Assembly (NCBI RefSeq): GCF_056712565.1 | Contig: NZ_CM160072.1 | Reading direction: 5' to 3' (one strand) | Length of the DNA: 64,000 bases | In this document: positions 1 through 64,000 of the stretch, one piece after another | Layout: each line of letters begins with the position of its first letter | Numbering within the stretch: the first letter of the stretch is position 1 | Notes under the pieces: generated by a model | Databases searched by the model: none | What the model was told of the DNA's origin: nothing | The model's input: only the letters and a program-made list of their open reading frames with translations | Position numbers and translations under genes: made by a program

Positions 1-830
1 CCACCCAGTTCGATAAACAGCAGGCAGTTAATGGTCAGGGCAAAAATGTGATACAGCGGCAGCGCCGTCACCACCAGCTCTTTGCCCGGATGCAACAGCG
101 GACCATAGGTCGCGTTAACCTGTTCCAGGTTCGCCAGCATATTGCGGTGAGTCAGCATCGCGCCTTTCGCCACACCAGTGGTGCCGCCGGTGTATTGCAG
201 GAAAGCTAAATCTTCCGGCACCAGTTCTGGTTTGACATACTGCATCCGGTAGCCGTTGTGCAGGGCGCTACGAAATGAAATGGCATCTGGCAGATGGTAT
301 TTCGGCACCAGACGCTTGATGTATTTAACAACGAAATTGACTACCGTGCCTTTTGCCGTAGATAGCTGATCGCCCATACGGGTCAGAATAACGTGCTGAA
401 CGGCGGTTTTATCAACCACTTTTTCCAGAGTGTGGGCAAAGTTAGACACGATAACAATCGCCGATGCGCCGCTATCGTTAAGCTGATGCTCAAGCTCACG
501 CGGGGTATACAACGGGTTAACGTTTACGACGATCATCCCGGCACGCAAAATGCCAAACAGCGCCACCGGATATTGCAATAAGTTAGGCATCATCAACGCA
601 ACGCGATCGCCTTTCTTCAGCCCCAACCCTTGTTGCAAATAAGCGGCAAACGCGCGACTGCGTTCTTCCAGTTTGCGGAAGGTCATCACCTCCCCCATAT
701 TCACAAACGCGGGTTGATCGGCGTAGCGCGCGACCGACTGCTCAAACATATCTACCAGAGATTGATAACGGTCAGGGTTGATCTCCGTCGGAACGTCCGC
801 GGGATAACGGTTAAGCCAAACCTTCTTCAA
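1..830 (-). CDS. fadD: Long-chain-fatty-acid--CoA ligase (acyl-CoA synthetase), 3' end truncated by window edge; TTG start
   Basis: Reverse-strand translation from 830 reads [51 protein letters not shown]...; AMP-binding motif [12 protein letters not shown]; frame stays open to window start. Confidence 0.85.
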
Positions 831-1034
831 TTCTTCACCTCTAAAATGCGTGTTCGTCGTCATCGCAACCCCAAGTAATAAACATATCGTTAACATAATA
901 TTAACTCATCATACCAGCTTGATAATTACCCAACGAAAAGGTTGCGAAGCGCGTCACTATTTATTTTTATCTTTACCGTAAGAATGCAGAAACAGCGGAC
1001 CGGCCGCTGTTTCTTTTTCTTTAAAAACAAGCAA

Positions 1035-1616
1035 TTATTCAGTTACAACTGTTTGTACTCTCGCGGGGCCGGGATTATACCAGCCCCATCCGCCGTAGCC
1101 ATAGGGCCAGCCACGACCGCCATAAAACCATGGATCAATCGGCTGAGGCGGCATAATCACCTGCTGGGTTAAATGCCAACGTTTGTAACCCGTTACTTGC
1201 ATCACCATAAATTTATAGGGCGTATTACCGATTTTGCCGTCAACCGCACCGGTGATTGGCCCGACTACCGTCACCAGTTGTCCGCGGAAATCCACCGGGT
1301 CCAGAAAACCGTTCACATCGGCATAAATGCGACCGCGAGAAGGTTCTCCCAGCGTCGGTCTGGCTCCGCTGTCCAGTGGTACGGTGGCAATTTCCAGGCG
1401 GGTTTTCCCTTGCTGGTTTTGTACCGCAACCACTTTGCCGCCAAAGCGTGCCTCCTGACCAACGTACAGCTGCGGCGCACTCATCACCCGAACTAAATCT
1501 TGTTGCGGCGTGGGACTGCTGCCTTTAATGGCGTCCGGCACAGTGACACAACCGCTCAGCATTAGCGCAAACGTACCTGCCAGTATGCCTTTGATAACAT
1601 TCTTTTGAACCGCCAT
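1035..1616 (-). CDS. yeaY: Slp-family outer-membrane lipoprotein
   Basis: 193-aa [26 protein letters not shown]... with lipobox LSGC; synteny next to fadD/tsaB. Confidence 0.8.
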
Positions 1617-1655
1617 GATGCGACTCCTTTTTTTCTCAGGGCATACTCTTAAGAT

Positions 1656-2351
1656 TCATTCTTTGCCCGGAAGTTTCTTCCATGCGACGTTGTTACGTAA
1701 ATAAACTGGTTCAGCATGTTCCACCGCCACCGTTTTACCCTCGGCAAACATCTGGCACGCAATCGGCAGCATATCTTCTGCAGCGGGCAGTAACTCTTCG
1801 CCATCGCGCAAAACCAGCCCGCTCTCTTTACCGAGATCCGGCCAGGCTTGCCAGCCCGTCCCTACTGTCACCCATTCGCCGGAAAGCTGTTGCATTCGTT
1901 CATGAACGAGTTCGGGTTTGAGTACGGCTTCGGTTTCTTCACCGTGCCAGATACCGTTTTCATCACGCTGATATTCGGCCCAGTAAACTTCGCCCATTCG
2001 CGCGTCAATAGCTGCCAGCACGCGGGTTGCGCCGTTTTTGCGCCACGCCCCTTGCGCCATCGTCATTAGCGTGGAGACGCCAATCATTGGTAACTCCGCG
2101 CCAAGTGCCAGTCCTTGCGCAATGCCAATACCAATGCGCACGCCGGTGAAGCTACCGGGGCCGCGCCCGTAAGCCAGAGCGTTTATGTCAGTCAGGGAAG
2201 TTCCGCTGGTGGTCAGGATATCCTGCACCATCGGTAAGATTCGTTGAGTATGTTCACGAGGGCAAAGCTCAAAATGAGCGTTGACAGTACCGTCGTTCCA
2301 CAGGGCGACAGAGCAGGCCTCTGTCGCGGTATCGATAGCCAGAATTCGCAT
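1656..2351 (-). CDS. tsaB: tRNA threonylcarbamoyladenosine biosynthesis protein TsaB (YeaZ)
   Basis: 231-aa [24 protein letters not shown]...; Kae1/YgjD-family inactive paralog signature. Confidence 0.9.
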
Positions 2352-2408
2352 GGGTCTTCGTGCTTAGATCAATAAAAAGGCGCGCATCATACCATACTCC
2401 GTAACAAA

Positions 2409-4319
2409 TTACCTGGAGGATGGTATCGCAAGGAAACGAACCGCACGGGCAATGTCACGGGTGCGCGGCGCTGGCGGCAGACTGGCGAGAAACGTCGCGC
2501 CGTAAGGGCGCATCACCAGCCGATTGTCGCAAATCACTAACACGCCGCGATCGTCGGCGTCGCGAATCAATCGCCCTACCCCCTGCTTGAGAGTAATGAC
2601 CGCATCCGGCAGTTGTACTTCATCGAACGGATCACCACCGCGCAAACGGCAATCTTCCATGCGTGCTTTTAATAGTGGATCATCCGGCGAGGTAAACGGC
2701 AATTTGTCGATAATCACCAATGACAATGTATCGCCACGCACGTCCACCCCTTCCCAGAAACTGCTGGTTGCCACAAGAAGCGCGTTACCGGCGCTGACAA
2801 ATTGCTGCAACAGTTGCCCTTTGCTGGTTTCCCCCTGCAACAAAACGGGAAGCGTCATGGTAGCGCGGAACTGCTCGGCCAGATCGCGCATCATGGCGTG
2901 CGAGGTACAAAGCATAAAACAACGACCGTTGTTAGCTTCGATGATCGGTCGCAGCATTGCCGCCAGTTGCCGTGCGGAACCCGGTTGATTAGTTTGCGGC
3001 AGGTTGCGCGGCACACAGAGTAACGCCTGGCGGCTGTAATCAAAGGGGCTGGGTAACAGCAACGACTCTGCCAGTTCAATGCCAAGCCGCGAGGTGAAAT
3101 GATGCAGATCGTCGTTCACCGACAGCGTTGCTGAGGTAAAGATCCAGCTACCGGGTTTTTGCGCCATTAACTCTTTGAATTTATCCGCCACGCTGAGCGG
3201 CGTGAGAGCCAGAGTAAAATGGCGCGAAGTGCATTCGTACCAGTAGCTGTAGCCCGGCTGATTGATCTCTTTTAGCCGTTTCAGCCGTGTGCGATATAAC
3301 GTGGCGCGTTCAAATGCCGCATCCAGCAAGGCGGAACGCCCCAGCGACAGTTTCGCCACGTCATAACAAAGTTCCAGAGTGTCATCGAGCAGTAAAAATG
3401 CCCGCTGAATTTGCGGATTAGCTAACAGCTCACGCAGGTTACCGCGATAACCTGGCTCACCGAGTTGCAGGCGAAAATCCTGCGCACTCTGGGCAAGACG
3501 GTCAGCGCACTTTTGTAACTGCTGGGTGTCTTTTAATTCGGTGCGGTAGGCGATGGTGATGTCTTTTGCCAGGTCGAGCAGTTGTCGACTGGAGAGTGAC
3601 TGACCAAAATACTGGCTGGCAATGTCGGGCAGCTGGTGGGCTTCGTCGAAGATCATGACGTCAGCTTCCGGGATCAGTTCGCCAAATCCACTCTCTTTCA
3701 CCACCATATCCGCCAGAAAGAGATGATGGTTTACCACCACCACATCGGCGTCCATCGCTTTTTTGCGTGCTTTGACTACAAAGCAATCTTTATACATCGG
3801 GCAGTCGCTGCCAAGGCAGTTATCGTTGGTGCTGGTGACCAGCGGCCACGCCTGTGAATCTTCCGCCACGCTGACGCAGGTGCTGATATCACCATCGACT
3901 GTTTGATTAGACCAGGAGCGCAGCAGGATCACATCGCTTAATATTTGTACCGGCAGATCGCCGCCCGCTAGCGCCTGTTGTTCGAGACGTTCGAGGCAGA
4001 GGTAGTTTGAGCGCCCTTTCAGCAACGCCACGTTGCCCGTATATTTCAACGCCTTTGAAACCGTTGGCAAATCGCGGCTGTAGAGCTGATCCTGCAACGC
4101 TTTTGAACCGGTCGAGATAATGACTTTCTTTTTCGCCCGCAGCGCAGGGGCCAGGTAAGCGTAGGTTTTGCCCGTACCGGTTCCGGCTTCCACCACCAGC
4201 GGCTGGCCTTTTTCTATCGCCTGGGTGACGGCTACCGCCATCTGTCGCTGTGGTTCTCGCGGCTTAAAGCCTGGTATCGCTTTCGCCAACTGACCGTCTG
4301 GTGCAAAATCGTCCGTCAC
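2409..4319 (-). CDS. yoaA: DinG-family ATP-dependent DNA helicase YoaA
   Basis: 636-aa ORF; Walker A AGTGTGKT, DEAH box (IFDEAHQL), Fe-S cysteine cluster region. Confidence 0.9.
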   Translation of the reverse strand: MTDDFAPDGQLAKAIPGFKPREPQRQMAVAVTQAIEKGQPLVVEAGTGTGKTYAYLAPALRAKKKVIISTGSKALQDQLYSRDLPTVSKALKYTGNVALLKGRSNYLCLERLEQQALAGGDLPVQILSDVILLRSWSNQTVDGDISTCVSVAEDSQAWPLVTSTNDNCLGSDCPMYKDCFVVKARKKAMDADVVVVNHHLFLADMVVKESGFGELIPEADVMIFDEAHQLPDIASQYFGQSLSSRQLLDLAKDITIAYRTELKDTQQLQKCADRLAQSAQDFRLQLGEPGYRGNLRELLANPQIQRAFLLLDDTLELCYDVAKLSLGRSALLDAAFERATLYRTRLKRLKEINQPGYSYWYECTSRHFTLALTPLSVADKFKELMAQKPGSWIFTSATLSVNDDLHHFTSRLGIELAESLLLPSPFDYSRQALLCVPRNLPQTNQPGSARQLAAMLRPIIEANNGRCFMLCTSHAMMRDLAEQFRATMTLPVLLQGETSKGQLLQQFVSAGNALLVATSSFWEGVDVRGDTLSLVIIDKLPFTSPDDPLLKARMEDCRLRGGDPFDEVQLPDAVITLKQGVGRLIRDADDRGVLVICDNRLVMRPYGATFLASLPPAPRTRDIARAVRFLAIPSSR

Positions 4320-4450
4320 ACTACCCCCTGTTGATTTGAACAGGGATTATGTCAGGATGAGGGCGCTTTCGCCAGTTGAAGTGGTGACGGCGACCTCACA
4401 TTGTGGCAGTCTTTGCAGCACGAAAATGGAAGGATAATGAGGACAAAATG

Positions 4451-4795
4451 ATGACTATCGTTCGTATCGATGCTGAAGCCCGCTGGTCTGATGTGGTGAT
4501 CCACAACAACACGCTCTACTACACTGGTGTACCGGAAAACCTCGACGCCGATGCTTTTGACCAAACCGCCAACACGCTGGCGCAGATTGACGCCGTGCTG
4601 GAAAAACAGGGCAGCAATAAATCGAGCATTCTGGATGCCACCATTTTCCTGGCTGATAAAAACGACTTCGCGGCGATGAATAAAGCGTGGGATGCCTGGG
4701 TTGTCGCGGGTCATGCGCCGGTGCGCTGCACGGTACAAGCGGGTTTGATGAACCCGAAGTATAAAGTTGAAATTAAGATTGTGGCTGCGGTGTAA
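4451..4795 (+). CDS. yoaB: RidA/YjgF-family protein YoaB
   Basis: ORF-track frame 4403..4795; recognised protein begins at internal MTIVRIDAEARWS (ATG 4451). Confidence 0.8.
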   Translation: MTIVRIDAEARWSDVVIHNNTLYYTGVPENLDADAFDQTANTLAQIDAVLEKQGSNKSSILDATIFLADKNDFAAMNKAWDAWVVAGHAPVRCTVQAGLMNPKYKVEIKIVAAV

Positions 4796-5216
4796 GCTTT
4801 ATCGAAGCAAAATAAGTCAGACGATAATTTATCGATAATACTGGTCGGTTTTACATAAATCGACCAGAGATTAAGATATTACTGTTGATGCTCCTGCTAA
4901 TTCATTATTTATTTTTATAATTTCAATTTTAGCTATAAAACTAACTATATAAATAAACATAACAATGCCGTTGTGTTCGCCCTTCGATTAGCGTCTCTGG
5001 TTTTCTTTCTTAGCTGAACAATTTGGTTATAGCGTGAGAACTGACCGTTAATTTTCTCCCTCTTACTGGATAACACACCATGAGCTGCTACCTTTAAAAC
5101 ACCTGAATGTCAACAGGTTAACTCGTGCCATATCGTTATAATCCCTTTGATATTAGATGCAAATTAAGGTCATATATAGCCTTATCGATAACATGGTTAA
5201 TTTTAAGGATAAGAAT

Positions 5217-5516
5217 ATGCCTGCTGTAATAGATAAAGCCCTGGATTTCATTGGTGCCATGGATGTATCAGCACCAACACCAAGTTCGATGAATGAAAGT
5301 ACGGCGAAGGGAATCTTTAAATATTTAAAAGAACTGGGAGTACCCGCGAGTGCCGCTGATATTACGACGCGAGCTGACCTGGAAGGCTGGAACCCGGGGT
5401 TCACGGAAAAAATGGTTGGATGGGCAAAAAAAATGGAGTCTGGTGAACGCATTGTGATTAAAAATCCTGAATACTTTTCAACATATATGCAGGAAGAACT
5501 AAAAGCACTGGTCTAA
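5217..5516 (+). CDS. yoaC: Uncharacterised protein YoaC (DUF1889-like)
   Basis: ORF-track frame 5157..5516; likely start at MPAVIDKALDFIGAMD (5217); synteny. Confidence 0.7.
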   Translation: MPAVIDKALDFIGAMDVSAPTPSSMNESTAKGIFKYLKELGVPASAADITTRADLEGWNPGFTEKMVGWAKKMESGERIVIKNPEYFSTYMQEELKALV

Positions 5517-5544
5517 GTTAAATTTACATCAGCATAAATGGGTC

Positions 5545-5583
5545 AGGACGCTTTTAATCACATATGAAAAGCGTCCTTTTTCT
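5545..5583 (+). terminator. Rho-independent terminator downstream of yoaC (possibly shared with convergent yoaH)
   Basis: Inverted repeat AGGACGCTTTT...AAAAGCGTCCT followed by TTTTTCT. Confidence 0.55.
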
Positions 5584-5635
5584 CACAATCAAATAACCAT
5601 CGGCTTCTATAACGAAAGCGATACGGATAAGTGTG

Positions 5636-5815
5636 TTACTCGTCTTCATCCTCAAAACGCGCCACGATTCGCTCGCCGGAATGGTTGGCACGCAGCTCTT
5701 CTGCCACCAGCGCGATTGCCTGGCCGCTGCTCATCCCTTGAGCCATCAGTTCCTGGATCCGCTCGACAGCTTTTTGCTGCTGTTCATGGGTGAGTGAAGG
5801 TAAACCTGCAAACAT
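5636..5815 (-). CDS. yoaH: UPF0181 small protein YoaH (59 aa)
   Basis: Hand translation of minus strand: [59 protein letters not shown]; below the 60-aa ORF-track cutoff. Confidence 0.75.
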
Positions 5816-5888
5816 TGTTAACTCCTGCTAAATTGTTGGCGCTAATTATTTCATGCTACCCGGCACATAGCCAGTAGAGTCAGGACTG

Positions 5889-7250
5889 ATGAAGACGTTA
5901 TCTCCCGCTGTGATTACTTTACCCTGGCGTCAGGACGCCGCTGAATTTTATTTCTCACGCTTAAGCCACCTGCCGTGGGCGATGCTTTTACACTCCGGCT
6001 ATGCCGATCATCCATATAGCCGCTTTGATATTGTGGTCGCCGAGCCGATTTGCACTTTAACCACTTTCGGTAAAGAAACCGTTGTTAGTGAAAGCGAAAA
6101 ACGCACAACGACCACTGATGACCCGCTACAGGTGCTCCAGCAGGTGCTGGATCGCGCAGACATTCGCCCAGCGCATAACGAAGATTTGCCATTTCAGGGC
6201 GGCGCGCTGGGGTTGTTTGGCTACGATCTGGGCCGCCGTTTTGAGTCACTGCCAGAAATTGCGCAGCAAGATATCGTTCTGCCGGATATGGCAGTGGGTA
6301 TCTACGACTGGGCGCTGGTTGTCGACCACCAGCGTCAAACAGTTTCTTTGCTGAGTCATAATGATGTCAATGCCCGTCGGGCCTGGCTGGAAAGCCAGCA
6401 ATTCTCGCCGCAGGAAGATTTCACGCTCACTTCCGACTGGCAATCCAATATGACCCGCGAGCAGTACGGCGAAAAATTTCGCCAGGTACAGGAATATCTG
6501 CACAGCGGTGATTGCTATCAGGTGAATCTCGCCCAGCGTTTTCATGCGACCTATTCTGGCGATGAATGGCAGGCATTCCTTCAGCTTAATCAGGCCAACC
6601 GCGCGCCGTTTAGCGCTTTTTTACGCCTTGAGCAGGGCGCGATTTTAAGCCTTTCACCAGAGCGGTTTATCCTTTGTGATAATAGTGAAATCCAGACCCG
6701 CCCGATTAAAGGCACGCTACCACGCCTGCCCGATCCTCAGGAAGATAGCAAACAAGCAGAGAAACTGGCGAACTCAGCGAAAGATCGTGCCGAAAATCTG
6801 ATGATTGTCGATTTAATGCGTAATGATATCGGTCGTGTTGCCGTAGCAGGTTCGGTAAAAGTACCAGAGCTCTTCGTGGTGGAACCCTTCCCTGCCGTGC
6901 ATCATCTGGTCAGCACCATAACGGCGCAACTACCAGAACAGTTACACGCCAGCGATCTGTTGCGCGCGGCTTTTCCTGGTGGCTCAATAACCGGGGCACC
7001 GAAAGTACGGGCTATGGAAATTATCGACGAACTGGAACCGCACCGACGCAATGCCTGGTGCGGCAGCATTGGCTATTTGAGCTTTTGCGGCAACATGGAC
7101 ACCAGCATTACTATCCGCACGCTGACTGCCATTAACGGACAAATTTACTGCTCTGCGGGCGGTGGAATTGTCGCCGATAGCCAGGAAGAAGCGGAATATC
7201 AGGAAACTTTTGATAAAGTTAATAAGATATTACGCCAACTGGAGAAGTAA
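5889..7250 (+). CDS. pabB: Aminodeoxychorismate synthase component I
   Basis: 453-aa ORF MKTLSPAVITLPWRQDAAEFY...; chorismate-binding family C-terminal motifs. Confidence 0.9.
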   Translation: MKTLSPAVITLPWRQDAAEFYFSRLSHLPWAMLLHSGYADHPYSRFDIVVAEPICTLTTFGKETVVSESEKRTTTTDDPLQVLQQVLDRADIRPAHNEDLPFQGGALGLFGYDLGRRFESLPEIAQQDIVLPDMAVGIYDWALVVDHQRQTVSLLSHNDVNARRAWLESQQFSPQEDFTLTSDWQSNMTREQYGEKFRQVQEYLHSGDCYQVNLAQRFHATYSGDEWQAFLQLNQANRAPFSAFLRLEQGAILSLSPERFILCDNSEIQTRPIKGTLPRLPDPQEDSKQAEKLANSAKDRAENLMIVDLMRNDIGRVAVAGSVKVPELFVVEPFPAVHHLVSTITAQLPEQLHASDLLRAAFPGGSITGAPKVRAMEIIDELEPHRRNAWCGSIGYLSFCGNMDTSITIRTLTAINGQIYCSAGGGIVADSQEEAEYQETFDKVNKILRQLEK

Positions 7251-7253
7251 GAC

Positions 7254-7832
7254 GTGGAATACCGTAGCCTGACGCTTGATGATTTTTTATCGCGCTTTCA
7301 ACTTTTGCGCCCGCAAATTAACCGGGAAACCCTAAATCATCGTCAGGCTGCCGTGTTAATCCCCATCGTCCGTCGACCGCAACCGGGGTTGTTGCTGACT
7401 CAGCGTTCGATTCATCTGCGTAAACACGCTGGACAAGTGGCATTCCCTGGAGGCGCAGTCGATGACACGGACGCATCAGTTATCGCCGCTGCGCTGCGCG
7501 AAGCTGAAGAAGAGGTCGCTATACCGCCTTCCGCCGTTGAGGTTATCGGCGTGCTGCCGCCCGTCGATAGCGTCACTGGCTATCAGGTAACCCCAGTGGT
7601 CGGTATTATCCCGCCCGATCTGCCGTATCGCGCCAGTGAAGATGAAGTCTCCGCCGTCTTTGAAATGCCGCTCGCCCAGGCATTACATCTGGGTCGTTAT
7701 CATCCTTTAGATATCTACCGCCGTGGCGATTCACATCGGGTATGGCTGTCCTGGTACGAACAGTATTTTGTATGGGGAATGACCGCAGGCATAATTCGTG
7801 AGCTGGCGCTGCAAATTGGTGTGAAACCCTGA
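7254..7832 (+). CDS. nudL: Nudix CoA pyrophosphatase NudL (YeaB)
   Basis: 192-aa ORF with Nudix box [25 protein letters not shown]; 3 nt after pabB stop. Confidence 0.85.
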
Positions 7833-8015
7833 CTATACTTATCTTTACATCTACAAAACACTACTTGAGACAATCATCGCAATATTAGTTAAATCGCGGT
7901 TTTTGATTAGTTTAATTCATGTGAATAGTTAAGCCAGTCGCCGCGTTCCCTCTTACACTATGCGCTGTTATTAGTTCGTTACTGGAAGTCCAGTCACCTT
8001 GTCAGGAGTATTATC

Positions 8016-9380
8016 GTGATTAGTCTATTCGACATGTTTAAGGTGGGGATTGGTCCCTCATCTTCCCATACCGTAGGGCCTATGAAGGCGGGTAAACAGT
8101 TCGTCGATGATCTGGTCGAAAAAGGCTTACTGGATAGCGTTACTCGCGTTGCCGTGGACGTTTATGGTTCACTGTCGCTGACGGGTAAAGGCCACCACAC
8201 CGATATCGCCATTATTATGGGTCTTGCAGGTAACGAACCTGCCACCGTGGATATCGACAGTATTCCCGGTTTTATTCGCGACGTAGAAGAGCGCGAACGT
8301 CTGCTGCTGGCACAGGGACGGCATGAAGTGGATTTCCCGCGCGACAACGGGATGCGTTTTCATAACGGTAACCTGCCGCTGCATGAAAACGGTATGCAAA
8401 TCCACGCCTATAACGGCGATGAAGTCGTCTACAGCAAAACTTATTATTCCATCGGCGGCGGTTTTATCGTCGATGAAGAACACTTTGGTCAGGATGCTGC
8501 CAACGAAGTGAGCGTGCCGTATCCGTTCAAATCTGCCACCGAACTGCTCGCGTACTGTAATGAAACCGGCTTTTCGCTGTCTGGTCTCGCTATGCAAAAC
8601 GAACTGGCGCTGCACAGCAAGAAAGAGATCGACGAGTATTTCGCGCATGTCTGGCAAACCATGCAGGCATGTATCGATCGCGGGATGAATACCGAAGGCG
8701 TACTGCCAGGCCCGTTGCGCGTGCCACGTCGTGCGTCGGCCCTGCGCCGGATGCTGGTTTCCAGCGATAAACTGTCTAACGATCCGATGAATGTCATTGA
8801 CTGGGTAAACATGTTTGCGCTGGCAGTTAACGAAGAAAACGCCGCCGGTGGCCGTGTGGTAACTGCGCCAACTAACGGTGCCTGCGGTATCGTTCCGGCA
8901 GTGCTGGCTTACTATGACCACTTTATTGAATCAGTTAGCCCAGACATCTATACCCGTTACTTTATGGCAGCGGGCGCGATTGGTGCACTGTATAAAATGA
9001 ACGCGTCTATTTCCGGTGCGGAAGTCGGTTGCCAGGGCGAAGTAGGTGTTGCCTGTTCAATGGCTGCTGCGGGCCTTGCCGAGCTGTTGGGCGGTAGCCC
9101 GGAACAGGTTTGTGTGGCAGCGGAAATTGGCATGGAACACAACCTCGGTCTGACCTGCGACCCCGTTGCAGGGCAAGTTCAGGTGCCGTGCATTGAACGT
9201 AATGCCATTGCCTCTGTGAAGGCGATTAACGCCGCGCGGATGGCCCTGCGTCGCACCAGTGCACCGCGCGTCTCGCTGGATAAGGTCATCGAAACGATGT
9301 ACGAAACCGGTAAGGACATGAACGCTAAATACCGCGAAACCTCACGCGGTGGTCTGGCAATCAAAGTCCAGTGTGACTAA
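8016..9380 (+). CDS. sdaA: L-serine dehydratase 1 (Fe-S)
   Basis: 454-aa ORF (GTG start) MISLFDMFKVGIGPSSSHTVGPM... Confidence 0.9.
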   Translation: MISLFDMFKVGIGPSSSHTVGPMKAGKQFVDDLVEKGLLDSVTRVAVDVYGSLSLTGKGHHTDIAIIMGLAGNEPATVDIDSIPGFIRDVEERERLLLAQGRHEVDFPRDNGMRFHNGNLPLHENGMQIHAYNGDEVVYSKTYYSIGGGFIVDEEHFGQDAANEVSVPYPFKSATELLAYCNETGFSLSGLAMQNELALHSKKEIDEYFAHVWQTMQACIDRGMNTEGVLPGPLRVPRRASALRRMLVSSDKLSNDPMNVIDWVNMFALAVNEENAAGGRVVTAPTNGACGIVPAVLAYYDHFIESVSPDIYTRYFMAAGAIGALYKMNASISGAEVGCQGEVGVACSMAAAGLAELLGGSPEQVCVAAEIGMEHNLGLTCDPVAGQVQVPCIERNAIASVKAINAARMALRRTSAPRVSLDKVIETMYETGKDMNAKYRETSRGGLAIKVQCD

Positions 9381-9390
9381 TACTTCTTAT

Positions 9391-9422
9391 TCGCCCATCT
9401 GCAACGGATGGGCGAATTTATT
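9391..9422 (+). terminator. Rho-independent terminator after sdaA
   Basis: TCGCCCATC-tgcaacg-GATGGGCGA hairpin followed by ATTTATT. Confidence 0.55.
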
Positions 9423-9510
9423 CCCGCTTTCTCGTCTGCTGTAATTTTCCCCACTACACTTCCACTGTTGCGTCAGGCGTTTGTCGCCATACGCTTACAG
9501 GGTGGCCCGC

Positions 9511-11109
9511 ATGCAAAAAGCACAACGGATCATTAAAACCTATCGCCGTAATCGAATGATTGTTTGTACGATTTGCGCACTCGTTACGCTCGCTTCGACC
9601 CTGAGCGTGCGATTTATTTCACAGCGTAACTTAAATCAACAACGGGTAGTACAATTCGCCAATCACGCTGTAGAGGAATTAGATAAAGTACTGCTTCCCC
9701 TACAGGCAGGTAGCGAAGTCTTGCTTCCGCTGATTGGTCTGCCCTGCTCTGTCGCCCATTTGCCATTACGTAAACAGGCGGCAAAACTCCAAACTGTGCG
9801 ATCCATTGGCCTGGTGCAAGACGGCACACTTTATTGCTCCAGCATTTTTGGTTATCGCAATGTGCCCGTCGTGGACATTCTGGCTGAACTTCCTGCACCG
9901 CAACCACTTTTACGACTGACGACCGACCGTGCCCTGATAAAAGGCAGTCCGGTTTTGATTCAATGGACGCCTGCAGCGGGCAGTAGCAATGCTGGGGTCA
10001 TGGAGATGATTAACATCGACTTACTGACGGCAATGCTCCTTGAACCACAACTGCCGCAAATCAGTAGCGCCAGCCTGACGGTGGACAGTCGGCATTTGCT
10101 CTATGGTAATGGGCTGGTAGATTCCCTTCCGCAACCTGAAAACAATGAAAACTATCAGGTTTCTTCGCAACGCTTTCCTTTTACCATTAACGTTAATGGT
10201 CCGGGGGCTACGGCGCTGGCATGGCACTATCTTCCAACACAATTACCGCTGGCGGTGCTGCTAAGTTTACTTGTGGGCTATATCGCCTGGCTGGCGACCG
10301 CTTACCGAATGAGTTTTTCCCGCGAAATCAATCTGGGCCTGGCGCAACATGAGTTCGAATTGTTCTGCCAGCCTTTGCTTAATGCGCGCAGCCAGCAATG
10401 TATTGGCGTAGAGATTTTGCTGCGCTGGAACAATCCGCGTCAGGGCTGGATTTCGCCGGATGTGTTTATTCCTATCGCGGAAGAACATCATTTAATTGTG
10501 CCACTGACCCGCTATGTGATGGCAGAAACCATTCGTCAGCGCCATGTTTTCCCGATGAGTAGTCAGTTTCATGTTGGCATTAACGTCGCACCCAGCCATT
10601 TTCGCCGTGGTGTGCTGATAAAAGATCTCAATCAGTACTGGTTTAGCGCTCACCCGATTCAGCAACTGATCCTCGAAATCACCGAACGCGATGCCTTACT
10701 GGATGTTGATTATCGGATTGCCCGCGAGCTACATCGTAAAAACGTCAAACTGGCGATTGATGACTTCGGCACCGGCAATAGTTCATTTTCCTGGCTTGAA
10801 ACATTACGTCCTGACGTGCTGAAAATTGATAAGTCATTTACCGCAGCTATAGGTTCTGACGCGGTTAACTCGACGGTGACCGATATCATCATCGCACTGG
10901 GGCAAAGACTGAATATTGAACTGGTGGCGGAGGGTGTGGAAACGCAAGAACAGGCGAAATATTTGCGCCGTCATGGCGTCCATATTTTGCAAGGGTATTT
11001 GTACGCACAGCCGATGCCACTATGTGATTTTCCCAAATGGCTGGCGGGCAGCCAACCGCCGCCCGCCCGGCATAATGGACATATCACCCCCATTATGCCG
11101 TTACGTTAA
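9511..11109 (+). CDS. pdeD: c-di-GMP phosphodiesterase with periplasmic CSS-motif domain and EAL domain (PdeD/YoaD)
   Basis: ORF-track frame 9481..11109; likely start MQKAQRIIKTYRRN (9511); EAL-domain motifs EFELFCQP and DDFGTG. Confidence 0.8.
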   Translation: MQKAQRIIKTYRRNRMIVCTICALVTLASTLSVRFISQRNLNQQRVVQFANHAVEELDKVLLPLQAGSEVLLPLIGLPCSVAHLPLRKQAAKLQTVRSIGLVQDGTLYCSSIFGYRNVPVVDILAELPAPQPLLRLTTDRALIKGSPVLIQWTPAAGSSNAGVMEMINIDLLTAMLLEPQLPQISSASLTVDSRHLLYGNGLVDSLPQPENNENYQVSSQRFPFTINVNGPGATALAWHYLPTQLPLAVLLSLLVGYIAWLATAYRMSFSREINLGLAQHEFELFCQPLLNARSQQCIGVEILLRWNNPRQGWISPDVFIPIAEEHHLIVPLTRYVMAETIRQRHVFPMSSQFHVGINVAPSHFRRGVLIKDLNQYWFSAHPIQQLILEITERDALLDVDYRIARELHRKNVKLAIDDFGTGNSSFSWLETLRPDVLKIDKSFTAAIGSDAVNSTVTDIIIALGQRLNIELVAEGVETQEQAKYLRRHGVHILQGYLYAQPMPLCDFPKWLAGSQPPPARHNGHITPIMPLR

Positions 11110-11112
11110 CGC

Positions 11113-12669
11113 TTACTCATCTTCATCGTGCGCCGGTTGCTCTTTAACAATGCGAACCAGATCAACACGATAATCATTGGCTTCAATGATGGTGATATGC
11201 AGTGGCCCTACATCAATCACATCGCCCACACGGGGAATGTGACCATTTGCCGAGATCACGAGGCCCGCGGCCGTCGCGATATCATCGTCATCGGCAAGGT
11301 GCTCAACATCAAGCGCCTGCTGCAAGGCATGCAAATCTGTACCGCCTTTTACCAGCCAGCCGTCACCGTCGGTAATGATTTCCGGCGTTTCGTCAGCGTC
11401 CGGGAATTCACCCGCAATGGCTTCCAGCACATCCAGCGGCGTGACCAGACCTTGTACCACACCAAACTCGTTGGTCACGATAACAAAGCTCCCGCGAGCA
11501 CGACGCAGCACGCCCAGCAGGTTGATCGGATCGAGGGTTTCCGGGACGATAATCGCCGGAGACGCCGAAGCTATCGCCGCCACATCAACTCCCTCTTCCA
11601 GCGCCACCAGCAGTTCTTTAGCACGTACGATGCCGATAATTTCATCCAGTTCACCGCGACATACCGGGAACAAACTGTGCGGTGAGGAGAGCAGTTGCTC
11701 GCGGATTTCATCGACCCCGAGATTAGCATCAACCCAGCTTATTTCACCGCGCGGCGTCATGATCCCGCGCAGAGAACGCGACGCCAGCGTCAGTACGCCG
11801 TTAATCATGTAACGTTCTTCTTCGGCAAACGCACCTTCCGGGATCGGCATCGGCATCGGGTTATCGGCATCGTGCTGAACATTGGCCTGACGTTTCCCGC
11901 CCATCAAACGCAGGATGGCATCGGCAGTACGCGCTCGCAGCGGCAAAGTCGACTGGTGACGAATAAAGTTGCGACGCGCAATCTGGTTAAACACTTCGAT
12001 GATGATCGAGAAGCCAATCGCGGCATACAGGTAACCTTTCGGAATGTGGAAACCGAAACCTTCTGCCACCAGACTCAGACCAATCATTAACAGGAAGCTC
12101 AGACAGAGCACCACCACCGTGGGGTGCTGGTTAACGAATCGCGTCAGCGGTTTTGATGCCAGCAGCATAACCGCCATCGCAATCACTACCGCCGCCATCA
12201 TCACCGGCAAATGGTTAACCATCCCTACTGCAGTAATTACCGCATCCAACGAGAAGACGGCGTCAAGGATGACAATCTGTGTGACGACCACCCAGAAACT
12301 GGCGTAGCCTTTACCGTGGCCGGAATCATGATCGCGGTTTTCCAGCCGTTCATGCAGTTCAGTTGTTGCTTTGAACAGCAAGAATATGCCCCCGAACAAC
12401 ATAATCAGGTCGCGTCCGGAGAAGGAGAAATCCATGACGGTAAATAGCGGTTTGGTCAGCGTGACCATCCATGAAATCAGCGACAGCAGCCCCAGACGCA
12501 TAATCAGCGCCAGTGATAATCCCAGCAAACGCGCTTTATCGCGTTGTTTTGGCGGCAGTTTGTCAGCAAGAATGGCGATGAAGACCAGGTTATCGATACC
12601 CAGCACAATTTCGAGAACAACAAGCGTGAGTAGCCCCGCCCAAATCGAGGGGTCCATTAAGAATTCCAT
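11113..12669 (-). CDS. yoaE: UPF0053 inner-membrane protein YoaE (TerC + CBS + CorC_HlyC domains)
   Basis: 518-aa [38 protein letters not shown]...; TerC-like membrane N-terminus and CBS pair C-terminus. Confidence 0.85.
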
Positions 12670-13131
12670 GACAAGCTCCTGCTTAAGGAATAGCTATTCG
12701 ACGCCAGAAATAATGCAGGCGTAACGACAAAATGCAAACGAAAGGTGCGGCATAAAGTGCCAGAAAGGCAGGCGTTAAAAGGCCTGATGCTGAAATGACG
12801 TCGGTGACGATCCATACTGCGGGCTACTGCCCTATACTCCATGGTTGTTAAACAGGAGTTAAACATATCAGAGACGCCTCTGATTTGGCAAAGATTTACC
12901 TTCCTTTGCAAACGAATGTGACAAGGATATTTTACCTTTCGAAATTTCTGCTAATCGAAAGTTAAATTACGGATCTTCATCACATAAAATAATTTTTTCG
13001 ATATCTAAAATAAATCGCGAAACGCAGGGGTTTTTGGTTGTAGCCCTTATCTGAATCGATTCGATTGTGGACGACGATTCAAAAACACATCTGGCACGTT
13101 GAGGTGTTAACGATAATAAAGGAGGTAGCAA

Positions 13132-14103
13132 GTGACCATTGCTATTGTTATAGGCACACATGGTTGGGCTGCAGAGCAGTTGCTTAAAACGGCAGAAATG
13201 CTGTTAGGCGAGCAGGAAAACGTCGGCTGGATCGATTTCGTTCCAGGTGAAAATGCCGAAACGCTGATTGAAAAGTACAACGCTCAGTTGGCAAAACTCG
13301 ACACCACTAAAGGCGTGCTGTTTCTCGTTGATACATGGGGAGGCAGCCCGTTCAATGCTGCCAGCCGCATTGTCGTCGACAAAGAGCATTATGAAGTCAT
13401 TGCAGGCGTTAACATTCCAATGCTCGTGGAAACGTTAATGGCCCGTGATGATGACCCAAGCTTTGATGAACTGGTGGCGCTGGCAGTAGAAACAGGCCGT
13501 GAAGGCGTGAAAGCACTGAAAGCCAAACCGGTTGAAAAAGCCGCGCCAGCACCCGCTACCGCAGCACCAAAAGCGGCTCCAACTCCGGCAAAACCAATGG
13601 GACCAAACGACTACATGGTTATTGGCCTTGCTCGTATCGACGACCGTCTGATTCACGGTCAGGTCGCCACCCGCTGGACCAAAGAAACCAATGTCTCCCG
13701 TATTATTGTTGTTAGTGATGAAGTGGCTGCGGATACCGTTCGTAAGACACTGCTCACCCAGGTTGCACCTCCGGGCGTAACAGCACACGTAGTTGATGTT
13801 GCCAAAATGATTCGCGTCTACAACAACCCGAAATATGCTGGCGAACGCGTAATGCTGTTATTTACCAACCCAACAGATGTAGAGCGTCTCGTTGAAGGCG
13901 GCGTGAAAATCACCTCTGTTAACGTCGGTGGTATGGCATTCCGTCAGGGTAAAACCCAGGTGAATAACGCGGTTTCGGTTGATGAAAAAGATATCGAGGC
14001 GTTCAAGAAACTGAATGCGCGCGGTATTGAGCTGGAAGTCCGTAAGGTTTCCACCGATCCGAAACTGAAAATGATGGATCTGATCAGCAAAATCGATAAG
14101 TAA
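13132..14103 (+). CDS. manX: Mannose PTS enzyme IIAB
   Basis: 323-aa ORF (GTG start) MTIAIVIGTHGWAAEQLLK...; Ala/Pro-rich IIA-IIB linker. Confidence 0.9.
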   Translation: MTIAIVIGTHGWAAEQLLKTAEMLLGEQENVGWIDFVPGENAETLIEKYNAQLAKLDTTKGVLFLVDTWGGSPFNAASRIVVDKEHYEVIAGVNIPMLVETLMARDDDPSFDELVALAVETGREGVKALKAKPVEKAAPAPATAAPKAAPTPAKPMGPNDYMVIGLARIDDRLIHGQVATRWTKETNVSRIIVVSDEVAADTVRKTLLTQVAPPGVTAHVVDVAKMIRVYNNPKYAGERVMLLFTNPTDVERLVEGGVKITSVNVGGMAFRQGKTQVNNAVSVDEKDIEAFKKLNARGIELEVRKVSTDPKLKMMDLISKIDK

Positions 14104-14165
14104 CGTATTGTGTTGATTATCATTCAGTTTTCACACTTTAGTCTTACGTAAACAGGAGAAGTACA

Positions 14166-14966
14166 ATGGAGATTACCACTCTTCAAATTGTGCTGGTATT
14201 TATCGTAGCCTGTATCGCAGGTATGGGATCAATCCTCGATGAATTTCAGTTTCACCGTCCGCTAATCGCGTGTACCCTGGTGGGTATCGTTCTTGGGGAT
14301 ATGAAAACCGGTATTATTATCGGTGGTACGCTGGAAATGATCGCGCTGGGCTGGATGAACATCGGTGCTGCCGTTGCGCCTGACGCCGCCCTGGCTTCTA
14401 TCATTTCTACCATTCTGGTTATCGCAGGTCATCAGAGCATTGGTGCAGGTATCGCACTGGCAATCCCTCTGGCCGCTGCAGGCCAGGTACTGACCATCAT
14501 CGTTCGTACTATTACCGTTGCTTTCCAGCACGCTGCGGATAAGGCAGCTGATAACGGCAACCTGACAGCAATTTCCTGGATCCACGTTTCTTCTCTGTTC
14601 CTGCAAGCAATGCGTGTGGCTATTCCGGCCGTCATCGTTGCGCTGTCTGTTGGTACCAGCGAAGTACAGAACATGCTGAATGCGATTCCGGAAGTGGTGA
14701 CCAATGGTCTGAATATCGCCGGTGGCATGATCGTGGTGGTTGGTTATGCGATGGTTATCAACATGATGCGTGCTGGCTACCTGATGCCGTTCTTCTACCT
14801 CGGCTTCGTAACCGCAGCATTCACCAACTTTAACCTGGTTGCTCTGGGTGTGATTGGTACTGTTATGGCAGTGCTCTACATCCAACTTAGCCCGAAATAC
14901 AACCGCGTAGCCGGTGCGCCTGCTCAGGCTGCTGGTAACAACGATCTCGATAACGAACTGGACTAA
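14166..14966 (+). CDS. manY: Mannose PTS enzyme IIC
   Basis: 266-aa polytopic membrane ORF MEITTLQIVLVFIVACIAGMGS... Confidence 0.9.
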   Translation: MEITTLQIVLVFIVACIAGMGSILDEFQFHRPLIACTLVGIVLGDMKTGIIIGGTLEMIALGWMNIGAAVAPDAALASIISTILVIAGHQSIGAGIALAIPLAAAGQVLTIIVRTITVAFQHAADKAADNGNLTAISWIHVSSLFLQAMRVAIPAVIVALSVGTSEVQNMLNAIPEVVTNGLNIAGGMIVVVGYAMVINMMRAGYLMPFFYLGFVTAAFTNFNLVALGVIGTVMAVLYIQLSPKYNRVAGAPAQAAGNNDLDNELD

Positions 14967-14969
14967 CAG

Positions 14970-15830
14970 GTGAGCGAAATGGTTGATACAACTCAAACTA
15001 CCACCGAGAAAAAACTCACTCAAAGTGATATTCGTGGCGTCTTCCTGCGTTCTAACCTCTTTCAGGGTTCATGGAACTTCGAACGTATGCAGGCACTGGG
15101 TTTCTGCTTCTCTATGGTACCGGCAATTCGTCGCCTCTACCCTGAGAACAACGAAGCTCGTAAACAGGCTATTCGCCGTCACCTGGAGTTCTTTAACACC
15201 CAGCCATTCGTGGCTGCGCCGATTCTCGGCGTAACCCTGGCACTGGAAGAACAGCGTGCTAATGGCGCAGAGATCGATGACGGTGCTATCAACGGCATCA
15301 AAGTCGGTTTGATGGGGCCGCTGGCTGGTGTAGGCGACCCGATCTTCTGGGGAACGGTACGTCCGGTATTTGCAGCGCTGGGGGCTGGTATCGCGATGAG
15401 CGGCAGCCTGTTAGGTCCGCTGCTGTTCTTCATCCTGTTTAACCTGGTGCGTCTGGCAACCCGTTACTACGGCGTAGCGTATGGTTACTCCAAAGGTATC
15501 GATATCGTTAAAGATATGGGTGGTGGCTTCCTGCAAAAACTGACGGAAGGGGCGTCTATCCTCGGCCTGTTTGTCATGGGGGCGTTGGTTAATAAGTGGA
15601 CACATGTCAACATCCCACTGGTGGTCTCTCGCATTACTGACCAGACGGGCAAAGAACACGTTACCACTGTCCAGACTATTCTGGACCAGTTAATGCCGGG
15701 CCTGGTACCACTGCTGCTGACCTTTGCTTGTATGTGGCTGTTGCGCAAAAAAGTTAACCCGCTGTGGATCATCGTTGGCTTCTTCGTCATCGGTATCGCT
15801 GGTTACGCTTGCGGCCTGCTGGGACTGTAA
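14970..15830 (+). CDS. manZ: Mannose PTS enzyme IID (start may be the ATG at 14979)
   Basis: ORF MSEMVDTTQTTTEKKLTQSDIRGVFLRSN...; follows manY by 3 nt. Confidence 0.9.
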   Translation: MSEMVDTTQTTTEKKLTQSDIRGVFLRSNLFQGSWNFERMQALGFCFSMVPAIRRLYPENNEARKQAIRRHLEFFNTQPFVAAPILGVTLALEEQRANGAEIDDGAINGIKVGLMGPLAGVGDPIFWGTVRPVFAALGAGIAMSGSLLGPLLFFILFNLVRLATRYYGVAYGYSKGIDIVKDMGGGFLQKLTEGASILGLFVMGALVNKWTHVNIPLVVSRITDQTGKEHVTTVQTILDQLMPGLVPLLLTFACMWLLRKKVNPLWIIVGFFVIGIAGYACGLLGL

Positions 15831-15846
15831 GACTGTTGTACACTAC

Positions 15847-15872
15847 CGGGGCCTTTTGGCCCCGTTTTTTTA
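15847..15872 (+). terminator. Rho-independent terminator of manXYZ operon
   Basis: CCGGGGCC-ttttg-GCCCCG hairpin followed by TTTTTTTAT. Confidence 0.7.
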
Positions 15873-15884
15873 TCTGGAGGATTA

Positions 15885-16343
15885 ATGACAATCACGGACC
15901 TGGTACTGATTCTTTTCATCGCCGCACTTCTGGCCTTCGCGATCTACGATCAGTTCATCATGCCCCGCCGTAACGGCCCCACCCTGCTGGCAATTCCTTT
16001 GCTCCGGCGTGGTCGCATCGATAGTGTTATCTTCGTCGGATTGATTGTCATTCTTATCTATAACAACGTCACGAATCATGGCGCGCTAATAACAACATGG
16101 TTATTAAGTGCACTGGCTCTGATGGGTTTTTATATATTCTGGATCCGCGTTCCGAAGATCATCTTTAAACAAAAAGGTTTTTTCTTCGCCAATGTCTGGA
16201 TTGAATATAGCCGAATCAAAGCGATGAACTTGTCGGAAGATGGCGTGTTGGTGATGCAATTAGAACAGCGCCGGCTGTTAATCCGCGTTCGAAATATCGA
16301 CGATTTGGAAAAAGTTTATAAGCTTCTCGTTTCAACTCAATAA
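15885..16343 (+). CDS. yobD: UPF0266 inner-membrane protein YobD
   Basis: 152-aa hydrophobic [26 protein letters not shown]...; synteny. Confidence 0.75.
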
Positions 16344-16388
16344 GTTATGAATTTAGCCAAAGCTATGTTTAGTGTATTTTTAATAATC

Positions 16389-16408
16389 AGACATAGCTTA
16401 GGCTATAT
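16389..16408 (+). promoter_or_regulatory. Candidate MntR operator upstream of mntP
   Basis: Near-palindrome ACATAGCttagGCTATAT; a second half-site-like AAAGCTATGTTT at about 16358-16370. Confidence 0.4.
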
Positions 16409-16464
16409 TACCTCTTCCCTTATTTGTTTTTTATTTTAACGTTTCATTGATATATAAATCTAAA

Positions 16465-16483
16465 TGAAAATCGTTATCAATAA
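16465..16483 (+). promoter_or_regulatory. Candidate Fur box upstream of mntP
   Basis: AATGAAAATCGTTATCAAT resembles Fur consensus GATAATGATAATCATTATC. Confidence 0.35.
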
Positions 16484-16544
16484 AACAATAAAATAATATA
16501 TTCCAACAGTTGTCTTATATTCTCAAAATATGTTAAGGTTGCGC

Positions 16545-16771
16545 CCTCATTTGGGGAGTAGCTGATTTCCAGATTCCGGAAATGTACGTGTCAACATACT
16601 CGTTGCAAAACGTGGCACGTACGGACTGAACACTTTCAGTCAGGCGAGACCATATGCACATCAATCGCTATGCCTGCATGAACGCGAAAACCATCGCGGC
16701 TTGTTGTTCATGTATGCATGTTTGCTGGGGGCGATGATGTGTTTTATGGATACCCCGGTCAGGACGTTGTC
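16545..16771 (+). promoter_or_regulatory. yybP-ykoY family Mn2+ riboswitch and long 5' leader of mntP
   Basis: Conserved aptamer elements GGGGAGUAG (16553-16561) and GAGACCAUAU (about 16645-16655) directly upstream of mntP. Confidence 0.6.
16654..16737 (+). CDS. Candidate 27-codon upstream ORF in mntP leader ([27 protein letters not shown])
   Basis: ATG immediately 3' of riboswitch aptamer, open for 27 codons, stops 34 nt before mntP ATG; no strong Shine-Dalgarno seen. Confidence 0.3.
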
Positions 16772-17338
16772 ATGAATATCACTGCTACTGTTCTTCTTGC
16801 GTTTGGTATGTCGATGGATGCCTTTGCTGCATCAATCGGTAAAGGTGCCACCCTCCATAAACCGAAATTTTCTGAAGCATTGCGAACCGGCCTTATTTTT
16901 GGTGCCGTCGAAACCCTGACGCCGCTGATCGGCTGGGGAATGGGCATGTTAGCCAGTCGGTTTGTCCTTGAATGGAACCACTGGATTGCGTTTGTGCTGC
17001 TGATATTTCTCGGCGGGCGAATGATTATTGAGGGTTTTCGTGGCGCAGATGATGAAGATGAAGAACCGCGCCGTCGACACGGTTTCTGGCTACTGGTAAC
17101 CACCGCGATTGCCACCAGCCTGGATGCCATGGCTGTGGGTGTTGGTCTTGCTTTCCTGCAGGTTAACATTATCGCGACCGCATTGGCCATTGGTTGTGCA
17201 ACCTTGATTATGTCGACATTAGGGATGATGGTTGGTCGCTTTATCGGCTCAATTATTGGGAAAAAAGCGGAAATTCTCGGCGGGCTGGTACTGATCGGTA
17301 TTGGCGTCCAGATCCTCTGGACGCACTTCCACGGTTAA
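16772..17338 (+). CDS. mntP: Mn2+ efflux pump MntP (YebN)
   Basis: ORF-track frame 16718..17338; recognised start [21 protein letters not shown] (16772); DUF204 repeats. Confidence 0.85.
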
Positions 17339-18144
17339 TAAGAACGCTGCCAGAGGTGAATATTAAAGTCCGTCTGGCAGTCGAACACTTCTTTTGCTGC
17401 CAGTGCTTGCCAGACTTCAGGCTTCGCACGCCAGGCAAACGGCGTCATCTGCAATAATGCGACGGCTTCATCACCGCGAAGACGCATCAGATAACACAAC
17501 TCATCACTCTGCTGTAATGTAAAACCTTTCAGTTGTTCTGCATGAGGTGCATGAAGATGTACTTCATTGTAAATCAGCCCCTTCAGCTCAATTAAGTGTC
17601 TCGGTCCCGGCGTGGCAGTAATGACCCAACCGCCGGGCTTCACTACTCGCACTAATTCTTCTGCTTTACACGGCGCGTAAATACGTATTATGGCGTCCAT
17701 ACTGGTATCGGAGAACGGCAAACGGTGGCTGGAAGCGACACAAAAAGTGACCTGCGGATAGCGTTTCGCCGCCGCTTTTATCGCTACCTTCGAGACATCC
17801 AGGCCAAACGTGGTGATTTCGGGCAACGCATCAGCAAATGCGTGTGTGTAATACCCTTCACCACAGCCAATATCCAGCACCGCCGCGGCCTTTTCATCAA
17901 GCCGTTCCCGCAATTGGCCGACAATTGCATCACGCAGCGGCTGATAATGTCCGGCATCTAAGAATGCGCGGCGTGCTTGCATCATTTCCGCGCTGTCGCC
18001 CGGATCACGAGACCGTTTATGCTGAACGGGCAGCAGATTGACATACCCTTCTTTCGCCATATCAAACTGATGTCGCTGGGGACAGATATAGCTGTTTTTT
18101 TCACGCGAAAGAGGCTGATGGCAAAGTGGACAGGAAAACGACAT
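17335..18144 (-). CDS. rlmA: 23S rRNA m1G745 methyltransferase
   Basis: 269-aa [31 protein letters not shown]... with N-terminal Zn-binding cysteines and SAM-binding motif [10 protein letters not shown]. Confidence 0.85.
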
Positions 18145-18235
18145 GACAACTCCGGCAGGATACTAAAGGCCGCAAGTGTAACGCGAATCATGCGGCGGGC
18201 AAATATCCGAACGACTGGAGCGAAGATAAAACAAA

Positions 18236-18262
18236 GTAAAAAGCCTCGCATTCGACGAGGCT
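18236..18262 (-). terminator. Rho-independent terminator after cspC
   Basis: On minus strand GCCTCGTCGAATGCGAGGC hairpin followed by TTTTT. Confidence 0.65.
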
Positions 18263-18309
18263 TTATAGCGAGATTGAAGCGTATTCACACTTCAGATCAG
18301 TGGATTCGA

Positions 18310-18519
18310 TCAGATAGCTGTTACGTTAACAGCTGCCGGACCTTTCTGACCGTCCTGAATTTCGAACTCAACGTTCTGACCTTCAGCCAGAGTTTTGAAA
18401 CCATTACCCTGGATAGCGGAGAAGTGTACGAACACATCTTTGCTGCCATCAGCCGGAGTAATGAAGCCAAAACCTTTAGACTCGTTGAACCACTTAACCT
18501 GACCTTTAATCTTTGCCAT
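18310..18519 (-). CDS. cspC: Cold-shock-family protein CspC
   Basis: 69-aa [40 protein letters not shown]... (RNP1/RNP2 motifs). Confidence 0.95.
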
Positions 18520-18531
18520 TTGAAAAATTCC

Positions 18532-18675
18532 TTAGATTGTTTTCTTCGCCCGCAGGCATAACATAGATAAAACTGACACATTACTGCATGAGGCACCAAT
18601 ATAAGGCTCGGCAGAGAAGCGGTATTCAACGTCAACGTGTTTACTCAGGACTTCTTTACTGAAAATGCCACACAT
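18532..18675 (-). CDS. yobF: Small protein YobF (47 aa), co-oriented immediately upstream of cspC
   Basis: Hand translation [47 protein letters not shown]; GAGGT Shine-Dalgarno upstream. Confidence 0.8.
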
Positions 18676-19345
18676 AAACAGAACTGTACCTCGTTTAACC
18701 CGAAATCTGTTATCACATACAACGTTAATTATGGCAAGCCATTTTTAAACATGTCTCGATCAGACGCACAAATCTCGATACGTCTTCCACTTTTTTGCAC
18801 ACTTATGCAACGGAATACGCGCCGATATATCATTGTGCTTAACCTTGCCAGTTCAGGCAGATACTTAAACTGGCGTATTTTTTCTAACATAGTTCAATAA
18901 GTTCAGTTGTTCCAGGCCAGTGAGAGAAGTTATTACATAGTGCGTGCAATATCACATTTTTTGCTATGCAATGAATAAAAAGTTATATCACTTTTTCTCA
19001 TAAAACAGTCAGTTAACGGCTATCAATTACCCTAAAGAGAAGTCAATCCCCAAAGGGATTGTAAATTTAAAATAAGAAAAATTGATGAATGAGCAAAAAA
19101 ATCAAGAGAGAAACGTTTCGCTAATAAATAATACCACGCTTAATCACAAATCCGATGTAAACATCCTAATAAATTAATGAGGGAAATATCTTTTTCTGAT
19201 ATCCCGTTACGCAAATTAATAATATGATAATTATTTGAAGTCAGACCAGAGTTTTAATTTGAAGCAGCTGCACCATGACAGTGCGTATAATCAGCATGAA
19301 TTGAGTAACCCTTCAACGACGGGGTTACTCAAGATTGAGGAAGGA

Positions 19346-19633
19346 TTATCGTTCGGCGACCAGACGAATAATATCTTCGTCTTCAACCGATTTTTGACTC
19401 TCAACTGTCTTTTTATCTGCTTTCTCAGGTTCGTTTGCTTCGCACAAACGACGTAACAGTGCATTTTGACGTTTTTGCTGATCCAGCAACGCCTCAAGCA
19501 GTTCAATCTGTTCGTTAGTCCGTGAACTGGCACGATTGATAAAAAACCACAAGATGAGCCCGATAAGAAGAACCACCACCGATACAACCAAAGACGCAAT
19601 GTTCATCACGCCTGAATTTACAACTTCGTTCAT
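19346..19633 (-). CDS. yebO: Small membrane protein YebO
   Basis: 95-aa ORF MNEVVNSGVMNIASLVVSVVVLLIGLILWFFINR...; single TM helix then charged tail. Confidence 0.75.
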   Translation of the reverse strand: MNEVVNSGVMNIASLVVSVVVLLIGLILWFFINRASSRTNEQIELLEALLDQQKRQNALLRRLCEANEPEKADKKTVESQKSVEDEDIIRLVAER

Positions 19634-19707
19634 TTCACCACCTCTGAGTAGAGGCGCTATTCTACCACTGCTGGAGAGGAAGAAAATCTAGTGCTGAAAA
19701 AATGATA

Positions 19708-19851
19708 TCACCACGGGATAAACTGGTTAAGGGCACAAATTCCGCTGAAAAATTGCACATCCTGATCGCACATCATGTTGAATACCTGCGCCCAAAGCAG
19801 CAAGCAAGCCAACACCACGACAACCAGAGCGACCCATCGAAACTTTTTCAC
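19708..19851 (-). CDS. mgrB: PhoQ-inhibiting small membrane peptide MgrB (47 aa, GTG start)
   Basis: Hand translation (V)[46 protein letters not shown]. Confidence 0.8.
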
Positions 19852-19869
19852 TCCAATCTCCGTTTCACC

Positions 19870-19905
19870 TACCTTATGTCATTAAACTAGCATGCGTTAG
19901 TTAAA
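19870..19905 (-). promoter_or_regulatory. Candidate PhoP-box region of mgrB promoter (GTTTAA direct repeats)
   Basis: In mgrB sense: cTGTTTAActaacgcatgctaGTTTAAtgacataagg; spacing does not fit the canonical 6-5-6 box cleanly. Confidence 0.3.
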
Positions 19906-20009
19906 CAGCGCCTAACTATGTCGATATTCGTGCTTTTTCGGAATGAGTCGCTTGCTTCAGCGCATATTGCCGCTACGATTAAGCGAACATAAAAAGAGAA
20001 GAGGTTGTA

Positions 20010-20249
20010 ATGCGATTCATCATTCGCACAGTTATGCTGATAGCGCTGGTATGGATAGGATTATTACTCAGCGGATATGGCGTTTTGATTGGAAGCAAAG
20101 AGAATGCCGCGGGATTAGGTTTACAATGTACCTATCTGACCGCCAGAGGCACCAGCACGGTACAATACCTGCACACTAAAAGTGGTTTTCTGGGGATAAC
20201 AGATTGCCCGTTGTTACGTAAAAGCAATATTGTGGTCGATAATGGTTAA
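20010..20249 (+). CDS. yobH: Small uncharacterised protein YobH
   Basis: 79-aa ORF MRFIIRTVMLIALVWIGLLLSGYG... with signal/TM segment; divergent from mgrB. Confidence 0.7.
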   Translation: MRFIIRTVMLIALVWIGLLLSGYGVLIGSKENAAGLGLQCTYLTARGTSTVQYLHTKSGFLGITDCPLLRKSNIVVDNG

Positions 20250-20350
20250 GGATAATAAATAACCAGATTCTCACTCATGAGTAAAATATTCTTATCGCAA
20301 GTGCGTTTAATATAACGCCACCTTCAACTTTATTTTTCTCATGCTAAATA

Positions 20351-20385
20351 AAGAACCTGTCTGTTTGATATTCAGACAGGTTCTT
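20351..20385 (-). terminator. Hairpin downstream of kdgR (probable terminator)
   Basis: AAGAACCTGTCTG...CAGACAGGTTCTT inverted repeat. Confidence 0.45.
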
Positions 20386-20392
20386 ACTCTCA

Positions 20393-21184
20393 TCAGAACG
20401 GATAGTCGTGATAACCCATTTGGGCAGAAATTTTGCGCGCCGCGGTATGCAACATTGCGACATATTCCTGTAAACGCTCTTCAGAGAAACGTAACGTCGG
20501 GAAGGAGATGCTCAAACCAGCAATGACCACGCCAAAGCGATCAAATACCGGAACCGCAATGCATCGCAGCCCTTCTTCCTGCTCTTCATTATCTTCGCCA
20601 TACCCCTGCTCGCGCACCTGGTCCAGAACGGGTAATAACGCTTCTGTACTGGTGATGGTCCGCTCGGTACTGCGTTTATACTCCACGCCCTCAAGAATTT
20701 GCATCACTTCATCGCGATCGCGCCATGCCAGCAGTACCTTACCAATCGCGGTGCTGTACAGCGGATTACGACGCCCAATCCGTGAATACATGCGCAAATT
20801 GTACATTGAGTCAATTTTGTGGATGTAAACAATACTGTCTTCGTCCAGTGCGCCGAGGTGGATAGTTTCTTTGGTCAGGCGGGAGATCTCACGCATCTGG
20901 ATATCTGCGCTACGAATTAAATCGACGTTTTGCAACGCGCGAGCGCCCAGTTCGAACAATTTCAGGGTCAGCGAATATTTCTCCGACTCCCCTTCCTGCG
21001 CCACATAACCTAAAGTTTTCATGGTCTGTAAAAAGCGATAAACGGTGCTTTTTGACATCATGACGCGCTGCGACAACTCGGTTATCCCTATTTCGCGCTC
21101 TTCACCCAGCGCCTGCAAAATGCCAAAAACTTTTAGCACGGAAGATACAGAATCAGGCTGTTTATCCAGATCTGCGTTAGCCAT
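20393..21184 (-). CDS. kdgR: IclR-family transcriptional repressor KdgR
   Basis: 263-aa ORF MANADLDKQPDSVSSVLKVFGILQALGEE... with N-terminal HTH. Confidence 0.85.
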   Translation of the reverse strand: MANADLDKQPDSVSSVLKVFGILQALGEEREIGITELSQRVMMSKSTVYRFLQTMKTLGYVAQEGESEKYSLTLKLFELGARALQNVDLIRSADIQMREISRLTKETIHLGALDEDSIVYIHKIDSMYNLRMYSRIGRRNPLYSTAIGKVLLAWRDRDEVMQILEGVEYKRSTERTITSTEALLPVLDQVREQGYGEDNEEQEEGLRCIAVPVFDRFGVVIAGLSISFPTLRFSEERLQEYVAMLHTAARKISAQMGYHDYPF

Positions 21185-21360
21185 TTATCACCTCATTGCG
21201 AGTGTTTTATAAAAATCAGAACTGTTTTTTATTATAATTTCGCACCTGGGTGGTCGCAATCCATCTTTTGCCGGTTAGTTACAATTCTGCGACATCCACC
21301 GTGAATATCAGTGCTAGAATCATACCCCTGTTGATTATTCACCAAAGATATAAAATTCCT

Positions 21361-22734
21361 ATGCCAAAAGTTCAGGCCGACGGCCTGCCATTGCCCCTGC
21401 GATACGGTGCGATATTAACCATTGTGATTGGTATTTCGATGGCTGTCCTTGACGGCGCAATCGCCAACGTCGCCTTGCCAACAATCGCTACGGACCTTCA
21501 TGCCACGCCGGCCAGTTCCATCTGGGTAGTGAACGCCTATCAAATCGCCATTGTCATCTCCCTGCTCTCGTTTTCGTTTCTGGGCGATATGTTTGGCTAT
21601 CGACGTATTTATAAATGCGGTCTGGTCGTTTTTCTGTTGTCTTCACTGTTCTGCGCCCTTTCTGATTCGCTGCAAATGCTCACCCTTGCGCGTGTCATAC
21701 AAGGTTTCGGCGGTGCAGCGTTGATGAGCGTTAATACCGCACTTATCCGCCTGATCTATCCACAACGTTTTCTGGGTAGAGGGATGGGCATAAACTCGTT
21801 TATTGTTGCCGTTTCTTCTGCTGCCGGGCCGACAATTGCTGCAGCAATCCTCTCCATCGCATCCTGGAAATGGTTATTTTTAATCAACGTACCGTTGGGA
21901 ATTATCGCCCTGCTTCTGGCAATGCGTTTTCTGCCACCCAATGGTTCTCGCGCCAGTAAACCCCGTTTCGACCTGCCCAGCGCCGTGATGAACGCGTTAA
22001 CCTTCGGCCTGCTTATCACTGCGTTGAGTGGTTTCGCTCAGGGGCAATCGCTGACATTGATTGGTGCGGAACTGGTGGTAATGGTTGTCGTTGGTATTTT
22101 CTTTATTCGCCGCCAGCTTTCTCTTCCCGTACCGCTGCTACCGGTGGATTTACTGCGTATCCCGCTGTTTTCACTTTCTATTTGCACATCTGTTTGCTCT
22201 TTCTGCGCACAAATGCTGGCAATGGTTTCCCTGCCCTTTTACCTGCAAACCGTGCTCGGGCGTAGTGAAGTCGAAACAGGTTTACTTCTGACACCGTGGC
22301 CGTTAGCAACGATGGTGATGGCTCCACTGGCAGGCTATTTGATTGAACGCGTACATGCAGGATTGCTGGGTGCTTTAGGGTTATTCATCATGGCTGCGGG
22401 GCTTTTTTCCCTGGTTCTGCTGCCAGCGTCACCTGCGGATATCAATATTATCTGGCCGATGATCTTATGTGGTGCTGGATTTGGCTTGTTCCAGTCACCC
22501 AATAACCACACCATTATTACCTCCGCTCCTCGCGAACGTAGCGGTGGAGCCAGTGGCATGTTAGGGACGGCTCGTCTTCTGGGTCAGAGTAGCGGCGCGG
22601 CTCTGGTAGCGCTGATGCTAAATCAGTTTGGTGATAATGGTACGCACGTCTCGCTGATAGCTGCGGCTATTCTGGCAGTGATTGCTGCCTGTGTCAGTGG
22701 TTTACGTATCACTCAGCCACGATCCAGGGCATAA
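21361..22734 (+). CDS. yebQ: MFS (DHA2-type) transporter YebQ
   Basis: ORF-track frame 21250..22734; recognised start MPKVQADGLPLPLRYGAILT (21361); 14-TM-like profile. Confidence 0.8.
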   Translation: MPKVQADGLPLPLRYGAILTIVIGISMAVLDGAIANVALPTIATDLHATPASSIWVVNAYQIAIVISLLSFSFLGDMFGYRRIYKCGLVVFLLSSLFCALSDSLQMLTLARVIQGFGGAALMSVNTALIRLIYPQRFLGRGMGINSFIVAVSSAAGPTIAAAILSIASWKWLFLINVPLGIIALLLAMRFLPPNGSRASKPRFDLPSAVMNALTFGLLITALSGFAQGQSLTLIGAELVVMVVVGIFFIRRQLSLPVPLLPVDLLRIPLFSLSICTSVCSFCAQMLAMVSLPFYLQTVLGRSEVETGLLLTPWPLATMVMAPLAGYLIERVHAGLLGALGLFIMAAGLFSLVLLPASPADINIIWPMILCGAGFGLFQSPNNHTIITSAPRERSGGASGMLGTARLLGQSSGAALVALMLNQFGDNGTHVSLIAAAILAVIAACVSGLRITQPRSRA

Positions 22735-22765
22735 AAAAAGCGCGTCGATCAGGACGCGCTTTTTA
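22733..22765. terminator. Bidirectional Rho-independent terminator between convergent yebQ and htpX
   Basis: AAAAAAAGCGCGTC-gatcag-GACGCGCTTTTT: A-tract and T-tract flank a GC stem. Confidence 0.7.
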
Positions 22766-22779
22766 GTATTTACTTCATA

Positions 22780-23661
22780 TTACTTCAGGTATTCACCCGT
22801 ACGCAGAGCTTCAATACGTTTATCCAGCGGCGGGTGAGTCATGAACAACTCACTGAGCGATTTCGACTTCCCGTTAATGCAGAAAGCCATCATGCTGGTT
22901 GCTTCTTGCGGTTCATAGCTGGTTTTCAGGCGCTGCAATGCAGCAATCATTTTCTCGCGACCAACCAGTTTTGCTGAACCCGCATCGGCGTGGAATTCAC
23001 GATGACGCGAGAACCACATGGTGATAATGCTCGCCAGAATACCAAACACCAGTTCCAGAACCGTTGCAACCGCAAAGTAGATCAGCGGGTTGCCGTTGCT
23101 CTCTTCACCTTCATCACGGTTTCCGCCCATAAAACCCGCGGCAAGCTGCGCCAGAATACGGGAAATAAAGATAACGAAGGTGTTCACCACGCCCTGAATC
23201 AGCGTCATGGTGACCATATCACCATTGGCGATGTGGCTGATTTCGTGAGCAATTACCGCCTCGGCTTCATCCGGGCTCATGTTCTGCAGCAAACCGGTGC
23301 TGACAGCAACCAGAGAGGCATCACGGCGCGCACCGGTTGCAAAAGCATTGATGTCCGGCGCATGGTAGATAGCCACTTGCGGCATAGCGATCCCCGCCTG
23401 ACGAGCCTGGGTTGCTACAGTATTGACCAGCCAACGTTCCCTTTCGTTACGCGGTTGCTCGATCACTTCCCCGCCAACAGATCGTAATGCCATCCATTTG
23501 GACATCAGAAGCGAAACGAAGGAACCACCAAAACCGAACAGCAAGGCCATGATCATCAGCCCCTGAACGCTGCTCGACTGTATCCCTGTCAGGCTCAGTA
23601 CCAGCCCGAAAACGACCATTACGGCCAGGTTCGTTAGCAGGAAGAGCGCGATTCGCATCAT
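22780..23661 (-). CDS. htpX: Membrane zinc metalloprotease HtpX
   Basis: 293-aa [22 protein letters not shown]...; HEISH zinc motif ([11 protein letters not shown]). Confidence 0.9.
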
Positions 23662-23814
23662 AATTTTCTTTTTACCTCAGTTTAACAAAACGCAATATGC
23701 GATACCCACATCGTATGGGTTACGCGACTATTTTCAAGTCTGGATAGTGCGTAAGTCATCAGAAAGACACAACTTTACATTTTGTAGCATCTGATTTACG
23801 GCATCTTGCCGCTG

Positions 23815-23847
23815 TTAAAAAATCAGGCACAATTTCTTGTGCCTGAT
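23815..23847 (-). terminator. Rho-independent terminator after prc
   Basis: AATCAGGCACAA-tttc-TTGTGCCTGATT hairpin with T-tract on minus strand. Confidence 0.6.
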
Positions 23848-23852
23848 TGATA

Positions 23853-25901
23853 TTACTTGACGGGAGCGGGTTGTTCCGCGGGTCTGGCTTTTTCAAGCTT
23901 CGCCAGATCGAGTGCGATATTCACCGTCTCATCCAGATAAGGATCTGGCTCCTGGTAATCTTTCGGTAGATCATCCAGTTTCTTCAACTCCGGTTTACCT
24001 TCGCGTTTAAAGCGTTCGTTCAAACGCGCCAGACGCGTCGCATCATCTTCATTATTCTCTTTCTCACGCACAGCGTAATTCAGAGAAACGATATTGCGCT
24101 TGTCCTTCATAGCGTTGAAGCGCGCGATATCCTTCATGATGTTCTGGAACTCAGGATCTTTCGCGATACGCGCATTATGTTCCTTCAGCAGCTCCGGTTC
24201 AAAGGCCGTTAAATCTCCTGATTTCACATAAGTCGCGGCATCAATGCTATCCCACGGCAGCGCGTTATCTTCGAATTTCTCACCCGTTTCCGTTTCTTCA
24301 TTACCCGTCGGCATGATGATGTCTGGCGTTACGCCTTTACGTTGCGTACTGCCGCCGTTAACGCGATAGAATTTCTGGATCGTGTACTGCACAGAACCCA
24401 GCGCTGGCCATTCAGGACGTAACATCTGATCGTAAATACGGTTCAATGAACGGTACTGCTGAACGGTGCCTTTACCAAATGTCGGTTCACCCACAACCAG
24501 GGCACGACCGTAATCCTGCATTGCCGCGGCAAAGATTTCTGAAGCCGAAGCACTGAAGCGGTCAACCAGCACCACCAGCGGGCCTTTATAGAAGACCTGT
24601 CCGTCGGTGTCGCTGTCTTCACGAACCTTGCCGTTGTTATCGCGGACCTGAACAATCGGGCCGGATGGAATGAACAGACCGGAGAGCGATACGGCTTCAG
24701 TCAACGCCCCACCACCATTGCTACGCAGGTCGATAATCACACTGCTGACATTCTGTTTTTCCAGTTTCTGCAGTTGCACTTTGACATCGTCTGTCAAACC
24801 CACATAGAAGCCCGGAATATCCAGCACGCCGACTTTCTCTTTACCGACGGTCTTCACCGACATTTTAACCGCGCGGTCTTCGAGACGAATACGTTCACGG
24901 GTCAACGTTACCGTACGGGTCTTGGTCCCTTTACCAGCAGGTAAAATTTCCAGACGAACTTTACTGCCCTTAGGCCCTTTAATTAAGGCCACCACATCAT
25001 CAAGACGCCAGCCAATCACGTCAACCATCGGCTTGCCTGTTTGACCAACACCGACAATTTTGTCACCAACGCTGATAGCTTTGCTCTTCGCTGCCGGACC
25101 TCCTGCCACCATCGAATTGATAACGGTGTAGTCATCATCCATTTGCAGCACTGCGCCAATACCTTCCAGCGACAAACTCATTTCAGTGTTGAACTGTTCG
25201 GTATTACGCGGGGAAAGATAGTTGGTATGCGGGTCGATTTCACGCGCAAACGCCGTCATTGCCAGCGAGAAAACATCTTCGCTGTTGGTTTGCGCCAGAC
25301 GACGAATGGCAAATTTGTAGCGGCGAGTCAGGGTTTCACGAATTTCCTTATCCGTTTTTCCTGTCAGCTTCAGGCTTAACTCGTCGAATTTGACTTTACT
25401 GTCCCACAGCGCGTTCAACTCAGCCTCGTTTTTCGGCCAGGGCGCTTTGCTGCGGTCAAGGTTATAAGTGTCGTTGCCGGTGAAATCCATCGGCTTTTCC
25501 AGTACCGACAAAGCGTACTGGTAACGTTCAAAACGGCGCTTTTGCGCCAGATTGTAGAGATCGTAGAAAACGTCGAGTTTACCTGAACGCAGTTCATCGC
25601 CTAACTCAGTTTTCTTTTTCGCGAACTGTTCAACATCGCTTTCCAGCAGCACATTGTGGCTGTAATCGAGCAGATTCAGGTAGCGGTCAAAGATTTTGGC
25701 CGAAAATGCCTGATCGAGGTCGAACTGGCGATAATGAGAACGGGTGAAGCGCGACGTTACGCGCTCACTCACCGTCGCATGCTGCGTCTCTTCCTTTAAT
25801 ACCGGAATTTGATCAGCACGCGTGATATCTTCTACAGCGAAGGTCTGGCCTGCTATTGCAAGCAGGCCAGCTAACGCGGTAAGCCTAAAAAACATGTTCA
25901 T
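23853..25901 (-). CDS. prc: Tail-specific periplasmic protease Prc (Tsp)
   Basis: ORF-track frame 23853..25949; recognised start MNMFFRLTALAGLLAIAGQTFA (25901); PDZ and S41 peptidase regions. Confidence 0.9.
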   Translation of the reverse strand: MNMFFRLTALAGLLAIAGQTFAVEDITRADQIPVLKEETQHATVSERVTSRFTRSHYRQFDLDQAFSAKIFDRYLNLLDYSHNVLLESDVEQFAKKKTELGDELRSGKLDVFYDLYNLAQKRRFERYQYALSVLEKPMDFTGNDTYNLDRSKAPWPKNEAELNALWDSKVKFDELSLKLTGKTDKEIRETLTRRYKFAIRRLAQTNSEDVFSLAMTAFAREIDPHTNYLSPRNTEQFNTEMSLSLEGIGAVLQMDDDYTVINSMVAGGPAAKSKAISVGDKIVGVGQTGKPMVDVIGWRLDDVVALIKGPKGSKVRLEILPAGKGTKTRTVTLTRERIRLEDRAVKMSVKTVGKEKVGVLDIPGFYVGLTDDVKVQLQKLEKQNVSSVIIDLRSNGGGALTEAVSLSGLFIPSGPIVQVRDNNGKVREDSDTDGQVFYKGPLVVLVDRFSASASEIFAAAMQDYGRALVVGEPTFGKGTVQQYRSLNRIYDQMLRPEWPALGSVQYTIQKFYRVNGGSTQRKGVTPDIIMPTGNEETETGEKFEDNALPWDSIDAATYVKSGDLTAFEPELLKEHNARIAKDPEFQNIMKDIARFNAMKDKRNIVSLNYAVREKENNEDDATRLARLNERFKREGKPELKKLDDLPKDYQEPDPYLDETVNIALDLAKLEKARPAEQPAPVK

Positions 25902-25920
25902 GCCTGGCCCGGCCTCCGTT

Positions 25921-26619
25921 TCAGAACACCAGGTGTTCTGCGCGCACAATCAAAGACATACCCGAATTCAGCTGGACGCGGACGCCGTCTTTGGTGATTT
26001 CTAATACGGTGGCATCCATCGCGTTTTGACCCGCTTTCACCTTCAGGGCTTGTCCGACAGTCAGAGCTGAAATGTCAGAAACCGGGGTGTGCTGTTCTTC
26101 GCGAGGTGCTTTTACTGTTTTTGGCGCTTTCTCTACCGGCTTTTGCGAACGAGGTTTACGTTCAGCGCCTTCTTTGCGGCGTGGCGTGGTCGGACGTGGC
26201 TTGCGTTCGCGGCGCGGTGCGTCTTCTTTCTCACCAGCAGCTGCGGCAGCTTCGCGTTTTTTCGCTTGCTGTTCAGCACGCTGTGCCTGAACACGCGCTT
26301 TCGCTTCTTCAAGCTGCTTGCGAGCATGCTCGACATGTTGCTCGTCCAGCTCACCGCATGGGTTGCCGTCAAGATCGACACGTGTTGCGCCGGGTTTAAC
26401 ACCGTAAAGATAACGCCAGCTCGAAGTGTAGAGACGTAAAGCGGATCGCAATTGCGTTTTGCTCAGGTTCATTTCCCCGGCAACACGATCGACCAAATCC
26501 TGAAAAATACCGATTTTCAGCGGACGCGCTTCACCTTCCGCACTGAAACAGTGGGGAAAACGTTCGGCCAGAAACGCGATTACTTCTTTACTGCTATTCA
26601 ACTTAGGTTGATTTTCCAT
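25921..26619 (-). CDS. proQ: RNA chaperone ProQ
   Basis: 232-aa [29 protein letters not shown]...; FinO-like N-domain, basic Ala/Pro/Arg/Lys-rich linker, Hfq-like C-domain. Confidence 0.9.
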
Positions 26620-26715
26620 GAAATTTCCTGATTACAACGGACGTAGCCAACAAGCGCAGGCATGAACAGGCGTCATTATAATGACGCTATCAGTAAATGC
26701 TACGTTATCCGTTGA

Positions 26716-27213
26716 TTATCCTGCGACGCTCGCAAAGAATTTTTTGTAATCCGTCGTTGCAAGCACTTTTTCAAGCTGTGCCACAAGCTGACGTAAGCCT
26801 TGCTCGTCCTCGTCTGTAAAGCGACCGAAGACGGTACTATCGATGTCGAGAACACCAATAATCTGATTTTTCACCACCAGTGGCAGAACAATTTCAGAAT
26901 TACTCGCCGCATCACAGGCAATATGCCCGTCAAACGCGTGAACATCCTCGATACGCTGCACTTGATTGCGGGCAACCGCAGTGCCGCATACGCCGCGCCC
27001 AACGGGTATCCGGACACAGGCAATTTTGCCCTGAAATGGTCCGAGCACCAGTGTATCGTCCTCAAGCAAATAAAAACCTGCCCAGTTTACGTCAGTGAGA
27101 CGCTCATATAACAACGCACTGGTGTTCGCAAGCGTTGCCAGAAAACTAGTTTCTCCCACCATCAGCGCGTTAAAGTCGCGATTTAAATCCGCGTAAAATT
27201 CTGCTTTGTTCAT
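26716..27213 (-). CDS. msrC: Free methionine-(R)-sulfoxide reductase (GAF domain) MsrC/YebR
   Basis: ORF-track frame 26716..27267; recognised start MNKAEFYADLNRDFNALM (27213). Confidence 0.8.
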   Translation of the reverse strand: MNKAEFYADLNRDFNALMVGETSFLATLANTSALLYERLTDVNWAGFYLLEDDTLVLGPFQGKIACVRIPVGRGVCGTAVARNQVQRIEDVHAFDGHIACDAASNSEIVLPLVVKNQIIGVLDIDSTVFGRFTDEDEQGLRQLVAQLEKVLATTDYKKFFASVAG

Positions 27214-27342
27214 TATATAATCACTTGGTTGTCTTACCTGGAACTGCCAGCCTATTAAAATAAGCATTAAATGCGTTAATGCTCAAGATCATTCCCATCA
27301 TGGGTTAAGATTAATGTTAATTCTTATTACATTTGGCACGTC

Positions 27343-28626
27343 ATGGCTCTTAACACACCACAAATTACGCCGACAAAGAAGATAACAGTGAGGGCTATCG
27401 GCGAGGAACTGCCGCGTGGTGATTACCAACGTTGCCCGCAATGTGACATGCTGTTTAGCCTGCCCGAGATAAATTCTCATCAAAGTGCCTATTGTCCGCG
27501 CTGTCAGGCAAAAATTCGTGACGGGCGCGACTGGTCGCTAACGCGCCTGGCGGCAATGGCCTTCACCATGCTGTTGCTTATGCCGTTTGCCTGGGGCGAA
27601 CCGCTGTTGCATATCTGGCTGTTAGGCATTCGTATTGACGCCAACGTTATGCAAGGCATCTGGCAAATGACCAAACAGGGCGATGCGATAACGGGGGCGA
27701 TGGTCTTTTTCTGCGTTATCGGTGCCCCCCTCATTCTGGTGACCTCCATAGCTTATTTATGGTTTGGTAACCAATTGGGAATGAATTTACGCCCGGTACT
27801 GCTGATGCTTGAGCGGCTGAAAGAGTGGGTGATGCTGGATATCTACCTGGTCGGCATTGGCGTTGCTTCTATAAAGGTACAGGATTATGCCCATATCCAG
27901 GCGGGTGTCGGCTTGTTCTCTTTTGTGGCGTTGGTGATTTTAACGACGGTGACGTTGTCACATCTTAATGTTGAAGAACTGTGGGAGCGATTTTATCCAC
28001 AGCGCCCCGCTACCCGTAGGGACGAGAAACTCCGTGTCTGTCTTGGGTGCCATTTTACCGGCTATCCTGATCAGCGTGGTCGCTGCCCGCGTTGCCATAT
28101 CCCGCTACGCCTGCGTCGCCGTCATAGTCTGCAAAAATGCTGGGCGGCGCTGTTAGCGTCAATCGTTTTGTTGTTACCTGCCAACCTGTTGCCTATCTCT
28201 ATCATTTATCTGAATGGTGGTCGGCAGGAAGATACGATTCTTTCCGGAATTATGTCGCTGGCAAGTAGCAACATTGCAGTTGCGGGAATCGTGTTTATCG
28301 CCAGTATTCTGGTACCGTTTACTAAAGTGATTGTTATGTTCACTTTACTGTTGAGTATTCATTTTAAATGCCAGCAAGGTTTACGCACACGCATTCTGTT
28401 ACTGCGGATGGTGACCTGGATTGGTCGCTGGTCGATGCTCGACCTGTTTGTCATATCTTTAACCATGTCGCTGATTAATCGCGATCAAATCCTCGCTTTT
28501 ACTATGGGGCCGGCTGCGTTTTATTTCGGCGCAGCGGTAATTTTGACTATTCTTGCTGTGGAATGGCTGGACAGCCGCTTACTTTGGGATGCACATGAGT
28601 CAGGAAACGCCCGCTTCGACGACTGA
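27343..28626 (+). CDS. yebS: PqiA-family polytopic inner-membrane protein YebS (LetA)
   Basis: 427-aa ORF with two CxxC...CxxC zinc-ribbon-like cysteine quartets, each followed by a membrane module. Confidence 0.85.
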
Positions 28627-31228
28627 AGCGCAGATTAAAAATAAACGCCGTATCTCACCTTTCTGGCTGCTGCCGTTCATCGCGCTAATGATTGCTGGTT
28701 GGCTGATTTGGGACAGTTATCAGGACCGGGGTAATACCGTCACCATCGACTTTATGTCGGCGGATGGTATTGTTCCAGGCCGTACGCCTGTTCGTTATCA
28801 GGGCGTTGAAGTTGGAACAGTGCAGGATATCAGCCTCAGCGACGATCTTCGTAAGATTGAAGTCAAGGTCAGCATCAAGTCCGATATGAAAGATGCGCTG
28901 CGCGAAGAGACACAGTTCTGGCTGGTGACGCCAAAGGCCTCGTTGGCAGGTGTCTCCGGGCTGGACGCCCTCGTCGGTGGTAATTATATCGGCATGATGC
29001 CGGGTAAAGGTAAAGAGCAGGATCACTTTGTCGCACTCGACACCCAACCGAAATATCGGCTGGACAATGGCGATCTGATGATCCACCTGCAAGCCCCCGA
29101 TCTCGGTTCACTGAGCAGTGGTTCATTGGTCTATTTCCGCAAGATCCCGGTGGGTAAAGTCTACGACTATGCCATCAATCCCAACAAGCAAGGCGTGGTG
29201 ATTGATGTCCTGATCGAGCGGCGTTTTACCGATCTGGTGAAAAAAGGTAGCCGTTTCTGGAACGTTTCCGGCGTTGATGCCAACGTCAGTATCAGTGGCG
29301 CGAAGGTGAAACTGGAAAGTCTGGCGGCACTGGTTAACGGTGCGATTGCCTTCGATTCACCTGAAGAGTCGAAACCTGCCGAAGCGGAAGATACCTTTGG
29401 TCTGTATGAAGACCTGGCCCATAGCCAACGTGGCGTAATAATAAAACTGGAACTGCCAGGCGGTGCCGGATTAACCGCCGACTCGACGCCGTTAATGTAT
29501 CAGGGGCTGGAAGTCGGACAGCTGACTAAACTGGATTTAAATCCTGGTGGTAAAGTCACTGGGGAAATGACCGTTGATCCCAGCGTCGTCACCCTGCTTC
29601 GTAAAAATACCCGCATCGAATTACGTAATCCGAAATTATCCCTTAGCGATGCTAATCTCAGTGCCCTGCTGACCGGCAAAACCTTCGAACTGGTGCCCGG
29701 CGATGGCGAGCCACGTAAAGAGTTCGTGGTTGTGCCAGGCGAAAAAGCCCTGCTGCAAGAGCCGGATGTTCTGACACTGACCCTGACAGCACCAGAAAGT
29801 TACGGTATTGATGCTGGTCAGCCGCTCATTCTTCACGGCGTGCAGGTAGGCCAGGTTATCGATCGTAAACTCACCAGCAAAGGCGTCACCTTTACCGTCG
29901 CCATCGAGCCTCAGCATCGCGAACTGGTAAAAGGCGATAGCAAATTTGTCGTCAACAGCCGCGTCGACGTGAAGGTAGGGATGGATGGCGTTGAGTTTCT
30001 CGGTGCCAGCGCCTCAGAATGGATCAATGGCGGAATACGTATTCTGCCGGGCGATAAAGGCGAGATGAAAGCCAGCTATCCACTGTATGCCAATCTGGAA
30101 AAAGCGCTGGAGAACAGCCTTAGCGATTTACCCACCACAACCGTGAGTTTGAGTGCAGAGACGCTGCCGGATGTGCAGGCAGGATCGGTAGTGCTGTACC
30201 GTAAATTTGAAGTTGGTGAAGTTATTACTGTGCGTCCGCGAGCTAACGCGTTTGATATCGATCTGCATATTAAGCCGGAGTATCGCAACCTTCTGACCAG
30301 CAACAGCGTGTTCTGGGCAGAAGGTGGGGCGAAAGTTCAGCTGAATGGTAGTGGTCTGACTGTACAGGCATCCCCGCTCTCCAGAGCATTAAAGGGGGCT
30401 ATTAGCTTCGATAACCTCAGCGGTGCCAGCGCCAGTCAGCGTAAAGGCGACAAGCGTATTCTGTATGCTTCCGAAACAGCGGCCCGTGCGGTTGGCGGAC
30501 AAATTACGCTTCACGCTTTCGATGCGGGAAAACTGGCGGTCGGGATGCCAATTCGCTATCTCGGTATTGATATCGGGCAAATCCAGACGCTGGATCTGAT
30601 TACCGCACGCAATGAAGTACAGGCAAAGGCGGTGCTCTATCCGGAATATGTCCAGACCTTTGCTCGCGGTGGTACGCGCTTCTCAGTGGTCACACCGCAA
30701 ATTTCGGCAGCTGGCGTTGAGCATCTTGATACTATCCTCCAGCCGTATATCAACGTCGAACCAGGCCGGGGCAATCCTCGCCGCGACTTTGAATTACAAG
30801 AGGCCACCATTACTGATTCGCGTTACCTGGATGGCTTAAGCATTATTGTTGAAGCGCCGGAAGCCGGTTCGTTAGGTATCGGTACACCTGTGCTGTTCCG
30901 TGGTCTGGAAGTAGGTACGGTTACCGGAATGACGCTGGGGACATTGTCAGATCGCGTGATGATTGCGATGCGCATCAGTAAACGCTATCAACACCTGGTG
31001 CGTAACAATTCCGTCTTCTGGTTGGCATCGGGTTACAGTCTGGACTTTGGTCTGACGGGCGGCGTAGTGAAAACCGGCACCTTTAACCAGTTTATCCGTG
31101 GCGGCATCGCCTTCGCCACGCCTCCGGGTACGCCACTGGCACCGAAAGCCCAGGAAGGCAAGCACTTCCTGTTGCAGGAAAGTGAACCGAAAGAGTGGCG
31201 TGAATGGGGAACTGCGCTTCCCAAATAA
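28595..31228 (+). CDS. yebT: Multi-MCE-domain periplasm-spanning lipid transport protein YebT (LetB)
   Basis: ORF-track frame 28553..31228; recognised start [28 protein letters not shown] (28595); repeated MCE-like modules. Confidence 0.85.
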
Positions 31229-31307
31229 TGCCCACTGCTCCGGCGTGCCTGCGCCGGAGCGTTTATGCTAAACTGCGCGCCTGTTTTTTTGCCAGTGGTA
31301 TATGCTC

Positions 31308-32747
31308 GTGGCCCAACACACCGTTTATTTCCCGGACGCCTTTCTGACACAAATGCGCGAAGCGATGCCTTCGACGCTCTCTTTTGATGATTTTCTTGCC
31401 GCCTGTCAGCGCCCGTTGCGCCGCAGCATTCGCGTTAATACGCTGAAAACCTCCGTTGCTGATTTCCTGCAATTAACTGCTCCTTATGGCTGGACGCTTA
31501 CGCCAATTCCGTGGTGTGAAGAAGGTTTCTGGATTGAACGCGACAGTGAAGATGCATTGCCGTTGGGTAGTACCGCCGAGCATTTAAGCGGCCTGTTTTA
31601 TATTCAGGAAGCCAGTTCAATGTTGCCTGTTGCCGCCTTGTTTGCTGACGGTAATGCACCACAGCGGGTGATGGATGTCGCTGCTGCACCAGGTTCCAAA
31701 ACGACGCAAATTGCTGCGCGGATGAATAACAAAGGGGCAATCCTTGCCAATGAGTTTTCCGCCAGTCGGGTAAAAGTGTTACATGCCAATATCAGCCGCT
31801 GTGGCATCAGTAATGTTGCGCTCACGCATTTTGATGGCCGCGTGTTTGGTGCGGCAGTGCCAGAAATGTTCGATGCCATTTTGCTGGACGCTCCCTGCTC
31901 CGGCGAAGGCGTGGTGCGTAAAGATCCCGATGCGCTAAAAAACTGGTCACCAGAAAGCAATCAGGAAATCGCAGCGACCCAACGGGAGCTGATCGACAGC
32001 GCCTTTCATGCATTACGTCTTGGCGGTACGCTGGTTTACTCGACCTGTACCTTAAACCGGGAAGAAAACGAAGCCGTTTGCCTGTGGCTGAAAGAGACTT
32101 ACCACGACGCAGTAGAGTTTTTACCGCTTGGCGATCTCTTCCCTGGTGCAAATAAGGCGCTGACCGAAGACGGCTTTTTGCATGTTTTCCCACAAATTTA
32201 CGACTGCGAAGGCTTCTTCGTTGCTCGTCTGCGTAAAACTCAGGCGATCCCCGTCTTACCCGCCCCAAAATACAAAGTGGGCAATTTCCCGTTTAGCCCG
32301 GTGAAAGATCGCGAAGCCGGTCAAATTCGTCAGGCGGCTGCAAGTGTTGGCTTAAACTGGGATGAAAACCTGCGACTCTGGCAGCGTGACAAAGAACTGT
32401 GGTTGTTCCCGGTAGGCATTGAAGCCCTGATCGGTAAAGTCCGATTTTCTCGCTTGGGGATTAAACTTGCCGAAACGCACAACAAAGGTTATCGCTGGCA
32501 GCATGAAGCCGTTATTGCCCTTGCCTCCCCCGACAATGTGAACGCTTTTGAACTGACACCGCAGGAAGCGGAAGAGTGGTATCGCGGGCGCGATGTTTAC
32601 CCGCAAGCCGCGCCAGTGGCGGATGATGTATTGGTTACTTTCCAGCATCAGCCGATTGGTTTAGCCAAACGGATTGGTTCACGACTGAAAAACAGCTACC
32701 CGCGTGAACTGGTGCGCGACGGGAAACTTTTTACCGGTAACGCCTGA
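31308..32747 (+). CDS. rsmF: 16S rRNA m5C1407 methyltransferase RsmF (YebU)
   Basis: ORF-track frame 31302..32747, probable GTG start at 31308 ((M)[21 protein letters not shown]); SAM-MTase motifs [10 protein letters not shown] and DAPCSGEG. Confidence 0.85.
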
Positions 32748-32864
32748 CAGCGCACAAAAAAAGCGCACTTTTTGACTGGCACATTCGACTGCCTCAACTA
32801 GGCTGAAAAATGGTGCGATCGGACTGGTCGTACCACAATCGGCAGCTAAATGGAGAGCACGAAG

Positions 32865-33101
32865 ATGAAAACCAGTGTGCGCATAGGCGCTTTTGAAATC
32901 GACGACGGCGAATTACACGGCGAATCGCCGGGTGATCGAACGTTAACCATTCCTTGTAAATCAGACCCCGATTTATGTATGCAACTGGATGCCTGGGATG
33001 CTGAAACCAGTATCCCTGCCCTGCTAAATGGCGAACACTCTGTCCTTTACCGTACCCGTTACGATCAACAATCTGATGCCTGGATTATGCGTCTTGCCTG
33101 A
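32865..33101 (+). CDS. yebV: Small uncharacterised protein YebV
   Basis: ORF-track frame 32850..33101; recognised start MKTSVRIGAFEIDDGELHG (32865). Confidence 0.7.
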   Translation: MKTSVRIGAFEIDDGELHGESPGDRTLTIPCKSDPDLCMQLDAWDAETSIPALLNGEHSVLYRTRYDQQSDAWIMRLA

Positions 33102-33205
33102 TCCAAAAAGAACCCGTCGGCATGGCGGGTTATTTGTCCGGGTTATTCCCCCGTTGTAAAATCTCTCCTAAACTTAACGGTACGGCACCACACTTCGGGG
33201 ATGAA

Positions 33206-33397
33206 ATGTTCGCGCTGGTACTTTTTGTTTGCTACCTGGATGGCGGTTGTGAAGATATTGTTGTGGATGTCTACAACACGGAACAGCAGTGTCTTTATTC
33301 TATGAGCGATCAACGGATCCGCCATGGCGGTTGTTTTCCGATTGAGGATTTTATAGATGGTTTCTGGCGACCTGCACAGGAGTACGGTGATTTTTAA
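33206..33397 (+). CDS. yebW: Small uncharacterised protein YebW (start uncertain; ORF frame opens at 33122)
   Basis: In-frame MFALVLFVCYLDGGCEDIVVDVYNTEQQCLYSMSDQRIRHGGCFPIEDFIDGFWRPAQEYGDF. Confidence 0.6.
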   Translation: MFALVLFVCYLDGGCEDIVVDVYNTEQQCLYSMSDQRIRHGGCFPIEDFIDGFWRPAQEYGDF

Positions 33398-34057
33398 TTA
33401 TTGCAATTGCACAAGAGTCAGTTCTCCCCCAAAGACAGCACCGGTATCAATATAATGCAGGTTGCCAATATCCACGCGATGGCGCAAAGGTGTATGACCA
33501 AACCAGAAATGATCAGCACCTGCAATTCCCTGCCCTTTTTGGCGTTCACCTAATCGCGAGCGGCTCCACAAGACCTGATGCAAATCGACGTCCTTTTGCC
33601 ATTCATAGACATCATCTGGATAATCGGCATGAGCAATAACATGTTTGCCGGTGCGACTGTGTAATTCAAGAATAAAGGGCAAATGCTGACATTTTTCCAG
33701 CGCCGTTTTCGCTTGTTTCTGGTGATTATCTGCCAGCGCAATAAACCAGTCGCCGCCATTTATCAACCATAAAGACATCTGCCGGGATGCCAGCGCATCC
33801 ATCGCCATCTGTTCATGATTGCCTCTTACCGCACGAACCCAATGTTGTTCCAGTAACTGCAGGCAACGTAAACTTTGCGGCCCACGATCGATAACGTCTC
33901 CCACTGAGATAAGTAAATCTCGCCACGGATCAAAACGACAATGCCATAATTTGCGGCGCAACTGCTCAAGACAACCGTGTATATCGCCTGAAAGCCAGAT
34001 ATGTCGCCATTGATGACCCGCAATTCTCTGATAAACGGGCGCAGGCTGTTTCATCAA
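33398..34057 (-). CDS. pphA: Ser/Thr protein phosphatase 1 (PPP family)
   Basis: 219-aa ORF MMKQPAPVYQRIAGHQWRHIWLSGDIHGC...; metallophosphatase motifs GDIHG, GDVIDRG, GNHE. Confidence 0.85.
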   Translation of the reverse strand: MMKQPAPVYQRIAGHQWRHIWLSGDIHGCLEQLRRKLWHCRFDPWRDLLISVGDVIDRGPQSLRCLQLLEQHWVRAVRGNHEQMAMDALASRQMSLWLINGGDWFIALADNHQKQAKTALEKCQHLPFILELHSRTGKHVIAHADYPDDVYEWQKDVDLHQVLWSRSRLGERQKGQGIAGADHFWFGHTPLRHRVDIGNLHYIDTGAVFGGELTLVQLQ

Positions 34058-34188
34058 TATTTTCCTCCCGCGCTAAAGATCACATAATCTTAACAAGAAT
34101 GTTAAAAAACGCTGGACTCAGACAGTAGAGTGTGTGTTATGGTTGACTATAAAGTCAGCGAAGGGAATGCTTCTGGCTTTTAACAGAT

Positions 34189-34291
34189 AAAAAGAGACCG
34201 AACACGATTCCTGTATTCGGTCCAGGGAAATGGCTCTTGGGAGAGAGCCGTGCGCTAAAAGTTGGCATTAATGCAGGCTTAGTTGCCTTGC
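34189..34291 (-). ncRNA. sdsR: SdsR (RyeB) sigma-S-dependent Hfq-binding sRNA
   Basis: Minus strand reads GCAAGGCAACUAAGCCUGCAUUAAUGCCAACUUUUAGCGCACGGCUCUCUCCCAAGAGCCAUUUCCCUGGACCGAAUACAGGAAUCGUGUUCGGUCUCUUUUU; sigma-S-like -10 (TCTATTCTT) just upstream. Confidence 0.8.
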
Positions 34292-34377
34292 TCTTTAAGA
34301 ATAGATGACGACGCCAGGTTTTCCAGTTTGCGTGCAAAATGGTCAATAAAAAGCGTGGTGGTCATCAGCTTAAATGT

Positions 34378-34419
34378 TAAAAACCGCCCGTTCTGGTGAA
34401 AGAACTGAGGCGGTTTTTT
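34378..34419. terminator. Bidirectional terminator (ryeA on plus strand, yebY on minus strand)
   Basis: AAAACCGCC...GGCGGTTTTTT with inner GTTC/GAAC stem; A- and T-tracts on both sides. Confidence 0.55.
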
Positions 34420-34448
34420 ATTGGAAATCAAAAGGCTATTTTAGGTAA

Positions 34449-34790
34449 TTAACAGAGTTTTTCAGCTCGCTCTATAAACGGTGCCAGACTCATTTTTTCG
34501 CCGGGATTGTTAGGATCATCAATCTGAATCACCGAAATGGGTTGGGCTTTAGTCTTCCCACTGGCAACTTCCTTTTGTGCGATATCGTTTAAAGGATACT
34601 GCACGAGGGTACTTGGGTTAATGACATACAAAGCATTACCCGGTCGGCAAGTCAACATCACCTCTTCGCGATTAAACGCCCATTTGTCTTTACCCACTTC
34701 AAAACGGCTGACGGTAATCACCTGCGGTGCCGCCAGCGCAGCTGCAGAACTGGTGAGTAACAGAAACGCCAGAATACTTTTTCTCATCAT
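34449..34790 (-). CDS. yebY: Secreted DUF2511 protein YebY
   Basis: 113-aa [26 protein letters not shown]... with signal peptide. Confidence 0.75.
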
Positions 34791-34802
34791 TTTCGTAATC
34801 CA

Positions 34803-35675
34803 TCAAAAAGGTTCGAGAGTCGCAAGCAGGCTGATGATCACCAGCACTACCGCACCTATCGCCCATTCGAGTTTAGTCATCCAGACAAACCAGGGAGCCG
34901 CACGATCTTCATCCTGCCTCATGCGCGGTACAAGAACATAACGATTAGCCAGCGCGATGACCACCATAATCATCACCAGGATGGCTTTGAGCAATAAGAG
35001 TTGGCCCCAGTAAGTCGTAAGCGTGGGGGGAAATCCGGTAATCAACAATGCATTAAGCACGCCGCTTGCCAGTACGCCGATCACCGCAAAATGCCCGCAC
35101 CAGGAAAAACGCATCAGCGCCTGAATAGCCTGGTGTCGCCAACGGCCTTTGATGAGTTGCATACACCAGAGCACCGGCAGTAATCCCCCAAACCACGCCG
35201 CCGCACAGATCAGGTGAATTGCGTGATTAGTCTGATGGATTTTCGCCGTTACCCCTTCATTCAACGTCGCATGCCCGACTCCCGCCAGCAGAATAAATTG
35301 CGCGGTAGTGAGCATAAACAGCAAACGTGGCATATTCCGCGGTTGCATAAGGGCGACGATCAATGTTACGAGGGCGAGAACAATTTGCCATAACCAGACG
35401 CCACCAAACTGCGTTTGCAAAACAGCCAGCCAAATGTTTGGCGAAAATACATCTGACCATCCCGTTCCCATCAACCCGCCCTGAACGGCGAGCATTGCAG
35501 TGGCACTGATCAAACTCCAGACGGCAGCGTGCTGTTGTAAACGCAGAAAACGCTTCGTCAGCAAGCGACGAATCGTTAAGGGGGCCAGCCAGGCACCGTA
35601 CATTGCGAAGCCAAAAACCAGCATCAGCGAGGTGAAATGGATAAATCGCAGCGCGATCCAGGTAAACGCCAGCAT
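34803..35675 (-). CDS. yebZ: CopD-family inner-membrane protein YebZ
   Basis: 290-aa polytopic ORF MLAFTWIALRFIHFTSLMLVFGFAMYG... Confidence 0.8.
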   Translation of the reverse strand: MLAFTWIALRFIHFTSLMLVFGFAMYGAWLAPLTIRRLLTKRFLRLQQHAAVWSLISATAMLAVQGGLMGTGWSDVFSPNIWLAVLQTQFGGVWLWQIVLALVTLIVALMQPRNMPRLLFMLTTAQFILLAGVGHATLNEGVTAKIHQTNHAIHLICAAAWFGGLLPVLWCMQLIKGRWRHQAIQALMRFSWCGHFAVIGVLASGVLNALLITGFPPTLTTYWGQLLLLKAILVMIMVVIALANRYVLVPRMRQDEDRAAPWFVWMTKLEWAIGAVVLVIISLLATLEPF

Positions 35676-35678
35676 GAT

Positions 35679-36053
35679 TTATTTCACACTAAAGGTGTAA
35701 TGTCCTTTCGTTTTATGCCCATCCACCGAAACAACATGCCAGTCAACGGTGTAGGTTCCGGGTTTCAGCGAATCGGCCAGTGGAACAATCAGTTGCTTTT
35801 GGTCCTGCTCATTCCGCTTCGCCGGTAATGTTTTAATATTTTCGTTTTTTGGCCCCGTGATTTTTGCACCACTGAATCCTGTTTCAACGCCTTCCGAGAA
35901 GTTTAAAGTGATTGCCTGCGGAGCTGCTGTCACTTGTGCATTTGCCGCAGGATACTGATGCGTTAAATGCGCATGTGCCCAGACGGAAGGTGTCACCAAC
36001 GAAGTGGTCAGGATTGCCAGCGCGTAGCGAAGGGAGCGTGCAGTTGAAGCCAT
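35679..36053 (-). CDS. yobA: CopC-family periplasmic copper-binding protein YobA
   Basis: 124-aa ORF with signal peptide and His-rich mature N-terminus (HAHLTHQ); 3 nt upstream of yebZ. Confidence 0.8.
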   Translation of the reverse strand: MASTARSLRYALAILTTSLVTPSVWAHAHLTHQYPAANAQVTAAPQAITLNFSEGVETGFSGAKITGPKNENIKTLPAKRNEQDQKQLIVPLADSLKPGTYTVDWHVVSVDGHKTKGHYTFSVK

Positions 36054-36191
36054 ATTATCTATTCCTTTTTGTAATAACTTTTTTACAGAGCATAACCTTG
36101 TCTAATGTCTGAGTCGAGGATCATCAATTCCGGCTTGCCATCAAGGCTCACTCTTAGTAACTTTTGCCCGCGAATGATGAGGAGATTAAGA

Positions 36192-36422
36192 ATGCTGAAG
36201 AATCTGGCTAAACTGGATCAAACAGAAATGGATAAAGTGAATGTCGATTTGGCGGCGGCAGGGGTGGCATTTAAAGAACGCTACAATATGCCGGTGATCG
36301 CTGAAGCGGTTGAACGTGAACAGCCTGAACATTTGCGCAGCTGGTTTCGCGAGCGGCTTATCGCCCACCGTTTGGCTTCGGTCAATCTGTCACGTTTACC
36401 TTACGAGCCCAAACTTAAATAA
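36192..36422 (+). CDS. holE: DNA polymerase III theta subunit
   Basis: ORF-track frame 36105..36422; recognised start [35 protein letters not shown] (36192). Confidence 0.85.
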
Positions 36423-36523
36423 AACTTATACATAGTTACACTTTCTTACATAACGCCTGCTAAATTATGAGTATTTTCTAAACCGCACCCATAATTTGCA
36501 GTCATTTTGAAAAGGAAGTCATT

Positions 36524-37180
36524 ATGTCGTTCTGGAAAGTTGCAGCAGCGCAATATGAGCCCCGTAAAACCTCACTCACCGAACAGGTAGCTCATCATCT
36601 GGAGTTTGTGAGGGCCGCCGCCAGGCAACAATGTCAGCTGTTAGTTTTTCCATCGCTTTCTTTACTGGGGTGTGATTATTCGCGACGTGCCCTTCCTGCC
36701 CCACCCGATCTCTCGCTATTAGACCCGCTTTGTTATGCCGCAACGACCTGGCGAATGACCATCATTGCCGGCCTTCCCGTTGAATATAACGATCGCTTTA
36801 TTCGTGGAATTGCGGTATTCGCACCGTGGCGAAAAACGCCAGGGATCTACCATCAGAGTTATGGTGCATGTCTGGGCCGTCGTTCCAGAACCATCACGGT
36901 GGTCGATGAACAACCGCAAGGTATGGATATGGACCCGACCTGTTCACTGTTTACGACAGGGCAATGTCTGGGAGAACCCGACCTGCTGGCGTCGGCCCGT
37001 CGCTTACAATTTTTTTCACATCAGTACTCGATTGCAGTGCTGATGGCAAATGCCCGTGGTAACAGTGCACTATGGGATGAACATGGTCGTCTCATCGTTC
37101 GCGCCGATCGTGGTTCATTATTGTTAGTCGGTCAGCGTTCATCACAGGGTTGGCAAGGCGATATCATTCCATTACGCTAG
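36524..37180 (+). CDS. yobB: Carbon-nitrogen hydrolase-family protein YobB
   Basis: 218-aa ORF MSFWKVAAAQYEPRKTSLTEQVAHHLEF... Confidence 0.7.
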   Translation: MSFWKVAAAQYEPRKTSLTEQVAHHLEFVRAAARQQCQLLVFPSLSLLGCDYSRRALPAPPDLSLLDPLCYAATTWRMTIIAGLPVEYNDRFIRGIAVFAPWRKTPGIYHQSYGACLGRRSRTITVVDEQPQGMDMDPTCSLFTTGQCLGEPDLLASARRLQFFSHQYSIAVLMANARGNSALWDEHGRLIVRADRGSLLLVGQRSSQGWQGDIIPLR

Positions 37181-37202
37181 GCTTTTCGGCCTGGAGCATG
37201 CC

Positions 37203-39949
<2,747 letters not shown>

Positions 39950-40130
39950 TTATAAGGGTGGCAAAACTCACCGGGGATGCAAGCGAAACAGGGTAGTCAT
40001 TGCTTAGATGATGACAGGTAATGGCGCGGATATCGACTGTTATGCAGACAGAGAAAATCAGCCTGTTCAAATGGCTGTGCGGTTCTGGATAACCCGAAAT
40101 AGTCAACTTCAGGCTATCCAGAGAGCGGAA

Positions 40131-40790
40131 TTACTCCGCCAAAGTACGTTTTTGCTGTTCGAGATCGCGTTCAATGCCTTCACGAACATCCTGGGGGATT
40201 TTCAGCGCATCACCCAGTGCATTCAGGTAACTGCGTTCCATAAAATGGTCAATATCAATAGCCGCGCAGCTCAGGAAATAGATTTCCAGCGCCTCTTCTT
40301 CATTGCGGACCCCGGTAGCCAGGCGTTGTGGATCCAGCGGTTGTTCGATTGCCTGCTCAATGAGTACACGCCCCTTCTCTTCCACACCGGCTTCTCGCAA
40401 TTGCTGGTCGATTGCCGCACGTTCTTTGGCATCAATATGACCATCACTTTTAGCGGCAAAGACCAGCGCAAGGATCAAACGTTCCGTACGCTCATCCAGC
40501 GGCGTACTTTGCGCGCCAAACTGCGGTTCATCCTGATGCGCCGCGCGAATTTTATCTTTGTATTTATTCCACAGCACCGTACCCGCTACCGCTCCGCCGC
40601 CAACCAGTAACGCGTTTGTGCCATATTTCGTAAGAAGTTTACGTGCTGATTTATTTGCGACCAGCAGCCCAGCCAGTCCGCCTAATGCGCCAGGCACTAA
40701 AAGTTTGCCCAATCCCTGATCCGCAGACGAGGAGGTAGAAGAACGGCTTTGCCCAAGCAGGGATTGCAGTTGATTTAACCAGTTAGCCAT
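40131..40790 (-). CDS. yebE: DUF533 inner-membrane protein YebE
   Basis: 219-aa [32 protein letters not shown]... Confidence 0.75.
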
Positions 40791-41116
40791 ATTTGCTCCT
40801 CAATAACCATTTTTAGTGCCTGTAGCATAGCGGATGAGGATGTCAGAAAATGTATATTGAGACAAAAGATGCGCAAATAAGCGGGGCGGTAGGCCGTTAT
40901 TCAAAGAAATTCGCGCCAGGTAAGGTGTTCACTGTATATAAGGTGATAAGGGTATTTTAGGTGAAAGTAGTTTGACGTTTTGAGTGGAACTGTTTGATGC
41001 TGATTGCCCGGTTCGACGCTGCTGCGTCTTCTCAGGACTACGATTGTGTTGCGTTGTAGGGCGGACAAGGCACTCGCGCCGTATCCGCCAACGGTCAATC
41101 GAATTATCAGAAGCCA

Positions 41117-41521
<405 letters not shown>

Positions 41522-41539
41522 TCAGGAGCGCAAGTTGCT

Positions 41540-41830
41540 TCAGGCCGCGTGTGAGGCATCTTCCTCTTCGGATTCAGCACCGACGACCTGTGGGGACGGT
41601 AATTTGCCGGTTTTCAGAATGGTGCTCAGCACATCTTTTTGTTCTGCCAGCCATAGCGAAAGGGCTTCACGTTGCTCATCTTCCATTTGCACTGGAGAAT
41701 TTGTCAGCCAGGTGTCAAGCAGATCGGCCGTATCAAGCATCTTGTCATAAGCATCGGCTTCCTTTTTGCTGGTAAACGACATTTTCTCTTCGCCCTCACG
41801 AATGACTACGTATTTAACTTCAACCGCCAT
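41540..41830 (-). CDS. yebG: SOS-inducible DNA-damage protein YebG
   Basis: 96-aa ORF MAVEVKYVVIREGEEKMSFTSKKEADAYDKMLDTADLL...; LexA box immediately upstream. Confidence 0.8.
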   Translation of the reverse strand: MAVEVKYVVIREGEEKMSFTSKKEADAYDKMLDTADLLDTWLTNSPVQMEDEQREALSLWLAEQKDVLSTILKTGKLPSPQVVGAESEEEDASHAA

Positions 41831-41847
41831 TTGCAGCCTCTCATAAT

Positions 41848-41867
41848 AACTGTGATTTTATACAGTA
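41848..41867. promoter_or_regulatory. LexA (SOS) box in yebG promoter
   Basis: AACTGTGATTTTATACAGTA: CTG-N10-CAG with AT-rich core, 18 nt upstream of yebG start. Confidence 0.75.
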
Positions 41868-41910
41868 TATTTATTTTCAGCTGGGAAATCAACATCAGCA
41901 ATAAAGACAC

Positions 41911-41926
41911 GCGCAAACGTTTTCGT
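41911..41926. promoter_or_regulatory. PurR operator in purT promoter
   Basis: GCGCAAACGTTTTCGT matches PurR consensus aCGCAAACGTTTtCnT, about 40 nt upstream of purT ATG. Confidence 0.7.
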
Positions 41927-41963
41927 TTATACTGCGCGCGGAATTAATCAGGGGATATTCGTT

Positions 41964-43142
41964 ATGACGTTATTAGGCACTGCGCTGCGTCCGGCAGCAA
42001 CTCGCGTGATGTTATTAGGCTCCGGTGAACTGGGTAAAGAAGTGGCAATCGAGTGTCAGCGTCTCGGCGTAGAGGTGATTGCCGTCGATCGCTATGCCGA
42101 CGCACCAGCCATGCATGTCGCGCATCGCTCCCATGTCATTAATATGCTTGATGGTGATGCATTACGCCGTGTGGTTGAACTGGAAAAACCACATTATATC
42201 GTGCCGGAGATCGAAGCTATTGCCACCGATATGCTGATCCAACTTGAAGAGGAAGGACTGAATGTTGTCCCCTGCGCTCGCGCAACGAAATTAACGATGA
42301 ATCGCGAGGGTATCCGTCGCCTGGCGGCAGAAGAGCTGCAGCTGCCCACTTCCACTTATCGTTTTGCCGATAGCGAAAACCTTTTCCGCGAAGCGGTTGC
42401 CGCCATTGGCTACCCCTGTATTGTTAAACCGGTGATGAGTTCTTCCGGTAAAGGGCAGACGTTTATTCGTTCTGCAGAGCAACTTGCTCATGCATGGGAG
42501 TACGCTCAGCAAGGTGGTCGCGCCGGAGCGGGCCGCGTAATTGTTGAAGGCGTCGTTAAGTTTGACTTCGAAATTACCCTGCTAACCGTCAGCGCGGTGG
42601 ATGGCGTCCATTTCTGTGCACCGGTAGGTCATCGCCAGGAAGATGGCGACTATCGTGAATCCTGGCAACCACAGCAAATGAGCCCGCTTGCCCTTGAACG
42701 TGCGCAGGAGATTGCCCGTAAAGTGGTGCTGGCACTGGGCGGTTATGGGCTGTTTGGTGTCGAGCTGTTTGTCTGCGGTGATGAGGTGATTTTCAGTGAA
42801 GTCTCCCCTCGCCCGCATGACACCGGGATGGTGACGCTAATTTCTCAGGATCTCTCGGAGTTTGCCCTGCATGTACGTGCCTTCCTCGGACTTCCGGTTG
42901 GCGGGATCCGCCAGTATGGTCCTGCTGCTTCTGCCGTTATCCTGCCGCAACTGACCAGTCAGAATGTCACGTTTGATAATGTGCAGAATGCCGTAGGCGC
43001 AGATTTGCAGATTCGTTTATTTGGTAAGCCGGAAATTGATGGCAGCCGTCGTCTGGGGGTAGCACTGGCTACTGCAGAGAGTGTTGTTGACGCCATTGAA
43101 CGCGCGAAGCACGCCGCCGGACAGGTAAAAGTACAGGGTTAA
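41964..43142 (+). CDS. purT: Formate-dependent phosphoribosylglycinamide formyltransferase 2
   Basis: 392-aa ATP-grasp [33 protein letters not shown]... Confidence 0.9.
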
Positions 43143-43162
43143 ACCCGGCCAAAAAACGCTAC

Positions 43163-43197
43163 AAAAATGCCCGATCCTCGATCGGGCATTTTGACTT
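43163..43197. terminator. Bidirectional terminator between convergent purT and eda
   Basis: AAAAATGCCCGATC-ctc-GATCGGGCATTTTGACTTTT. Confidence 0.7.
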
Positions 43198-43839
43198 TTA
43201 CAGCTTAGCGCCTTCTACAGCTTCACGCGCCAGCTTAGTAATGCGGTCGTAATCGCCCGCTTCCAGCGCATCTGCCGGAACCAGCCAGGAACCACCGATG
43301 CACAGCACGCTTTTCAGCGCCAGGTAGTCACGGTAGTTAGCCGGAGAAATACCACCTGTCGGGCAGAAACGGACCTGAGAGAACGGACCCGCGATCGCCT
43401 GCAGGGCTTTCACACCGCCGTTAGCTTCAGCCGGGAAGAATTTGAACTCTTTCAAACCGTAGTCCATACCCAGCATCAGTTCGGAAACAGTGCTGATCCC
43501 CGGAATCAGAGGAATAGTCCCTTCGGTAGCAGCTTTCAGCAGCGGCTCGGTCAGACCCGGGCTAATTGCAAACTGTGCACCTGCTTCAGTGACTTCTGCC
43601 AGCTGCTGTGGATTCAGCACCGTACCGGCACCCACAATCGCTTCAGGCACTTCTTTGGCGATAGCACGGATAGCGTCAACTGCGCACTCGGTACGCAGAG
43701 TCACTTCCAGAACGCGCACCCCACCAGCAACCAACGCTTTTGCCATCGGCACCGCGTGTTCCAGTTTTTTTACCACGATAACCGGTACAACCGGGCCGGT
43801 GGTCAGGATTGATTCTGCACTTGTTTTCCAGTTTTTCAT
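43198..43839 (-). CDS. eda: KHG/KDPG aldolase
   Basis: 213-aa [43 protein letters not shown]... Confidence 0.9.
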
Positions 43840-43875
43840 CAGAGTTTTCTCTCGCCTGATTACAAATTTGTCGTC

Positions 43876-45687
43876 TTAAAAAGTGATACAGGTTGCGCCC
43901 TGTTCGGCACCGGACAGTTTTTCACGCAAGGCGCTGAATAATTCACGTCCTGTTCCCACGCGTGACGCGCTCAGGTCAGGAATGTGCGGTTCGCGAGCAG
44001 CCAGTTCCGCTTCGTCTACCAGCAGCGTCAGTTCGCCTGTCTGTCCATTCACACGAATGATGTCCCCGTCGCGCACTTTTGCCAGCAGCCCGCCATCGTA
44101 GGCCTCTGGTGTTACGTGGATAGCTGACGGCACTTTACCTGAAGCGCCGGAGAGTCGTCCATCGGTAACTAACGCAATTTTGAAACACCGGTCCAATAAT
44201 ACACCAAGTGGCGGCATGAGTTTATGTAATTCTGGCATTCCGTTCGCTTTTGGCCCCTGATGACGGACAACAACGACACAATCGCGGTCCAGTAAACCCG
44301 CTTCAAAGGCCGGCATAACGTCATGCTGGCTTTCAAAAACAACCGCTGGCGCTTCAATCACCTGGTTCTCTACCGGCACGGCAGAGGTTTTCATAACCGC
44401 TCGCCCCAGGTTACCGCTTAACACTTTTGTCCCACCATGATGAGAGAAAGGTTGTTCGAAGGACGCGATCACATTGTTGTCGAGTGATTTTTCTGCCCCT
44501 TCCCGCCAGTCCAGTTCACCATTATTCAGCCATGGTTCAAGGGTATAACGAGACAGACCAAAACCTGCCACCGTATTGACATCTTCATGCAGCAGGCCTG
44601 CTTTGAGCAGTTCACGTACCAGAACCGGTACGCCACCTGCCGCCTGGAAGTGGTTAATATCGGCCGGACCGTTCGGGTAGAGACGTGCCATCAGCGGTAC
44701 AACATCAGAAAGGTCAGAGAAGTCATCCCAGTTAATCTGAATACCGGCTGCGCGCGCCATCGCCACCAGGTGCATGGTGTGGTTAGTGGAACCACCGGTC
44801 GCCAGCAGTGCAACGATACCGTTCACCACCACTTTCTCATCGATCATCTTACCGATCGGCATCCATTCATTACCATTACCGGTCATGCGCGTAACCTGGC
44901 GCGCAGCTGCAGCGGTCAAAGCATCGCGCAGCGGAGAATCCGGATGAACAAAAGAAGAGCCTGGCAACTGCATCCCCATAAACTCCACCACCATCTGGTT
45001 GGTGTTGGCAGTACCGTAGAAAGTACATGTTCCCGGCGCATGATAAGACGCGGCTTCTGACTCCAGTAATGCCATGCGGTCCACTTTACCTTCGGCATAA
45101 AGCTGGCGAATACGCACTTTTTCTTTATTTGGCAAACCGCTTGCCATCGGTCCAGACGGCACAAACACCGCAGGCAAATGACCAAACGACAGGGCTGCCA
45201 TGGTCAGACCTGGGACAATCTTGTCGCACACACCGAGAAACAGAGCACCATCAAACATGTTATGGGACAGCCCCACCGCCGCAGACATCGCAATCACTTC
45301 GCGGCTTAACAGCGACAATTCCATTCCATCCTGCCCCTGGGTGACACCATCACACATCGCCGGAACACCGCCCGCAACCTGACCAACCGCATTCGCTTCA
45401 TGCAGGGCTTTACGAATGATTTCCGGATAGTGTTCATAAGGCTGGTGAGCGGAGAGCATGTCGTTATAGGAGGTGATGATGGCGATATTGTTACGCAACA
45501 TGCTTTTCAAAGAGGCTTTGTCTTCTGGCTGGCAGGCAGCGAAACCGTGTGCCAGGTTACCGCATGCCAACTGCGAACGATGAACGGTCGAAGTTTTCGC
45601 TTGTTCTATCCGGGCGAGGTAAGCAGAGCGAGTCTCGCGCGAACGTTCAATGATTCGATTTGTTACGCGTAACAATTGTGGATTCAT
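43876..45687 (-). CDS. edd: Phosphogluconate dehydratase (Entner-Doudoroff)
   Basis: ORF-track frame 43876..45753; recognised start [25 protein letters not shown] (45687); IlvD/Edd family. Confidence 0.9.
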
Positions 45688-45808
45688 AAAGGCTCCTGAA
45701 ATTGAGTTGTCAGAGCAGGATGATTCACAACACGTTTCATTCAGAGGATTCATGACTGAAACGCCTGTAACCGGAGCTCATAGGGCAAAAACGTTTCAGT
45801 CAGTGTAA

Positions 45809-45843
45809 TAAAAAAAGCCTCGTGGGTGAATCCGCACGAGGCC
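45809..45843 (-). terminator. Rho-independent terminator after zwf
   Basis: Minus strand: GCCTCGTGCGGATTCACCCACGAGGC hairpin followed by TTTTTTTAT. Confidence 0.65.
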
Positions 45844-45921
45844 TGAAAGTGTAAAAATTGTTCTACAATCTGTGCAAGATCATGTTACCGGTAAAATAAC
45901 CATAAAGGATAAGCCCAGATA

Positions 45922-47397
45922 TTACTCAAACTCATTCCAGGAACGACCGTCACGGGTAATCATCGCCACCGAGGCAACGGGGCCCCAGGTTCCGGCCTGA
46001 TACGGTTTCGGCGCATCATTGTCCATCGCCCACGCCTCAGTAATGGAGTCTACCCATTTCCAGGCTTCTTCCACTTCATCACGACGTACAAACAGTGCCT
46101 GAATACCACGCATGGTTTCCAGCAGCAGACGTTCATAGGCATCTGCCAGATGCGTTTGATTAAAGGTTTCTGAATAGCTCAGATCCAGCTTGGTGATTTG
46201 CAGGTTATGTTTGTGGTCAAGGCCAGGAACTTTATTCAGTACCTGGATATCCACGCCTTCATCAGGTTGCAGACGGATAGTCAGTTTATTCTGCGGCAGA
46301 TCCTGCCACGACTCTTTAAACAGATTCAGTTCAGGTGTTTTGAAATAGACCACGACTTCAGAACATTTGGTCGGCAGACGTTTACCAGTACGCAGGTAGA
46401 ATGGCACACCGGCCCAGCGCCAGTTATCAATGTCGATGCGGATCGCCACGAAGGTTTCTGTATTGCTGCTCTTGTTCGCGCCCTCTTCTTCCAGATAGCC
46501 CGGCACTTTTTTGCCCTGAGCGAAGCCCGCAGTATATTGCCCGCGTACAGTTTTTTCGCGCACGTTGGAGCGGTCGATGCGGCGCAGAGACTTCAGTACT
46601 TTCACTTTTTCATCGCGGATGCTGTCTGCGCTCAGGTCAGACGGCGGAGACATCGCAATCATGCAAAGAATTTGCAGCAGGTGGTTCTGGATCATGTCGC
46701 GCATCTGACCGGCTTTATCAAAATAGCCCCAGCGCCCTTCGATCCCCACTTCTTCTGCCACGGTAATCTCAACATGATCAATGGTGCGATTGTCCCAGTT
46801 GTTCACAAACAGAGAGTTAGCAAAACGCAGCGCCAACAGGTTCAGCACTGTTTCTTTACCAAGATAGTGGTCGATACGGTAAACCTGGCACTCCTCGAAG
46901 TATTCGCCAACCTGATCGTTGATTTCCTGCGAGGTCGCCAGCGACGTCCCCAGCGGTTTCTCCATGACTACGCGTGCCGGTTTAGCATTCAGTTTTGCCT
47001 CACCAAGCCCTTTGCAAATTGCGCCAAAAGTGCTGGGCGGCATGGCAAAGTAGTTAATGGTGATACGATTTTTTTGATCCAGCATCGCGCCGAGACGGCT
47101 GAATGCAGCAGTGTCATTGACATCAAGATTACAAAAATCCAGACGTGCACTCAGGGTGTCCCATAAACCTTCATCAATGGTTTCTTTCATGAAAGTTTCG
47201 AGCGCCTCGCGGACAACTTTGGTATAAGCCGCTTTATCCCAGTCAGCACGCCCTACGCCGATAATCCGGGTGTCCGGGTTGAGCTGACCGGCTTTTTCCA
47301 GTTGATACAGGGAAGGCAGCAATTTACGACGCGCAAGGTCGCCTTTCGCGCCGAAAATGACCAGGTCACAGGCCTGGGCTGTTTGCGTTACCGCCAT
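45922..47397 (-). CDS. zwf: Glucose-6-phosphate 1-dehydrogenase
   Basis: 491-aa [35 protein letters not shown]...; active-site motif RIDHYLGKE. Confidence 0.9.
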
Positions 47398-47445
47398 GTC
47401 ATTCTCCTTAAGTTAACTAACCCGGTACTTAAGCCAGGGTATACT

Positions 47446-47460
47446 TGTAATTTTCTTACG
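47446..47460. promoter_or_regulatory. Candidate HexR operator (TGTAAT-N-TTACG half-palindrome) in zwf promoter
   Basis: TGTAATTTTCTTACG about 50 nt upstream of zwf start; resembles TGTAAT...ATTACA-type HexR motifs, which I recall only approximately. Confidence 0.3.
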
Positions 47461-59778: not shown

Positions 59779-61551
59779 TCAGTTATTCTCAGCCTTCTTC
59801 ACAACCTGAATGCTCAGCTCAGCCAGTGCAGTCGGGTTAGCAAAGCTCGGTGCTTCAGTCATCAGACACGCTGCCGCCGTGGTTTTCGGGAAGGCGATAA
59901 CGTCACGGATATTGTCGGTGCCGGTCAGCAGCATCGTCAGACGGTCAAGACCGAATGCCAGACCTGCGTGCGGCGGAGTACCGTATTTCAGGGCGTCGAG
60001 CAGGAAGCCGAATTTCTCGCGCTGTTCCTCTTCGTTGATACCCAGAATACCAAACACCGTCTGCTGCATATCACCATTATGGATACGCACAGAACCACCG
60101 CCCACTTCGTAACCATTGATGACCATATCGTAAGCGTTAGCCACCGCATTTTCCGGTGCAGCTTTCAGTTCTGCTGCCGTCATGTCTTTCGGTGAGGTGA
60201 ACGGATGGTGCATTGCTGTCAGGCCGCCTTCACCGTCGTCTTCAAACATCGGGAAGTCGATAACCCACAGCGGTGCCCATTTGCTTTCGTCGGTCAGACC
60301 AAGGTCTTTACCCACTTTCAGGCGCAGTGCGCCCATCGCGTCGGCAACAATTTTCTTGTTGTCGGCACCGAAGAAAATCATATCGCCATCTTGCGCGCCA
60401 GTACGCTCCAGGATGGCTTCGATGATTTCTGCATTAAGGAACTTCGCTACCGGGCTATTGATACCTTCCAGACCTTTCGCGCGTTCGTTAACTTTGATGT
60501 AAGCCAGACCTTTCGCGCCGTAGATTTTAACGAAGTTACCGTATTCGTCGATCTGCTTACGGGTCAACGATGCGCCGCCCGGAACACGCAGAGCGGCAAC
60601 ACGGCCTTTCGGATCGTTCGCCGGACCTGCAAATACTGCAAACTCAACAGATTTCAGCAGATCGGCAACGTCGGTCAGTTCCATCGGGTTACGCAGATCC
60701 GGTTTATCAGAACCATAACGGCGTTCTGCTTCTGCAAAGGTCATTACCGGGAAATCGCCCAGATCCACGCCCTTCACTTCCAGCCACAGATGACGCACCA
60801 GCGCTTCCATCACTTCACGCACTTGCGGCGCGGTCATGAAAGAAGTTTCCACATCGATCTGAGTAAATTCAGGCTGACGGTCAGCACGCAGGTCTTCGTC
60901 ACGGAAGCATTTAACGATCTGATAGTAGCGGTCAAAGCCGGACATCATCAGTAGCTGTTTGAACAACTGCGGGGATTGCGGCAGCGCGTAGAATTTACCT
61001 TTGTGCACACGAGAAGGCACCAGGTAGTCACGCGCGCCTTCCGGCGTGGCTTTGGTCAGCATCGGAGTTTCGATGTCGAGGAAGCCGTGGTCATCCATAA
61101 AACGGCGCACCAGGCTGGTGATTTTAGCGCGGGTTTTCAGGCGCTGAGCCATTTCCGGGCGACGCAGGTCGAGGTAGCGGTATTTCAGACGCGCTTCTTC
61201 GGTGTTGACGTGGTTAGAGTCAAGCGGCAGAACATCTGCACGATTGATGATAGTCAGCGAGGACGCCAGTACTTCGATTTCGCCAGTCGCCATATCGCGG
61301 TTAATATTTTTTTCGTCACGCGCACGTACGGTGCCCGTGACCTGAATGCAGAACTCATTACGCAGTTCAGAGGCCAGCTTTAACGCGTCCGCACGATCCG
61401 GATCGAAAAATACCTGCACGATACCTTCGCGGTCGCGCATATCGATGAAGATCAGGCTACCAAGATCACGACGACGGTTGACCCAACCACACAGAGTCAC
61501 CTGCTGCCCCACGTGGGACAAACGGAGCTGTCCACAATATTCTGTACGCAT
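59779..61551 (-). CDS. aspS: Aspartate--tRNA ligase
   Basis: 590-aa class-II aa[36 protein letters not shown]... Confidence 0.95.
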
Positions 61552-61860
61552 GAGATATCCCTTAACTTAGCTGCCGGCGGATGCCCCCTGCTGCGCAGGT
61601 GACCAAGTCGCAGCGTTAGCTGTATGTCACAACTGAATGAAAAAAGGCGGCTATTATACTGGAAATTCTGCCGCACCGTAAGAGCCTGGCCCGCGCTGGA
61701 ACGCCTCGTTACCACTTTATATCGGGCCTGAAATCAGACTCTACGCCAGTTTGCTATAAAGGTGTTGCCCGAACTCATAAAAATTAACAAAATTTGTCGT
61801 TCCGCCATCGGCTAATCGCATTAAGGTGAGAGGCACGATTTTGTTTTGTCAGGAGTCATC

Positions 61861-62427
61861 ATGCTTGAACTTAATGCTAAAACCACCGCGCTGGTGGTGA
61901 TTGATTTACAAGAAGGCATCTTACCTTTTGCCGGAGGTCCACATACTGCCGATGAGGTGGTTAATCGCGCCGGGAAGCTGGCGGCGAAATTTCGCGCCAG
62001 CGGTCAGCCCGTGTTTCTGGTGCGCGTTGGCTGGTCTGCCGATTACGCCGAAGCATTAAAACAGCCGGTTGATGCCCCCTCCCCCGCAAAAGTGTTGCCC
62101 GAAAACTGGTGGCAACATCCTGCTGCATTAGGTGCAACCGACAGCGATATCGAAATCATCAAACGTCAATGGGGTGCGTTTTACGGTACGGATCTGGAGT
62201 TGCAATTACGCCGCCGGGGTATCGATACAATAGTGTTATGTGGGATCTCGACCAATATCGGTGTTGAATCCACCGCCCGCAATGCCTGGGAACTCGGTTT
62301 TAATCTGGTGATTGCCGAAGATGCCTGTAGCGCCGCTAGCGCCGAGCAGCACAATAACAGCATTAATCATATCTACCCGCGCATCGCCCGTGTGCGCAGT
62401 GTGGAAGAGATCCTCCACGCGTTATGA
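61861..62427 (+). CDS. yecD: Isochorismatase-family hydrolase YecD
   Basis: ORF-track frame 61846..62427; recognised start [20 protein letters not shown] (61861). Confidence 0.8.
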
Positions 62428-63242
62428 TTTACATCGGTTTGCCGCAATGGTCGCATCCTAAATGGGTGCGGTTGGGGATCACCAACCTTGAAGAGTATGC
62501 CCGCAACTTTAACTGCGTGGAGGGTAACACCACGCTTTATGCCCTGCCGAAACCCGAGGTTGTCCTGCGCTGGCGTGAGCAGACCACAGATGACTTCCGC
62601 TTCTGTTTTAAGTTTCCGGCGACCATTTCGCATCAGGCAGCATTACGGCATTGCGATGATTTAGTGACTGAATTTTTGACCCGCATGTCACCGTTGGCTC
62701 CGCGCATTGGACAATACTGGCTGCAACTGCCTGCCACATTCGGCCCACGAGAGCTGCCTGCGCTTTGGCATTTTCTCGATTCTCTTCCCGGTGAATTTAA
62801 TTATGGGGTGGAAGTCCGCCATCCACAGTTTTTCGCCAAAGGGGAAGAGGAACAAACGCTTAATCGCGGTTTACATCAGCGCGGCGTTAATCGGGTGATT
62901 TTAGACAGCCGCCCGGTTCATGCAGCACGTCCACACAGTGAAGCTATTCGCGACGCTCAACGAAAAAAACCTAAAGTTCCGGTACATGCTGTACTGACGG
63001 CGAAAAATCCACTGATCCGTTTTATCGGTAGTGATGATATGACGCAAAACCGGGAGTTATTTCAGGTCTGGTTACAAAAATTAGCACAGTGGCATCAGAC
63101 CACTACGCCTTATCTTTTTTTACATACGCCAGATATTGCCCAGGCCCCGGAACTGGTACATACCCTGTGGGAAGACTTACGTAAAACGCTTCCAGAGATC
63201 GGAGCAGTTCCGGCTATTCCACAGCAATCTTCTCTTTTCTGA
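62424..63242 (+). CDS. yecE: DUF72-family protein YecE
   Basis: 272-aa [32 protein letters not shown]...; overlaps yecD stop by 4 nt. Confidence 0.75.
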
Positions 63243-63294
63243 ATTTGCCACCTATCATAGACAGGTGCCATCGGCCATTTTAAAGGGAGTTTGT

Positions 63295-64000
<706 letters not shown>

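Follow-up and report, generated by a model that had tools for sequence, protein, structure and literature searches.

Why are yoaB and yoaC separated by 421 bp of extremely AT-rich DNA, and where within it do the transcription and translation of yoaC begin? The DNA analysed here, referred to as the window, is a stretch of 64,000 nucleotides in which the gene order around this locus is yoaA (2409-4319, minus strand), yoaB (4451-4795, plus), yoaC (5217-5516, plus), yoaH (5636-5815, minus) and pabB (5889-7250, plus). The gap (4796-5216) is bounded by the end of yoaB at 4795 and the annotated start of yoaC at 5217. Its insertion history, composition, motifs, hairpin covariation, promoter and leader conservation and start-codon evidence were analysed here. 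A sequence-only reading had called the gap a 421-bp, extremely AT-rich segment, and this was borne out: its GC content is 0.33, where the whole window has 0.50 and the genes on either side have 0.52-0.56. The segment 4898-4957 has a GC content of 0.10, the minimum among all 60-bp windows of the 64 kb; the fraction of such windows as GC-poor as this one is 2e-5, and its low GC is far beyond chance. The A/T string quoted in the same reading sits at 4905-4965. In MG1655, the equivalent of the gap (1893712-1894132) is likewise 421 bp long and carries no annotated feature, and the gap is 100% identical to that of E. coli ATCC 11775. Of 5426 complete E. coli genomes, 5411 carry it, most of them with an identity of 95-99%, and a contiguous copy is missing in approximately 55 of the 5411. 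Elsewhere in the window, 100-bp stretches with a GC content below 0.25-0.30 are present at 16286-16561 (down to 0.17), 18927-19270, 57203-57465, 12904-13028 and 47537-47657; these five may be further AT-rich islets or regulatory regions.

By comparing the yoaB-yoaH junction between genera, the origin of the gap may be understood. The stop codons of yoaB and yoaH are spaced by 5 bp in Salmonella, 7 bp in Citrobacter and 0 bp in Klebsiella, and no yoaC is found there. In the window, the two convergent stops enclose approximately 840 bp of low-GC DNA (4796-5635, GC 0.37), which consists of the gap, yoaC itself (encoding a DUF1889 protein of 99 aa) and the intrinsic terminator of yoaC (5545-5582, plus strand), formed by AGGACGCTTTTAAT and ATGAAAAGCGTCCT and followed by T5. 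A scan with one genome per species detected yoaC homologues in 23 species, and among the species scanned yoaC adjoins yoaB/yoaH in Escherichia only. Its neighbours in Buttiauxella, Citrobacter, Lelliottia and Kosakonia are unrelated and genus-specific (for example, fis-dusB, mug-rpoD and a dehydratase reactivase), and Klebsiella has additional yoaC sites beyond those of the other genera. Because the empty site measures 0-7 bp in three genera and yoaC lies elsewhere outside Escherichia, the segment 4796-5635 can be regarded as a genus-specific insertion, and a single-gene islet of this kind explains both the odd composition and the long gap. On this comparison, the gap is taken to be the left arm of an Escherichia-specific islet.

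No terminal direct or inverted repeats of the kind that mark a transposon or MITE were found at the ends of the islet, nor were any plasmid or phage homologues of it found; the apparent matches to plasmids were rejected because they are mislabelled chromosomes. The interval between yoaC and yoaH is 551 bp in both Escherichia sp. E1V33 and E. whittamii, compared with 119 bp, and in E1V33 it contains an ORF for a 150-aa pentapeptide-repeat protein (L006 3390-3842, minus strand). The extra ORF and the longer interval indicate that the yoaB/yoaH junction is a variable insertion point within the genus. In addition, the AT-rich gap is a target of insertion sequences. E. coli D72 (L003 3081-3845) carries IS1A in the gap and has lost the right part of the gap together with the first ~20 codons of yoaC, and strain PT62 carries Tn6330 (mcr-1) plus IS1 between yoaB and yoaC (PMC9045152).

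The genes around the gap yielded some further observations. Four of the 99 YoaC residues differ between this strain and K-12 (96% identity), whereas YoaA, YoaB and YoaH are 99-100% identical, so that yoaC evolves faster than its core neighbours. The start of yoaB carries tandem ATG codons at 4448-4453 (MMTIV...), public calls of its length being 114 or 115 aa, and the K-12 YoaB protein record stands at version 4, so that its start, too, was revised. In the DH5alpha assembly (L002 2594-3421), pabB is annotated as frameshifted, which could be a sequencing error or a strain lesion.

At the yoaB end of the gap, 46 nt past the yoaB stop codon, CTGGTCGGTTT and AAATCGACCAG, separated by 5 nt, form a hairpin with an 11-bp stem (4841-4867, plus strand). 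Its folding energy is -15.5 kcal/mol in E. coli and ranges from -12 to -18 kcal/mol across all Escherichia species, all of which retain it. In the Escherichia alignment, three pairs have undergone compensatory changes on both sides, and 86.5% of the cells are paired, compared with 23-45% after the 3' partners were slid. The locus thus has the stable, covarying stem-loop of an intrinsic terminator, whereas the U-tract that would follow the stem directly is absent in E. coli, where AGAGAUUAAG takes its place. In Escherichia sp. E1V33, the stem is flanked by A4 and T4, a bidirectional arrangement, and the T4 run is found nowhere else; the T tract after the stem is shorter in E. whittamii and in strain SCPM-O-B-8794. 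A simple terminator scan called none. Judging from the pairing and its covariation, the hairpin may serve as a terminator-like insulator of yoaB.

The AT-richest 60 bp (4898-4957) lie in the middle of the gap and contain an imperfect AT dyad (4905-4923 and 4938-4956) centred at approximately 4930. A wedge model, which behaved properly on phased versus unphased A-tract controls, predicts an intrinsic bend of 31 degrees per 31 bp; its peak at 4933 ranks among the highest 0.14% of the window. The H-NS high-affinity motif tCGATAAATT (Lang et al. 2007, PMC2094087) has a single exact match in the 64 kb, located at 4826-4835 on the minus strand. This motif is overlapped by the palindrome TTATCGATAA at 4829-4838, and a second copy of the palindrome is found 353 bp away at 5182-5191, over the -33 start site described below. 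The description of this stretch as typical of curved or H-NS-bound DNA is consistent with these hallmarks: the lowest GC content, a predicted bend and the sole exact motif all occur in lineage-restricted, inserted DNA whose GC content (0.37 for the islet and 0.33 for the gap, against 0.50) is well below that of the host. This suggests that the gap is probably a good platform for H-NS nucleation and spreading, as we infer from its composition, motif and bend. A literature search found no report linking yoaC with H-NS, and the yoaC locus is not mentioned in the 'promoter islands' paper.

The same DNA is bound in vivo by a LysR-type regulator. Connolly et al. 2019 (PMC6765310) reproducibly recovered yoaC by YhaJ ChIP-seq in both EHEC and UPEC, and it ranks among the stronger targets in EHEC. 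The peak reported for UPEC CFT073 (2045235-2045664; Table S4 of PMC6765310) corresponds to 4647-5076 of the window, and the replicate centres correspond to 4857 and 4875 when mapped via CFT073 yoaC at 2045805. The centre of the peak is thus approximately 350 bp upstream of the yoaC start codon, and the distance of 283 bp given for yoaC by Connolly et al. is consistent with the old 119-aa start. The YhaJ motif proposed by the same authors, TTATAGATAAAATTGA (4923-4938, minus strand; SI Tables S3/S4 of PMC6765310), has one mismatch in the window strain (G at 4932) and is approximately 65 bp away from the ChIP centre. No exact YhaJ box (TCA-N7-TGA, within T-N11-A) occurs in 4700-5300; two matches with one mismatch are present there, a number in line with the background rate of 5.3 per kb. 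The sequence TTAAAAnnCCTGAAT occurs twice, at 5094-5108 in an Escherichia-conserved block upstream of the promoter and at 5458-5472 inside yoaC; both copies match 13 of the 16 positions of the YhaJ site reported for the yhaJ promoter, TCAAAATTCCTGAATG, which may be chance. A second regulator, YeiE, was reported by Gao et al. on the basis of ChIP-exo to bind upstream of RNA polymerase at yoaC, with activation. It is plausible from this arrangement that silencing by H-NS would be relieved by the LysR-type activators YhaJ and YeiE.

The published binding data also bear on whether the AT-rich middle of the gap has any role at all. It could be a functionless spacer, the decaying remnant of a larger islet, with only the proximal ~75 bp being of consequence. 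Between Escherichia species this middle part shows rapid turnover with numerous indels, and Escherichia sp. MOD1-EC7003 has lost the AT-rich block, which is therefore dispensable in at least one lineage. In other genera, only ~80-110 bp of conserved or available DNA lie upstream of yoaC; the extra gene in the same islet of a sister species fits a larger ancestral islet; and AT-rich DNA readily gives rise to spurious start sites and ChIP signal. On the other hand, the YhaJ peaks were reproduced in two pathotypes, YeiE binds upstream with activation, and a GC-poor block (with a minimum GC content of 0.17-0.22 in sister Escherichia species) stays in place in five lineages despite the turnover of the sequence itself. 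We therefore consider the spacer explanation unlikely and prefer to view the middle of the gap as a regulatory platform.

The transcription start sites of yoaC have been listed for two strains, and they are distributed over both the AT-rich DNA and the DNA adjoining the gene. Supplementary Table S5 of PMC10469882 gives the spacing between the start codon and the transcription start site as 167, 33 and 21 in K-12 (from RegulonDB 10.5, the evidence class not being stated in the table) and as 230, 208 and 198 in EDL933 (Cappable-seq). Since the gaps of the window, K-12 and EDL933 align without indels, the K-12 sites correspond to 5050, 5184 and 5196 of the window. The EDL933 sites correspond to 4987, 5009 and 5019 if counted from the 99-aa start of the current annotation, or to 4927, 4949 and 4959 if the 119-aa start was used in 2017. 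When counted from the 119-aa start, two of these sites have a good -10 hexamer just before them, TATAAT (4916-4921) and TATAAA (4948-4953), respectively, and the YhaJ ChIP centre at ~4866 would then lie near -61 of the start at 4927, the spacing looked for at a YhaJ-regulated promoter being about 65 bp. The distal start sites thus span 4927-5050 on the plus strand, with the K-12 -167 site at 5050. Both of the proximal sites, 5184 (-33) and 5196 (-21), lie past the ATG at 5157, and the site at 5196 also lies past the ATG at 5193.

A core promoter is found at 5147-5176 (plus strand), with a -35 element TTGATA at 5147-5152, an 18-bp spacer and a -10 element CATATA at 5171-5176; it predicts a start at ~5183-5184, which is the listed -33 site. 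Similarity between genera begins ~75-80 bp before the yoaC ATG, and in other genera yoaC is always accompanied by the same ~75-bp promoter and leader. The conserved pattern consists of TTGAnA, an 18-bp spacer and CATAnT, followed by GGTTAAT(T)TTAAGGA; Escherichia, Citrobacter, Kosakonia and Klebsiella share TTGAnA-N18-CATAnT, to which Lelliottia is a poorer match. The promoter had been called ambiguous in the sequence-only reading. This holds insofar as several start sites are listed (-21, -33, -167 and -198 to -230), but a promoter conserved across genera fits the -33 site. A simple promoter scan returned two promoter-like sites, fewer than in shuffled sequences. A perfect TATAAT at 5137-5142 was rejected as a -10 box, since genera other than Escherichia do not conserve it and none of the listed start sites falls near -68.

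Downstream of this promoter lies a nearly invariant 22-nt leader, GGTTAATTTTAAGGATAAGAAT (5195-5216, plus strand), which contains the invariant Shine-Dalgarno sequence AAGGA at 5205-5209, 7 nt before the ATG at 5217. The inter-genus identity of the leader is 0.82, compared with 0.71 for the coding sequence and 0.47 for its third codon positions. Such conservation of the last 75 nt across genera, together with distal start sites that would give a 5' UTR of 167-290 nt, raises the possibility that the long leader is a structured cis-regulatory RNA, such as a riboswitch, thermometer or attenuator. The folding results speak against it. The consensus fold of the conserved leader (RNAalifold) reaches only -1.1 kcal/mol and contains 0 compensatory pairs, the sequence folded singly does not outdo its shuffled versions (z = 0.18), and an Rfam scan of 4000-6200 at a permissive E-value returned only a 27-bit chance match on the yoaC terminator. 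In addition, conservation ends at about -80 even among the Escherichia species. A structured leader is accordingly very improbable. Since neither a conserved fold nor a family match was found, the conservation of the leader is at the level of primary sequence, reflecting a ribosome-binding site, an initial transcribed region and possibly an operator.

The remaining question is where translation begins. The sequence-only reading had noted that the yoaC frame is open from 5157, 20 codons upstream of the recognised start, and this is indeed the case (ORF 5157-5516, 119 aa); a second in-frame ATG lies at 5193, eight codons before 5217. YoaC might therefore be truly extended at its N-terminus, starting from the ATG at 5157 (119 aa) or from that at 5193 (107 aa). 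In all E. coli genomes that were read, the proximal 80 nt are nearly invariant and the open frame is found together with both ATGs; because the 119-aa frame stays open in this way, gene callers disagree. Public records give YoaC as 99 aa on at least 1000 contigs, as 119 aa on at least 1000 and as 107 aa on 24. The crystal/NMR construct of the Salmonella DUF1889 homologue (PDB entries 2ES9 and 2JN8) was expressed from the -8 start (MVNFKDKS...) as the 107-aa form, most homologues have ATG or GTG at codon -8, and transcripts from the distal start sites would contain both upstream ATGs.

The sequence signals for translation and their conservation, however, lead away from an extended protein. The anti-Shine-Dalgarno interaction energy is -5.9 kcal/mol for the ATG at 5217, against +0.3 for that at 5193 and +0.6 for that at 5157, so that neither upstream ATG has a ribosome-binding site. 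Three Escherichia lineages (L006, which is Escherichia sp. E1V33, L007 and L009) lack the -20 ATG, a 1-bp deletion breaks the frame of the extension in E. albertii, and an in-frame stop two codons upstream of the yoaC ATG interrupts the -8 start in Buttiauxella gaviniae. The -8 codon itself is ACG, GCG, AAG or absent in five lineages. Among the homologues, the eight upstream codons show V>D, F>I, D>E and N>S replacements, a stop and a frameshift; given such radical changes, what is conserved in this stretch is the DNA and not the codons. Moreover, all homologues align from residue 1 (MPAV) of the 99-aa YoaC, and the Pfam DUF1889 model, which spans residues 21-116 when run on the 119-aa form, likewise begins at MPAV. 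The -33 and -21 transcripts start past 5157, and the -21 transcript also past 5193. No yoaC entry was found in a published initiation-profiling supplement.

From these comparisons, an N-terminally extended YoaC appears highly improbable. The 20-codon extension MQIKVIYSLIDNMVNFKDKN (5157-5216, plus strand) is most probably non-coding, the annotated ATG at 5217 being the most likely start of yoaC. The eight extra residues of the 2ES9/2JN8 construct, which correspond to 5193-5216, are probably leader and non-native, and low-level use of the ATG at 5157 on distal transcripts is possible, the 119-aa frame being intact in E. coli. The ambiguity that the sequence-only reading saw in the true start thus applies to the annotations, in which 99-, 107- and 119-aa forms are all public, but far less to the biology, given the Shine-Dalgarno sequence, the lost ATG and frame and the homologues that begin at MPAV.

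It was also considered whether the gap hides an unannotated gene for a small protein or a small RNA. A hydrophobic 29-aa ORF (4871-4960, minus strand) ends just before the hairpin, which could terminate a leftward transcript, and a promoter-like site lies on the minus strand at 4953-4926; in K-12 and EDL933, however, this ORF continues to a length of 45 aa, and the other Escherichia species lack a counterpart. On the plus strand, a GTG-initiated 34-aa ORF (5125-5229) ends 13 nt inside yoaC and is full-length in three sister lineages, but it lies on DNA that is conserved as promoter and leader, has no Shine-Dalgarno sequence before it and does not persist in other genera. This ORF is therefore unlikely to be a gene, although it is possible that it acts as a coupled upstream ORF on distal transcripts. 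As genes, the small ORFs of the gap were rejected because they are not conserved. There is no Rfam match above noise, and the curated MG1655 record is blank at this position, though small proteins of recent annotation are listed nearby. A hidden gene is thus most improbable, and the gap is better regarded as non-coding.

In general, the explanation that we favour with good, though not complete, confidence is that the gap forms the non-coding, upstream portion of a ~840-bp, low-GC, single-gene yoaC islet exactly between the yoaB and yoaH stops, that yoaC is translated from 5217, and that the gap acts as a regulatory platform. According to this explanation, yoaC would have been acquired as a small cassette that brought along its own promoter and terminator, and in Escherichia it would have gained, or come with, ~340 bp of AT-rich upstream DNA. 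The hairpin would end or insulate the transcription of yoaB. The following ~250 bp of fast-evolving, AT-rich and predicted-bent DNA would then form an upstream regulatory platform, which the LysR-type proteins YhaJ and YeiE bind and which would fire the distal start sites and probably nucleate H-NS. The TTGATA-N18-CATATA promoter and the ~33-nt leader, with its strong Shine-Dalgarno sequence, would drive yoaC, which they accompany across the Enterobacteriaceae, and the open frame back to 5157 would be a by-product of conserved, stop-free leader DNA.

A bolder version of this explanation can be formulated, which we regard as rather doubtful. Here, promoter, 33-nt leader, yoaC and terminator would together form a self-contained cassette that landed independently at at least eight chromosomal sites across the Enterobacteriaceae and, in Escherichia, precisely between convergent stops. 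The leader GGTTAATTTTAAGGATAAGAAT would be a co-inherited operator or a target of translational control beyond the ribosome-binding site, and the TTATCGATAA copies at 4829 and 5182 would be paired H-NS nucleation sites counteracted by YhaJ and YeiE.

The finding is real but ordinary, being another low-GC single-gene islet with an AT-rich regulatory arm. Its practical value is modest, and it will not surprise specialists. It favours one of the three circulating lengths of YoaC, which is most likely 99 aa and not 107 or 119 aa, and it identifies a 'conserved hypothetical' K-12 gene as a genus-specific single-gene islet with a portable promoter. The locus offers a clean, small model of a foreign gene wired into the LysR-type regulators of its host and probably into H-NS.

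Several known systems share features with this locus. With regard to the start codon, yoaC resembles other cases in which the choice of the longest ORF leads to a mis-annotated start, since a stop-free in-frame leader allows gene callers to pick the ATG at 5157 or 5193. It differs from them in that the 99-aa start is already in place in the K-12 record, which is curated, and in current RefSeq, which leaves nothing new at stake on this point. Similarly, the hairpin is like known hairpin terminators and insulators between transcription units in its GC-containing stem, its compensatory changes and the A4/T4 flanks in E1V33, but its U-tract has decayed in E. coli. Compared to the YhaJ-activated promoters of yqjF, yhaK, ybiJ and yhhW (Palevsky et al. 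2016, PMC5031710; PMC6765310), that of yoaC has no exact TCA-N7-TGA box, and the regulator gene is not adjacent; like them, it is a ChIP-seq target and is listed among the known regulated genes. The regions of proU and bgl (PMC2094087) are silenced by H-NS, whereas at yoaC both binding and silencing by H-NS are putative, and the islet contains one 99-codon gene instead of an operon or a pathogenicity island. Like proU and bgl, however, the yoaC islet is low in GC and lineage-specific, and it carries an exact tCGATAAATT motif flanked by less specific AT-rich DNA. The likeness extends to a predicted bend, a second TCGATAA-containing palindrome near the promoter, and dedicated activators that bind the same region.

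Follow-up and report, generated by a model that had tools for sequence, protein, structure and literature searches.

The yoaE-manX locus

The window, by which we mean the whole 64,000-nucleotide stretch of DNA that was analyzed, belongs to the E. coli core chromosome, with yoaE and yoaL on its minus strand and manXYZ, the mannose transporter genes, on its plus strand. A 601-bp segment around the 29-nt string considered below was found in 5423 of the 5426 complete E. coli genomes, in a single copy each and at 95 to 100% identity. Gene names were taken from the RefSeq annotation of the identical E. coli locus, which lists yoaE and yoaL (minus strand) and manX, manY, manZ, yobD, and mntP (plus strand). 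According to the list of open reading frames (ORFs) and to RefSeq, yoaE occupies positions 11113 to 12669 on the minus strand, its ATG ending at 12669, and manX, the first gene of manXYZ(-yobD), occupies 13132 to 14103 on the plus strand and begins with a GTG codon at 13132. The limits of the 462-bp region that the original prediction had delineated between the two genes are thus borne out.

RefSeq also places a 52-codon leader ORF, yoaL, at 12657 to 12815 on the minus strand, with a stop that overlaps the yoaE start by 13 nt. Roughly the leftmost third of the 462 bp is therefore yoaL sequence, and the region is only partly noncoding. YoaL is a leader peptide, and loss of its start codon lowers the translation of MgpA/YoaE by means that were reported as unknown (PMC12421838). 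An Rfam search of 10 to 20 kb at a permissive threshold found no RNA family within 12670 to 13131. Elsewhere in the window, a match to the manganese (yybP-ykoY) riboswitch upstream of mntP (16545 to 16641, plus strand; 40.9 bits, E = 2e-8, gathering score 45) is the known mntP leader, and a full-length match to the cspA thermoregulator (18235 to 18695, minus strand; 135.6 bits) presumably corresponds to a csp paralogue together with its leader (cspC region).

In order to obtain a phylogenetic footprint, we scanned species-representative genomes with ManX, which gave 80 Enterobacteriaceae loci, and aligned the 480 nt upstream of manX from 79 of them with the window. The start region of yoaL and the leader upstream of it (12795 to 12840) were among the best-conserved intergenic parts. 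Upstream of yoaL-yoaE, we found a PhoP box on the minus strand at 12849 to 12865 (TGTTTAACTCCTGTTTA, TGTTTA-ACTCC-TGTTTA), the only match without mismatch to KGTTTA-N5-KGTTTA in the window. Its hexamers were conserved and its 5-nt spacer was variable across the 80 sequences. A PhoP footprint on the same box is published from Shigella, and the box is listed as a member of the PhoP regulon (PMC5775216); it belongs to the divergent yoaL-yoaE promoter and not to the control of manX. Between the PhoP box and the distal CRP site described below lies a conserved inverted repeat, TTGGCAAAG-N10-CTTTGCAAA (12885 to 12912), which includes GCAAAGATTTAC; the equivalent stretch of the Salmonella yoaE promoter, GCAAAGAGATGT, is protected by CpxR (PMC6952189).

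The manX promoter

The 5' untranslated region (UTR) of manX is 115 nt long (PMC5861419). We placed the transcription start (+1) at position 13017 on the plus strand because this is where the 115-nt UTR begins when counted back from the manX GTG. With +1 at 13017, the residues U91, C95, C139, G150, G152, and C167 named in the same study (PMC5861419) all carried the right letters, and the centers that RegulonDB gives for the CRP sites, -40.5 and -92.5, were reproduced exactly. The -10 hexamer TAAAAT lies at 13006 to 13011 (plus strand), 6 to 11 nt upstream of the start, and was identical in all 80 sequences. A generic sigma-70 scan missed the manX promoter and returned a single match, on the minus strand at 12891 to 12862, at chance frequency. 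This miss is expected, since the promoter is of class II CRP type and has no -35 box. At the other end of the leader, an Hfq-binding AUAAUAAA (13113 to 13120, plus strand) abuts the ribosome-binding site AGGAGG (13120 to 13125); both are conserved and match the published arrangement, in which the wild-type Hfq motif of manX, AUAAUAAA, stands just 5' of the ribosome-binding site (PMC5861419).

The flagged string holds one half of a NagC operator

The original prediction had drawn attention to the string CCTTTCGAAATTTCTGCTAATCGAAAGTT, which was said to resemble an operator of the Mlc/NagC type and to lie at about 12925 to 12955. The string is present exactly once in the window, but at 12935 to 12963, ∼10 nt further right. 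NagC and Mlc sites are 23-bp quasi-palindromes in which only the TT at -6/-5 and the AA at +5/+6 are invariant; their logos were reported to be indistinguishable except at ±11, where C/G marks the high-affinity NagC sites and A/T is found in every Mlc site (PMC4288165). Ten NagC operators are known from Table 1 of PMC3098098, among them "man distal," GATATTTTACCTTTCGAAATTTC. This sequence matched the window at 23 of 23 positions, at 12926 to 12948 on the plus strand (center at 12937, or -80). The left 14 nt of the string (12935 to 12948) are the promoter-side half of this distal operator.

To score the region, we built a symmetrized NagC matrix from the nine other listed sites, man distal being left out, and scanned it over the 64-kb window. 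The distal operator reached 15.7 bits and ranked 1st of ∼64,000 positions (window mean, -22; standard deviation, 8.8). Both invariants are present (TT at 12931 to 12932 and AA at 12942 to 12943), and the letters at ±11, G at 12926 and C at 12948, are those of the high-affinity NagC type; this G...C pair was also the commonest, occurring in 28 of the 80 sequences. The second-best match to the matrix in the window, TTTATTTCACAGCGTAACTTAAA (9613 to 9635, 15.1 bits), falls within the start of pdeD and is probably a false positive, since its letters at +5/+6 are A-C and not the invariant AA.

The aligned sequences agreed with the placement of the distal operator. Of the 80 sequences, 60 carried a site scoring at least 8 bits in the distal-operator region, and in 56 the top-scoring site kept the spacing to the CRP site that is seen in the window. 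The median best score was 14.4 bits, versus a 99th percentile of 6.7 bits for the background, and the best-conserved letters were the TT and AA. About a quarter of the species had no good distal operator at the aligned position. At Raoultella and Klebsiella loci (L008, L012, L013, and L014), the distal operator was a better palindrome, for example, TATTTTTTGCGCCGCGAAATTAT at 17.6 bits, and had T/T at ±11, which is the Mlc type and not the NagC type. These letters suggest that the distal site favors different repressors in different genera.

The resemblance noted in the original prediction thus held for 12935 to 12948, the right half of NagC man distal, and failed for 12949 to 12963, which is unconserved spacer. 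The quoted string as such is no operator; the true one begins 9 nt upstream of it.

A putative Mlc-type operator over the -10 hexamer

A second operator, ATTTTTTCGATATCTAAAATAAA, was found at 12992 to 13014 on the plus strand (center at 13003, or -14), where it spans the -10 hexamer. It scored 12.1 bits and ranked 7th in the 64 kb with the NagC matrix, which serves here as a proxy for Mlc because the two logos are so alike; the available Mlc site sequences amounted to one (ptsG). This proximal operator has TT at 12997 to 12998, AA at 13008 to 13009, and an A at both 12992 and 13014 (±11), and its register is ambiguous by 1 bp (center at 13002 or 13003). The TT and AA, together with A/T at both ±11 positions, were kept in 80 of 80 sequences. 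Sequence rules and conservation point to an operator of the Mlc type. Mlc probably binds at 12992 to 13014; in the work of Plumbridge (1998), the proximal operator was reportedly preferred by Mlc and the distal one by NagC, in agreement with the rule for ±11. The two operators are 66 bp apart, one on each side of the CRP site at -40.5. When we searched the literature with the sequence of the proximal operator, no match was obtained, and the distal sequence led to the FITBAR paper only. The manXYZ operon is repressed by Mlc and activated by CRP (PMC8085971, PMC4393010) and is repressed by NagC (PMC2806358).

CRP sites

The CRP matrix was derived from 47 RegulonDB sites, the manXYZ rows being left out, and its training sites scored between 5.5 and 21.7 bits (median, 14.8). 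The proximal CRP site, ATTACGGATCTTCATCACATAA, lies at 12966 to 12987 on the plus strand and is listed in RegulonDB with its center at -40.5 (class II; row in the Shimada 2011 supplement). The SELEX-derived CRP box for this site is ACGGATCTTCATCACA (Shimada 2011 supplements, PMC3105977). It scored 8.7 bits, inside the training range, and ranked 15th in the window. It reads ACGGA-N6-TCACA and has one perfect half-site of TGTGA-N6-TCACA (the class II reference center is near -41.5). The TCACA half was present in 80 of 80 sequences, and the full 22-mer was identical in 39.

The distal CRP site, GAATGTGACAAGGATATTTTAC (12914 to 12935, plus strand; center at -92.5), is likewise a RegulonDB row (Shimada 2011, supplementary file 5, PMC3105977), and it overlaps the distal NagC operator by 10 bp. 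This site is weak (2.7 bits, rank 269 with the 47-site matrix), and its TGTGA was found in only 11 of the 80 sequences. It is curated, yet its generality is doubtful.

Over the promoter as a whole, the segment from 12962 to 13019, which contains the -40.5 CRP site, the proximal operator, the -10 box, and +1, was almost invariant, and 12949 to 12961 was poorly conserved. With significant matches to the NagC and CRP matrices in the region and with the published sites, the general reading of the original prediction, a manX regulatory region controlled by Mlc, NagC, and CRP, proved right. The Mlc-type operator (12992 to 13014) and the CRP sites (12966 to 12987 and 12914 to 12935) are elsewhere in the region and had not been pinpointed.

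The right part of the string and its inverted repeat

The right part of the string, TGCTAATCGAAAGTT (12949 to 12963), separates the distal operator from the -40.5 CRP site. Possible second elements at 12942 to 12964 and 12944 to 12966 scored 1.6 to 2.1 bits with the NagC matrix, versus 15.7 and 12.1 bits for the two operators. When CG was set at +3/+4 as in other sites, which puts the center at 12953, the letters at -6/-5 were T-C, so that the TT invariant was broken. Among the 80 sequences, 12949 to 12963 occurred in 68 variants, and none had a site of at least 8 bits. Differing in nearly every related species, this stretch is spacer and not an operator.

The partially palindromic look described in the original prediction is real and extends further than had been seen. 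Arms at 12928 to 12942 and 12955 to 12969, separated by a 12-nt gap, are complementary at 13 of 15 positions, so that the right part of the string completes, in E. coli, an inverted repeat with the left half of the operator. When the region was simulated 200 times with a first-order Markov model, a value of 13/15 arose in just 2 runs. A repeat of at least 12/15 was confined, among the 80 aligned sequences, to the window and two close Escherichia relatives. Within the string, TTTCGAAA (12937 to 12944) is a perfect 8-bp palindrome, with one copy in the 64 kb versus 0.9 expected by chance. The motif CGAAAG, which had been singled out, did not stand out, since CGAAAG, CTTTCG, and TCGAAA were all at background frequency in the window. 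The 13/15 repeat with its spacer is statistically unusual, and our preferred reading, half an operator followed by spacer, does not account for it. As a lesser possibility, 12955 to 12969 might serve as an auxiliary NagC half-site by way of this E. coli-specific inverted repeat.

The repeat could also be taken to mean that the whole string is a composite operator, in which a second, overlapping NagC/Mlc site at ∼12942 to 12964, with TCGAAAG as its right half, supports an extended or cooperative repressor complex. NagC sites, glmU distal and man distal among them, indeed typically have TCGAAA as the core of their right half, ATCGAAA is kept in Salmonella, and the 13/15 pairing of 12955 to 12969 with the distal operator's left half, rare as it was in the simulations, would fit such a complex. 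However, the low matrix scores and the T-C at -6/-5, which breaks one of the four invariant positions, speak against a second site, as do the 68 variants, the lack of any sequence with at least 8 bits, and the TT/AA letters, which were kept in just 3 of 80 sequences. Such a site is also absent from the published NagC list (PMC3098098, Table 1). We consider a composite operator improbable.

Even less credible is that the string is a CRP or Cra site instead of a site for a ROK-family repressor. The string does have a CRP site on either side and holds AATCGA, which forms the core of the Cra motif, but of the 16 nt of that motif only these 6 fit, with mismatches in both flanks. The CRP scan proposed with the original prediction found sites in the region but none in the string: the best 22-mer centered there had -1.1 bits, and one that extended over the right end of the string had 5.1 bits (rank 79). 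The stretch is, moreover, not conserved. On matrix scores, flank mismatches, and poor conservation, a CRP or Cra site inside the string was rejected. It is just as hard to credit that the palindromic look is a chance product of AT-rich promoter DNA and the string wholly nonfunctional: the short motifs are at background frequency and the right half is unconserved, but the left half belongs, letter for letter, to a published NagC operator, which is conserved in position and ranks 1st in the window. The match to the literature refutes chance for 12935 to 12948; the chance reading holds only for 12949 to 12963, where it agrees with our preferred reading of half an operator plus spacer.

Together, these results confirm the original observation in part and give its interpretation partial support. 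They show that a reading of sequence alone can pick out a real operator half, and the true place of the operator is now corrected. The result is an ordinary one of little significance overall, and it points forward only through the conserved Cra-like box of the manX leader.

A candidate Cra site in the manX leader

A Cra (FruR)-like palindrome, CTGAATCGATTCGA, lies at 13051 to 13064 (+35 to +48), in a conserved block that spans 13046 to 13063. It contains a perfect 10-bp palindrome. We compared it with ctgaAtCGaTtcag and gcTGAAtCGaTTCAgc; with the ChIP-exo Cra motif ctgaAtCGaTtcag (PMC5888115), it agreed at 12 of 14 positions, including all those of high information. TGAATCGATTC was found in 68 of the 80 sequences. 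The motif alone is not significant, as the 12-nt Cra core with one mismatch allowed had 2 matches in the 64 kb versus 0.9 expected.

In Salmonella, manXYZ is repressed by Cra, and Cra binding to a PmanX fragment was seen as a gel shift, its site not having been mapped (PMC10100716). The conserved palindromic core GAATCGATTC is a candidate for the unmapped operator behind that repression and that shift; we put this forward tentatively, as a possibility that falls somewhat short of an even chance. If true, it would add a fourth transcription factor to the E. coli manX switch, acting as a roadblock downstream of the start, and would give a site-level explanation for the Salmonella observation. 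The conserved leader block at 13046 to 13063 may instead have a role at the RNA level. Within the leader, TGAATCG (13052 to 13058) can pair with CGATTCA (13075 to 13081).

Proposed mechanism and comparison with known systems

The region is, with high confidence, the documented divergent control region of E. coli between yoaL-yoaE and manXYZ, made up of a CRP-dependent promoter and two operators for ROK-family repressors. The identity, position, and conservation of the sites were observed here, and the steps of occupancy, looping, and induction given below are inferred from established knowledge of these regulators. Transcription starts at 13017 in a CRP-dependent manner, from the TAAAAT -10 box and the class II CRP site at -40.5. 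The two operators bracket this CRP site, with the Mlc-type operator over the -10 box and the NagC-type operator at -80. A repressor bound at the proximal operator would block RNA polymerase, and NagC bound to both operators, 66 bp apart, could form a DNA loop around the CRP site, as at nagE-nagB. During glucose transport, Mlc would be sequestered on dephosphorylated PtsG and its repression relieved; GlcNAc-6-phosphate would release NagC, and cAMP-CRP would provide activation.

The manX switch has been a textbook case of joint control by Mlc, NagC, and CRP since the 1990s. The switch in the window is the K-12 manXYZ control region, already known, and offers nothing new. Compared with the E. coli K-12 manXYZ promoter (RegulonDB; NagC/Mlc site lists of Plumbridge), the NagC man distal operator and the CRP sites at -40.5 and -92.5 are identical in sequence, as is the 115-nt leader with its Hfq site AUAAUAAA. 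At most a few bases differ between the strain of the window and K-12, outside these sites, and we see no difference of substance.

At nagE-nagB, repression by looping is established. There, as at manX, the region between divergent genes (nagE-nagBACD) holds a CRP site with a 23-bp NagC operator of the form TT-N9-AA on either side. In contrast, the promoter-proximal operator of manX has A/T at ±11, as expected of the Mlc type, and its main repressor is Mlc and not NagC; its divergent partner, yoaL-yoaE, is no sugar gene and has PhoP and CpxR sites of its own. The ptsG gene resembles manX in having an Mlc operator of the same family, TTATTTTACTCTGTGTAATAAAT, with A/T at ±11 and CRP sites at -40.5 and -94.5. 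It differs in its two promoters, both of which carry an Mlc site, and in its lack of a high-affinity NagC site, whereas manX combines one operator of the Mlc type with one of the NagC type.

Follow-up and report, generated by a model that had tools for sequence, protein, structure and literature searches.

The mntP locus and its riboswitch leader

The window analysed in this work is a stretch of 64,000 nucleotides (contig NZ_CM160072.1, assembly GCF_056712565.1), in which positions 16300 to 17400 are identical (100%) to the chromosome of Escherichia coli ATCC 11775; this part is present in 5,422 of the 5,426 complete E. coli genomes. Between yobD and the oppositely oriented rlmA lies mntP, the gene of a Mn2+ exporter (Table 1). 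Its start codon coincides with the curated start of the K-12 gene (b1821, position 1905688), and over an aligned 320 nt K-12 and the window differ at seven substituted positions. The leader of mntP carries a Mn2+ riboswitch of the yybP-ykoY type and, overlapping it, an upstream open reading frame (uORF) of 27 codons; the K-12 reference annotation contains no leader gene. The properties ascribed to this frame in a preliminary description of the sequence, namely an ATG at 16654, 27 codons with five Cys, two His and three Met residues, and a stop 34 nt (16738-16771) before the mntP ATG, were all recovered as described. No mntP promoter was flagged by a scan with the sigma-70 consensus; a candidate, TTGTCT-18-TAAGGT, was picked out by eye at 16510-16539. 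The 229-nt mntP UTR published by Prakash et al. 2024 (PMC11647493) would place the transcription start at 16543.

Table 1. Genes, riboswitch elements and open reading frame at the mntP locus (positions in the window)
Feature	Position	Strand	Remark
yobD	15885-16343	+	
Mn2+ (yybP-ykoY) riboswitch aptamer of mntP	16545-16656	+	RF00080 match and PGAP feature; 3' boundary placed by P1.1 pairing, see text
P1.1 switch helix, 5' strand CAUUUGG	16548-16554	+	pairs with CCAUAUG 16650-16656
Aptamer L1 GGGGAGUAG	16553-16561	+	
Aptamer L3 GUCAACAUAC	16590-16599	+	
Conserved aptamer element GGCGAGACC	16643-16651	+	
P1.1 switch helix, 3' strand CCAUAUG	16650-16656	+	last three bases are the uORF start codon
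Basal platform helix, 5' strand CCAUAUGCACAUCAAUCGC	16650-16668	+	minimum free energy (MFE) folds, covariation
27-codon ORF and stop	16654-16737	+	ATG 16654-16656, TGA 16735-16737; most likely non-coding in function
Inner hairpin, lineage-specific	16669-16719	+	variable in length and sequence; spans uORF codons 6-22
Apical stem-loop CGCG-AAAACCAU-CGCG	16683-16698	+	within the inner hairpin
Conserved GUUUGCUGGGG element, internal loop	16720-16730	+	its CUGGGG is complementary to CCCCGG
Basal platform helix, 3' strand GCGAUGAUGUGUUUUAUGG	16731-16749	+	includes the uORF stop UGA
CCCCGGU, then mntP AGGA	16753-16764	+	partner of CUGGGG; CCCCGG at 16753-16758
mntP, Mn2+ exporter	16772-17338	+	188 codons and stop
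rlmA	17335-18144	-	

The covariance model RF00080 matched positions 16545-16641 with 40.9 bits (E = 9.6e-10); as the gathering score of 45 was not reached, the aptamer is missed by a default Rfam search and appears when an E-value threshold is applied. In another E. coli record (NZ_AP027759.1) PGAP annotates a yybP-ykoY riboswitch feature on the identical stretch. The element lies 225-229 nt upstream of mntP, between yobD and mntP, in the leader of a Mn exporter gene. The E. coli mntP leader was reportedly recognised as a yybP-ykoY Mn2+ riboswitch by Dambach and colleagues in 2015.

According to Stephen et al. 2025 (PMC12153347), the aptamer of this riboswitch ends at about nt 110, and P1.1 has a 3' half with two alternative partners, one inside the aptamer and one in the expression platform. 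This platform is a single helix that starts to fold at a transcript length of about 175 nt; without Mn2+, P1.1 is invaded at about 205 nt, and the footprint of RNA polymerase covers 14 nt. We took nt 1 of that study as 16547, from the correspondence of A11 to 16557 and of A48 to 16594. On this scale the aptamer end at about nt 110 would be the G of the AUG at 16654, and, allowing for the 14-nt footprint, transcript lengths of about 175 and 205 nt would be those at which the inner hairpin's 3' arm and position 16737 (the last base of the uORF stop), respectively, emerge. The 3' boundary of the aptamer given in Table 1 (16656) was derived from the pairing of P1.1 together with this published aptamer end. 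In agreement with the same paper, the 3' half of P1.1, CCAUA(U)G, has two possible partners, CAUUUGG and the UAUGG that forms the foot of the platform helix. The locus is the one studied by both Stephen et al. 2025 and Prakash et al. 2024 (PMC11647493), and nothing structural differs; the span of the open frame equals the P1.1 3' half plus the published 'single helix', and these two main mechanistic papers on the mntP riboswitch do not mention the frame. The ATG had been placed directly 3' of a recognisable aptamer: the aptamer is indeed recognisable there, but the ATG probably lies inside it, as the last three nucleotides of P1.1.

The start codon itself can be read in terms of P1.1. In the leader alignment described below, columns 9:35 form a C:G pair in 29 unique rows and an A:U pair in the ATG-bearing ones, the evidence for A:U being modest (three unique rows covering ten species). 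The G-to-U change at 16655, which makes the AUG, pairs with A16549 and, to judge from the alignment, looks like a compensatory change within P1.1. As the G-to-U change in the start codon is matched by a C-to-A change in the 5' strand, there would be a reason for the ATG at the level of the RNA.

Composition of the frame and structure of the expression platform

The length of the uORF is at chance level: when the 227-nt leader was shuffled 5000 times with dinucleotides preserved, 54% of the shuffles contained a closed ATG-initiated frame of at least 27 codons. Its composition is not, with Cys, His and Met making up 37% of the residues, whereas shuffled ORFs of 20 codons or more average 16% (P ~0.0008). 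This excess, together with the position beside a Mn exporter gene and the precedent of MntS in Mn homeostasis, speaks for a functional micro-protein that binds Mn2+ or another metal, or that acts on MntP as MntS does. However, the other two frames of the same 81 nt are also rich in such codons (5 and 7 of 27), so that the excess is a property of the region and not of the frame. The 84 nt of the ORF contain ATG seven times, CAT and TGC five times each and TGT four times. CAUG and UGCA each equal their reverse complement, and AUGCAU is likewise palindromic; the arms of the inner hairpin, in which CUGCAUGAAC pairs with GUUCAUGUAUGCAU, are built of such self-complementary CAUG, UGCA and AUGCAU words, which yield ATG, CAT and TGC in any frame and would thereby make Cys, His and Met codons abundant. 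Mapped onto the fold, the Cys/His/Met codons are distributed over the basal helix (codons 1-2), the inner hairpin with its 5' arm (codons 8-9) and 3' arm (codons 17-18 and 20-22), and the conserved UGCUGGGG element (codon 24). We infer that the excess was probably caused by these hairpin words, which is an argument and not a controlled test. The second possibility raised in the preliminary description, that the composition simply reflects constraints of RNA structure, is favoured by the folds, the covariation described below and the word composition.

The span of the ORF forms a single long, imperfect hairpin (-34.8 kcal/mol, z = -2.7), and the whole leader folds at -87.6 kcal/mol (z = -2.9). 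Within this hairpin the AUG sits at the foot of the 5' strand of the basal helix, and the UGA stop pairs with U16661, C16662 and A16663. Three helices were assessed for covariation in 68 distinct leaders: the basal helix, the foot of the inner hairpin and the pairing of CUGGGG with CCCCGG. Across these three helices 96.6% of the cells were standard pairs, compared with 29-47% when the 3' partners were slid by 1-3 columns; changes on both sides were found in 13 of 29 pairs (60 cells), and none of 500 shuffles reached the observed values of pairing and compensation. The basal helix was paired in 95.2% of cells, with nine of its 18 pairs compensated (for example UCGC:GCGA in E. coli vs CUGC:GCAG elsewhere). 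For the CUGGGG/CCCCGG helix the figure was 99.2%, and in the Cedecea/Buttiauxella group C:G was replaced by U:A and A:U by G:C. At the base of the inner hairpin G:C gave way to A:U in 16 rows, and 27 rows had gaps.

These gaps reflect the absence of the inner hairpin from 27 of the 68 distinct leaders, among them those of Enterobacter, Kosakonia, Cedecea and Kluyvera, in which the platform, counted from GAGACC as far as the mntP ATG, measures 77-80 nt vs 128 nt. In every genus the same basal helix is folded around an unrelated inner hairpin. Even within the genus Escherichia the apex of this hairpin is not constant, as the apical stem-loop is largely made up of a 12-nt segment (16686-16697) that is absent from the other Escherichia species.

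Distribution and variation of the frame

A scan of the genome collection for MntP gave 80 loci from distinct species, 77 of them with enough upstream sequence, and 240 nt of leader per locus were aligned. An ATG at the homologous site was present in only 10 of 78 leaders, six from Escherichia (the window included) and four from Citrobacter. The remaining 68 have CCAUAG or CCAUUG after GAGA, with no start at the site; they include Salmonella, the C. freundii group, Klebsiella, Raoultella, Enterobacter, Kosakonia, Cedecea and Kluyvera. In four species an unrelated ATG lies two bases downstream of the site.

Where the homologous ATG is present, the frames that it opens occupy all three phases relative to mntP and differ widely in length: seven codons in C. 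koseri, 22 in C. amalonaticus S646, 23 in Escherichia sp. MOD1-EC7003 (12 nt shorter, in frame), 27 in E. coli, 40 in the E. coli allele with one additional C described below, and 80 in Citrobacter sp. NCU1. In three Escherichia species, E. whittamii and two others, the uORF stop is lost and a frame of 58 codons ends 70 nt inside mntP, out of frame with it, and E. albertii and Citrobacter sp. Awk 4 have an in-frame fusion of the frame with mntP (223 and 228 aa, respectively). Start codon, reading frame, length and position of the stop, by which a leader peptide would be recognised, are therefore not conserved. Codon-level conservation across the Enterobacteriaceae had been proposed as a check on the frame; when this comparison was run, the frame proved broken and the constraint lay at the level of nucleotides and structure. 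No variation occurs in the ATG or the first eight codons of the six Escherichia leader sequences sampled, which is explained by constraint on the RNA and is also compatible with a uORF specific to the genus.

The fused frames raise the question of whether the ATG at 16654, or another at 16718, is an upstream start of an N-terminally extended MntP, since the latter opens in E. coli a 206-aa frame continuous with mntP. This is the least credible of the readings weighed here: in E. coli the frame from 16654 is out of phase and stops before mntP, the curated K-12 start corresponds to 16772, and indels shift the phase of the upstream ATG between genera. An extended MntP was accordingly rejected as a candidate, its phase not being conserved.

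Within E. coli, alleles were counted by exact matches of allele-specific 60/61-mers in complete genomes. The allele of the window was found in 2203 genomes and that of K-12, in which G16696A changes GCG to ACG (Ala15Thr), in 1671; about 630 genomes have other variants. A further allele, found in at least 920 genomes, O157:H7 and O145 among them, carries one additional C after 16692 (AAAACCC instead of AAAACC at 16687-16692). In the encoded peptide 13 residues are kept and then followed by a new tail that replaces the Cys-rich half, so that at least 17% of complete E. coli genomes are without this half of the peptide. The TGA of the shifted frame overlaps the mntP ATG (AUGA), and PGAP annotates it as a hypothetical protein of 40 aa (WP_000547919.1) that shares 4 nt with mntP. 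The additional C falls in the apical loop and the K-12 substitution in the 3' strand of the apical stem-loop. Changes of length confined to the apex are tolerable for an RNA hairpin, whereas a coding sequence would not tolerate the frameshift.

The substitutions point in the same direction. Over 22 gap-free codon columns the window differed from the five other Escherichia leaders by 3, 4, 6, 5 and 5 non-synonymous and by 0, 1, 1, 0 and 2 synonymous changes, respectively. By codon position (for example [4,0,1] and [4,1,0]) the changes were mostly at positions 1 and 2, without an excess at the third. They turned Cys18 into His or Arg, Met21 into Val and Trp25 into Gly; neither purifying selection at the codon level nor conserved positions of Cys/His ligands were found. 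The ratio resembles that of neutral change at the protein level and, with such small counts, serves as additional support for the evidence from the indel.

Nor did the peptide resemble known proteins: the 27-aa peptides did not occur in a collection of 15 billion proteins, they had no NCBIfam match, and no homologue, family or name was found in the protein resources searched. The 40-aa variant is labelled 'hypothetical protein' and, evidently spuriously, 'MFS transporter'. A functional protein was rejected as a candidate, with no NCBIfam family and no cluster. With the Cys-rich half shifted out of frame in so many E. coli genomes, Cys18 variable between sister species, a non-synonymous difference between K-12 and the type strain and a predominance of such changes elsewhere, a functional metal-binding peptide appears largely refuted by the comparative data, and the micro-protein as a whole is very improbable. 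The regulatory or metal-related leader peptide suggested in the preliminary description is not supported by the comparison, given that the start is missing in 68 of 78 leaders, that frame, length and stop differ within Escherichia, and that a frameshift and an excess of non-synonymous changes are observed.

Translation of the leader and relation to known systems

The ribosome may nevertheless initiate at AUG 16654. The best anti-SD duplex upstream of it has an energy of -4.4 kcal/mol, the same as that of the weak, SD-like AGGA of mntP; 18.6% of all ATGs in the window reach this value. Both modelled conformations have the AUG in a pair, but its predicted unpaired probability in the equilibrium ensemble is 0.59. 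Published work describes the mntP leader as untranslated and efficiently terminated by Rho, with about 20-fold induction by bicyclomycin, and Rho termination as partly relieved when Mn2+ switches on translation of mntP. Possible reports of a translated leader ORF at this site, alluded to in the preliminary description, found no counterpart in the searchable literature, where our search returned no paper on an ORF, a leader peptide or an initiation peak at the mntP leader. In the smORFer and acid-stress Ribo-seq supplements the annotated mntP was the sole entry at this locus, which does not constitute negative evidence.

These data bear on another possible role for the frame, as a genus-specific uORF acting in cis: ribosomes of Escherichia would start at 16654 when P1.1 is open, i.e. 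without Mn2+, and their passage, not the peptide, would modulate access to the mntP ribosome-binding site or the loading of Rho, with coupling to mntP through the AUGA overlap in the lineages with the additional C. Such a role would fit the invariant ATG of Escherichia, the SD-like match, weak as it is but equal to that of mntP, the location of the AUG in the switch helix, by which its accessibility would depend on Mn2+, the AUGA with which the 40-codon allele ends on the mntP start, and the action of Rho on the leader. It is nonetheless unlikely, as most Enterobacteriaceae, Salmonella, Klebsiella and Enterobacter among them, have the same riboswitch working without this ATG, and the AUG is base-paired in both published conformations. 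The stop lies anywhere between 80 nt upstream of the mntP start and 123 nt into the gene, or the frame is fused to it, and with a stop so variable there is no consistent coupling geometry. Strong termination by Rho and a low basal expression speak against appreciable translation of the leader, and the literature search found no report of it. Less probable still is a particular consequence for the lineages with the additional C: if the AUG were used there, termination-reinitiation could couple the frame to mntP and give these strains a heritably different basal level or Mn2+ response vs K-12-type strains.

Taken together, the frame is probably not a peptide gene but incidental to the way in which the RNA of the known mntP Mn2+ riboswitch is built. 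The uORF is most likely not a functional element, and the platform underneath it is already known; the frame would be without function, and any initiation at 16654 would be incidental. Regulation is accounted for by the published mechanism, in which Mn2+ stabilises L1/L3, P1.1 and the aptamer. When Mn2+ is lacking, the platform helix, here through its 3' strand (16731-16749), captures the P1.1 3' half together with the AUG; the ribosome-binding region of mntP would be kept closed by the GUUUGCUGGGG and CCCCGGU elements, and Rho terminates transcription in the untranslated leader and early mntP. The body of the ORF runs through the variable inner hairpin and the conserved GUUUGCUGGGG element, and its UGA lies in the 3' strand of the basal helix, which competes with P1.1.

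Short ORFs with a regulatory role are known from metal-responsive, Rho-controlled 5' leaders, such as mgtL in the Mg2+ leader of mgtA in Salmonella and E. coli. Leader ORFs of this type have conserved frames and diagnostic codons, and their translation has been shown. The mntP leader is like them in that the start codon overlaps a switching RNA element and the downstream gene is subject to Rho, but differs in that start, frame, length and stop are not conserved; judged by sequence comparison, the frame fails every testable feature of the mgtL type, i.e. start, frame and codon conservation. MntS, a 42-aa member of the MntR regulon, is likewise a small protein tied to Mn homeostasis and MntP; in contrast to the uORF peptide, which is without homologues and frameshift-polymorphic, it is encoded by a separate, conserved and experimentally verified gene elsewhere. 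The category that fits the frame best is that of spurious ab initio calls of a 'hypothetical protein', and the 40-codon ORF has been called in this way by PGAP.

Translation of a peptide rich in metal ligands would add a sensor at the level of the protein or the ribosome to a well-studied riboswitch, and coupling in the lineages with the additional C, if true, would make the indel a natural frameshift polymorphism that rewires the output of a riboswitch. What our analysis adds to this riboswitch is a comparative picture, consisting of a strongly covarying basal helix, a sequestering helix close to the ribosome-binding site of mntP, an inner hairpin that is dispensable and genus-specific, and an indel polymorphism of E. 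coli in the apical stem-loop of this hairpin. It also illustrates that structured RNA made of self-complementary CAUG and UGCA words can mimic a 'Cys/His-rich micro-protein', and that a one-base indel in a loop can lead pipelines to annotate a 40-aa 'hypothetical protein' in hundreds of genomes.

Reading frames in the mntP leader and the apex of the inner hairpin

Within the riboswitch expression platform, the loop that caps the inner hairpin is polymorphic in E. coli: an extra C after position 16692 (within 16687-16692) takes the leader reading frame from 27 to 40 codons. At its 3' end the 40-codon frame shares an AUGA with the start of mntP, and PGAP has called it as a hypothetical protein (WP_000547919.1). 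Among complete E. coli genomes, at least 920 carry the +1 C allele, O157:H7 and O145 being among them.

The terminator-like stem-loop at the apex of the same hairpin corresponds for the most part to a 12-nt segment (16686-16697) that other Escherichia species do not have, and its stem is weakened by the K-12 allele, G16696A. As one terminator-like site was observed against 0.5 expected, its occurrence may be due to chance.

The start codon at 16718, located within the conserved platform, would add an 18-codon N-terminal extension to mntP; in the leader comparison, the phase of this ATG relative to mntP was not conserved between genera. Two antisense ORFs across the aptamer derive from a mechanical ORF listing, and nothing suggests that they are genes.

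Features of the mntP locus and its surroundings (window coordinates unless stated)
Feature	Coordinates	Strand	Remarks
Inverted repeat AGCTATG/CATAGCT	16361-16367 and 16392-16398		upstream of mntP promoter
Inverted repeat ATAGC-N4-GCTAT	16393-16406		upstream of mntP promoter
Antisense ORF, 43 aa	16533-16664	-	across aptamer
Antisense ORF, 28 aa	16547-16633	-	across aptamer
Terminator-like stem-loop	16683-16698		CGCGAAAACCAUCGCG, then GCUUGUUGUU
206-codon frame	16718-17338	+	from ATG 16718, continuous with mntP
40-codon frame	555-677 of L002		L002, a sequence with the +1 C allele
cspA thermoregulator, RF01766	18235-18695	-	strong Rfam match, 135.6 bits, E 8e-36

Flanking elements

The inverted repeats, which we take to resemble half-sites of the MntR operator, account for two spurious Rfam matches, mir-355 and mir-282, at 16350-16421. 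Downstream of rlmA, the RF01766 match presumably corresponds to a cold-shock gene of the cspA family, both its leader and its coding region.

Leader comparison and the helix beside the ribosome-binding site

Two database records, CACSJR010000017.1 (titled 'Citrobacter sp. 18056') and CACSKA010000003.1 ('Chryseobacterium sp. 18061'), carry an enterobacterial mntP locus, with leaders near-identical to that of Pluralibacter sp. (L071), which suggests that these assemblies are mislabelled or contaminated. In four leaders (L070, L078, L079 and L083), from Cedecea, Enterobacter sp. R1(2018) and Buttiauxella, CUGGGGGC/CCCCGGUCAGGAC is replaced by GUUGGGGAUGG/CCCCAACUGAGG, a fully compensated version of the helix adjoining the mntP ribosome-binding site. 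No other change in the platform shows covariation as clearly.

Follow-up and report, generated by a model that had tools for sequence, protein, structure and literature searches.

The overlapping stop codons of the convergent genes mntP and rlmA, and candidate signals for transcript ends within the neighbouring coding sequence

Convergent genes that overlap at their stop codons have been described as a class of their own. The modal overlap length in prokaryotes is 4 bp, the tetranucleotides TTAA, CTAA, TTAG and CTAG are the typical convergent stop/stop overlaps, and 58 convergent overlaps were counted in E. coli (Lillo & Krakauer 2007, PMC2174442). According to the same study, the rho-independent terminators of convergent overlapping genes must sit in the coding sequence of the partner, and such terminators were predicted for 23 of 116 genes. 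A second body of work concerns Rho-dependent E. coli mRNAs, which end precisely after stable stem-loops that lack U-tracts (Dar & Sorek 2018, PMC6061677). Exonucleases trim these 3' ends back to the protective stem-loop, rut-like sequence is found just downstream of them, and some of them lie inside a neighbouring coding sequence (PMC6061677). Thirdly, bidirectional terminators (Ju et al. 2019, as summarised in bioRxiv 10.1101/2022.10.23.513370) are associated with convergent pairs that have overlapping 3' ends and stem-loops on both strands.

We analysed the junction of mntP and rlmA within a 64,000-nucleotide stretch of contig NZ_CM160072.1 (assembly GCF_056712565.1), referred to as the window. 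The overlap of the two genes is an ordinary member of the 4-bp stop/stop class and not unusual: the stops share one of the named tetramers, and both are real genes with correct 3' ends. The features discussed are collected in Table 1.

Table 1. Features at and around the mntP/rlmA junction, and the convergent junctions of the window.
Feature	Position in window	Strand	Description
Mn2+ riboswitch (yybP-ykoY), mntP leader	16545-16641	+	Rfam RF00080, 40.9 bits, E 3.9e-9
mntP CDS	16772-17338	+	188 aa, Mn2+ efflux pump, manganese exporter (ORF list, RefSeq)
Candidate Rho loading region	17218-17297	-	C-rich, G-poor stretch; C 26, G 12 in 80 nt
rlmA mRNA steady-state 3' end	17298	-	Term-seq (PMC7815308), coordinates converted
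Hairpin H1	17304-17324	-	9-bp stem, 3-nt loop, GCGUCCAGA-GGA-UCUGGACGC (rlmA strand)
TTAA tetranucleotide, rlmA/mntP junction	17335-17338	both	4-base convergent overlap, common to both stops
rlmA CDS	17335-18144 (start 18144)	-	269 aa, 23S rRNA m1G745 methyltransferase (ORF list, RefSeq)
Hairpin H2	17345-17383	+	core CUGCCAGA (17347-17354) paired with UCUGGCAG (17373-17380), 18-nt loop
yoaE/pdeD junction	11109-11113		gap 3
pphA/yebW junction	33397-33398		gap 0
ptrB/exoX junction	37862-37865	ptrB -, exoX +	4-base overlap TTAA
ruvC/yebB junction	about 58007-58009		gap 1
Remaining six convergent junctions			gaps 45-216 bases

The shared stop codons and their conservation

According to the original prediction, the stops of mntP and rlmA overlap within a TTAA tetranucleotide and no intergenic DNA separates the genes. 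The sequence, the open reading frames and the RefSeq annotation agree with both statements. The mntP stop is the TAA at 17336-17338 on the plus strand, the rlmA stop is the TAA formed by the reverse complement of 17335-17337, and each is the first in-frame stop of its gene. Both proteins reach the C-terminus of their NCBIfam equivalog models, MntP over residues 1-188 of 188 (NF008546, 414.6 bits) and RlmA with residues 1-268 aligned to model positions 1-271 of 272 (NF008300, 471.2 bits). Alternative stop or start assignments that would part the two genes, the outcome on which the prediction could have failed, were ruled out by the first in-frame stops and these full-length family-model matches. 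Two small open reading frames that run across the junction (17194-17457 on the plus and 17253-17438 on the minus strand) were rejected as candidates for hidden genes, being other frames of two well-supported genes.

The same arrangement is found in the reference genomes. E. coli ATCC 11775 is 100% identical to the window, and RefSeq there carries the identical 4-base overlap (mntP at 3373-3939 on the plus and rlmA at 3936-4745 on the minus strand of the extracted locus). RefSeq likewise annotates a 4-base mntP/rlmA overlap in O157:H7 and in K-12 MG1655 (mntP 1905688-1906254, rlmA 1906251-1907060), and the locus was found in 5419 of 5426 complete E. coli genomes. The overlap is thus real, yet in E. 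coli it is already public annotation.

In E. coli two stops follow each other directly at the end of mntP (TAA TAA, 17336-17341). The second in-frame TAA (17339-17341) is partly made by the Tyr269 codon of rlmA on the other strand, and it is missing from the other 79 aligned species loci (best 80 of 408 relatives).

Tight convergent junctions are common in the window. The annotation gives 11 of them, of which two overlap by 4 bases and three more have a gap of 0-3 bases, so that nearly half are without space for a terminator. In this strain the annotation marks exoX, at the second 4-base overlap, as a pseudogene interrupted by an internal stop.

Conservation of the overlap in other Enterobacteriaceae, which the original prediction had named as a check, was evaluated by scanning RlmA against species-representative genomes; the resulting 80 Enterobacteriaceae loci are the best 80 of 408 relatives. 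Within this set, mntP lies tail-to-tail with rlmA in 80 of 80 loci, the orthologues in the 80 species end at the equivalent place, and the 4-base overlap is kept in 65 of 80, as TTAA (57 loci), TTAG (7) or CTAG (1) read in the rlmA sense. One apparent exception (L029) is caused by an assembly N, and the identical junction sequence, GGTTAA, is present further downstream. In nine Klebsiella/Raoultella-type loci a new upstream TGA ends rlmA and leaves 3 bases between the genes; of three other loci, one has the genes directly abutting (gap 0), one a gap of 9 and one an overlap of 13 bases (again among the best 80 of 408). At about 3817-3864 of each of two further loci, from Lelliottia sp. (L024) and Huaxiibacter chinensis (L039), the first base of the tetramer is changed from T to G; the resulting GTAA no longer ends rlmA, whose frame continues for 48 nt into antisense mntP. 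These two loci are a natural example of overlap growth through stop loss.

This pattern can be read from the geometry of the stops. TAA read on the opposite strand is TTA, and hence TTAA, CTAA, TTAG and CTAG can each close one gene per strand. The two middle bases are fixed because any change in them destroys both stops. The outer bases can toggle only between T and C or between A and G, and in E. coli these exchanges are silent in both genes (GGT/GGC for Gly in mntP, TAT/TAC for Tyr in rlmA), which is why different genera have retained the arrangement. The tetramer variants found among the best 80 of 408 relatives are exactly those that the double-stop constraint permits. Conservation of the junction thus follows from this constraint, and no special function is needed. 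The junction is an inherited, constrained and mutationally locked state.

Transcript ends on the two sides of the junction

For rlmA, a 3' end has been mapped by Term-seq at MG1655 1906214(-), where it was classified as 'primary, antisense' and found in two growth conditions (Adams et al. 2021, PMC7815308, supplementary file 1). MG1655 positions were converted to window coordinates and checked against the sequence; there are no indels between the strains in this region. The rlmA end, which like every Term-seq end marks the end of the stable RNA and not the position at which polymerase stopped, falls within mntP, 37 nt past the stop of rlmA and 6 nt past hairpin H1. H1 sits in the mntP codons for V-Q-I-L-W-T and folds with about -16 kcal/mol (z -2.6 to -3.0). 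The RNA flanking the end is CGAUGC/CGAUCAGCAC, and the rlmA RNA terminates in ...GCGUCCAGAGGAUCUGGACGCCGAUGC, without a U-tract.

Supplementary file 2 of PMC7815308 places a Rho region at MG1655 1906268(-), with a Rho score of 10.2 (p 1.3e-31) and with upstream/downstream reads of 145/22 in untreated and 342/530 in bicyclomycin-treated cells. These published reads correspond to an approximately 10-fold rise in read-through to antisense mntP upon Rho inhibition. On the rlmA strand C is about twice as frequent as G 40-60 nt from the stop, and the candidate Rho loading region begins directly beyond the mapped end (Table 1). Together, the published maps show that rlmA transcription passes its own stop into antisense mntP, that Rho limits this extension and that the stable mRNA ends past H1. 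The original prediction that the transcripts must read into each other is thereby supported for rlmA, by the mapped end antisense to the last codons of mntP and by the rise in the absence of Rho. The rlmA end has the features of the Rho-dependent class, namely bicyclomycin-sensitive read-through in the published data, a stem-loop without a U-tract, and C-rich, G-poor sequence downstream. By analogy with this class, H1 probably serves as an exonuclease-blocking stem-loop of the rlmA mRNA.

A consensus scan for intrinsic terminators found none near the junction and none on the plus strand past the mntP stop; its sole minus-strand match past the rlmA stop is weak and lies 250 nt downstream (17084-17064). 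Neither hairpin has the form of an intrinsic terminator, i.e. a G+C-rich stem-loop followed by a U-tract, given that H1 lacks a U-tract and the U-run past H2 begins 8 nt from the stem. The original prediction had concluded from the overlap that there is no room for terminators. This holds for intergenic space, but it does not extend to termination signals as such, since a stem-loop and a C-rich Rho stretch sit within the coding sequence of the partner, a location documented as normal in E. coli (PMC6061677, PMC2174442).

Similar patterns are found at other tight junctions of the window. The ruvC transcript has a Term-seq 3' end at MG1655 1946817(-), also 'primary, antisense' (PMC7815308), which lies just past a hairpin inside yebB. 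Rho regions have been reported antisense to yebB (score 7.8), antisense to ptrB (MG1655 1927253 on the plus strand, score 6.3) and antisense to pdeD (score 5.5) (PMC7815308). The junctions ruvC/yebB, ptrB/exoX and yoaE/pdeD thus show a pattern like that of rlmA/mntP.

On the plus strand, no 3' end of mntP is present in the Term-seq tables (PMC7815308) or in the SMRT-Cappable-seq supplements, probably because the Mn riboswitch leader holds mntP off. A Rho termination site has been reported at MG1655 1905535(+) with a score of 3.5 (PMC7815308); the position corresponds to 16619 in the window, inside the leader riboswitch, which suggests Rho-dependent attenuation in the mntP leader. The leader keeps mntP largely silent in the conditions used for mapping, and expression of the gene is poor without Mn2+. 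The riboswitch match is below the Rfam gathering score of 45, and a default scan misses it. In some E. coli genomes the leader of mntP is annotated with a hypothetical protein of 40 aa (O157:H7 locus, positions 755-877, about 16653-16775 in the window), the stop of which overlaps the mntP start by 4 bases in those genomes. In the window, no reading frame of at least 40 aa is listed at about 16653-16775; the O157 match to the leader is one base longer than the query, so that the 40-aa frame may be the product of an indel.

An Rfam search of 16300-18300 at E ≤ 1 found no known RNA family at the junction, the matches being the Mn riboswitch and spurious microRNA models. The latter are weak matches on both strands of a palindrome just past yobD (16339-16420) and surely spurious; this palindrome, located between yobD and the promoter region of mntP, probably represents a REP-like element or a hairpin that terminates transcription in both directions. 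On the minus strand, the region of yobF and cspC (18235-18695) matches the Rfam cspA thermoregulator with 135.6 bits. The gene called cspC in the K-12 record is named cspE by PGAP in ATCC 11775 and O157:H7.

The plus-strand hairpin H2 lies within codons 255-267 of rlmA, beginning 7 nt downstream of the stop of mntP. Compared with dinucleotide shuffles, its plus-strand fold does not stand out (z -0.5). Symmetry with H1 and the codon statistics described below suggest that H2 may be the 3' stem-loop that caps the mntP mRNA. With a zero spacer, a single shared bidirectional hairpin is impossible, because it would lie upstream of the stop of one of the genes and the message of that gene would not be ended intact. 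As there is no intergenic DNA, two hairpins are therefore expected, each beyond the stop of its client and inside the other gene.

We consider it highly probable that mntP and rlmA are two unrelated genes joined tail to tail in an ordinary 4-base overlap that evolution has locked in place, and that their transcripts are ended by Rho and by hairpins inside the neighbour. Transcription of rlmA runs past the stop into antisense mntP, where Rho halts it, and the stable mRNA ends 6 nt past H1, the hairpin encoded by the last codons of mntP. H2, encoded by the last codons of rlmA, would do likewise for the mntP mRNA, and beyond H2 Rho would act on the antisense-rlmA RNA, which is not translated. The 3' ends of the two mRNAs overlap by at least 41 nt, as measured for rlmA; the overlap would come to about 90 nt if H2 is used.

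Codon choice in the two hairpins

Pairing in the two stems was followed across the aligned species (best 80 of 408 relatives). Standard pairs occupy 74.6% of cells in H1 and 84.6% in H2. The outer stem of H1 is clade-specific, being restricted to an Escherichia/Salmonella/Citrobacter/Enterobacter group and a Kluyvera group, and roughly half of the species do not form it (at one pair, 43 of 76 are unpaired). About 90% of 78 distinct species sequences form the 7-bp core of H2, and at one pair of H2 there are five double compensatory changes from C-G to U-A.

Such numbers could also arise if the hairpins were by-products of protein motifs, Q-I-L-W in MntP and C-Q-T ... W-Q-R in RlmA, whose codons happen to be reverse complements; the rlmA end after H1 would then be incidental and neither hairpin would be selected as RNA. 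Consistent with this, the invariant stem cores consist mostly of codons for Trp (TGG) and Gln (CAG), which allow few synonymous changes or none, and most stem pairs never vary or depart only through unpaired cells. Because most of the stem core never varies, we used a recoding null, in which the protein of each species was kept fixed, synonymous codons were resampled and the stability of the folds was compared. For the H1 region, the median z was -1.89 on the rlmA-transcript (antisense) strand, with 56% of species in the 5% tail, and -1.19 with 26% on the mntP coding strand. For the H2 region it was -1.71 on the mntP-transcript (antisense) strand, with 45% of species in the tail, and -1.31 with 31% on the rlmA coding strand; these figures refer to the best 80 of 408 relatives, overstate the number of independent observations since the species are related, and use small codon-usage tables.

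As a control, every non-overlapping window of both genes was treated in the same way in 38 species (12 windows in mntP and 14 in rlmA, 26 in all). On the antisense strand, the terminal window of mntP was the most extreme of its 12 (-1.95, vs -1.23 to +0.42 for the others), and that of rlmA the most extreme of its 14 (-1.73, vs -0.55 to +0.92). Individual codons point the same way. RlmA residues 255 and 264 are each occupied by six different amino acids, yet the third base is the pairing C in 73 of 80 and 77 of 80 species, respectively, while third positions in the H2 loop vary freely; Cys256 of RlmA is encoded by TGC in 77 species and TGT in 3, compared with 491 vs 259 in the background (all among the best 80 of 408). 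A third-base C before TGG is frequent in mntP and rlmA in general (459 of 716, with the hairpin sites themselves counted), and codon context could account for part of the H2 signal.

On these statistics, codon choice in both hairpin regions appears to favour pairing beyond what the proteins need, and more strongly on the strand of the partner. That real sequences fold better than recodings of the same protein, that only the two terminal windows of 26 stand out, that amino-acid-variable positions keep the pairing C and that the effect is larger on the partner strand, which protein constraint does not predict, all speak against the hairpins as by-products of protein motifs. The relatedness of the species, which inflates the shuffle statistics, speaks for them, but overall we regard that origin as unlikely. 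We propose tentatively, and with confidence falling somewhat short of even, a reciprocal capping of 3' ends: the last codons of each gene would be under synonymous-site selection for a stem-loop that defines and protects the mRNA end of its partner, H1 for rlmA and H2 for mntP. If so, throughout Enterobacteriaceae each of the two coding sequences would be constrained by the stability of the other gene's transcript, and if this were the general rule where convergent E. coli genes abut so closely, reciprocal capping would be recognisable as one of the constraints that act on terminal codons.

Interference, collision and comparison with known systems

A regulatory role of the overlap was also considered, in which Mn2+-induced transcription of mntP would collide or pair with rlmA transcripts, and the reverse, and manganese export would be coupled to 23S rRNA m1G745 methylation through interference or through RNase III cutting of the 3'-3' duplex. 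The rlmA mRNA does cover the last 41 nt of the mntP frame including its stop, antisense transcription over mntP increases about 10-fold without Rho, the tail-to-tail layout is present in 80 of 80 Enterobacteriaceae loci (best 80 of 408), and head-on RNA polymerase collisions have been documented at convergent E. coli genes (bioRxiv 10.1101/2022.10.23.513370). The double-stop constraint, however, fully accounts for the conservation; comparable junctions occur all over the window between genes of unrelated function; with Rho and the two hairpins in place, the overlap does not exceed tens of nucleotides; and the Klebsiella/Raoultella group has separated the stops with no sign of compensation. Moreover, the complementary segments are folded on themselves, and intermolecular pairing should therefore be disfavoured. 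In the literature searched, no functional link between mntP and rlmA was found, and the single paper that names both merely includes them among the genes of a deletion. Regulatory interference between mntP and rlmA is speculation, and we judge both the device and the coupling to be very improbable.

Collision-driven bidirectional termination of the SEnd-seq type, in which hairpins pause converging polymerases that stop each other independently of Rho, would fit the palindromic stem-loops that fold on both strands and flank the junction, and in bioRxiv 10.1101/2022.10.23.513370 the class is said to control hundreds of convergent E. coli genes. It is described there as Rho-independent, however, whereas the published bicyclomycin data make rlmA read-through strongly Rho-sensitive (score 10.2), and with the weak transcription of mntP in the conditions of the mapping, opposing polymerases would be rare. 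We hold this reading to have a very small chance of being correct in general and regard such termination as unlikely on the mapped rlmA side.

The ordinary locked overlap with ends set by Rho and by hairpins in the neighbour is therefore the reading that we retain. Its discovery value is small, since the overlap is present in every public E. coli annotation, the class has been in the literature since 2007, and the mapped end of rlmA, like its dependence on Rho, was already contained in a published supplementary table (PMC7815308). The junction serves rather as a worked example that zero intergenic distance does not mean unterminated transcription, and that signals for transcript ends and stability can sit in the codons of a neighbour. 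A modestly new element is the apparent bias of the terminal codons of both genes toward hairpins on the strand of the partner. If confirmed, it would be a small addition to the known synonymous-site constraints at gene ends and a new example of known principles, with relevance for recoding and refactoring projects in which convergent genes are changed at their 3' ends.

Compared with the bidirectional terminators of Ju et al. 2019, as presented in bioRxiv 10.1101/2022.10.23.513370, mntP/rlmA is alike in being a convergent pair with overlapping 3' ends and two-strand stem-loops. It differs from what is described there in having two hairpins instead of one shared intergenic element, in that these lie inside coding sequence, and in the Rho dependence of the mapped side. 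The likeness to the Rho-dependent stem-loop 3' ends (PMC6061677, PMC7815308) is closer: the rlmA end is bicyclomycin-sensitive and precise, lies a few nucleotides past a stem-loop without a U-tract and within the coding sequence of a neighbour, and is followed by sequence with more C than G. Here the differences are that the stem-loop is made of the last codons of the convergent gene, and that a mirror hairpin lies beyond the shared stop. From the 4-bp convergent stop/stop class (PMC2174442) there is no difference in kind. As in that class, mntP and rlmA share a named tetramer, TTAA, at the modal overlap length, are functionally unrelated and would have any terminator in the coding sequence of the partner; what they add is depth of conservation, with the overlap kept in 65 of 80 loci (best 80 of 408 relatives).

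Follow-up and report, generated by a model that had tools for sequence, protein, structure and literature searches.

The 670-bp AT-rich gap between yebO and yobF-cspC in Escherichia coli probably joins the 3′ end of one message to a multi-promoter control region

In a B2-type Escherichia coli, the 670-bp gap between yebO and yobF probably holds no gene of its own and consists of the 3′ end of the yebO message together with the multi-promoter control region of yobF-cspC. The ~50 nt after yebO would be a 3′UTR with an 11-bp hairpin as the structure where the stable RNA ends, and the remaining ~600 bp would be an AT-rich yobF-cspC control region bound by H-NS and CRP.

Borders and composition of the gap

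All positions refer to the window, that is, the whole 64-kb stretch of DNA analysed, which matches E. coli ATCC 11775, NU14 and APEC O18 with 100% identity. Because yobF occupies 18532-18675 and yebO 19346-19633, both on the minus strand, positions 18676-19345 are exactly the 670-bp spacer; its E. coli K-12 counterpart measures 669 bp, with nothing annotated inside. The gene borders place the gap upstream of yobF-cspC and downstream of mgrB-yebO, as stated in a preliminary description made from the sequence. The same description called it the longest gene-free stretch and strongly AT-rich. Both statements are correct, the first for annotated coding sequences (the runner-up gaps are 428, 421 and 394 bp), the second with a GC content of 35.2% in the gap versus 50.3% in the window. 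Just 0.2% of 670-bp stretches in the window are as low in GC, making the gap essentially the lowest.

The upstream half of the gap in E. coli takes the place of a gene for an MBL-fold hydrolase that is found in other genera. A tblastn search for a relic of this gene in the E. coli gap returned nothing, and weak C-terminal relics were seen in the E. cloacae complex only. The features of the gap and its borders are listed in Table 1.

Table 1. Coordinates of genes and sequence features in and around the yobF-yebO gap
Feature	Position	Strand	Description
yobF	18532-18675	minus	
P1 5′UTR, short	18676-18702	minus	cold-box-like AACGAGGTACAG (18684-18695)
Core promoter P1	18707-18737	minus	TTGCCA (18732-18737), 17 nt, GATAAC (18709-18714); Shimada 2014, promoter scan, invariant across genera
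CRP-like 22-mer	18752-18773	minus	ATTTGTGCGTCTGATCGAGACA; hardly varies across 23 genera; CRP SELEX predicts yobF as a target
Conserved block D	18795-18810	minus	TTGCATAAGTGTGCAA, core GCATAAnTGTGC; includes the 18799 end
RNA 3′ end, leader-derived	18799	minus	Term-seq 'orphan', K-12 1907716, 125 nt upstream of yobF
Promoter-like block P2	18879-18915	minus	TGGAAC (18909-18914), 17-nt spacer, TATGTT (18886-18891), C at -13
Conserved block A	18946-18990	minus	TTATGC-N8-GCATAA and AAAGTGATATC in Citrobacter and Salmonella; degenerate in E. coli
Terminator-like hairpin, E. coli-specific	19044-19061	minus	CAATCCCTTTGGGGATTG, tail ACTTCTCTTT
Distal promoter-like block P3	19062-19105	minus	TTGCTC (19091-19096), 16-nt spacer, TATTTT (19069-19074)
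LacI-family operator-like palindrome	19108-19121	minus	GCGAAACGTTTCTC; 13/14 match to the rbsD operator core GCGAAACGTTTCGC
AT-rich filler, Escherichia-specific	19165-19296		no match outside the genus
yebO 3′UTR	19297-19345	minus	Term-seq 'primary' yebO 3′ ends (PMC7815308, supplementary file 1)
Terminal stem-loop	19301-19332	minus	perfect 11-bp stem, 10-nt loop, no U-tract
yebO	19346-19633	minus	

Promoter-like blocks at fixed distances from yobF

Comparison of 78 enterobacterial loci revealed three promoter-like blocks at fixed distances upstream of the yobF ATG: P1 at ~27-45 nt, P2 at ~204 nt and a distal module at ~390 nt. The stretch closest to the gene, 18676-18780, is conserved in 76/76 loci containing yobF. 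One option offered in the preliminary description, an H-NS-bound promoter region, is supported by published binding data: genomic SELEX located several peaks of RpoD holoenzyme (sigma70), an H-NS mark and the P1 hexamers in "the 670 bp spacer" (Shimada 2014), and CRP genomic SELEX predicts yobF as a target. The promoters yobFp1, yobFp2 and cspCp8 are cited from databases. P1 has what is expected of a sigma70 promoter, namely hexamers with a spacing of 16-18 nt and holoenzyme binding in RpoD genomic SELEX.

Overlapping assignments exist at P1, since the promoter scan also returned GAGACA-18-CATAAT and an extended -10 element, TGcCATAAT, places the -10 hexamer at 18728-18733. The CRP-like 22-mer, which resembles the CRP consensus in one good half-site only, is centred at -41.5 or -60.5 from two possible P1 starts. 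An E. coli reporter with an upstream fragment of 200-500 bp was inactive and did not respond to Mg2+, which counts against this promoter map.

Other regulators were considered for the conserved blocks. The gap has no acceptable GG-N10-GC site for a canonical sigma54 promoter; an RpoN SELEX paper reportedly mentions yobF. Pho-box, Fur, IHF, CytR and NtrC readings were dropped because the matches were partial or confined to some genera.

With a start near 18702-18721, P1 would yield a short cspA-like leader. The Rfam model RF01766 matched 18235-18695 with 135.6 bits (gathering score, 78), and the corresponding cspA-type leader starts at 18695 and runs through yobF into cspC. Only ~20 nt of this element lie within the gap, so the gap itself is not a long cspA-type leader.

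A conserved operator-like palindrome in the distal module

In an alignment of 21 genera, the family consensus of P3 is TTGAkG-17-CATTAT followed by TTTTGGTGCA; judged by this sequence, the block may function as a promoter with a start near 19062. The terminator-like hairpin next to it is not conserved in other Escherichia, and no Term-seq 3′ end is reported there. At ~-53, the distal module would be preceded by an RbsR-type LacI-family operator, the bases CGAAACGTTTC lying within the putative site. The palindrome is the sole copy in the window. Most of the 78 loci carry its motif, CGAAACGTTT, with few exceptions 383-478 bp upstream of the yobF ATG and in one orientation throughout. Identity with the rbsD/RbsR operator is 13/14 in E. 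coli, Citrobacter and Salmonella; elsewhere, it covers the left half and GTTT only.

That this palindrome is an RbsR operator that puts the distal promoter and the amount of CspC under ribose control across Enterobacteriaceae seems doubtful. An RbsR operator is expected to overlap the promoter or to lie just downstream of it, and the centre of the palindrome lies at ~-53 from the putative distal start, an unusual position for repressor action of the LacI type. On manual inspection of the alignment, a plus-strand alternative puts the palindrome at +1 with a poor -10. Among the papers searched, none links RbsR directly to cspC.

The palindrome might instead be bound by another LacI-family protein (Cra or PurR), or be conserved for reasons that involve no LacI-type factor, e.g. 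within an UP-like or H-NS nucleation element, a reading that is plausible without being probable. Most genera fit RbsR in the left half, GCGAAAC, only, with GTTTTTAT as the right half, and this asymmetry resembles the Cra-type site CTGAAACGTTTTTG upstream of edd in the same window; however, C precedes GAAAC in every locus carrying the motif, whereas the Cra-type site has T. As for PurR, its box in purT has the half-site GCAAAC, and just such C/G positions reportedly distinguish the RbsR motif from that of PurR (PMC4052901), which argues against this protein. RbsR genomic SELEX recorded 5 peaks only, with named targets in ribose and nucleotide metabolism, in favour of a protein other than RbsR, whereas the match to the rbsD operator in the E. 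coli, Citrobacter and Salmonella form points back to RbsR. The deeply conserved repressor-type site is a loose end in an otherwise charted region.

A stem-loop at the 3′ end of the yebO message

mgrB-yebO is a single transcript (PMC5861431), and Term-seq placed 'primary' yebO 3′ ends at K-12 1908212/1908213 (PMC7815308). K-12 Term-seq coordinates were moved onto the window by exact string match, and the transfer is validated by the cspC terminator, the end of which falls at 18237, directly after the predicted terminator. On the window, the yebO mRNA ends at 19297 (LB, OD 0.4 and 2.0) or 19298 (M63), 3-4 nt past the stem of a hairpin.

The hairpin, TTGAGTAACCC-N10-GGGTTACTCAA, has its arms at 19301-19311 and 19322-19332, begins 14 nt past the yebO stop codon and contains 4 G-C pairs in its stem (-17 kcal/mol). 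The preliminary description had rightly reported it at ~19300-19330, just 3′ of yebO and without a T-tract, and had given a stem of 9 bp where the actual length is 11 bp. Folding of the RNA gave z values of -3.4 (minus strand) and -4.9 (plus strand). The hairpin belongs to a set of ~9 distinct perfect stem-loops with at least 11 bp in the 64 kb; 20 shuffles together produced 2. Directly past the stem, the yebO strand reads TTCATGCT over 8 nt; the tail, also given as AAUUCAUG, is not U-rich, and a terminator scan made no call.

The stem is preserved in three other Escherichia lineages. Covariation analysis, proposed earlier as a check, was uninformative within Escherichia because there is almost no variation in the 10 core pairs: double compensatory changes were absent, and the sole changed pair was the outer one, from T-A to C-G in E. 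albertii. The hairpin occurs at one place per genome in 5422/5426 E. coli genomes; being single-copy in these 5422, it is not a repeated extragenic element (REP, BIME or MITE).

Analogous hairpins of other genera were compared instead. For the 70 nt that follow yebO in 46 distinct short-gap loci, the median folding z was -3.1, compared with -0.28 in a control segment (Wilcoxon p = 3e-10), and in 96% of these loci at least 7 consecutive pairs formed after yebO in sequences unrelated between genera; these loci, like the 78 enterobacterial ones, are phylogenetically related, and the counts overstate independence. The folding of these non-homologous sequences argues that a hairpin in this position is selected, not accidental. 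Of the 46 post-yebO hairpins, only 4 carry 5 or more T in the 8-nt tail, and T-rich tails lie behind few orthologous hairpins, e.g. in C. koseri and at L024/L038.

Because the hairpin lacks a U-tract, we infer that it is an exonuclease barrier and not a classical intrinsic terminator. It would work mainly against 3′-exonucleases, defining and stabilising the end of the mgrB-yebO transcript, and the stable 3′ end is indeed found at the hairpin base. Polymerase release would occur further downstream, probably by Rho: direct RNA-seq gave a Rho score of 3.55 in yebO (p = 2.6e-26, at K-12 1908371). The case for Rho is shaky, since C is not abundant in the minus-strand RNA around yebO, which has no C>G skew and no evident rut-like stretch, and since a published yebO reporter fusion fell, not rose, in a rhoR66S mutant.

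It is conceivable, although somewhat unlikely, that RNA polymerase is stopped by the hairpin itself, acting as a non-canonical, factor-independent terminator. Its stem is stable and the RNA ends right behind it in three conditions, but this end is 3-4 nt from the stem, whereas the RNA ends of intrinsic terminators are expected 7-9 nt away, within the U-tract. The loop of 10 nt also speaks against a terminator. T-rich tails such as that of C. koseri would suit one, but the E. coli tail does not, and U-rich tails are rare among the orthologous hairpins. The next reported minus-strand 3′ end downstream of yebO is the one at 18799 and the rho-mutant reporter gave no confirmation of Rho termination, both consistent with release at the hairpin; against this stands the significant Rho read-through score in yebO. 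We retain the exonuclease barrier as the preferred reading.

P2 and the RNA 3′ end at 18799

In its strict form, the P2 pattern TTGAGCTATGGT lies at a fixed 212-223 bp upstream of the ATG in 39/78 loci from many genera. P2, with a sigmaS-like C at -13, would start near 18879 and yield a leader of ~204 nt, part of which would end early, at 18799, in stationary phase. This agrees with a Salmonella TSS implying a 5′UTR of 182-390 nt; Tn5 insertions located 172-181 nt downstream of that TSS, and hence within the 5′UTR, inactivate the operon's function. In the promoter scan, both P2 and P3 fell below the consensus threshold, and scan matches were no more numerous than in shuffles.

The core of block D is located 132-134 bp upstream of the ATG in 52/78 loci. 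The 18799 end falls inside this conserved palindrome, with no obvious terminator, ~81 nt from the putative P2 start. It was recorded in one of three growth conditions (stationary phase), with a Term-seq score of 264852; the yebO end scores 46490 in that table. A table entry of this kind requires a dRNA-seq TSS upstream of the end and downstream of the yebO stop, which is consistent with P2. Most simply, the RNA end is that of a leader fragment.

The suggestion of a long structured cspC leader may be correct in length, in that the conserved P2 would give ~204 nt, but not in structure. Between P2 and block D, dinucleotide-shuffle z values in 77 loci averaged -0.66 versus -0.46 for the control, no difference, and the 70 nt between the conserved blocks could not be aligned between genera.

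An unannotated sRNA had also been suggested. An independent trans-acting sRNA, whether ~81 nt long (from P2 at ~18879 down to the 18799 end) or ~263 nt long and starting at the distal module, is quite improbable. Its 3′ end is discrete and fairly abundant, but was seen in a single condition and carries neither a terminator hairpin nor a U-tail, whereas an sRNA gene should combine a promoter of its own with a defined terminator, and the part in between should be conserved in sequence or structure. The TSS demanded by the Term-seq authors' filter is in keeping with an sRNA promoter, but the same promoter is plausibly the main yobF-cspC start in Salmonella. Likewise, blocks B and D on either side are preserved throughout the family, but what lies between them is unalignable and folds at background level, and no Rfam family matches. 

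Small open reading frames in the gap

As previously described, the frames in the gap are shorter than 60 aa or antisense. The further suggestion of an unannotated small ORF did not hold: when the frames of 20 aa or more were traced through four other Escherichia sequences (K-12, E. albertii and two further lineages), each was interrupted in one or more of them, and none is conserved. Apart from the initial ~20 nt of the cspA-like leader, Rfam and tRNA searches found no matches in the gap. Despite several frames of 20-53 aa, and YobF, MgrB and YobH in or next to the gap with YobI elsewhere in the window, a small protein gene missed by annotation is hardly credible, given the frameshifts or stops that all frames meet within the genus, the break of the 53-aa frame already in K-12 by an A6/A7 run, the shifts of the frame across the palindrome between E. 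coli, Citrobacter, Salmonella and other genera (manual translation of the alignment), and the available part of one ribosome-profiling study's supplementary text, which lists no novel ORF at K-12 1907600-1908199.

Discussion

The gap is ordinary and largely known: as found, it is a textbook regulatory spacer of little import, the main features of which can already be found in public data from genomic SELEX and Term-seq and in promoter databases. A yobF-cspC 5′ region and a yebO 3′UTR, with no independent transcript or translated ORF, had been named beforehand as the outcome that would speak against anything further in the gap, and this is nearly what we obtained, the exception being the short RNA end at 18799. 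The region nonetheless offers a worked example of how a hairpin without a T-tract can be a selected 3′-end structure, its sequence replaced repeatedly and its position never lost, and of how an AT-rich gap that looks "empty" can be an array of closely spaced promoters conserved across a bacterial family.

CspC governs programmes of stress response, virulence and carbon use, and in ageing colonies it is a hotspot of mutation. One screen in Salmonella yielded both rbsR and cspC mutants, with a shared succinate-growth phenotype, and RbsR was called 'pleiotropic'. This shared phenotype is what makes the RbsR-like site interesting: an RbsR operator, if real, would provide a direct mechanism for it and for the pleiotropy of RbsR, and a functional site of this type would add a sugar input to the control of CspC. 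In a weaker variant of such a novel reading, the ~81-nt RNA ending at 18799 might be a stationary-phase riboregulator.

Comparison with known systems

The gap palindrome shares with the rbsD operator the core GCGAAACGTTTC, identical over 12 bp, the 13/14 match overall and the RbsR-type C before GAAAC. The palindrome upstream of rbsD, TCAGCGAAACGTTTCGCTGA, is a perfect 20-bp palindrome 12 bp upstream of the rbsD start codon, whereas the gap site is asymmetric and lies ~53 bp upstream of a putative start and ~440 bp from the nearest ORF.

The yebO hairpin resembles an intrinsic terminator in being a stem-loop directly downstream of a gene, and differs in having no U run 3′ of the stem. The cspC terminator in the same window (18240-18264) is likewise a stem-loop that directly follows a stop codon and has a mapped RNA end immediately 3′ of it, but it has a 5-nt loop, a TTTTT tail and an end within the U-tract, in contrast to the 10-nt loop and the tail of the yebO hairpin. 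E. coli 3′-end mapping by Dar and Sorek in 2018 is said to have revealed stem-loops at the processed 3′ ends of Rho-terminated mRNAs. The yebO end is like these in its stable hairpin without a U-tract, in an end a few nt past the base and in the Rho read-through signal reported for the upstream gene; it differs in the response of the yebO reporter in the rho mutant, which was not as expected, and in having no evident C-rich rut-like stretch.

The yobF-cspC mRNA fits the whole model of the cspA 5′UTR thermoregulator (RF01766), with its cold-box-like 5′ end; where cspA has an untranslated leader, however, yobF-cspC carries the small ORF yobF. Finally, the spacer resembles H-NS-marked multi-promoter spacers such as the 847-bp mngB-cydA spacer (Shimada 2014), being AT-rich and several hundred bp long, with more than one holoenzyme peak and one downstream operon. 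It is distinguished from mngB-cydA by a promoter spacing that is fixed family-wide and by an upstream half that replaces the MBL-fold hydrolase gene.

Position and composition of the spacer

The interval 18676-19345 corresponds exactly to the yobF-yebO spacer in the gene map, between yobF-cspC and mgrB-yebO. As the preliminary description stated, no longer interval free of CDS exists in the window (670 bp; the next three are 428, 421, and 394 bp). It is also the most AT-rich stretch, with 35.2% GC versus 50.3% for the whole window, a value equally low in only 0.2% of 670-bp stretches. A 1-kb stretch around it matches E. coli ATCC 11775, NU14, and APEC O18 at 100% identity; of 5426 complete E. 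coli genomes, 5407 carry it at 95-100%. K-12 has the same gene order, with no feature annotated in its yobF-yebO interval, which is 669 rather than 670 bp because of a length difference in the A-run at 18790-18795 (A6 here, A7 in both K-12 and E. albertii). The analysis below indicates that the spacer is ordinary and, for the most part, documented.

Elsewhere in the window, two convergent sRNAs, SraC/RyeA on the plus strand and SdsR/RyeB on the minus strand, lie at 34185-34329 within the 394-bp pphA-yebY interval. The RefSeq feature table lists no RNA features for this region; thus, intervals that are gene-free by CDS only may contain RNA genes.

Features in and around the yobF-yebO spacer (window positions; "before ATG" means upstream of the yobF start codon)
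Feature	Position	Strand	Sequence or remark
rlmA	17335-18144	minus	
cspC	18310-18519	minus	
yobF	18532-18675	minus	
Core region	18676-18780		almost invariant across genera
P1, first reading	18732-18737 / 18709-18714		TTGCCA / GATAAC; promoter of Shimada 2014
P1, second reading			overlapping extended -10 TGcCATAAT; promoter scan
CRP-like 22-mer	18752-18773		centre at -60.5 (first P1 reading) or -41.5 (second)
Block D	132-134 bp before ATG in 52/78 loci		core GCATAAnTGTGC
Block B (P2)	212-223 bp before ATG, many genera		consensus CTGGACGAA..GAA…TTGAGCTATGGTAAAAAAGT
P2 in E. coli	18909-18914 / 18886-18891		TGGAAC / TATGTT; inferred start ~18879
Block A			common to Escherichia, Citrobacter, Salmonella
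Distal module (P3)			consensus AGCGAAACGTTTTTAT-TGCC…GGCA-cTGTCATcAAAtTTTCATTATTTTGGTGCA; operator, then TTGAkG-17-CATTAT
Distal module in E. coli			TTGCTC-16-TATTTT; inferred start ~19062; operator centre ~-53
Palindrome	19108-19121		GCGAAACGTTTCTC; sole GAAACGTTTC of the window
MBL-fold hydrolase gene in two other enterobacterial loci	L009 3308-4303; L029 3310-4317		position equivalent to window ~19165-19330
Hairpin behind yebO	arms 19301-19311, 19322-19332	minus (yebO strand)	TTGAGTAACCC-N10-GGGTTACTCAA
yebO	19346-19633	minus	
mgrB	19708-19851	minus	
PurR-box-like site	about 40 bp before purT		ACGCGCAAACGTTTTCGTTT
Cra-type site	zwf-edd spacer	minus	CTGAAACGTTTTTG

The hairpin behind yebO is the 3' terminus of the mgrB-yebO mRNA

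A perfect 9-bp hairpin just 3' of yebO had been described from the sequence. The hairpin exists, with a longer stem of 11 bp, and inspection of the sequence confirmed that no T-tract follows it. On the yebO strand it folds with z = -3.4, and it is among about nine distinct perfect stem-loops of at least 11 bp in the 64 kb; 20 shuffles gave two in total. To locate published 3' ends, we moved them onto the window by exact string match of the flanking 61-mer given in PMC7815308. The "primary" yebO 3' end of Adams et al. 2021 (PMC7815308, supplementary file 1), at K-12 1908212 (LB, OD 0.4 and 2.0) or 1908213 (M63), falls at 19297 or 19298, 3-4 nt beyond the last paired base. As a control for the transfer, the published cspC end fell at 18237, just past the canonical cspC terminator called by the scan. 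Since mgrB and yebO are carried on one transcript (PMC5861431), these ends indicate that the hairpin is the 3' terminus of the mgrB-yebO mRNA.

A REP-type repeat was ruled out, as the hairpin is single-copy in 5422 E. coli genomes. Two of the roughly eight other such stem-loops in the window were placed, each just past gene ends: 20352-20384, between the convergent yobH and kdgR, and 43164-43192, after purT. Both are probably ordinary terminators.

Sequence homologous to the hairpin was found only in Escherichia among the enterobacterial loci compared. The core stem is nearly invariant there, and the proposed covariation check, run within this genus, revealed no double compensatory changes; the outer T-A pair is C-G in E. 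albertii, which also lengthens the stem. We analyzed the analogous position in 46 distinct loci, drawn from Citrobacter, Salmonella, Klebsiella, Raoultella, the E. cloacae complex, Yokenella, Trabulsiella, Pluralibacter, and others. The 70 nt directly behind yebO had a median folding z of -3.1 (z < -2 in 70%; at least 7 consecutive pairs in 96%), versus -0.28 for a control segment 90 nt further on (Wilcoxon p = 3e-10). Because these loci fold strongly, the hairpin sequences of different genera are unrelated, and a tail with 5 or more T among its 8 nt occurs in just 4 of the 46, the conserved design after yebO is, judged by analogy, a strong stem-loop lacking a U-tract. For selection on the hairpin, the analogous loci are stronger evidence than the Escherichia homologues.

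Such a hairpin would define and protect the mRNA end once polymerase has been released at a point beyond it. The main rival explanation is that it acts as a non-canonical intrinsic terminator. For release downstream of the hairpin, Rho is favored by its significant read-through score in yebO (3.55), whereas the yebO fusion went down, not up, in a rho mutant, as reported by the same authors (Adams et al. 2021, PMC7815308), and no C-rich skew was seen around yebO; on this divided evidence, we infer that release could be Rho-dependent.

The remainder of the spacer is promoter DNA

Outside the hairpin, the gap is promoter DNA, already known at low resolution. The suggestion of an H-NS-bound promoter region agrees with Shimada et al. 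2014 (PMC3946193), whose table marks this spacer for H-NS and gives TTGCCA-17-GATAAC as a promoter in it. In addition, yobF is a predicted target in CRP genomic SELEX, yobFp1, yobFp2, and cspCp8 are database promoters to which a 2026 paper refers, and OxyS and CyaR target a short 5'UTR near the yobF ribosome-binding site. An RpoN/NtrC genomic SELEX paper names yobF ten times (PMC8743547), and papers on sigmaS and minor-sigma profiling name yobF and yebO (PMC3141248, PMC5493296). No canonical sigma54 GG-N10-GC site was found in the gap.

Using YebO as bait, we collected 80 loci across Enterobacteriaceae and counted block positions over 78 of them. The yebO-yobF distance is bimodal: short gaps mostly measure ~590-750 bp, with an outlier of 441 bp, and long ones ~1455-1585 bp. 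In the long class, a gene for an MBL-fold hydrolase (Pfam Lactamase_B_2; 331-335 aa) begins 17-20 bp after yebO. It is present in about half of the genera and absent from Escherichia, Citrobacter, Salmonella, and Klebsiella; tblastn detected a weak C-terminal relic in the E. cloacae complex (E = 0.014-0.18) and none in the E. coli gap. Both classes share the same organization upstream of yobF, in which the spacing between blocks is fixed and the intervening sequence variable. The P2 consensus can be read as TGGACG-17-TATGGT; its C at -13 is typical of promoters preferred by sigmaS. In the distal module, most of the 78 loci carry CGAAACGTTT, invariably in one orientation and, with few exceptions, 383-478 bp before ATG. 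In a crude comparison of E. coli genomes, 48-mers over the operator and over P2 were identical in 2992/5113 and 3136/5395 matching genomes, respectively, and a control 48-mer from Escherichia-specific filler in only 319/5324. An E. coli-specific terminator-like hairpin, CAATCCCTTTGGGGATTG, with a T-rich tail lies at 19044-19061, exactly at the inferred distal start; the Term-seq list has no 3' end there.

The core region also contains the cold-box-like start of a cspA-type leader. The Rfam RF01766 match (18235-18695, 135.6 bits) starts, in the direction of transcription, at 18695, so no more than the final ~20 nt of the gap belong to this cspA-homologous leader. The yobF ORF sits within the part aligning to the untranslated cspA leader.

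An upstream start and an RNA ending at 18799

In Salmonella 4/74, the SalComMac TSS of yobF(yobJ)-cspC is at 1893683; of three Tn5 insertions, two, called 5'UTR, map 172 and 181 nt downstream of this TSS, and the one at 1893137 falls in cspC (PMC10965054). Gene lengths and insertions confine the 5'UTR to 182-390 nt, which excludes P1 as the Salmonella start and fits P2 (~204 nt). For E. coli, one of three Term-seq condition tables contains a minus-strand 3' end labelled "orphan", K-12 1907716 (PMC7815308), or 18799, 125 nt upstream of yobF and directly 5' of the A-run at 18790-18795. The table filter kept only ends with a dRNA-seq TSS between the previous stop codon and the end itself; therefore, a minus-strand start must lie within the gap, and an RNA started at P2 would be ~81 nt long. 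This end scores 264852, more than the yebO end does there (46490), and the list contains no further 3' ends on either strand in K-12 1907600-1908199. Within yobF, Term-seq reports another end (K-12 1907479, window 18563), which precedes the cspC start codon by 44 nt.

The 18799 end lies inside block D and lacks a terminator, and the 70-nt stretch that separates block B from block D is unalignable between genera and folds no better than shuffles (mean z -0.66 versus -0.46 for the control). We therefore treated the RNA as a leader fragment arising by attenuation, by a roadblock at P1-bound proteins, or by processing; the same properties make an independent sRNA, which had also been suggested, quite improbable. 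Of the long structured cspC leader proposed earlier, the length was partly upheld through P2, and the structure was not.

The gap contains no coding gene, contrary to the suggestion of an unannotated small ORF. No ORF of 20 aa or more stays intact throughout K-12, E. albertii, and two further Escherichia lineages: each meets stops or frameshifts in one or more of these, and the A6/A7 run already interrupts the largest, of 53 aa, in K-12. The supplementary text of one ribosome-profiling study has no entries in K-12 1907600-1908199, and no Rfam family or tRNA was found in the gap beyond the RF01766 leader start.

A palindrome resembling the RbsR operator

The one unexplained element of the gap is the palindrome in the distal module. 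In a Salmonella screen, insertions in rbsR, cspC, and the yobF-cspC 5'UTR (4/74 coordinates 1893137-1893683 and 4118507) share a succinate-growth phenotype; the authors ascribe the RbsR effect to RpoS and mention neither a site at cspC nor a direct RbsR-cspC link (PMC10965054), and we found no such link in the literature searched. The position at ~-53 is atypical for a repressor, and in genera beyond the Escherichia/Citrobacter/Salmonella clade the fit to RbsR is limited to the left half-site. We consider it doubtful that RbsR acts here, and present the palindrome as a candidate site by sequence likeness, a lead rather than a finding. The two other LacI-family-type sites with AAACGTTT noted in the window, at 41907-41926 and 45786-45799, are the PurR-box-like site before purT and the Cra-type site in the zwf-edd spacer; they served solely for contrast.

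The palindrome shares 13 of 14 positions with the core of TCAGCGAAACGTTTCGCTGA, a perfect palindrome that in K-12 ends 12 bp before the rbsD start codon and is the established RbsR operator (Mauzy & Hermodson 1992). Every locus with the motif has the C before GAAAC that marks the RbsR type, in contrast to the PurR box of purT, GCAAACGTTTTC, and the Cra-type site before edd.

Follow-up and report, generated by a model that had tools for sequence, protein, structure and literature searches.

The letB (yebT) gene of Escherichia coli begins inside the 3' end of letA (yebS), and we propose that it is probably translated for the most part by de novo initiation, from a start site that is embedded in the letA codons right behind the Trp-Asp (W-D) motif of LetA and preceded by a weak Shine-Dalgarno (SD) sequence, while the length of the overlap between the two genes would be incidental. 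Taken as a whole this was the best explanation of the data. Ribosomes would initiate directly at the internal site, more efficiently than at the start of letA, and the two proteins would be co-expressed by way of co-transcription and not through an obligatory hand-over of ribosomes from one gene to the other. The predominance of this route in the living cell is the part of the proposal that we infer.

The two genes lie in a stretch of 64,000 nt, the whole of the DNA that was analysed (the window). This region of the window is E. coli chromosome; it was 100% identical to several complete genomes and was found in 5424 of the 5426 complete E. coli genomes. The locus holds the letA-letB (yebS-yebT) operon, in which the two genes do overlap. 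The letA reading frame ends with a TGA at 28624-28626, and the letB reading frame is shifted by +1 relative to letA, with its ATG at 28595 and a product beginning MSQETPAS. The RefSeq annotation of an identical E. coli genome gives the same coordinates for yebS and yebT, and the layout of K-12 MG1655 in RefSeq is the same (letA 1916258-1917541, letB 1917510-1920143). LetA matched Pfam PF04403 (PqiA) in two stretches (E=1.1e-81) and LetB matched MlaD in seven. When LetA was compared with chain A of PDB 9n8w all residues were aligned (427/427, E=2e-290), and relative to the K-12 protein of the structure two substitutions were seen, Ala119 for Ser119 (27697-27699) and Gln143 for Arg143 (27769-27771), and no others. 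LetA has the hallmarks of the LetA/PqiA family, namely two PqiA modules in a single polypeptide and a multi-MCE gene directly downstream on the same strand; this gene order was shared by 80 related loci and by most of the distant ones. The reading frames, the RefSeq annotation and the Pfam and PDB matches bore out the gene names, the 32-nt overlap in a different frame and the yebT start at MSQETP that had been given in the initial annotation.

The 32 nt were the longest of the seven annotated gene-pair overlaps in the window, the others being 4, 4, 4, 4, 8 and 13 nt. Over the 3886 nt of letAB the window differed from K-12 at 99 nucleotides, and it comes from a non-K-12 E. coli lineage; the letA-letB junction was identical to that of K-12 from -60 to +100. 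LetA residues 419-427 are without cryo-EM density and LetB residues 1-13 are missing from the model (PMC13017536), and we therefore concluded that the overlap encodes two disordered tails. The 32-bp overlap is explicitly reported in the 2026 Nature paper on LetAB ('LetA defines a structurally distinct transporter family', PMC13017536), which describes the same locus, overlap and zinc ribbons for E. coli K-12; nothing of substance differs in the window. Both the overlap and the zinc ribbons are thus already published, and nothing in the original observation is new.

Features of the letA-letB locus (positions in the window) and the letB start in the window and in three distant orthologues, which are denoted by their locus numbers
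Feature	Position	Strand	Description
letA (yebS) CDS	27343..28626	+	427 aa; from ORF, Pfam, PDB match and RefSeq annotation
N-terminal zinc-ribbon tetracysteine, C31-P-Q-C34 ... C51-P-R-C54	27433..27504	+	C31-x2-C34-x16-C51-x2-C54
C-terminal zinc-ribbon tetracysteine, C233-L-G-C236 ... C248-P-R-C251	28039..28095	+	C233-x2-C236-x11-C248-x2-C251
Near-invariant block	28543..28632	+	Suppressed synonymous change; about 90 nt (about -52 to +37, counted from the letB ATG)
UGGGAU, codons of LetA Trp415-Asp416	28585..28590	+	W-D motif conserved across the family
Alternative in-frame ATG (MHMSQ...)	28589..28591	+	6 nt upstream of the letB ATG; lost in 19/78 loci
Out-of-frame overlap	28595..28626	+	32 nt; encodes LetA residues 418-427 and LetB residues 1-11
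letB (yebT) CDS	28595..31228	+	877 aa; seven-MCE-domain tunnel protein; from ORF frame, Pfam, RefSeq and INRI-seq peak
letB start, window (E. coli)			Start sequence TGGGATGCACATG; overlap 32 nt
letB start, L083			LetA identity 50%; start sequence TGGGATAGCTATG; overlap 56 nt
letB start, L085			LetA identity 44%; start sequence TGGAAAATTTATG; overlap 38 nt
letB start, L091			LetA identity 36%; start sequence TGGGATCATTATG; overlap 11 nt

The position of the letB start was examined in close and in distant relatives. We retrieved 80 Enterobacteriaceae loci with a LetA identity of 77-97%, which gave 79 readable junctions (78 loci and the window), and the ATG at 28595 was kept in 79 of 79. The start of the letB reading frame is therefore not that of a chance ORF. 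Distant orthologues were found through a 50%-cluster protein search combined with contig look-ups. In E. coli the first base of the Trp codon in the conserved LetA motif D-x-R-L-(L/I/M)-W-D is followed 10 nt later by the letB ATG, and the same position of the ATG was kept in L083, L085 and L091, three orthologues down to 36% identity. The pattern TGGGAYnnnnATG was also present in L083 and L091, and in L085, where the sequence is TGGAAAATTTATG, the offset of the ATG was unchanged.

The stop codon of letA was not fixed in this way. In four species, three of Citrobacter and one of Superficieibacter (L013, L030, L032 and L063), the TGA equivalent to window position 28624 has changed to GGA, and LetA, extended by four residues (...GSAD or GSAN), is 431 aa long with 44 nt of its gene shared with letB. 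These species are a natural experiment, in which the position of the stop is free and the letB ATG is not. Together with the loci of the table, overlaps of 11, 32, 38, 44 or 56 nt were seen with the ATG fixed. In other family members the start lies further downstream, leaving 8-nt overlaps in L086 and L093 and none in L087, and in L094 the choice of ATG makes the overlap either 53 or 20 nt. The W-D motif was kept in most of 113 LetA family representatives, and the tail beyond it varied from 3 to more than 60 residues. Since the start is anchored to the W-D codons and the LetA frame runs on to the first stop, we read the overlap length as incidental. The start of letB would be embedded in the letA codons right after R-L-L-W-D, the last conserved motif of LetA; from there the LetA frame would continue through a short disordered tail until the first stop is reached, and 32 nt would be where that stop happens to fall. 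This geometry of a fixed start and a floating stop may be a new, minor point.

Published in-vitro data show initiation at this site. INRI-seq is the cell-free translation of synthetic RNAs that span -30 to +153 of every E. coli gene, with the ribosomes arrested by retapamulin (PMC9825163). Initiation at the annotated letB start was recorded in five out of five replicates at 30-69 CPM, and at letA with 6-8 CPM, while in the RNA pool the letB template was about 9-fold rarer than that of letA, 59 vs 541 CPM (PMC9825163). A check of the letB fragment for start codons in the letA frame gave none ahead of the letB ATG, and therefore initiation of letB on this fragment needs no translation of letA. 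By these published in-vitro data, from truncated RNAs with just 30 nt upstream and from peak heights that are uncalibrated as rates, the letB site far exceeded the letA site in strength.

The only SD-like sequence that we assigned to letB is GGGA (28586-28589) within the UGGGAU of the W-D codons. It lies 5 nt before the letB ATG and forms a duplex with the anti-SD of -4.0 kcal/mol, vs -1.5 kcal/mol for letA's own SD site. Of all positions in letAB 25% matched or bettered the energy of the letB site, and GGGA would act as a weak SD-like element. The initiation region of letA would be very weak, and a stronger initiation at letB would fit the LetAB complex, which contains 6 LetB per 1 LetA. In vitro the letB site exceeds the letA site in strength, as this 6:1 stoichiometry would require, and this may be another new, minor point. 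Two observations are less easily reconciled with de novo initiation. The letB SD is weak, and weak SD sites often depend on upstream translation. Moreover, the conserved block around the start (-52 to +37, described below) reaches further than that of a control junction and may hold more than an initiation region.

In the initial annotation the overlap was taken to imply translational coupling of the two genes. As stated, this claim was unsupported, considering the self-initiation of letB in INRI-seq, the 6:1 ratio, the distance range of coupled pairs and a working refactored operon. The form of coupling that corresponds to this reading is termination-reinitiation, in which ribosomes finishing letA at 28626 would move back by about 30 nt and restart at the letB ATG, making LetB dependent on the translation of LetA; we regard it as unlikely. 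The genes overlap, share an operon and encode subunits of one complex, and such pairs are enriched for coupling (PMC10666635). The weakness of the letB SD would also suit reinitiation, and there is a precedent in the same source, where back-scanning reinitiation is cited (Adhin and van Duin 1990, cited in PMC10666635) for the coat-lysis pair of the MS2-type phage fr, whose overlap of 34 nt is similar in length, out of frame and has the start upstream of the stop. However, Huber et al. 2023 assigned efficient termination-reinitiation in native E. coli gene pairs to distances of -8 to +10 nt, a range they use as a predictor, and reported overlaps of more than 8 nt to be rare, and the letA stop, 32 nt downstream of the letB start, is outside this range (PMC10666635). 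Placing the stop 38 nt upstream of the start nearly eliminated reinitiation in that study, though all of the stop shifts were made upstream of the start, which is the opposite geometry from that of the letA stop (PMC10666635).

Further points against reinitiation come from the stoichiometry, the in-vitro data and the orthologues. A 1:1 hand-over of ribosomes cannot yield 6 LetB per LetA, and the letB site initiates in vitro without any translation of letA. The downstream start of phage fr behaves differently, as its lysis start is essentially silent without upstream termination, unlike the letB start, which by the published INRI-seq data initiates alone. Among orthologues the overlap varied from 11 to 56 nt with the start fixed, which argues that the stop-to-start distance is not the conserved feature. 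An operon without the overlap also works, at least on a plasmid: letA and letB refactored as plasmid-borne, non-overlapping ORFs are the wild-type backbone of a cell-based mutational scan (PMC13017536). In our literature search we found no experiment on the output of LetB with letA translation blocked. We concluded that coupling is probably not obligatory, as the available evidence leans against it. Ribosomes translating letA might still facilitate the initiation of letB in a non-obligatory manner.

The comparison with other gene pairs pointed to similarities in arrangement and differences in geometry. Canonical -4/-1 nt pairs (ATGA, TAATG) are likewise same-strand neighbours in an operon that encode one complex, and in them too the second gene's initiation region lies within the first gene, but the letA-letB overlap of 32 nt lies outside the -8 to +10 nt range (PMC10666635) and the subunits stand at 6:1 and not at 1:1. 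The paralogous pqiA-pqiB of E. coli has the same order, a gene with a double PqiA module followed by a multi-MCE gene, and PqiA shares with LetA a C-terminal D-P-R-L-x-W-D motif and a short tail. Unlike letA and letB, these genes do not overlap, pqiB starting 4 nt past the pqiA stop, and a strong GAGGAG Shine-Dalgarno for pqiB lies within the final codons of pqiA, whereas the SD of letB is weak. The next pair, pqiB-pqiC, has a canonical 4-nt overlap.

A block of nearly invariant nucleotides surrounds the letB start. Synonymous codon entropy was scanned in 76 distinct Enterobacteriaceae sequences, using 15-codon windows across about 1300 codons. The mean entropy was 1.19 bits for letA and 1.21 bits for letB. 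Within the block values of 0.08-0.3 were reached in letA codons 401-427 and a value of 0.24 in letB codons 1-15; the lowest 15-codon windows of the scan were all inside the block, the 5th percentile being 0.86. The block begins about 50 nt upstream of the ATG, therefore dual coding alone is insufficient to account for it. As a control we followed the proQ-prc junction of the same loci, where the final 10 proQ codons had an entropy of 0.43 and the 10 before them one of 0.94, a dip that was similar but weaker and shorter than that at letA-letB. Because the control junction dips too, part of the signal is the ordinary footprint of an initiation region inside an upstream gene. We interpret the block as the putative translation-initiation region of letB together with the dual-coding stretch. 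Inside the block the 17-mer GAATGGCTGGACAGCCG (28561-28577; LetA codons E-W-L-D-S-R), which contains a small palindrome GGCTGGACAGCC, was identical, including the synonymous sites, at positions 4684-4700 of L083, with a LetA identity of 50%; L085 (44%) is without the 17-mer. The frozen block of about 90 nt may be a new, minor point as well. That it would be a dedicated cis-regulatory RNA element, which sets or regulates the LetB:LetA synthesis ratio of at least 6:1, for instance by means of an enhancer, a standby site or a trans-acting factor, we regard as distinctly unlikely.

The same block could reflect RNA structure, and coupling could then come about by unmasking: the letB site would be sequestered by pairing with the letA coding sequence, melted by ribosomes translating letA and occupied by fresh 30S subunits. 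About 90 nt of frozen synonymous sites around the letB start would be in line with this, and RNAalifold, run on 66 sequences, drew small hairpins on either side of the start together with a weak ACUU/GAGU pairing around the SD-AUG. We consider this very unlikely. The minimum free energy fold of 28530-28650 (121 nt) was no more stable than shuffled sequence (z = +0.51), and the predicted accessibility of the letB site was unremarkable, at the 76th percentile of the transcript. RNAalifold detected 0 compensatory pairs, in a region too invariant for covariation to inform either way, and the naked fragment supported initiation in vitro in INRI-seq.

For the part of the block upstream of the overlap it seems highly improbable that it forms a separate regulatory element beyond the initiation region, be it a place where a small RNA or a protein binds, or an internal letB promoter. 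The constraint was longer and stronger than at proQ-prc, and the 17-nt GAATGGCTGGACAGCCG was identical in an orthologue with 50% protein identity, which would speak for such an element. Against it, much of the block is covered either by the dual-coding stretch or by the span that an initiating ribosome is assumed to touch on the mRNA, about -35 to +19. Neither did the Rfam search give any family near the letA-letB junction, nor did the literature search give a link between yebT and a small RNA. The nearest sigma-70-like match on the + strand ends at 28205, about 390 nt before the letB ATG, with none detected closer, and an internal sigma-70 promoter for letB was rejected. A terminator-like hairpin at 28513-28535 (+), with an 8-bp stem followed by GGTAATTTTG, inside letA and just upstream of the block, was set aside as a chance match, its pairs being broken in many Enterobacteriaceae.

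Other regulatory features were noticed in the window during these searches. A genomic-SELEX peak of the sigma-28 (RpoF) holoenzyme has been reported inside yebS (type D, intensity 14.4; PMC5493296), and by rough coordinate conversion it lies at about 27600-27900, a few hundred nt into letA and away from the junction. On both strands of 34185-34329, between pphA and yebY, Rfam identified two overlapping antisense small RNAs, SraC/RyeA (+, 176 bits) and SdsR/RyeB (-, 114 bits). The Rfam cspA-thermoregulator (136 bits) was found at 18235-18695 (-), across yobF and a downstream gene of the cold-shock family, which is called cspE in RefSeq here and cspC in the K-12-based INRI-seq table.

Long annotated overlaps are often start-codon errors, and two further in-frame candidates lie upstream, the ATG at 28589 and a TTG at 28553, but it is hardly credible that the letB start is misannotated and the overlap absent or of another length, as both candidates were ruled out on conservation (the ATG is gone in 19 loci and the TTG in three), the letB frame of L083 opens just 4 codons before the ATG, that of L085 has no preceding start codon at all, and the peak seen in INRI-seq is 12-18 nt away from the ATG of the annotation. 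The ATG at 28589 also has a poorer SD (-3.0 kcal/mol, spacing 14), and a search of INRI-seq Table S3 for alternative sites returned no entry for b1833 or b1834. We concluded that this ATG is probably not in use. Initiation of yebT beyond the yebS stop, which by the initial annotation would speak against its reading, was discarded, since a scan of the junctions for start codons detected no ATG, GTG or TTG from the letA stop to LetB Met32, and Met32 itself sits within the transmembrane helix built as residues 25-45 in the cryo-EM model (PMC13017536). In the in-vivo start mapping the Ribo-RET values for letA and letB were 0, a silence at both genes that is probably due to low expression, and LetB is without an entry in the N-terminomics supplement (PMC13245402).

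LetA is the inner-membrane component of the system, with two PqiA/LetA modules, each composed of a zinc ribbon and then a transmembrane domain. The initial annotation had noticed two cysteine quartets and had read them as zinc ribbons, one before each membrane module. The quartets exist, although their positions had been set 2-3 residues too high (33-55 and 235-254); the true ones are C31-C54 and C233-C251. Both quartets were invariant among close homologues. All four N-terminal cysteines were present in 108 and all four C-terminal ones in 110 of the 113 family representatives (<=50% identity), among which the three remaining cysteines of LetA were unconserved. Each quartet consists of two CXXC pairs, 16 (N-terminal) or 11 (C-terminal) residues apart and so within the 11-18 residues expected of a zinc ribbon, and is conserved in the family. 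The reading agrees with published work, where ZnR-N (aa 24-65) and ZnR-C (aa 219-261) each precede a transmembrane domain (PMC13017536; PDB 9n8w/9n8x) and zinc was the one metal enriched in ICP-MS, at about 2 Zn per LetA (PMC13017536). Mutations of the zinc-ribbon cysteines were not tolerated, the function being lost and the protein level lowered, while ZnR-C could be deleted with partial function retained (PMC13017536). The suggestion that the cysteines could be dispensable and bind no metal is contradicted by this zinc content and by the cysteine mutants. Both CxxC-Xn-CxxC quartets are thus zinc ribbons of a structural kind, with one ahead of each transmembrane module.

The structure of LetAB, an important machine for lipid transport in the Gram-negative envelope, was solved recently; beyond good annotation our finding on its operon matters little. 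It has a practical side for genetic work. A chromosomal mutation of the last ~30 codons of letA, or a deletion of letA, also hits the letB start and the conserved initiation region, and the level of LetB may change; the authors of the LetAB structure sidestepped the overlap problem by refactoring the operon. The conserved block and the large difference in initiation in vitro suggest where to look for the way in which 6 LetB per LetA are obtained from one mRNA.

A few of the retrieved sequences were unusual in other respects. The contig CACSKA010000003.1 (L067) has the title 'Chryseobacterium sp. 18061', but its letA-letB is typical of Enterobacteriaceae, with a LetA identity of 79% and an unchanged junction, and this assembly is probably mislabelled or contaminated. 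In Kluyvera ascorbata (L062) and Citrobacter amalonaticus (L007) the junctions were normal as well. Beyond the letA stop, however, the longest open frame of L062 (840 codons) lies in another frame and that of L007 has only 742 codons; letB may carry a frameshift or a premature stop in these two, or the sequences may contain errors. At the right edge of the window (62424-64000) the annotation of the identical genome lists a truncated DUF72-domain pseudogene and then a gene of the recombinase family, which suggests the boundary of an integrated element beside yecD.

Follow-up and report, generated by a model that had tools for sequence, protein, structure and literature searches.

The pphA-yebY intergenic region

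The window analyzed here is a 64,000-nucleotide stretch of Escherichia coli DNA in which the genes pphA and yebY are separated by a gap of ~391 bp (34058-34448, or from 34055 if counted from the pphA ATG). Two overlapping small RNA genes occupy this gap. On the minus strand lies sdsR (ryeB; 34190-34291), encoding an Hfq-type sRNA of ~102 nt, and on the plus strand lies ryeA (sraC; 34151-34419), encoding an antisense sRNA of ~269 nt that encloses the whole of sdsR. Both flanking genes were defined from open reading frames and annotation. The phosphoprotein phosphatase 1 gene pphA (33398-34054, minus strand) begins 135 nt past the end of SdsR, and yebY (34449-34790, minus strand), the conserved upstream neighbor of sdsR, is found on the same strand as sdsR, which starts at 34291. 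The pphA start is placed at a TTG at 34057 in the open reading frame list (219 aa) and at the ATG at 34054 in the curated annotation (218 aa), with a GGAGG ahead. A sense-antisense pair had originally been predicted at 34100-34430, an interval that encloses every described element of the pair. The locus was examined with respect to sequence identity, promoter and terminator elements, RNA structures, and conservation pattern.

A match to the gap was found in 5425 of 5426 complete E. coli genomes, and the sequence is 100% identical to that of Nissle 1917, ATCC 11775, and other strains, including many of B2 type. Pairwise alignment with K-12 MG1655 across the whole gap revealed three substitutions (34165, 34292, and 34371) and a T-run at 34414-34419 that is shorter by one T. 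MG1655 places ryeA and sdsR between the same two genes, pphA and yebY, with ryeA (1923066-1923337, plus strand) aligning to window positions 34151-34421 and sdsR (1923104-1923207, minus strand) to 34189-34292. The locus is almost certainly E. coli sdsR/ryeA (ryeB/sraC) in its ordinary, uninterrupted form, and its SdsR and RyeA features are far beyond chance. The differences from K-12, together with the interruption of the locus by a prophage or insertion sequence in ~4% of E. coli genomes, might be taken to indicate a decayed or inactive copy or a chance resemblance, but the probability of this is negligible. The window copy is uninterrupted, the substitutions and the single indel spare mature SdsR, both -10 elements, and both terminator stems, the identical allele is carried by the many B2-type strains noted above, and the Rfam E-values for the two RNAs are 1e-21 and 1e-40.

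The original observation that an open reading frame track leaves this gap unexplained extends to public annotation, as RefSeq/PGAP also lacks any feature there in non-K-12 genomes. Nissle 1917 (L122, 2498-2891) and every other non-K-12 genome listed have no RefSeq/PGAP feature under the gap, and ryeA and sdsR are named only in the curated MG1655 record. An annotation limited to open reading frames therefore misses a core regulatory locus in non-K-12 E. coli, and it is mainly for annotation that the locus matters. That the gap instead encodes one or more small proteins is highly improbable. The six-frame list does contain open reading frames of 63 aa (34346-34155, minus strand), 50 aa (34431-34279, minus strand), and 38 aa (34283-34399, plus strand), but none of the three had a Pfam match at E<=0.1 and none is annotated in the heavily curated MG1655 record. 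Furthermore, the 63-aa and 50-aa frames start upstream of the sdsR transcription start, inside promoter and terminator DNA, and the sequence outside sdsR is only ~39% conserved, with indels that break the frames between species. The three frames, neither conserved nor matched in Pfam, were rejected as coding sequences.

Elsewhere in the window, the Rfam cspA-thermoregulator model matched 18235-18695 (minus strand) with 135.6 bits (cut-off 78). The collinear region of Nissle 1917 carries yobF and a cold-shock-family gene with the PGAP label cspE (cspC in K-12). This is a match to a paralogue, including coding sequence, and not to cspA itself.

SdsR and its promoter

The Rfam model SdsR_RyeB (RF00111) matched 34288-34189 on the minus strand over its full length (model positions 1-100 of 100) with 114.4 bits and E=1.8e-21, far over the gathering cut-off of 38 bits. 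The minus strand had been predicted to carry an exact-looking SdsR, and from +1 (34291) to the 3' end the sequence is indeed identical to that of MG1655 sdsR. Mapping in K-12 placed the sdsR start a single base downstream of the annotated 5' end (Choi et al. 2019, PMC6610125); this start corresponds to G34291 in the window, and the RNA begins GCAAGGCAAC. Primer extension and RACE in K-12 gave SdsR 3' ends at +100 to +102 and internal 5' ends at +31 to +34 (PMC6610125). The 3' ends correspond to window positions 34192-34190, and a processed form of ~70 nt would begin near 34261-34258. The minimum free energy fold of SdsR consists of three hairpins, the same as those of Rfam (-34.8 kcal/mol, z=-4.67). 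These hairpins were recovered with RNAalifold from 81 distinct SdsR homologues, with three pairs of the terminator stem showing compensatory changes of both bases.

The predicted intrinsic terminator of SdsR was found by both terminator scan and folding. It spans 34189-34223 on the minus strand and consists of an 11-bp stem (34223-34195) followed by a U-run (-15.8 kcal/mol, z=-4.14). In K-12 this terminator is leaky, and transcription runs on into pphA (PMC6610125).

The sdsR promoter (34298-34325, minus strand) was identified from direct reading of the sequence and from K-12 mutagenesis. The minus strand upstream of the gene reads GTCATCTATTCTTAAAGA, followed directly by the initiating G. The -10 element is TATTCT at 34303-34298 (-12 to -7), preceded by C(-13) at 34304, and is separated by a 16-bp spacer from a -35-like TGGAAA at 34325-34320. 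The segment TCTATTCTTAA has C at -13, T at -14, and C at -8 together with an A/T discriminator (TAA), consistent with a sigma-S promoter; these are the features that Froehlich et al. 2012 (PMC3333887) give for sigma-S selectivity. The K-12 primer PM_SdsRR swaps TATTCT for CTCGAG and abolishes SdsR (PMC6610125), and the -10 in the window is exactly the hexamer inactivated in that experiment. The sigma-S-type -10 predicted upstream of SdsR is thus the same element that mutation validated in K-12. Of 114 distinct sequences, at least 95% keep the CTA of the -10 and the CTGGAAAACC block, and variation at C(-13)TA and in the -35 block is almost absent. A generic promoter scan of the gap found neither the sdsR nor the ryeA promoter, since both deviate from the sigma-70 consensus; both were identified by direct reading together with published mutagenic primers.

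RyeA and its promoter

MG1655 ryeA maps to 34151-34419 on the plus strand, with the ends as defined in K-12. Primary starts fall at 34149-34151 and the end lies within the T-run 34414-34419, and the RNA holds the full complement of SdsR. Perfect SdsR:RyeA complementarity at 34190-34291 follows by construction from the gene overlap, and the same segment is the putative RNase III substrate and zone of convergent transcription on both strands. RyeA folds with -91.8 kcal/mol (z=-4.33).

The ryeA promoter (34113-34143, plus strand) is of the sigma-70 type and, together with the start region, is identical to that of K-12. Its -10, TATGGT (34138-34143), is of the extended type because a TG precedes it at 34135-34136, giving TGtTATGGT at 34135-34143. 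Farther upstream, at 34113-34118, is a conserved TGGACT block immediately preceded by an A-tract. In K-12, the ryeA -10 is known from the primers RyeA-p3 and PM_RyeAF to be TATGGT, set within TGTGTGT-TATGGT-TGACTATAAAG (PMC6610125). Replacing TATGGT with CTCGAG abolished RyeA, and transcription was by E-sigma-70 only (PMC6610125). Three transcription start sites were mapped for K-12 RyeA, the most downstream being the annotated 5' end (34151 in the window), and 3' RACE placed the 3' ends at +261 to +270 (PMC6610125). The in vitro transcript of ~270 nt was made only by the sigma-70 holoenzyme, which together with the 3' ends indicates Rho-independent termination of RyeA (PMC6610125).

A 15-nt direct repeat brackets the ryeA unit, with one copy just upstream of the promoter (AATGTTAAAAAACGC, 34098-34112) and the other at the start of the ryeA terminator (AATGTTAAAAACCGC, 34373-34387); the copies are identical at 14 of 15 positions. 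This is probably a chance similarity between two contexts of A-tract plus CGC, with a rough expectation of 0.01-0.05.

The Rfam model SraC_RyeA (RF00101) matched the plus strand at 34185-34329 over its full length with 176 bits and E=1.6e-40. Both Rfam models that the original prediction named as a check therefore matched far above their gathering cut-offs (37 bits for SraC_RyeA), with the RyeA match being non-discriminating. The span of RF00101 is the reverse complement of sdsR and the sdsR promoter and includes neither the promoter, the 5' end, nor the terminator of RyeA, so a match is not independent evidence for RyeA. Full-length matches (121-175 bits) were obtained in 20 of 20 diverse sdsR loci, including those of Yersinia pestis, Serratia, Dickeya, Lonsdalea, and Sodalis. 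Examples are L115 3089-3235 and L108 611-758, and genera in which RyeA is reported to be absent are among those matched; sraC was found in only about half of such species (PMC3333887). The match says that sdsR is present, not that RyeA is made, and annotation pipelines should not count it as evidence of RyeA production. In the window, RyeA production is instead suggested by identity to K-12 at the experimentally defined promoter, start sites, and terminator. The same identity, with the full overlap of sdsR, bears out the prediction that the opposite strand encodes an overlapping RyeA.

A terminator predicted to be shared with yebY

A putative bidirectional intrinsic terminator (AAAAACCGCC...GGCGGTTTTTT; 34379-34419, both strands) lies between the convergent ryeA and yebY. 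The hairpin (34379-34418) has perfect 10-nt outer arms, as identified with a repeat finder, and the T-run behind it is 6 nt long on the plus strand and 5 nt long on the minus strand. It folds with -20.0 kcal/mol (z=-4.2) on the plus strand and -19.8 kcal/mol (z=-6.2) on the minus strand, and 0 of 200 shuffles were as stable. A generic terminator scan missed this hairpin because the loop exceeds the limit of the scan; it was recovered by folding and the repeat finder. In 12 aligned Enterobacteriaceae the AAAAACCGC...GCGGTTTTTT architecture is kept and the inner stem is variable.

RyeA had been predicted to end at a bidirectional terminator shared with yebY, and for the RyeA end the K-12 data agree. 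The hairpin is matched in K-12, where termination was seen in vitro and the RyeA 3' ends at +261 to +270 fall on the last stem base and the T-run. In the opposite direction, the hairpin starts 30 nt past the yebY stop codon, and the equal folding of both strands and the TTTTT tract lend good structural support to a terminator shared with yebY. Termination in the yebY direction is predicted from this fold; a literature search for yebY 3'-end mapping found none. The hairpin also stands between yebY and the sdsR promoter.

Conservation across Enterobacterales

An exact-pattern scan for the conserved SdsR core in species-representative genomes yielded 120 loci, spanning Escherichia to Yersinia, Serratia, Dickeya, Rahnella, Hafnia, and Sodalis. 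Mean identity to the window over 109 distinct loci, in which the SdsR +35 to +63 core is conserved by construction of the search, was 0.79 for the sdsR promoter, 0.87 for SdsR +1 to +34, and 0.94 for SdsR +64 to +102. The corresponding values were 0.45 for the ryeA promoter and 0.35 and 0.39 for the RyeA-only 5' and 3' parts. Judged by these alignments, the conserved parts among the 109 loci are sdsR and its promoter only, and not the RyeA-specific parts. Poor conservation of the latter is the reason for which SdsR is regarded as the primary product in published work (PMC3333887), and the pattern obtained here reproduces independently the published view that the conserved gene is sdsR, not sraC (PMC3333887). 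With respect to gene order, 86 of 94 loci have a yebY homologue in the same orientation no more than 400 nt upstream, and pphA lies directly downstream of sdsR in only 7 loci of the same synteny check.

Two promoter arrangements were found on the ryeA side. The K-12-type block (CTGGAC, 19 nt, TATGGT) is found again in Citrobacter, Enterobacter, Kosakonia, and others, and a different element, of the GGTATAA/GATATAA type and located farther upstream, is present in E. albertii, Salmonella, K. oxytoca, and others. The upstream element matches the SraC published for Salmonella and Shigella, which is ~35 nt longer (PMC3333887). By crude regular expressions and heuristics, which make these promoter-type counts (as well as the terminator counts across loci) approximate, the K-12-type TGnTATGGT occurs at the equivalent place in 30 of 109 loci, with CTGGAC conserved in those shown, a GGTATAA-type element in 18, and neither type in 61.

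These data bear on the question of whether sdsR is the sole selected gene at this locus, with RyeA being lineage-restricted and mattering, if at all, through the act of its transcription (interference, insulation) rather than as a partner sRNA or antitoxin. This appears rather unlikely, although several observations favor it. Conservation falls sharply at both edges of sdsR and its promoter, and either type of ryeA promoter is confined to the minority of loci counted above. Froehlich et al. agree, and found only a ~1.5-fold change in SdsR without the sraC promoter (PMC3333887). Furthermore, pphA is repressed by ryeA transcription and not by RyeA RNA (Choi et al., PMC6610125). On the other hand, the K-12-type promoter block is kept with or without pphA downstream (pphA is adjacent in only 6 of 27), suggesting selection within the Enterobacteriaceae. 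Both the mutual degradation of the two RNAs and the rescue by RyeA from SdsR toxicity are also published. The identity of the locus as sdsR/ryeA would be the same under either interpretation.

In Atlantibacter hermannii (L111), Rfam rydB matched 4216-4280 on the plus strand (61.7 bits, cut-off 50), ~270 nt past sdsR and in the same orientation. In E. coli K-12, rydB occupies an unrelated position.

Insertions at the sdsR locus

The gap is split in ~237 of 5425 E. coli genomes. In E. coli STEC 2015C-4498 (NZ_CP027552.1; L123, 4547-6000), a lambdoid prophage carrying integrase, excisionase, RalR, and RecT adjoins the sdsR 3' end, with the junction at window position 34188. The prophage replaces the ryeA promoter side and contributes a slightly diverged SdsR terminator arm of its own. 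The sdsR 3' end is a phage attachment hot spot reported in Salmonella, and the split gaps and this prophage fit such a role. A different type of interruption was found in E. coli FDAARGOS_944 (NZ_CP065613.1; L124, 6226-6990), where an IS1A lies inside sdsR ~10 nt from the 5' end, with the junction near window position 34282; judging from its position, this insertion should inactivate SdsR and split RyeA.

In six loci with the Salmonella-type RyeA flank (L004, L060, L058, L081, L100, and L101), a degenerate second SdsR terminator arm (AAAAGACCGAATAC...) lies within 160 nt beyond the SdsR 3' end. It resembles the junction of the STEC prophage and has the appearance of a scar left by an earlier integration. 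The window was searched for a repeat of the SdsR 3' end, i.e. an att-like mark of old integration, and none was found.

The ryeA promoter lies on the variable, integration-prone side of the locus, and the antisense partner may therefore have been repeatedly gained, lost, or replaced through promoter capture from incoming DNA. This is put forward tentatively and is somewhat improbable; if true, it would account for why two unrelated types of ryeA promoter exist and why many lineages have neither. Strains with a prophage at the site would then be natural ryeA-promoter knock-outs with earlier or higher expression of SdsR and pphA. Repeated promoter capture would add nothing for the window, which has the unoccupied K-12-type arrangement.

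Expression and function of the pair

The sdsR/ryeA locus has been known since 2001 and is thoroughly characterized. The pair in the window is one already known; its recognition is correct but ordinary, and current understanding is unchanged. Expression, sigma-factor dependence, targets, degradation, and toxicity in the strain of the window would be expected to follow the K-12 and Salmonella literature by analogy.

In stationary phase, the sigma-S (RpoS) promoter on the minus strand would produce the ~102-nt SdsR. Transcription would stop at the leaky intrinsic terminator, with read-through entering pphA; in K-12, pphA is transcribed mainly through such read-through from the sdsR promoter (PMC6610125). 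SdsR would then act in trans as an Hfq-associated repressor. In E. coli, tolC and yhcB are reported targets, and mutS is a disputed one that promoter mutants failed to confirm; in Salmonella, the reported targets are ompD, crp, stpA, and tolC. SdsR would connect RpoS with the composition of the outer membrane, with drug efflux (tolC), and possibly with mutagenesis.

In exponential phase, the sigma-70 extended -10 promoter on the plus strand would give rise to the ~270-nt RyeA, running antisense across all of sdsR and its promoter and stopping at the hairpin after yebY, which is encoded on the other strand. SdsR and RyeA would pair perfectly over ~102 nt and be co-degraded, and convergent ryeA transcription would lower the transcription of sdsR and pphA. 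Both mutual degradation and transcriptional interference have been described for SdsR and RyeA in K-12 (PMC6610125). RNase III products of SdsR:RyeA have been seen, and the locus was the top stationary-phase cluster of RNase III double-stranded RNA captured by p19, i.e. an in vivo duplex. Under the joint effect of co-degradation and transcriptional interference, RyeA would be limited to the growth phase and SdsR to stationary phase.

Over-expression of SdsR is reported to be lethal by way of yhcB, with RyeA restoring survival (PMC8610362). On account of this toxicity and rescue, sdsR-ryeA is given as the founding module of type VIII among toxin-antitoxin systems (PMC8610362), a label that rests on over-expression experiments.

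Comparison with known systems

Compared with K-12 sdsR (b4433) and RF00111, the window has the same mature RNA, the same TATTCT -10 with C(-13), the same terminator, and the same site downstream of yebY and upstream of pphA. The one difference is a single base at -1 (34292), where the transcribed strand has A in the window and G in K-12. Similarly, the window shares with K-12 ryeA (b4432) and RF00101 the extended -10 TGtTATGGT, the start region, the full overlap of sdsR, and the terminator hairpin, and differs by substitutions at RyeA +15, +142, and +221 and by a terminator tail of 6 T instead of the 7 T of K-12. The RyeA of the Salmonella/Shigella/E. albertii type has a different, more upstream -10 and is ~35 nt longer, whereas the window is of the K-12 type.

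As in other bidirectional intrinsic terminators, the element between ryeA and yebY is a GC-rich hairpin bordered by an A-tract and, at its opposite edge, a T-tract, folds equally on both strands, and is located between convergent genes; it differs in that the experimental 3'-end support is in the RyeA direction only and comes from K-12. With respect to type VIII (RNA toxin/RNA antitoxin) systems, the sdsR-ryeA locus is the same one that defines the class (PMC8610362), with the comparison for the window made at the level of sequence only. Nothing structural differs from the defining locus, and the antitoxin RNA encoded by ryeA is fully complementary to the toxin RNA encoded by sdsR, as is characteristic of this type.

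Follow-up and report, generated by a model that had tools for sequence, protein, structure and literature searches.

The REPs of E. coli, also termed palindromic units, were reportedly characterized by Stern in 1984 and by Gilson, Bachellier and Hofnung, and REPINs are said to have been introduced by Bertels and Rainey in 2011. REPs and other stem-loops have also reportedly been described as protectors of mRNA 3′ ends, in work by Newbury in 1987, by Peters in 2012 and by Espeli in 2001, the last concerning attenuation by BIMEs. Consensus sequences for the Y and Z2 types of REP are available (Nunvar 2010; PMC2817692), and the GTAG at the foot of the hairpin is needed for binding and cleavage by RAYT (PMC3479197). 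As 3′-end protectors, REPs and other stem-loops mark the positions at which Rho-terminated mRNAs end, the rut sites following directly after them; such transcripts end at stable stem-loops that lack U-tracts, and exonucleases trim them back to the stem (Dar and Sorek 2018; PMC6061677). REPs have also been credited with stabilising the upstream mRNA (Newbury 1987 and Espeli 2001, as cited in PMC6061677).

The spacer between yebF and yebE, which we analysed within a 64-kb window (the whole stretch of DNA under study), holds an ordinary, eroded copy of this common E. coli repeat, and is thus an element of a known kind. The palindrome downstream of yebF is almost certainly one half of a decayed REP pair. 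Both units resemble the Y and Z2 REPs in being imperfect, GC-rich palindromes of 34-36 nt with a GTAG/CTAC foot and an internal mismatch, and in lying extragenically, in a 3′ UTR. They differ from them in that the Y-type unit (REP-B) reads GGCGGA..TCCGCC instead of the consensus GCCGGA..TCCGGC and carries a further 7-8 substitutions, while the Z2-type unit (REP-A) is in this strain without much of its outer stem and no longer reaches significance. The window is E. coli; its spacer is 100% identical to that of E. coli strain FDAARGOS_536 and 95.1% identical to that of a K-12 derivative. Of the local genes only purT is encoded on the plus strand:

37862-39922, minus strand: ptrB
40131-40790, minus strand: yebE
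41117-41473 (RefSeq), minus strand: yebF, whose mechanically called ORF extends to 41485
41117-41119: stop codon of yebF
41540-41830, minus strand: yebG
41964-43142, plus strand: purT

The two calls for yebF differ in the start, the mechanical ORF giving 122 aa (MEKNMKKR...) and RefSeq 118 aa beginning MKKR. The YebF protein (WP_001295500.1) is identical across all nine RefSeq E. coli strains inspected, while the neighbouring spacer differs by up to 5.5%. The gap between yebE and yebF comprises 326 bp (40791-41116) and is made up of the following parts:

40791-40885, minus strand: conserved yebE control region (promoter and 5′ UTR), outside the repeat and the sole part alignable to Salmonella and Citrobacter
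40886-41005, minus strand: C-rich, G-poor, AT-rich single-copy tract, a candidate rut region with its core at 40918-40997, directly after the REP pair when read in the sense of yebF
41006-41041, plus strand: REP-A, a Z2-type REP decayed in this strain, GCCCGGTTCGACGCTGCTGCGTCTTCTCAGGACTAC, inverted relative to REP-B
41042-41055, no strand assigned: linker of 14 nt, GATTGTGTTGCGTT, joining the REPs tail to tail, from the CTAC of REP-A to the GTAG of REP-B
41056-41089, minus strand: REP-B, a Y-type REP, read in the sense of yebF as GGCGGATACGGCGCGAGTGCCTTGTCCGCC followed by CTAC
41090-41116, minus strand: spacer of 27 nt from the yebF stop codon to the foot of REP-B

The initial annotation had likened a segment at about 41056-41090 to a decayed REP, and this comparison proved correct: the 34-mer quoted there, GTAGGGCGGACAAGGCACTCGCGCCGTATCCGCC, is located at 41056-41089, and REP-B is a statistically secure member of the REP family. 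As references we read two REPs from K-12, at 5565-5600 (Z2 type, GCCTGATGCGACGCTGGCGCGTCTTATCAGGCCTAC) and 5636-5669 (Y type), which agree with the published Z2 and Y consensus sequences (PMC2817692). REP-B matches the Y-type reference on the minus strand at 26 of 34 positions, above the best match found anywhere in each of 200 dinucleotide-preserving shuffles of the whole window (maximum 23/34). With as many as two mismatches tolerated, the REP tail motif CTTATCMGGCCTAC occurs five times in the window against 0.4 expected, and two of the five matches lie inside the spacer, at 41028-41041 (plus strand, within REP-A) and 41056-41069 (minus strand). Moreover, a covariance model trained on ten other REPs (six from positions 1-50,000 of K-12 and four from the window, at 50.2 kb and 55.3-55.5 kb) recovered REP-B at 41056-41093 on the minus strand with 36.9 bits (E 1.2e-8), at full length and with all pairs standard; once the REPs of the training set are excluded, it is the top match in the window. 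On the yebF-sense strand REP-B is predicted to fold with -19.6 kcal/mol (z -4.0), in the same topology as a canonical REP at 50182 (-23.4 kcal/mol). As is usual for the family, the element is extragenic, between the yebF stop and the yebE start, and its motif recurs, in the window at 50182-50215 and 55298-55502 and at six sites in 50 kb of K-12.

The other REPs of the window are a single Y unit at 50178-50215 (plus strand) and a multi-unit BIME cluster at 55298-55335 (plus), 55374-55407 (plus, partial), 55423-55461 (minus) and 55465-55502 (plus); the REPs at 50.2 and 55.3-55.5 kb score 49-55 bits, four of them having been in the training set of the model. A weak REP-like hairpin at 59424-59459 (minus strand; 15.4 bits, E 0.033), which keeps the outer stem and a UUAC tail and differs in its interior, may be another decayed REP. 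The K-12 RefSeq record (NC_000913.3, 1-50000) carries no REP or repeat_region features despite clear pairs at 5565-5669, 25710-25795 and 39151-39232; since that record is devoid of any REP features, the missing feature between yebE and yebF says nothing about the element.

The description of this locus as a single palindrome held for REP-B and was incomplete, as a second, inverted REP lies at 41006-41041. REP-A matches the K-12 Z2-type reference at 29 of 36 positions, the maximum in 200 shuffles being 24/36. In this strain it scores only 11.4 bits (E 0.53) with the covariance model, whereas the orthologues from four genomes reach 30-39 bits (E 1e-9 to 8e-7) and the one from Escherichia sp. E1V33 reaches 16.4 bits (E 0.012); judged by its orthologues, REP-A is a secure REP that has become degenerate in this strain. 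Its predicted fold is shallower here (-12.3 kcal/mol) than in K-12 (-18.2 kcal/mol). Together REP-A, linker and REP-B form an inverted pair of 84 bp that resembles a BIME (of the BIME-2 or atypical class) or a REPIN: a Y and a Z2 unit stand tail to tail across 14 nt, canonical K-12 pairs having the same arrangement with linkers of 12-16 nt, and one of the K-12 linkers, AGATTGCTGCGAAATC, has GATTG..TGCG in common with the linker found here. Unlike a BIME-2, the locus holds a single pair and not a tandem array. In K-12 the pair falls at about 1929923-1930006. The covariance scores of the two units in the genomes compared are as follows:

This window: REP-A 11.4 bits, REP-B 36.9 bits
K-12: REP-A 35.0 bits, REP-B 30.7 bits
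E. whittamii: REP-A 36.9 bits, REP-B 45.9 bits
Escherichia sp. MOD1-EC7003: REP-A 39.4 bits, REP-B 31.2 bits
SCPM-O-B-8794: REP-A 30.3 bits, REP-B 42.7 bits
Escherichia sp. E1V33: REP-A 16.4 bits, REP-B 43.8 bits

The decay is lineage-specific, and the locus is thus an example of how a REP pair erodes differently from strain to strain: K-12-type strains have a good REP-A and have lost the GTAG of REP-B, while this strain keeps both GTAGs and has a damaged REP-A stem. The GTAG foot of REP-B, intact here at 41056-41059, is changed to CTGG or GTGG in K-12, O128, O55:H7 and other strains. In this the K-12-type copies also differ from a REPIN, as the alteration of one GTAG should abolish cleavage by RAYT (PMC3479197), and the K-12-type copy is therefore probably immobile. 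In this strain, where both feet are intact, there is likewise no sign of recent movement, the site being fixed and single-copy across E. coli.

The spacer occurs in 5425 of 5426 complete E. coli genomes, with one copy per genome, and both REPs occupy the same position in all four of the other Escherichia lineages sampled, so that the conservation across strains by which the REP assignment was to be judged is borne out. For a view beyond E. coli, one genome per species was scanned for an exact YebE N-terminal coding pattern, and the regions upstream of yebE were then aligned; E. albertii and E. fergusonii were not captured by this exact scan. Only 93-95 nt separate the yebF stop codon from the ATG of yebE in four Citrobacter species and in S. 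enterica arizonae and diarizonae, and this gap aligns solely to 40791-40885 of the window. The remaining ~231 nt (40886-41116), comprising the REP pair and the C-rich tract, were seen in the sampled Escherichia genomes only. Since this segment is in all sampled Escherichia and missing in Salmonella and Citrobacter, parsimony makes a gain the most likely explanation, and we consider it very probable that the segment was acquired in an Escherichia ancestor. Since then, it has most likely been eroding through point mutation. The element is thus datable, being in every sampled Escherichia genome and missing from Salmonella and Citrobacter; this Escherichia-specific and datable acquisition, which would have placed a REP pair and a rut-like tract between the SOS operon and the Cpx gene, is the only angle here that we regard as even mildly new.

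Whether the hairpins have been maintained can be approached from the substitutions that they have collected. We counted pairing in 13 sequences, namely nine E. coli strains and the four other Escherichia lineages. In REP-B 100% of the cells in the stem are paired (n=13), with one compensatory change from GC to AU and several switches from U.G to U.A; in REP-A 91% are paired (n=13), with one compensatory change from CG to AU, in two sequences. Controls in which the pairing was slid gave 33-47%. Double-sided changes affect two pairs against 0.4 expected, a number reached by 15 of 500 shuffles. Several of the G.U pairs on the yebF-sense strand would be A.C mismatches if read on the other strand. 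This covariation lends modest support to the view that the hairpins have been maintained, the 13 related sequences being a small set.

These data bear directly on the main rival account, which holds that the element is a neutral relic, that is, a dead selfish REPIN copy with no host function next to an incidentally C-rich tract. Among the nine E. coli strains, which were picked by identity rank and not randomly, nucleotide diversity (pi) is 0.045-0.052 in the REP units, the most polymorphic section of the spacer, compared with 0.033 in the C-rich tract, 0.012 in the promoter module and 0 in the flanking coding ends. A relic would be expected to look like this, and it would equally fit the strain-specific decay (REP-A at 11.4 bits here vs 35 in K-12, and the GTAG of REP-B lost in K-12-type strains), the tolerance of an IS1 insertion in the tract of one strain, and the fact that Salmonella and Citrobacter do without the segment. 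It accords less well with the fully paired REP-B stem in all 13 sequences, including a compensatory change, with an element that has stayed at one site in every Escherichia lineage sampled and in 5425 of 5426 E. coli genomes, and with a C>G bias that persists despite 17% divergence and an indel. We therefore regard a functionless relic as possible, although rather unlikely.

The C-rich tract gives the reading that we prefer, a REP pair with a role in RNA, its second component. Across its 120 nt the tract contains 36 C and 13 G, and its 80-nt core (40918-40997) contains 25 C and 4 G; when all 80-nt windows of both strands are ranked, the core falls in the top 0.04%. A C>G excess of that size is reached at about seven loci in the window, several of them antisense to genes, and the bias is accordingly suggestive and not diagnostic. 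All 13 Escherichia sequences retain it (C/G 1.85-3.0), even though they diverge by 17% on average in pairwise comparison and differ by an indel of ~30 nt. The tract occurs once per genome and so is not itself a repeat. In composition, which is the only respect compared, it matches a Rho-dependent terminator, with ~80 nt of C-rich, G-poor rut-like sequence past the coding end. Likewise, the arrangement of a stable stem-loop without a U-run, followed by a C>G tract, past a stop codon, resembles that of the 3′-end protectors in architecture only.

Several smaller features of the tract were noted. In E. coli Eco_70239 an IS1A is inserted within it (at about position 40964 of the window), with the yebE promoter module on one side and the REP pair, itself free of the insertion, on the other. 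A possible third REP remnant, GTAGGCCG at 40894-40901, agrees with the REP tail over no more than 8 nt and lacks conservation elsewhere in Escherichia, and we attribute it to chance. At 40926-40945 K-12-type alleles read TTTACTGTATATCAGGTGAT and this strain reads CACTGTATATAAGG; the E1V33 and SCPM lineages carry a deletion of these positions. One half of a LexA site, TACTGTATAT, is perfect in the K-12-type allele, but the other half agrees at only 2 of 10 positions, so that the sequence is not a LexA box; the half-site is probably a chance occurrence, even though yebE is reportedly partly LexA-dependent.

For the segment, the initial annotation had favoured a repeat remnant or a terminator over a gene. 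The repeat and the rejection of a gene stand, but an intrinsic terminator does not: the hairpin lacks a U-run on the yebF-sense strand, and a promoter/terminator scan of 40600-41600 found no intrinsic terminator on the minus strand, with no T-run after either REP. The three terminator-like sites that the scan did return lie on the plus strand within yebF and are irrelevant to this question. We likewise set aside the translation-coupled REP effect, which Liang, Rudd and Deutscher reportedly described in 2015 for REPs within ~15 nt of a stop codon; the spacing here is 27 nt, and the effect should not apply.

What we postulate instead is that both REPs would fold into stable hairpins on the LexA-controlled yebG-yebF transcript, and that Rho would load on the C-rich tract at 40918-40997 and stop most yebGF transcription ahead of yebE. 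Exonucleases working in the 3′-to-5′ direction would then trim the RNA to the REP hairpins, whereby the 3′ end of the yebF mRNA would be set and stabilised. It is known that yebG and yebF form one LexA-dependent transcript and that LexA control of yebE is only partial (PMC3009722); leaky termination could give rise to such a partial SOS response, or partial LexA-dependence, of yebE. As a result, the Cpx-regulated yebE would be partly insulated from SOS-driven read-through. Taken as a whole, an old BIME/REPIN-like pair that was gained in Escherichia and acts with Rho at the 3′ end of the yebF mRNA is the explanation that we favour, with some reservation; its functional part, the role of Rho and of the 3′ end, taken by itself stands close to an even chance at best. 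The high polymorphism of the REPs and the loss of the REP-A stem fit weak or no selection and so speak against the mechanism. A search of the literature for yebF together with REP, bicyclomycin or Rho found no data on its 3′ end, on Rho inhibition or on mRNA half-life. In these terms the locus offers a simple case of a possible boundary, made of a REP hairpin and a rut tract, between an SOS-induced operon and a Cpx-regulated gene.

One could go further and speculate that a REPIN with a rut-like tract (~231 nt) was inserted in an ancestor of Escherichia, after yebF and ahead of the yebE control region, and then co-opted as a leaky Rho-dependent insulator between the SOS-responsive yebG-yebF and the Cpx-responsive yebE. 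In Salmonella and Citrobacter the same genes lie 93-95 nt apart without such a barrier. We offer this co-option only tentatively and think it more apt to be wrong than right. If true, it would be a datable case in which a selfish REP element has changed how two stress regulons are coupled.

A role of the pair at the level of DNA would be compatible with the role in RNA proposed above. By analogy with BIME-2, the Y and Z2 units could together form a site bound and cleaved by DNA gyrase; Espeli and Boccard reportedly found in 1997 that gyrase acts on BIME-2, and this action is well established. The BIME-2 elements on which gyrase acts are typically iterated in tandem. The types of unit are the appropriate ones, as Y and Z2 constitute BIME-2 and atypical BIMEs (PMC2817692), but the locus has a single Y-Z2 pair in which both units are degenerate and departs in this from the iterated form. 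We hold a gyrase site to be unlikely.

It has also been suggested, from genomic SELEX with RpoD, that a sigma-70 promoter with the sequence TTGTCC-15-CACAAT lies upstream of yebE, and the published hexamers (PMC3946193) do fall inside the element in the sense of yebE, TTGTCC in an arm of REP-B and CACAAT in the linker. However, these hexamers were chosen by eye within a SELEX fragment and do not correspond to a mapped start site, their actual spacing, both here and in K-12, is 14 nt, an unfavourable distance for sigma-70, and neither E. whittamii nor E1V33 conserves them. Moreover, a consensus scan of 40600-41600 returned no promoter-like site on either strand, and Salmonella and Citrobacter express yebE from the 93-95-nt module, which has no such hexamers. 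A promoter for yebE inside the REP pair is accordingly quite improbable.

The same scan result, no promoter-like site on either strand, counts against a separate small RNA derived from the REPs, of the kind represented by naRNA4 (REP325). The element does give a weak match to the Rfam model of naRNA4 (RF02564) at 41059-41135 (plus strand; 25.6 bits, E 0.076), and it has the Y-REP hairpin in common with that family. The score is far under the gathering threshold of 59.5, and the sequence match is confined to the first hairpin (REP-B); the second half overlaps the coding end of yebF and the second hairpin is not homologous, so that the element is not a member of the family. An Rfam scan of 39800-42100 with E up to 10 gave only this sub-threshold match and noise from eukaryotic snoRNA, miRNA and lncRNA models. 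We judge such an RNA very improbable. The portion that the naRNA4 model aligned as a second hairpin corresponds to a weak predicted hairpin at 41105-41131 (minus strand; 6 + 3 bp), which has the yebF UAA stop codon in its loop.

Two minus-strand ORFs shorter than 70 aa had been noted to overlap the segment, and both were confirmed:

40901-41098, minus strand: ORF of 65 aa with a TTG start
40929-41117, minus strand: ORF of 62 aa with an ATG start that overlaps the yebF stop as TAATG

Read as a gene for a small protein, the 62-aa frame has in its favour that the TAATG overlap of stop and start resembles translational coupling, and both frames are open in most of the E. coli strains sampled. Across Escherichia, however, the frames are truncated or shifted in all four of the other lineages: the 62-aa ORF is cut to 10 aa in MOD1-EC7003 and to 28 aa in E1V33 and is frameshifted in SCPM, 51 aa being also among the altered lengths in other Escherichia, and the 65-aa ORF ranges from 13 to 41 aa in the four lineages and has 19 aa in E. 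coli strain 98203. Most differences between strains alter the amino acid, with ten amino-acid changes in the 62-aa ORF between this strain and K-12 alone, the ORF sequence is the REP pair read in frame, and none of the 30 RefSeq genomes listed has a CDS or other feature annotated there. We give virtually no credence to a gene at this position, and for correct annotation neither of the small ORFs should be called as one.

The spacer had further been described as unexplained by the map of coding sequences. This applies to ~231 of its 326 bp, but 40791-40885 is the conserved control region of yebE. This region has the lowest diversity in the spacer among the nine E. coli strains (pi 0.012), and it holds an invariant block, ATTTGCGCATCTTTTG ... 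TTCCTGACATCC. The first of these motifs, ATTTGCGCATCTTTTG, at 40863-40878 in the sense of yebE, shows almost no variation from E. coli through to Klebsiella and Enterobacter. It precedes the ATG of yebE by ~75-88 nt, and its TTTGC-N5-TTTTG arrangement, similar to a CpxR box (GTAAA-N5-GTAAA) in inverted orientation, makes it a candidate for such a site; yebE is a listed member of the CpxR regulon (PMC7657598). At the loci of K. oxytoca and Enterobacter sp. 10-1 there is no yebF, and a yebG-like gene (C-terminus ...KAKAA) stands directly upstream of yebE.
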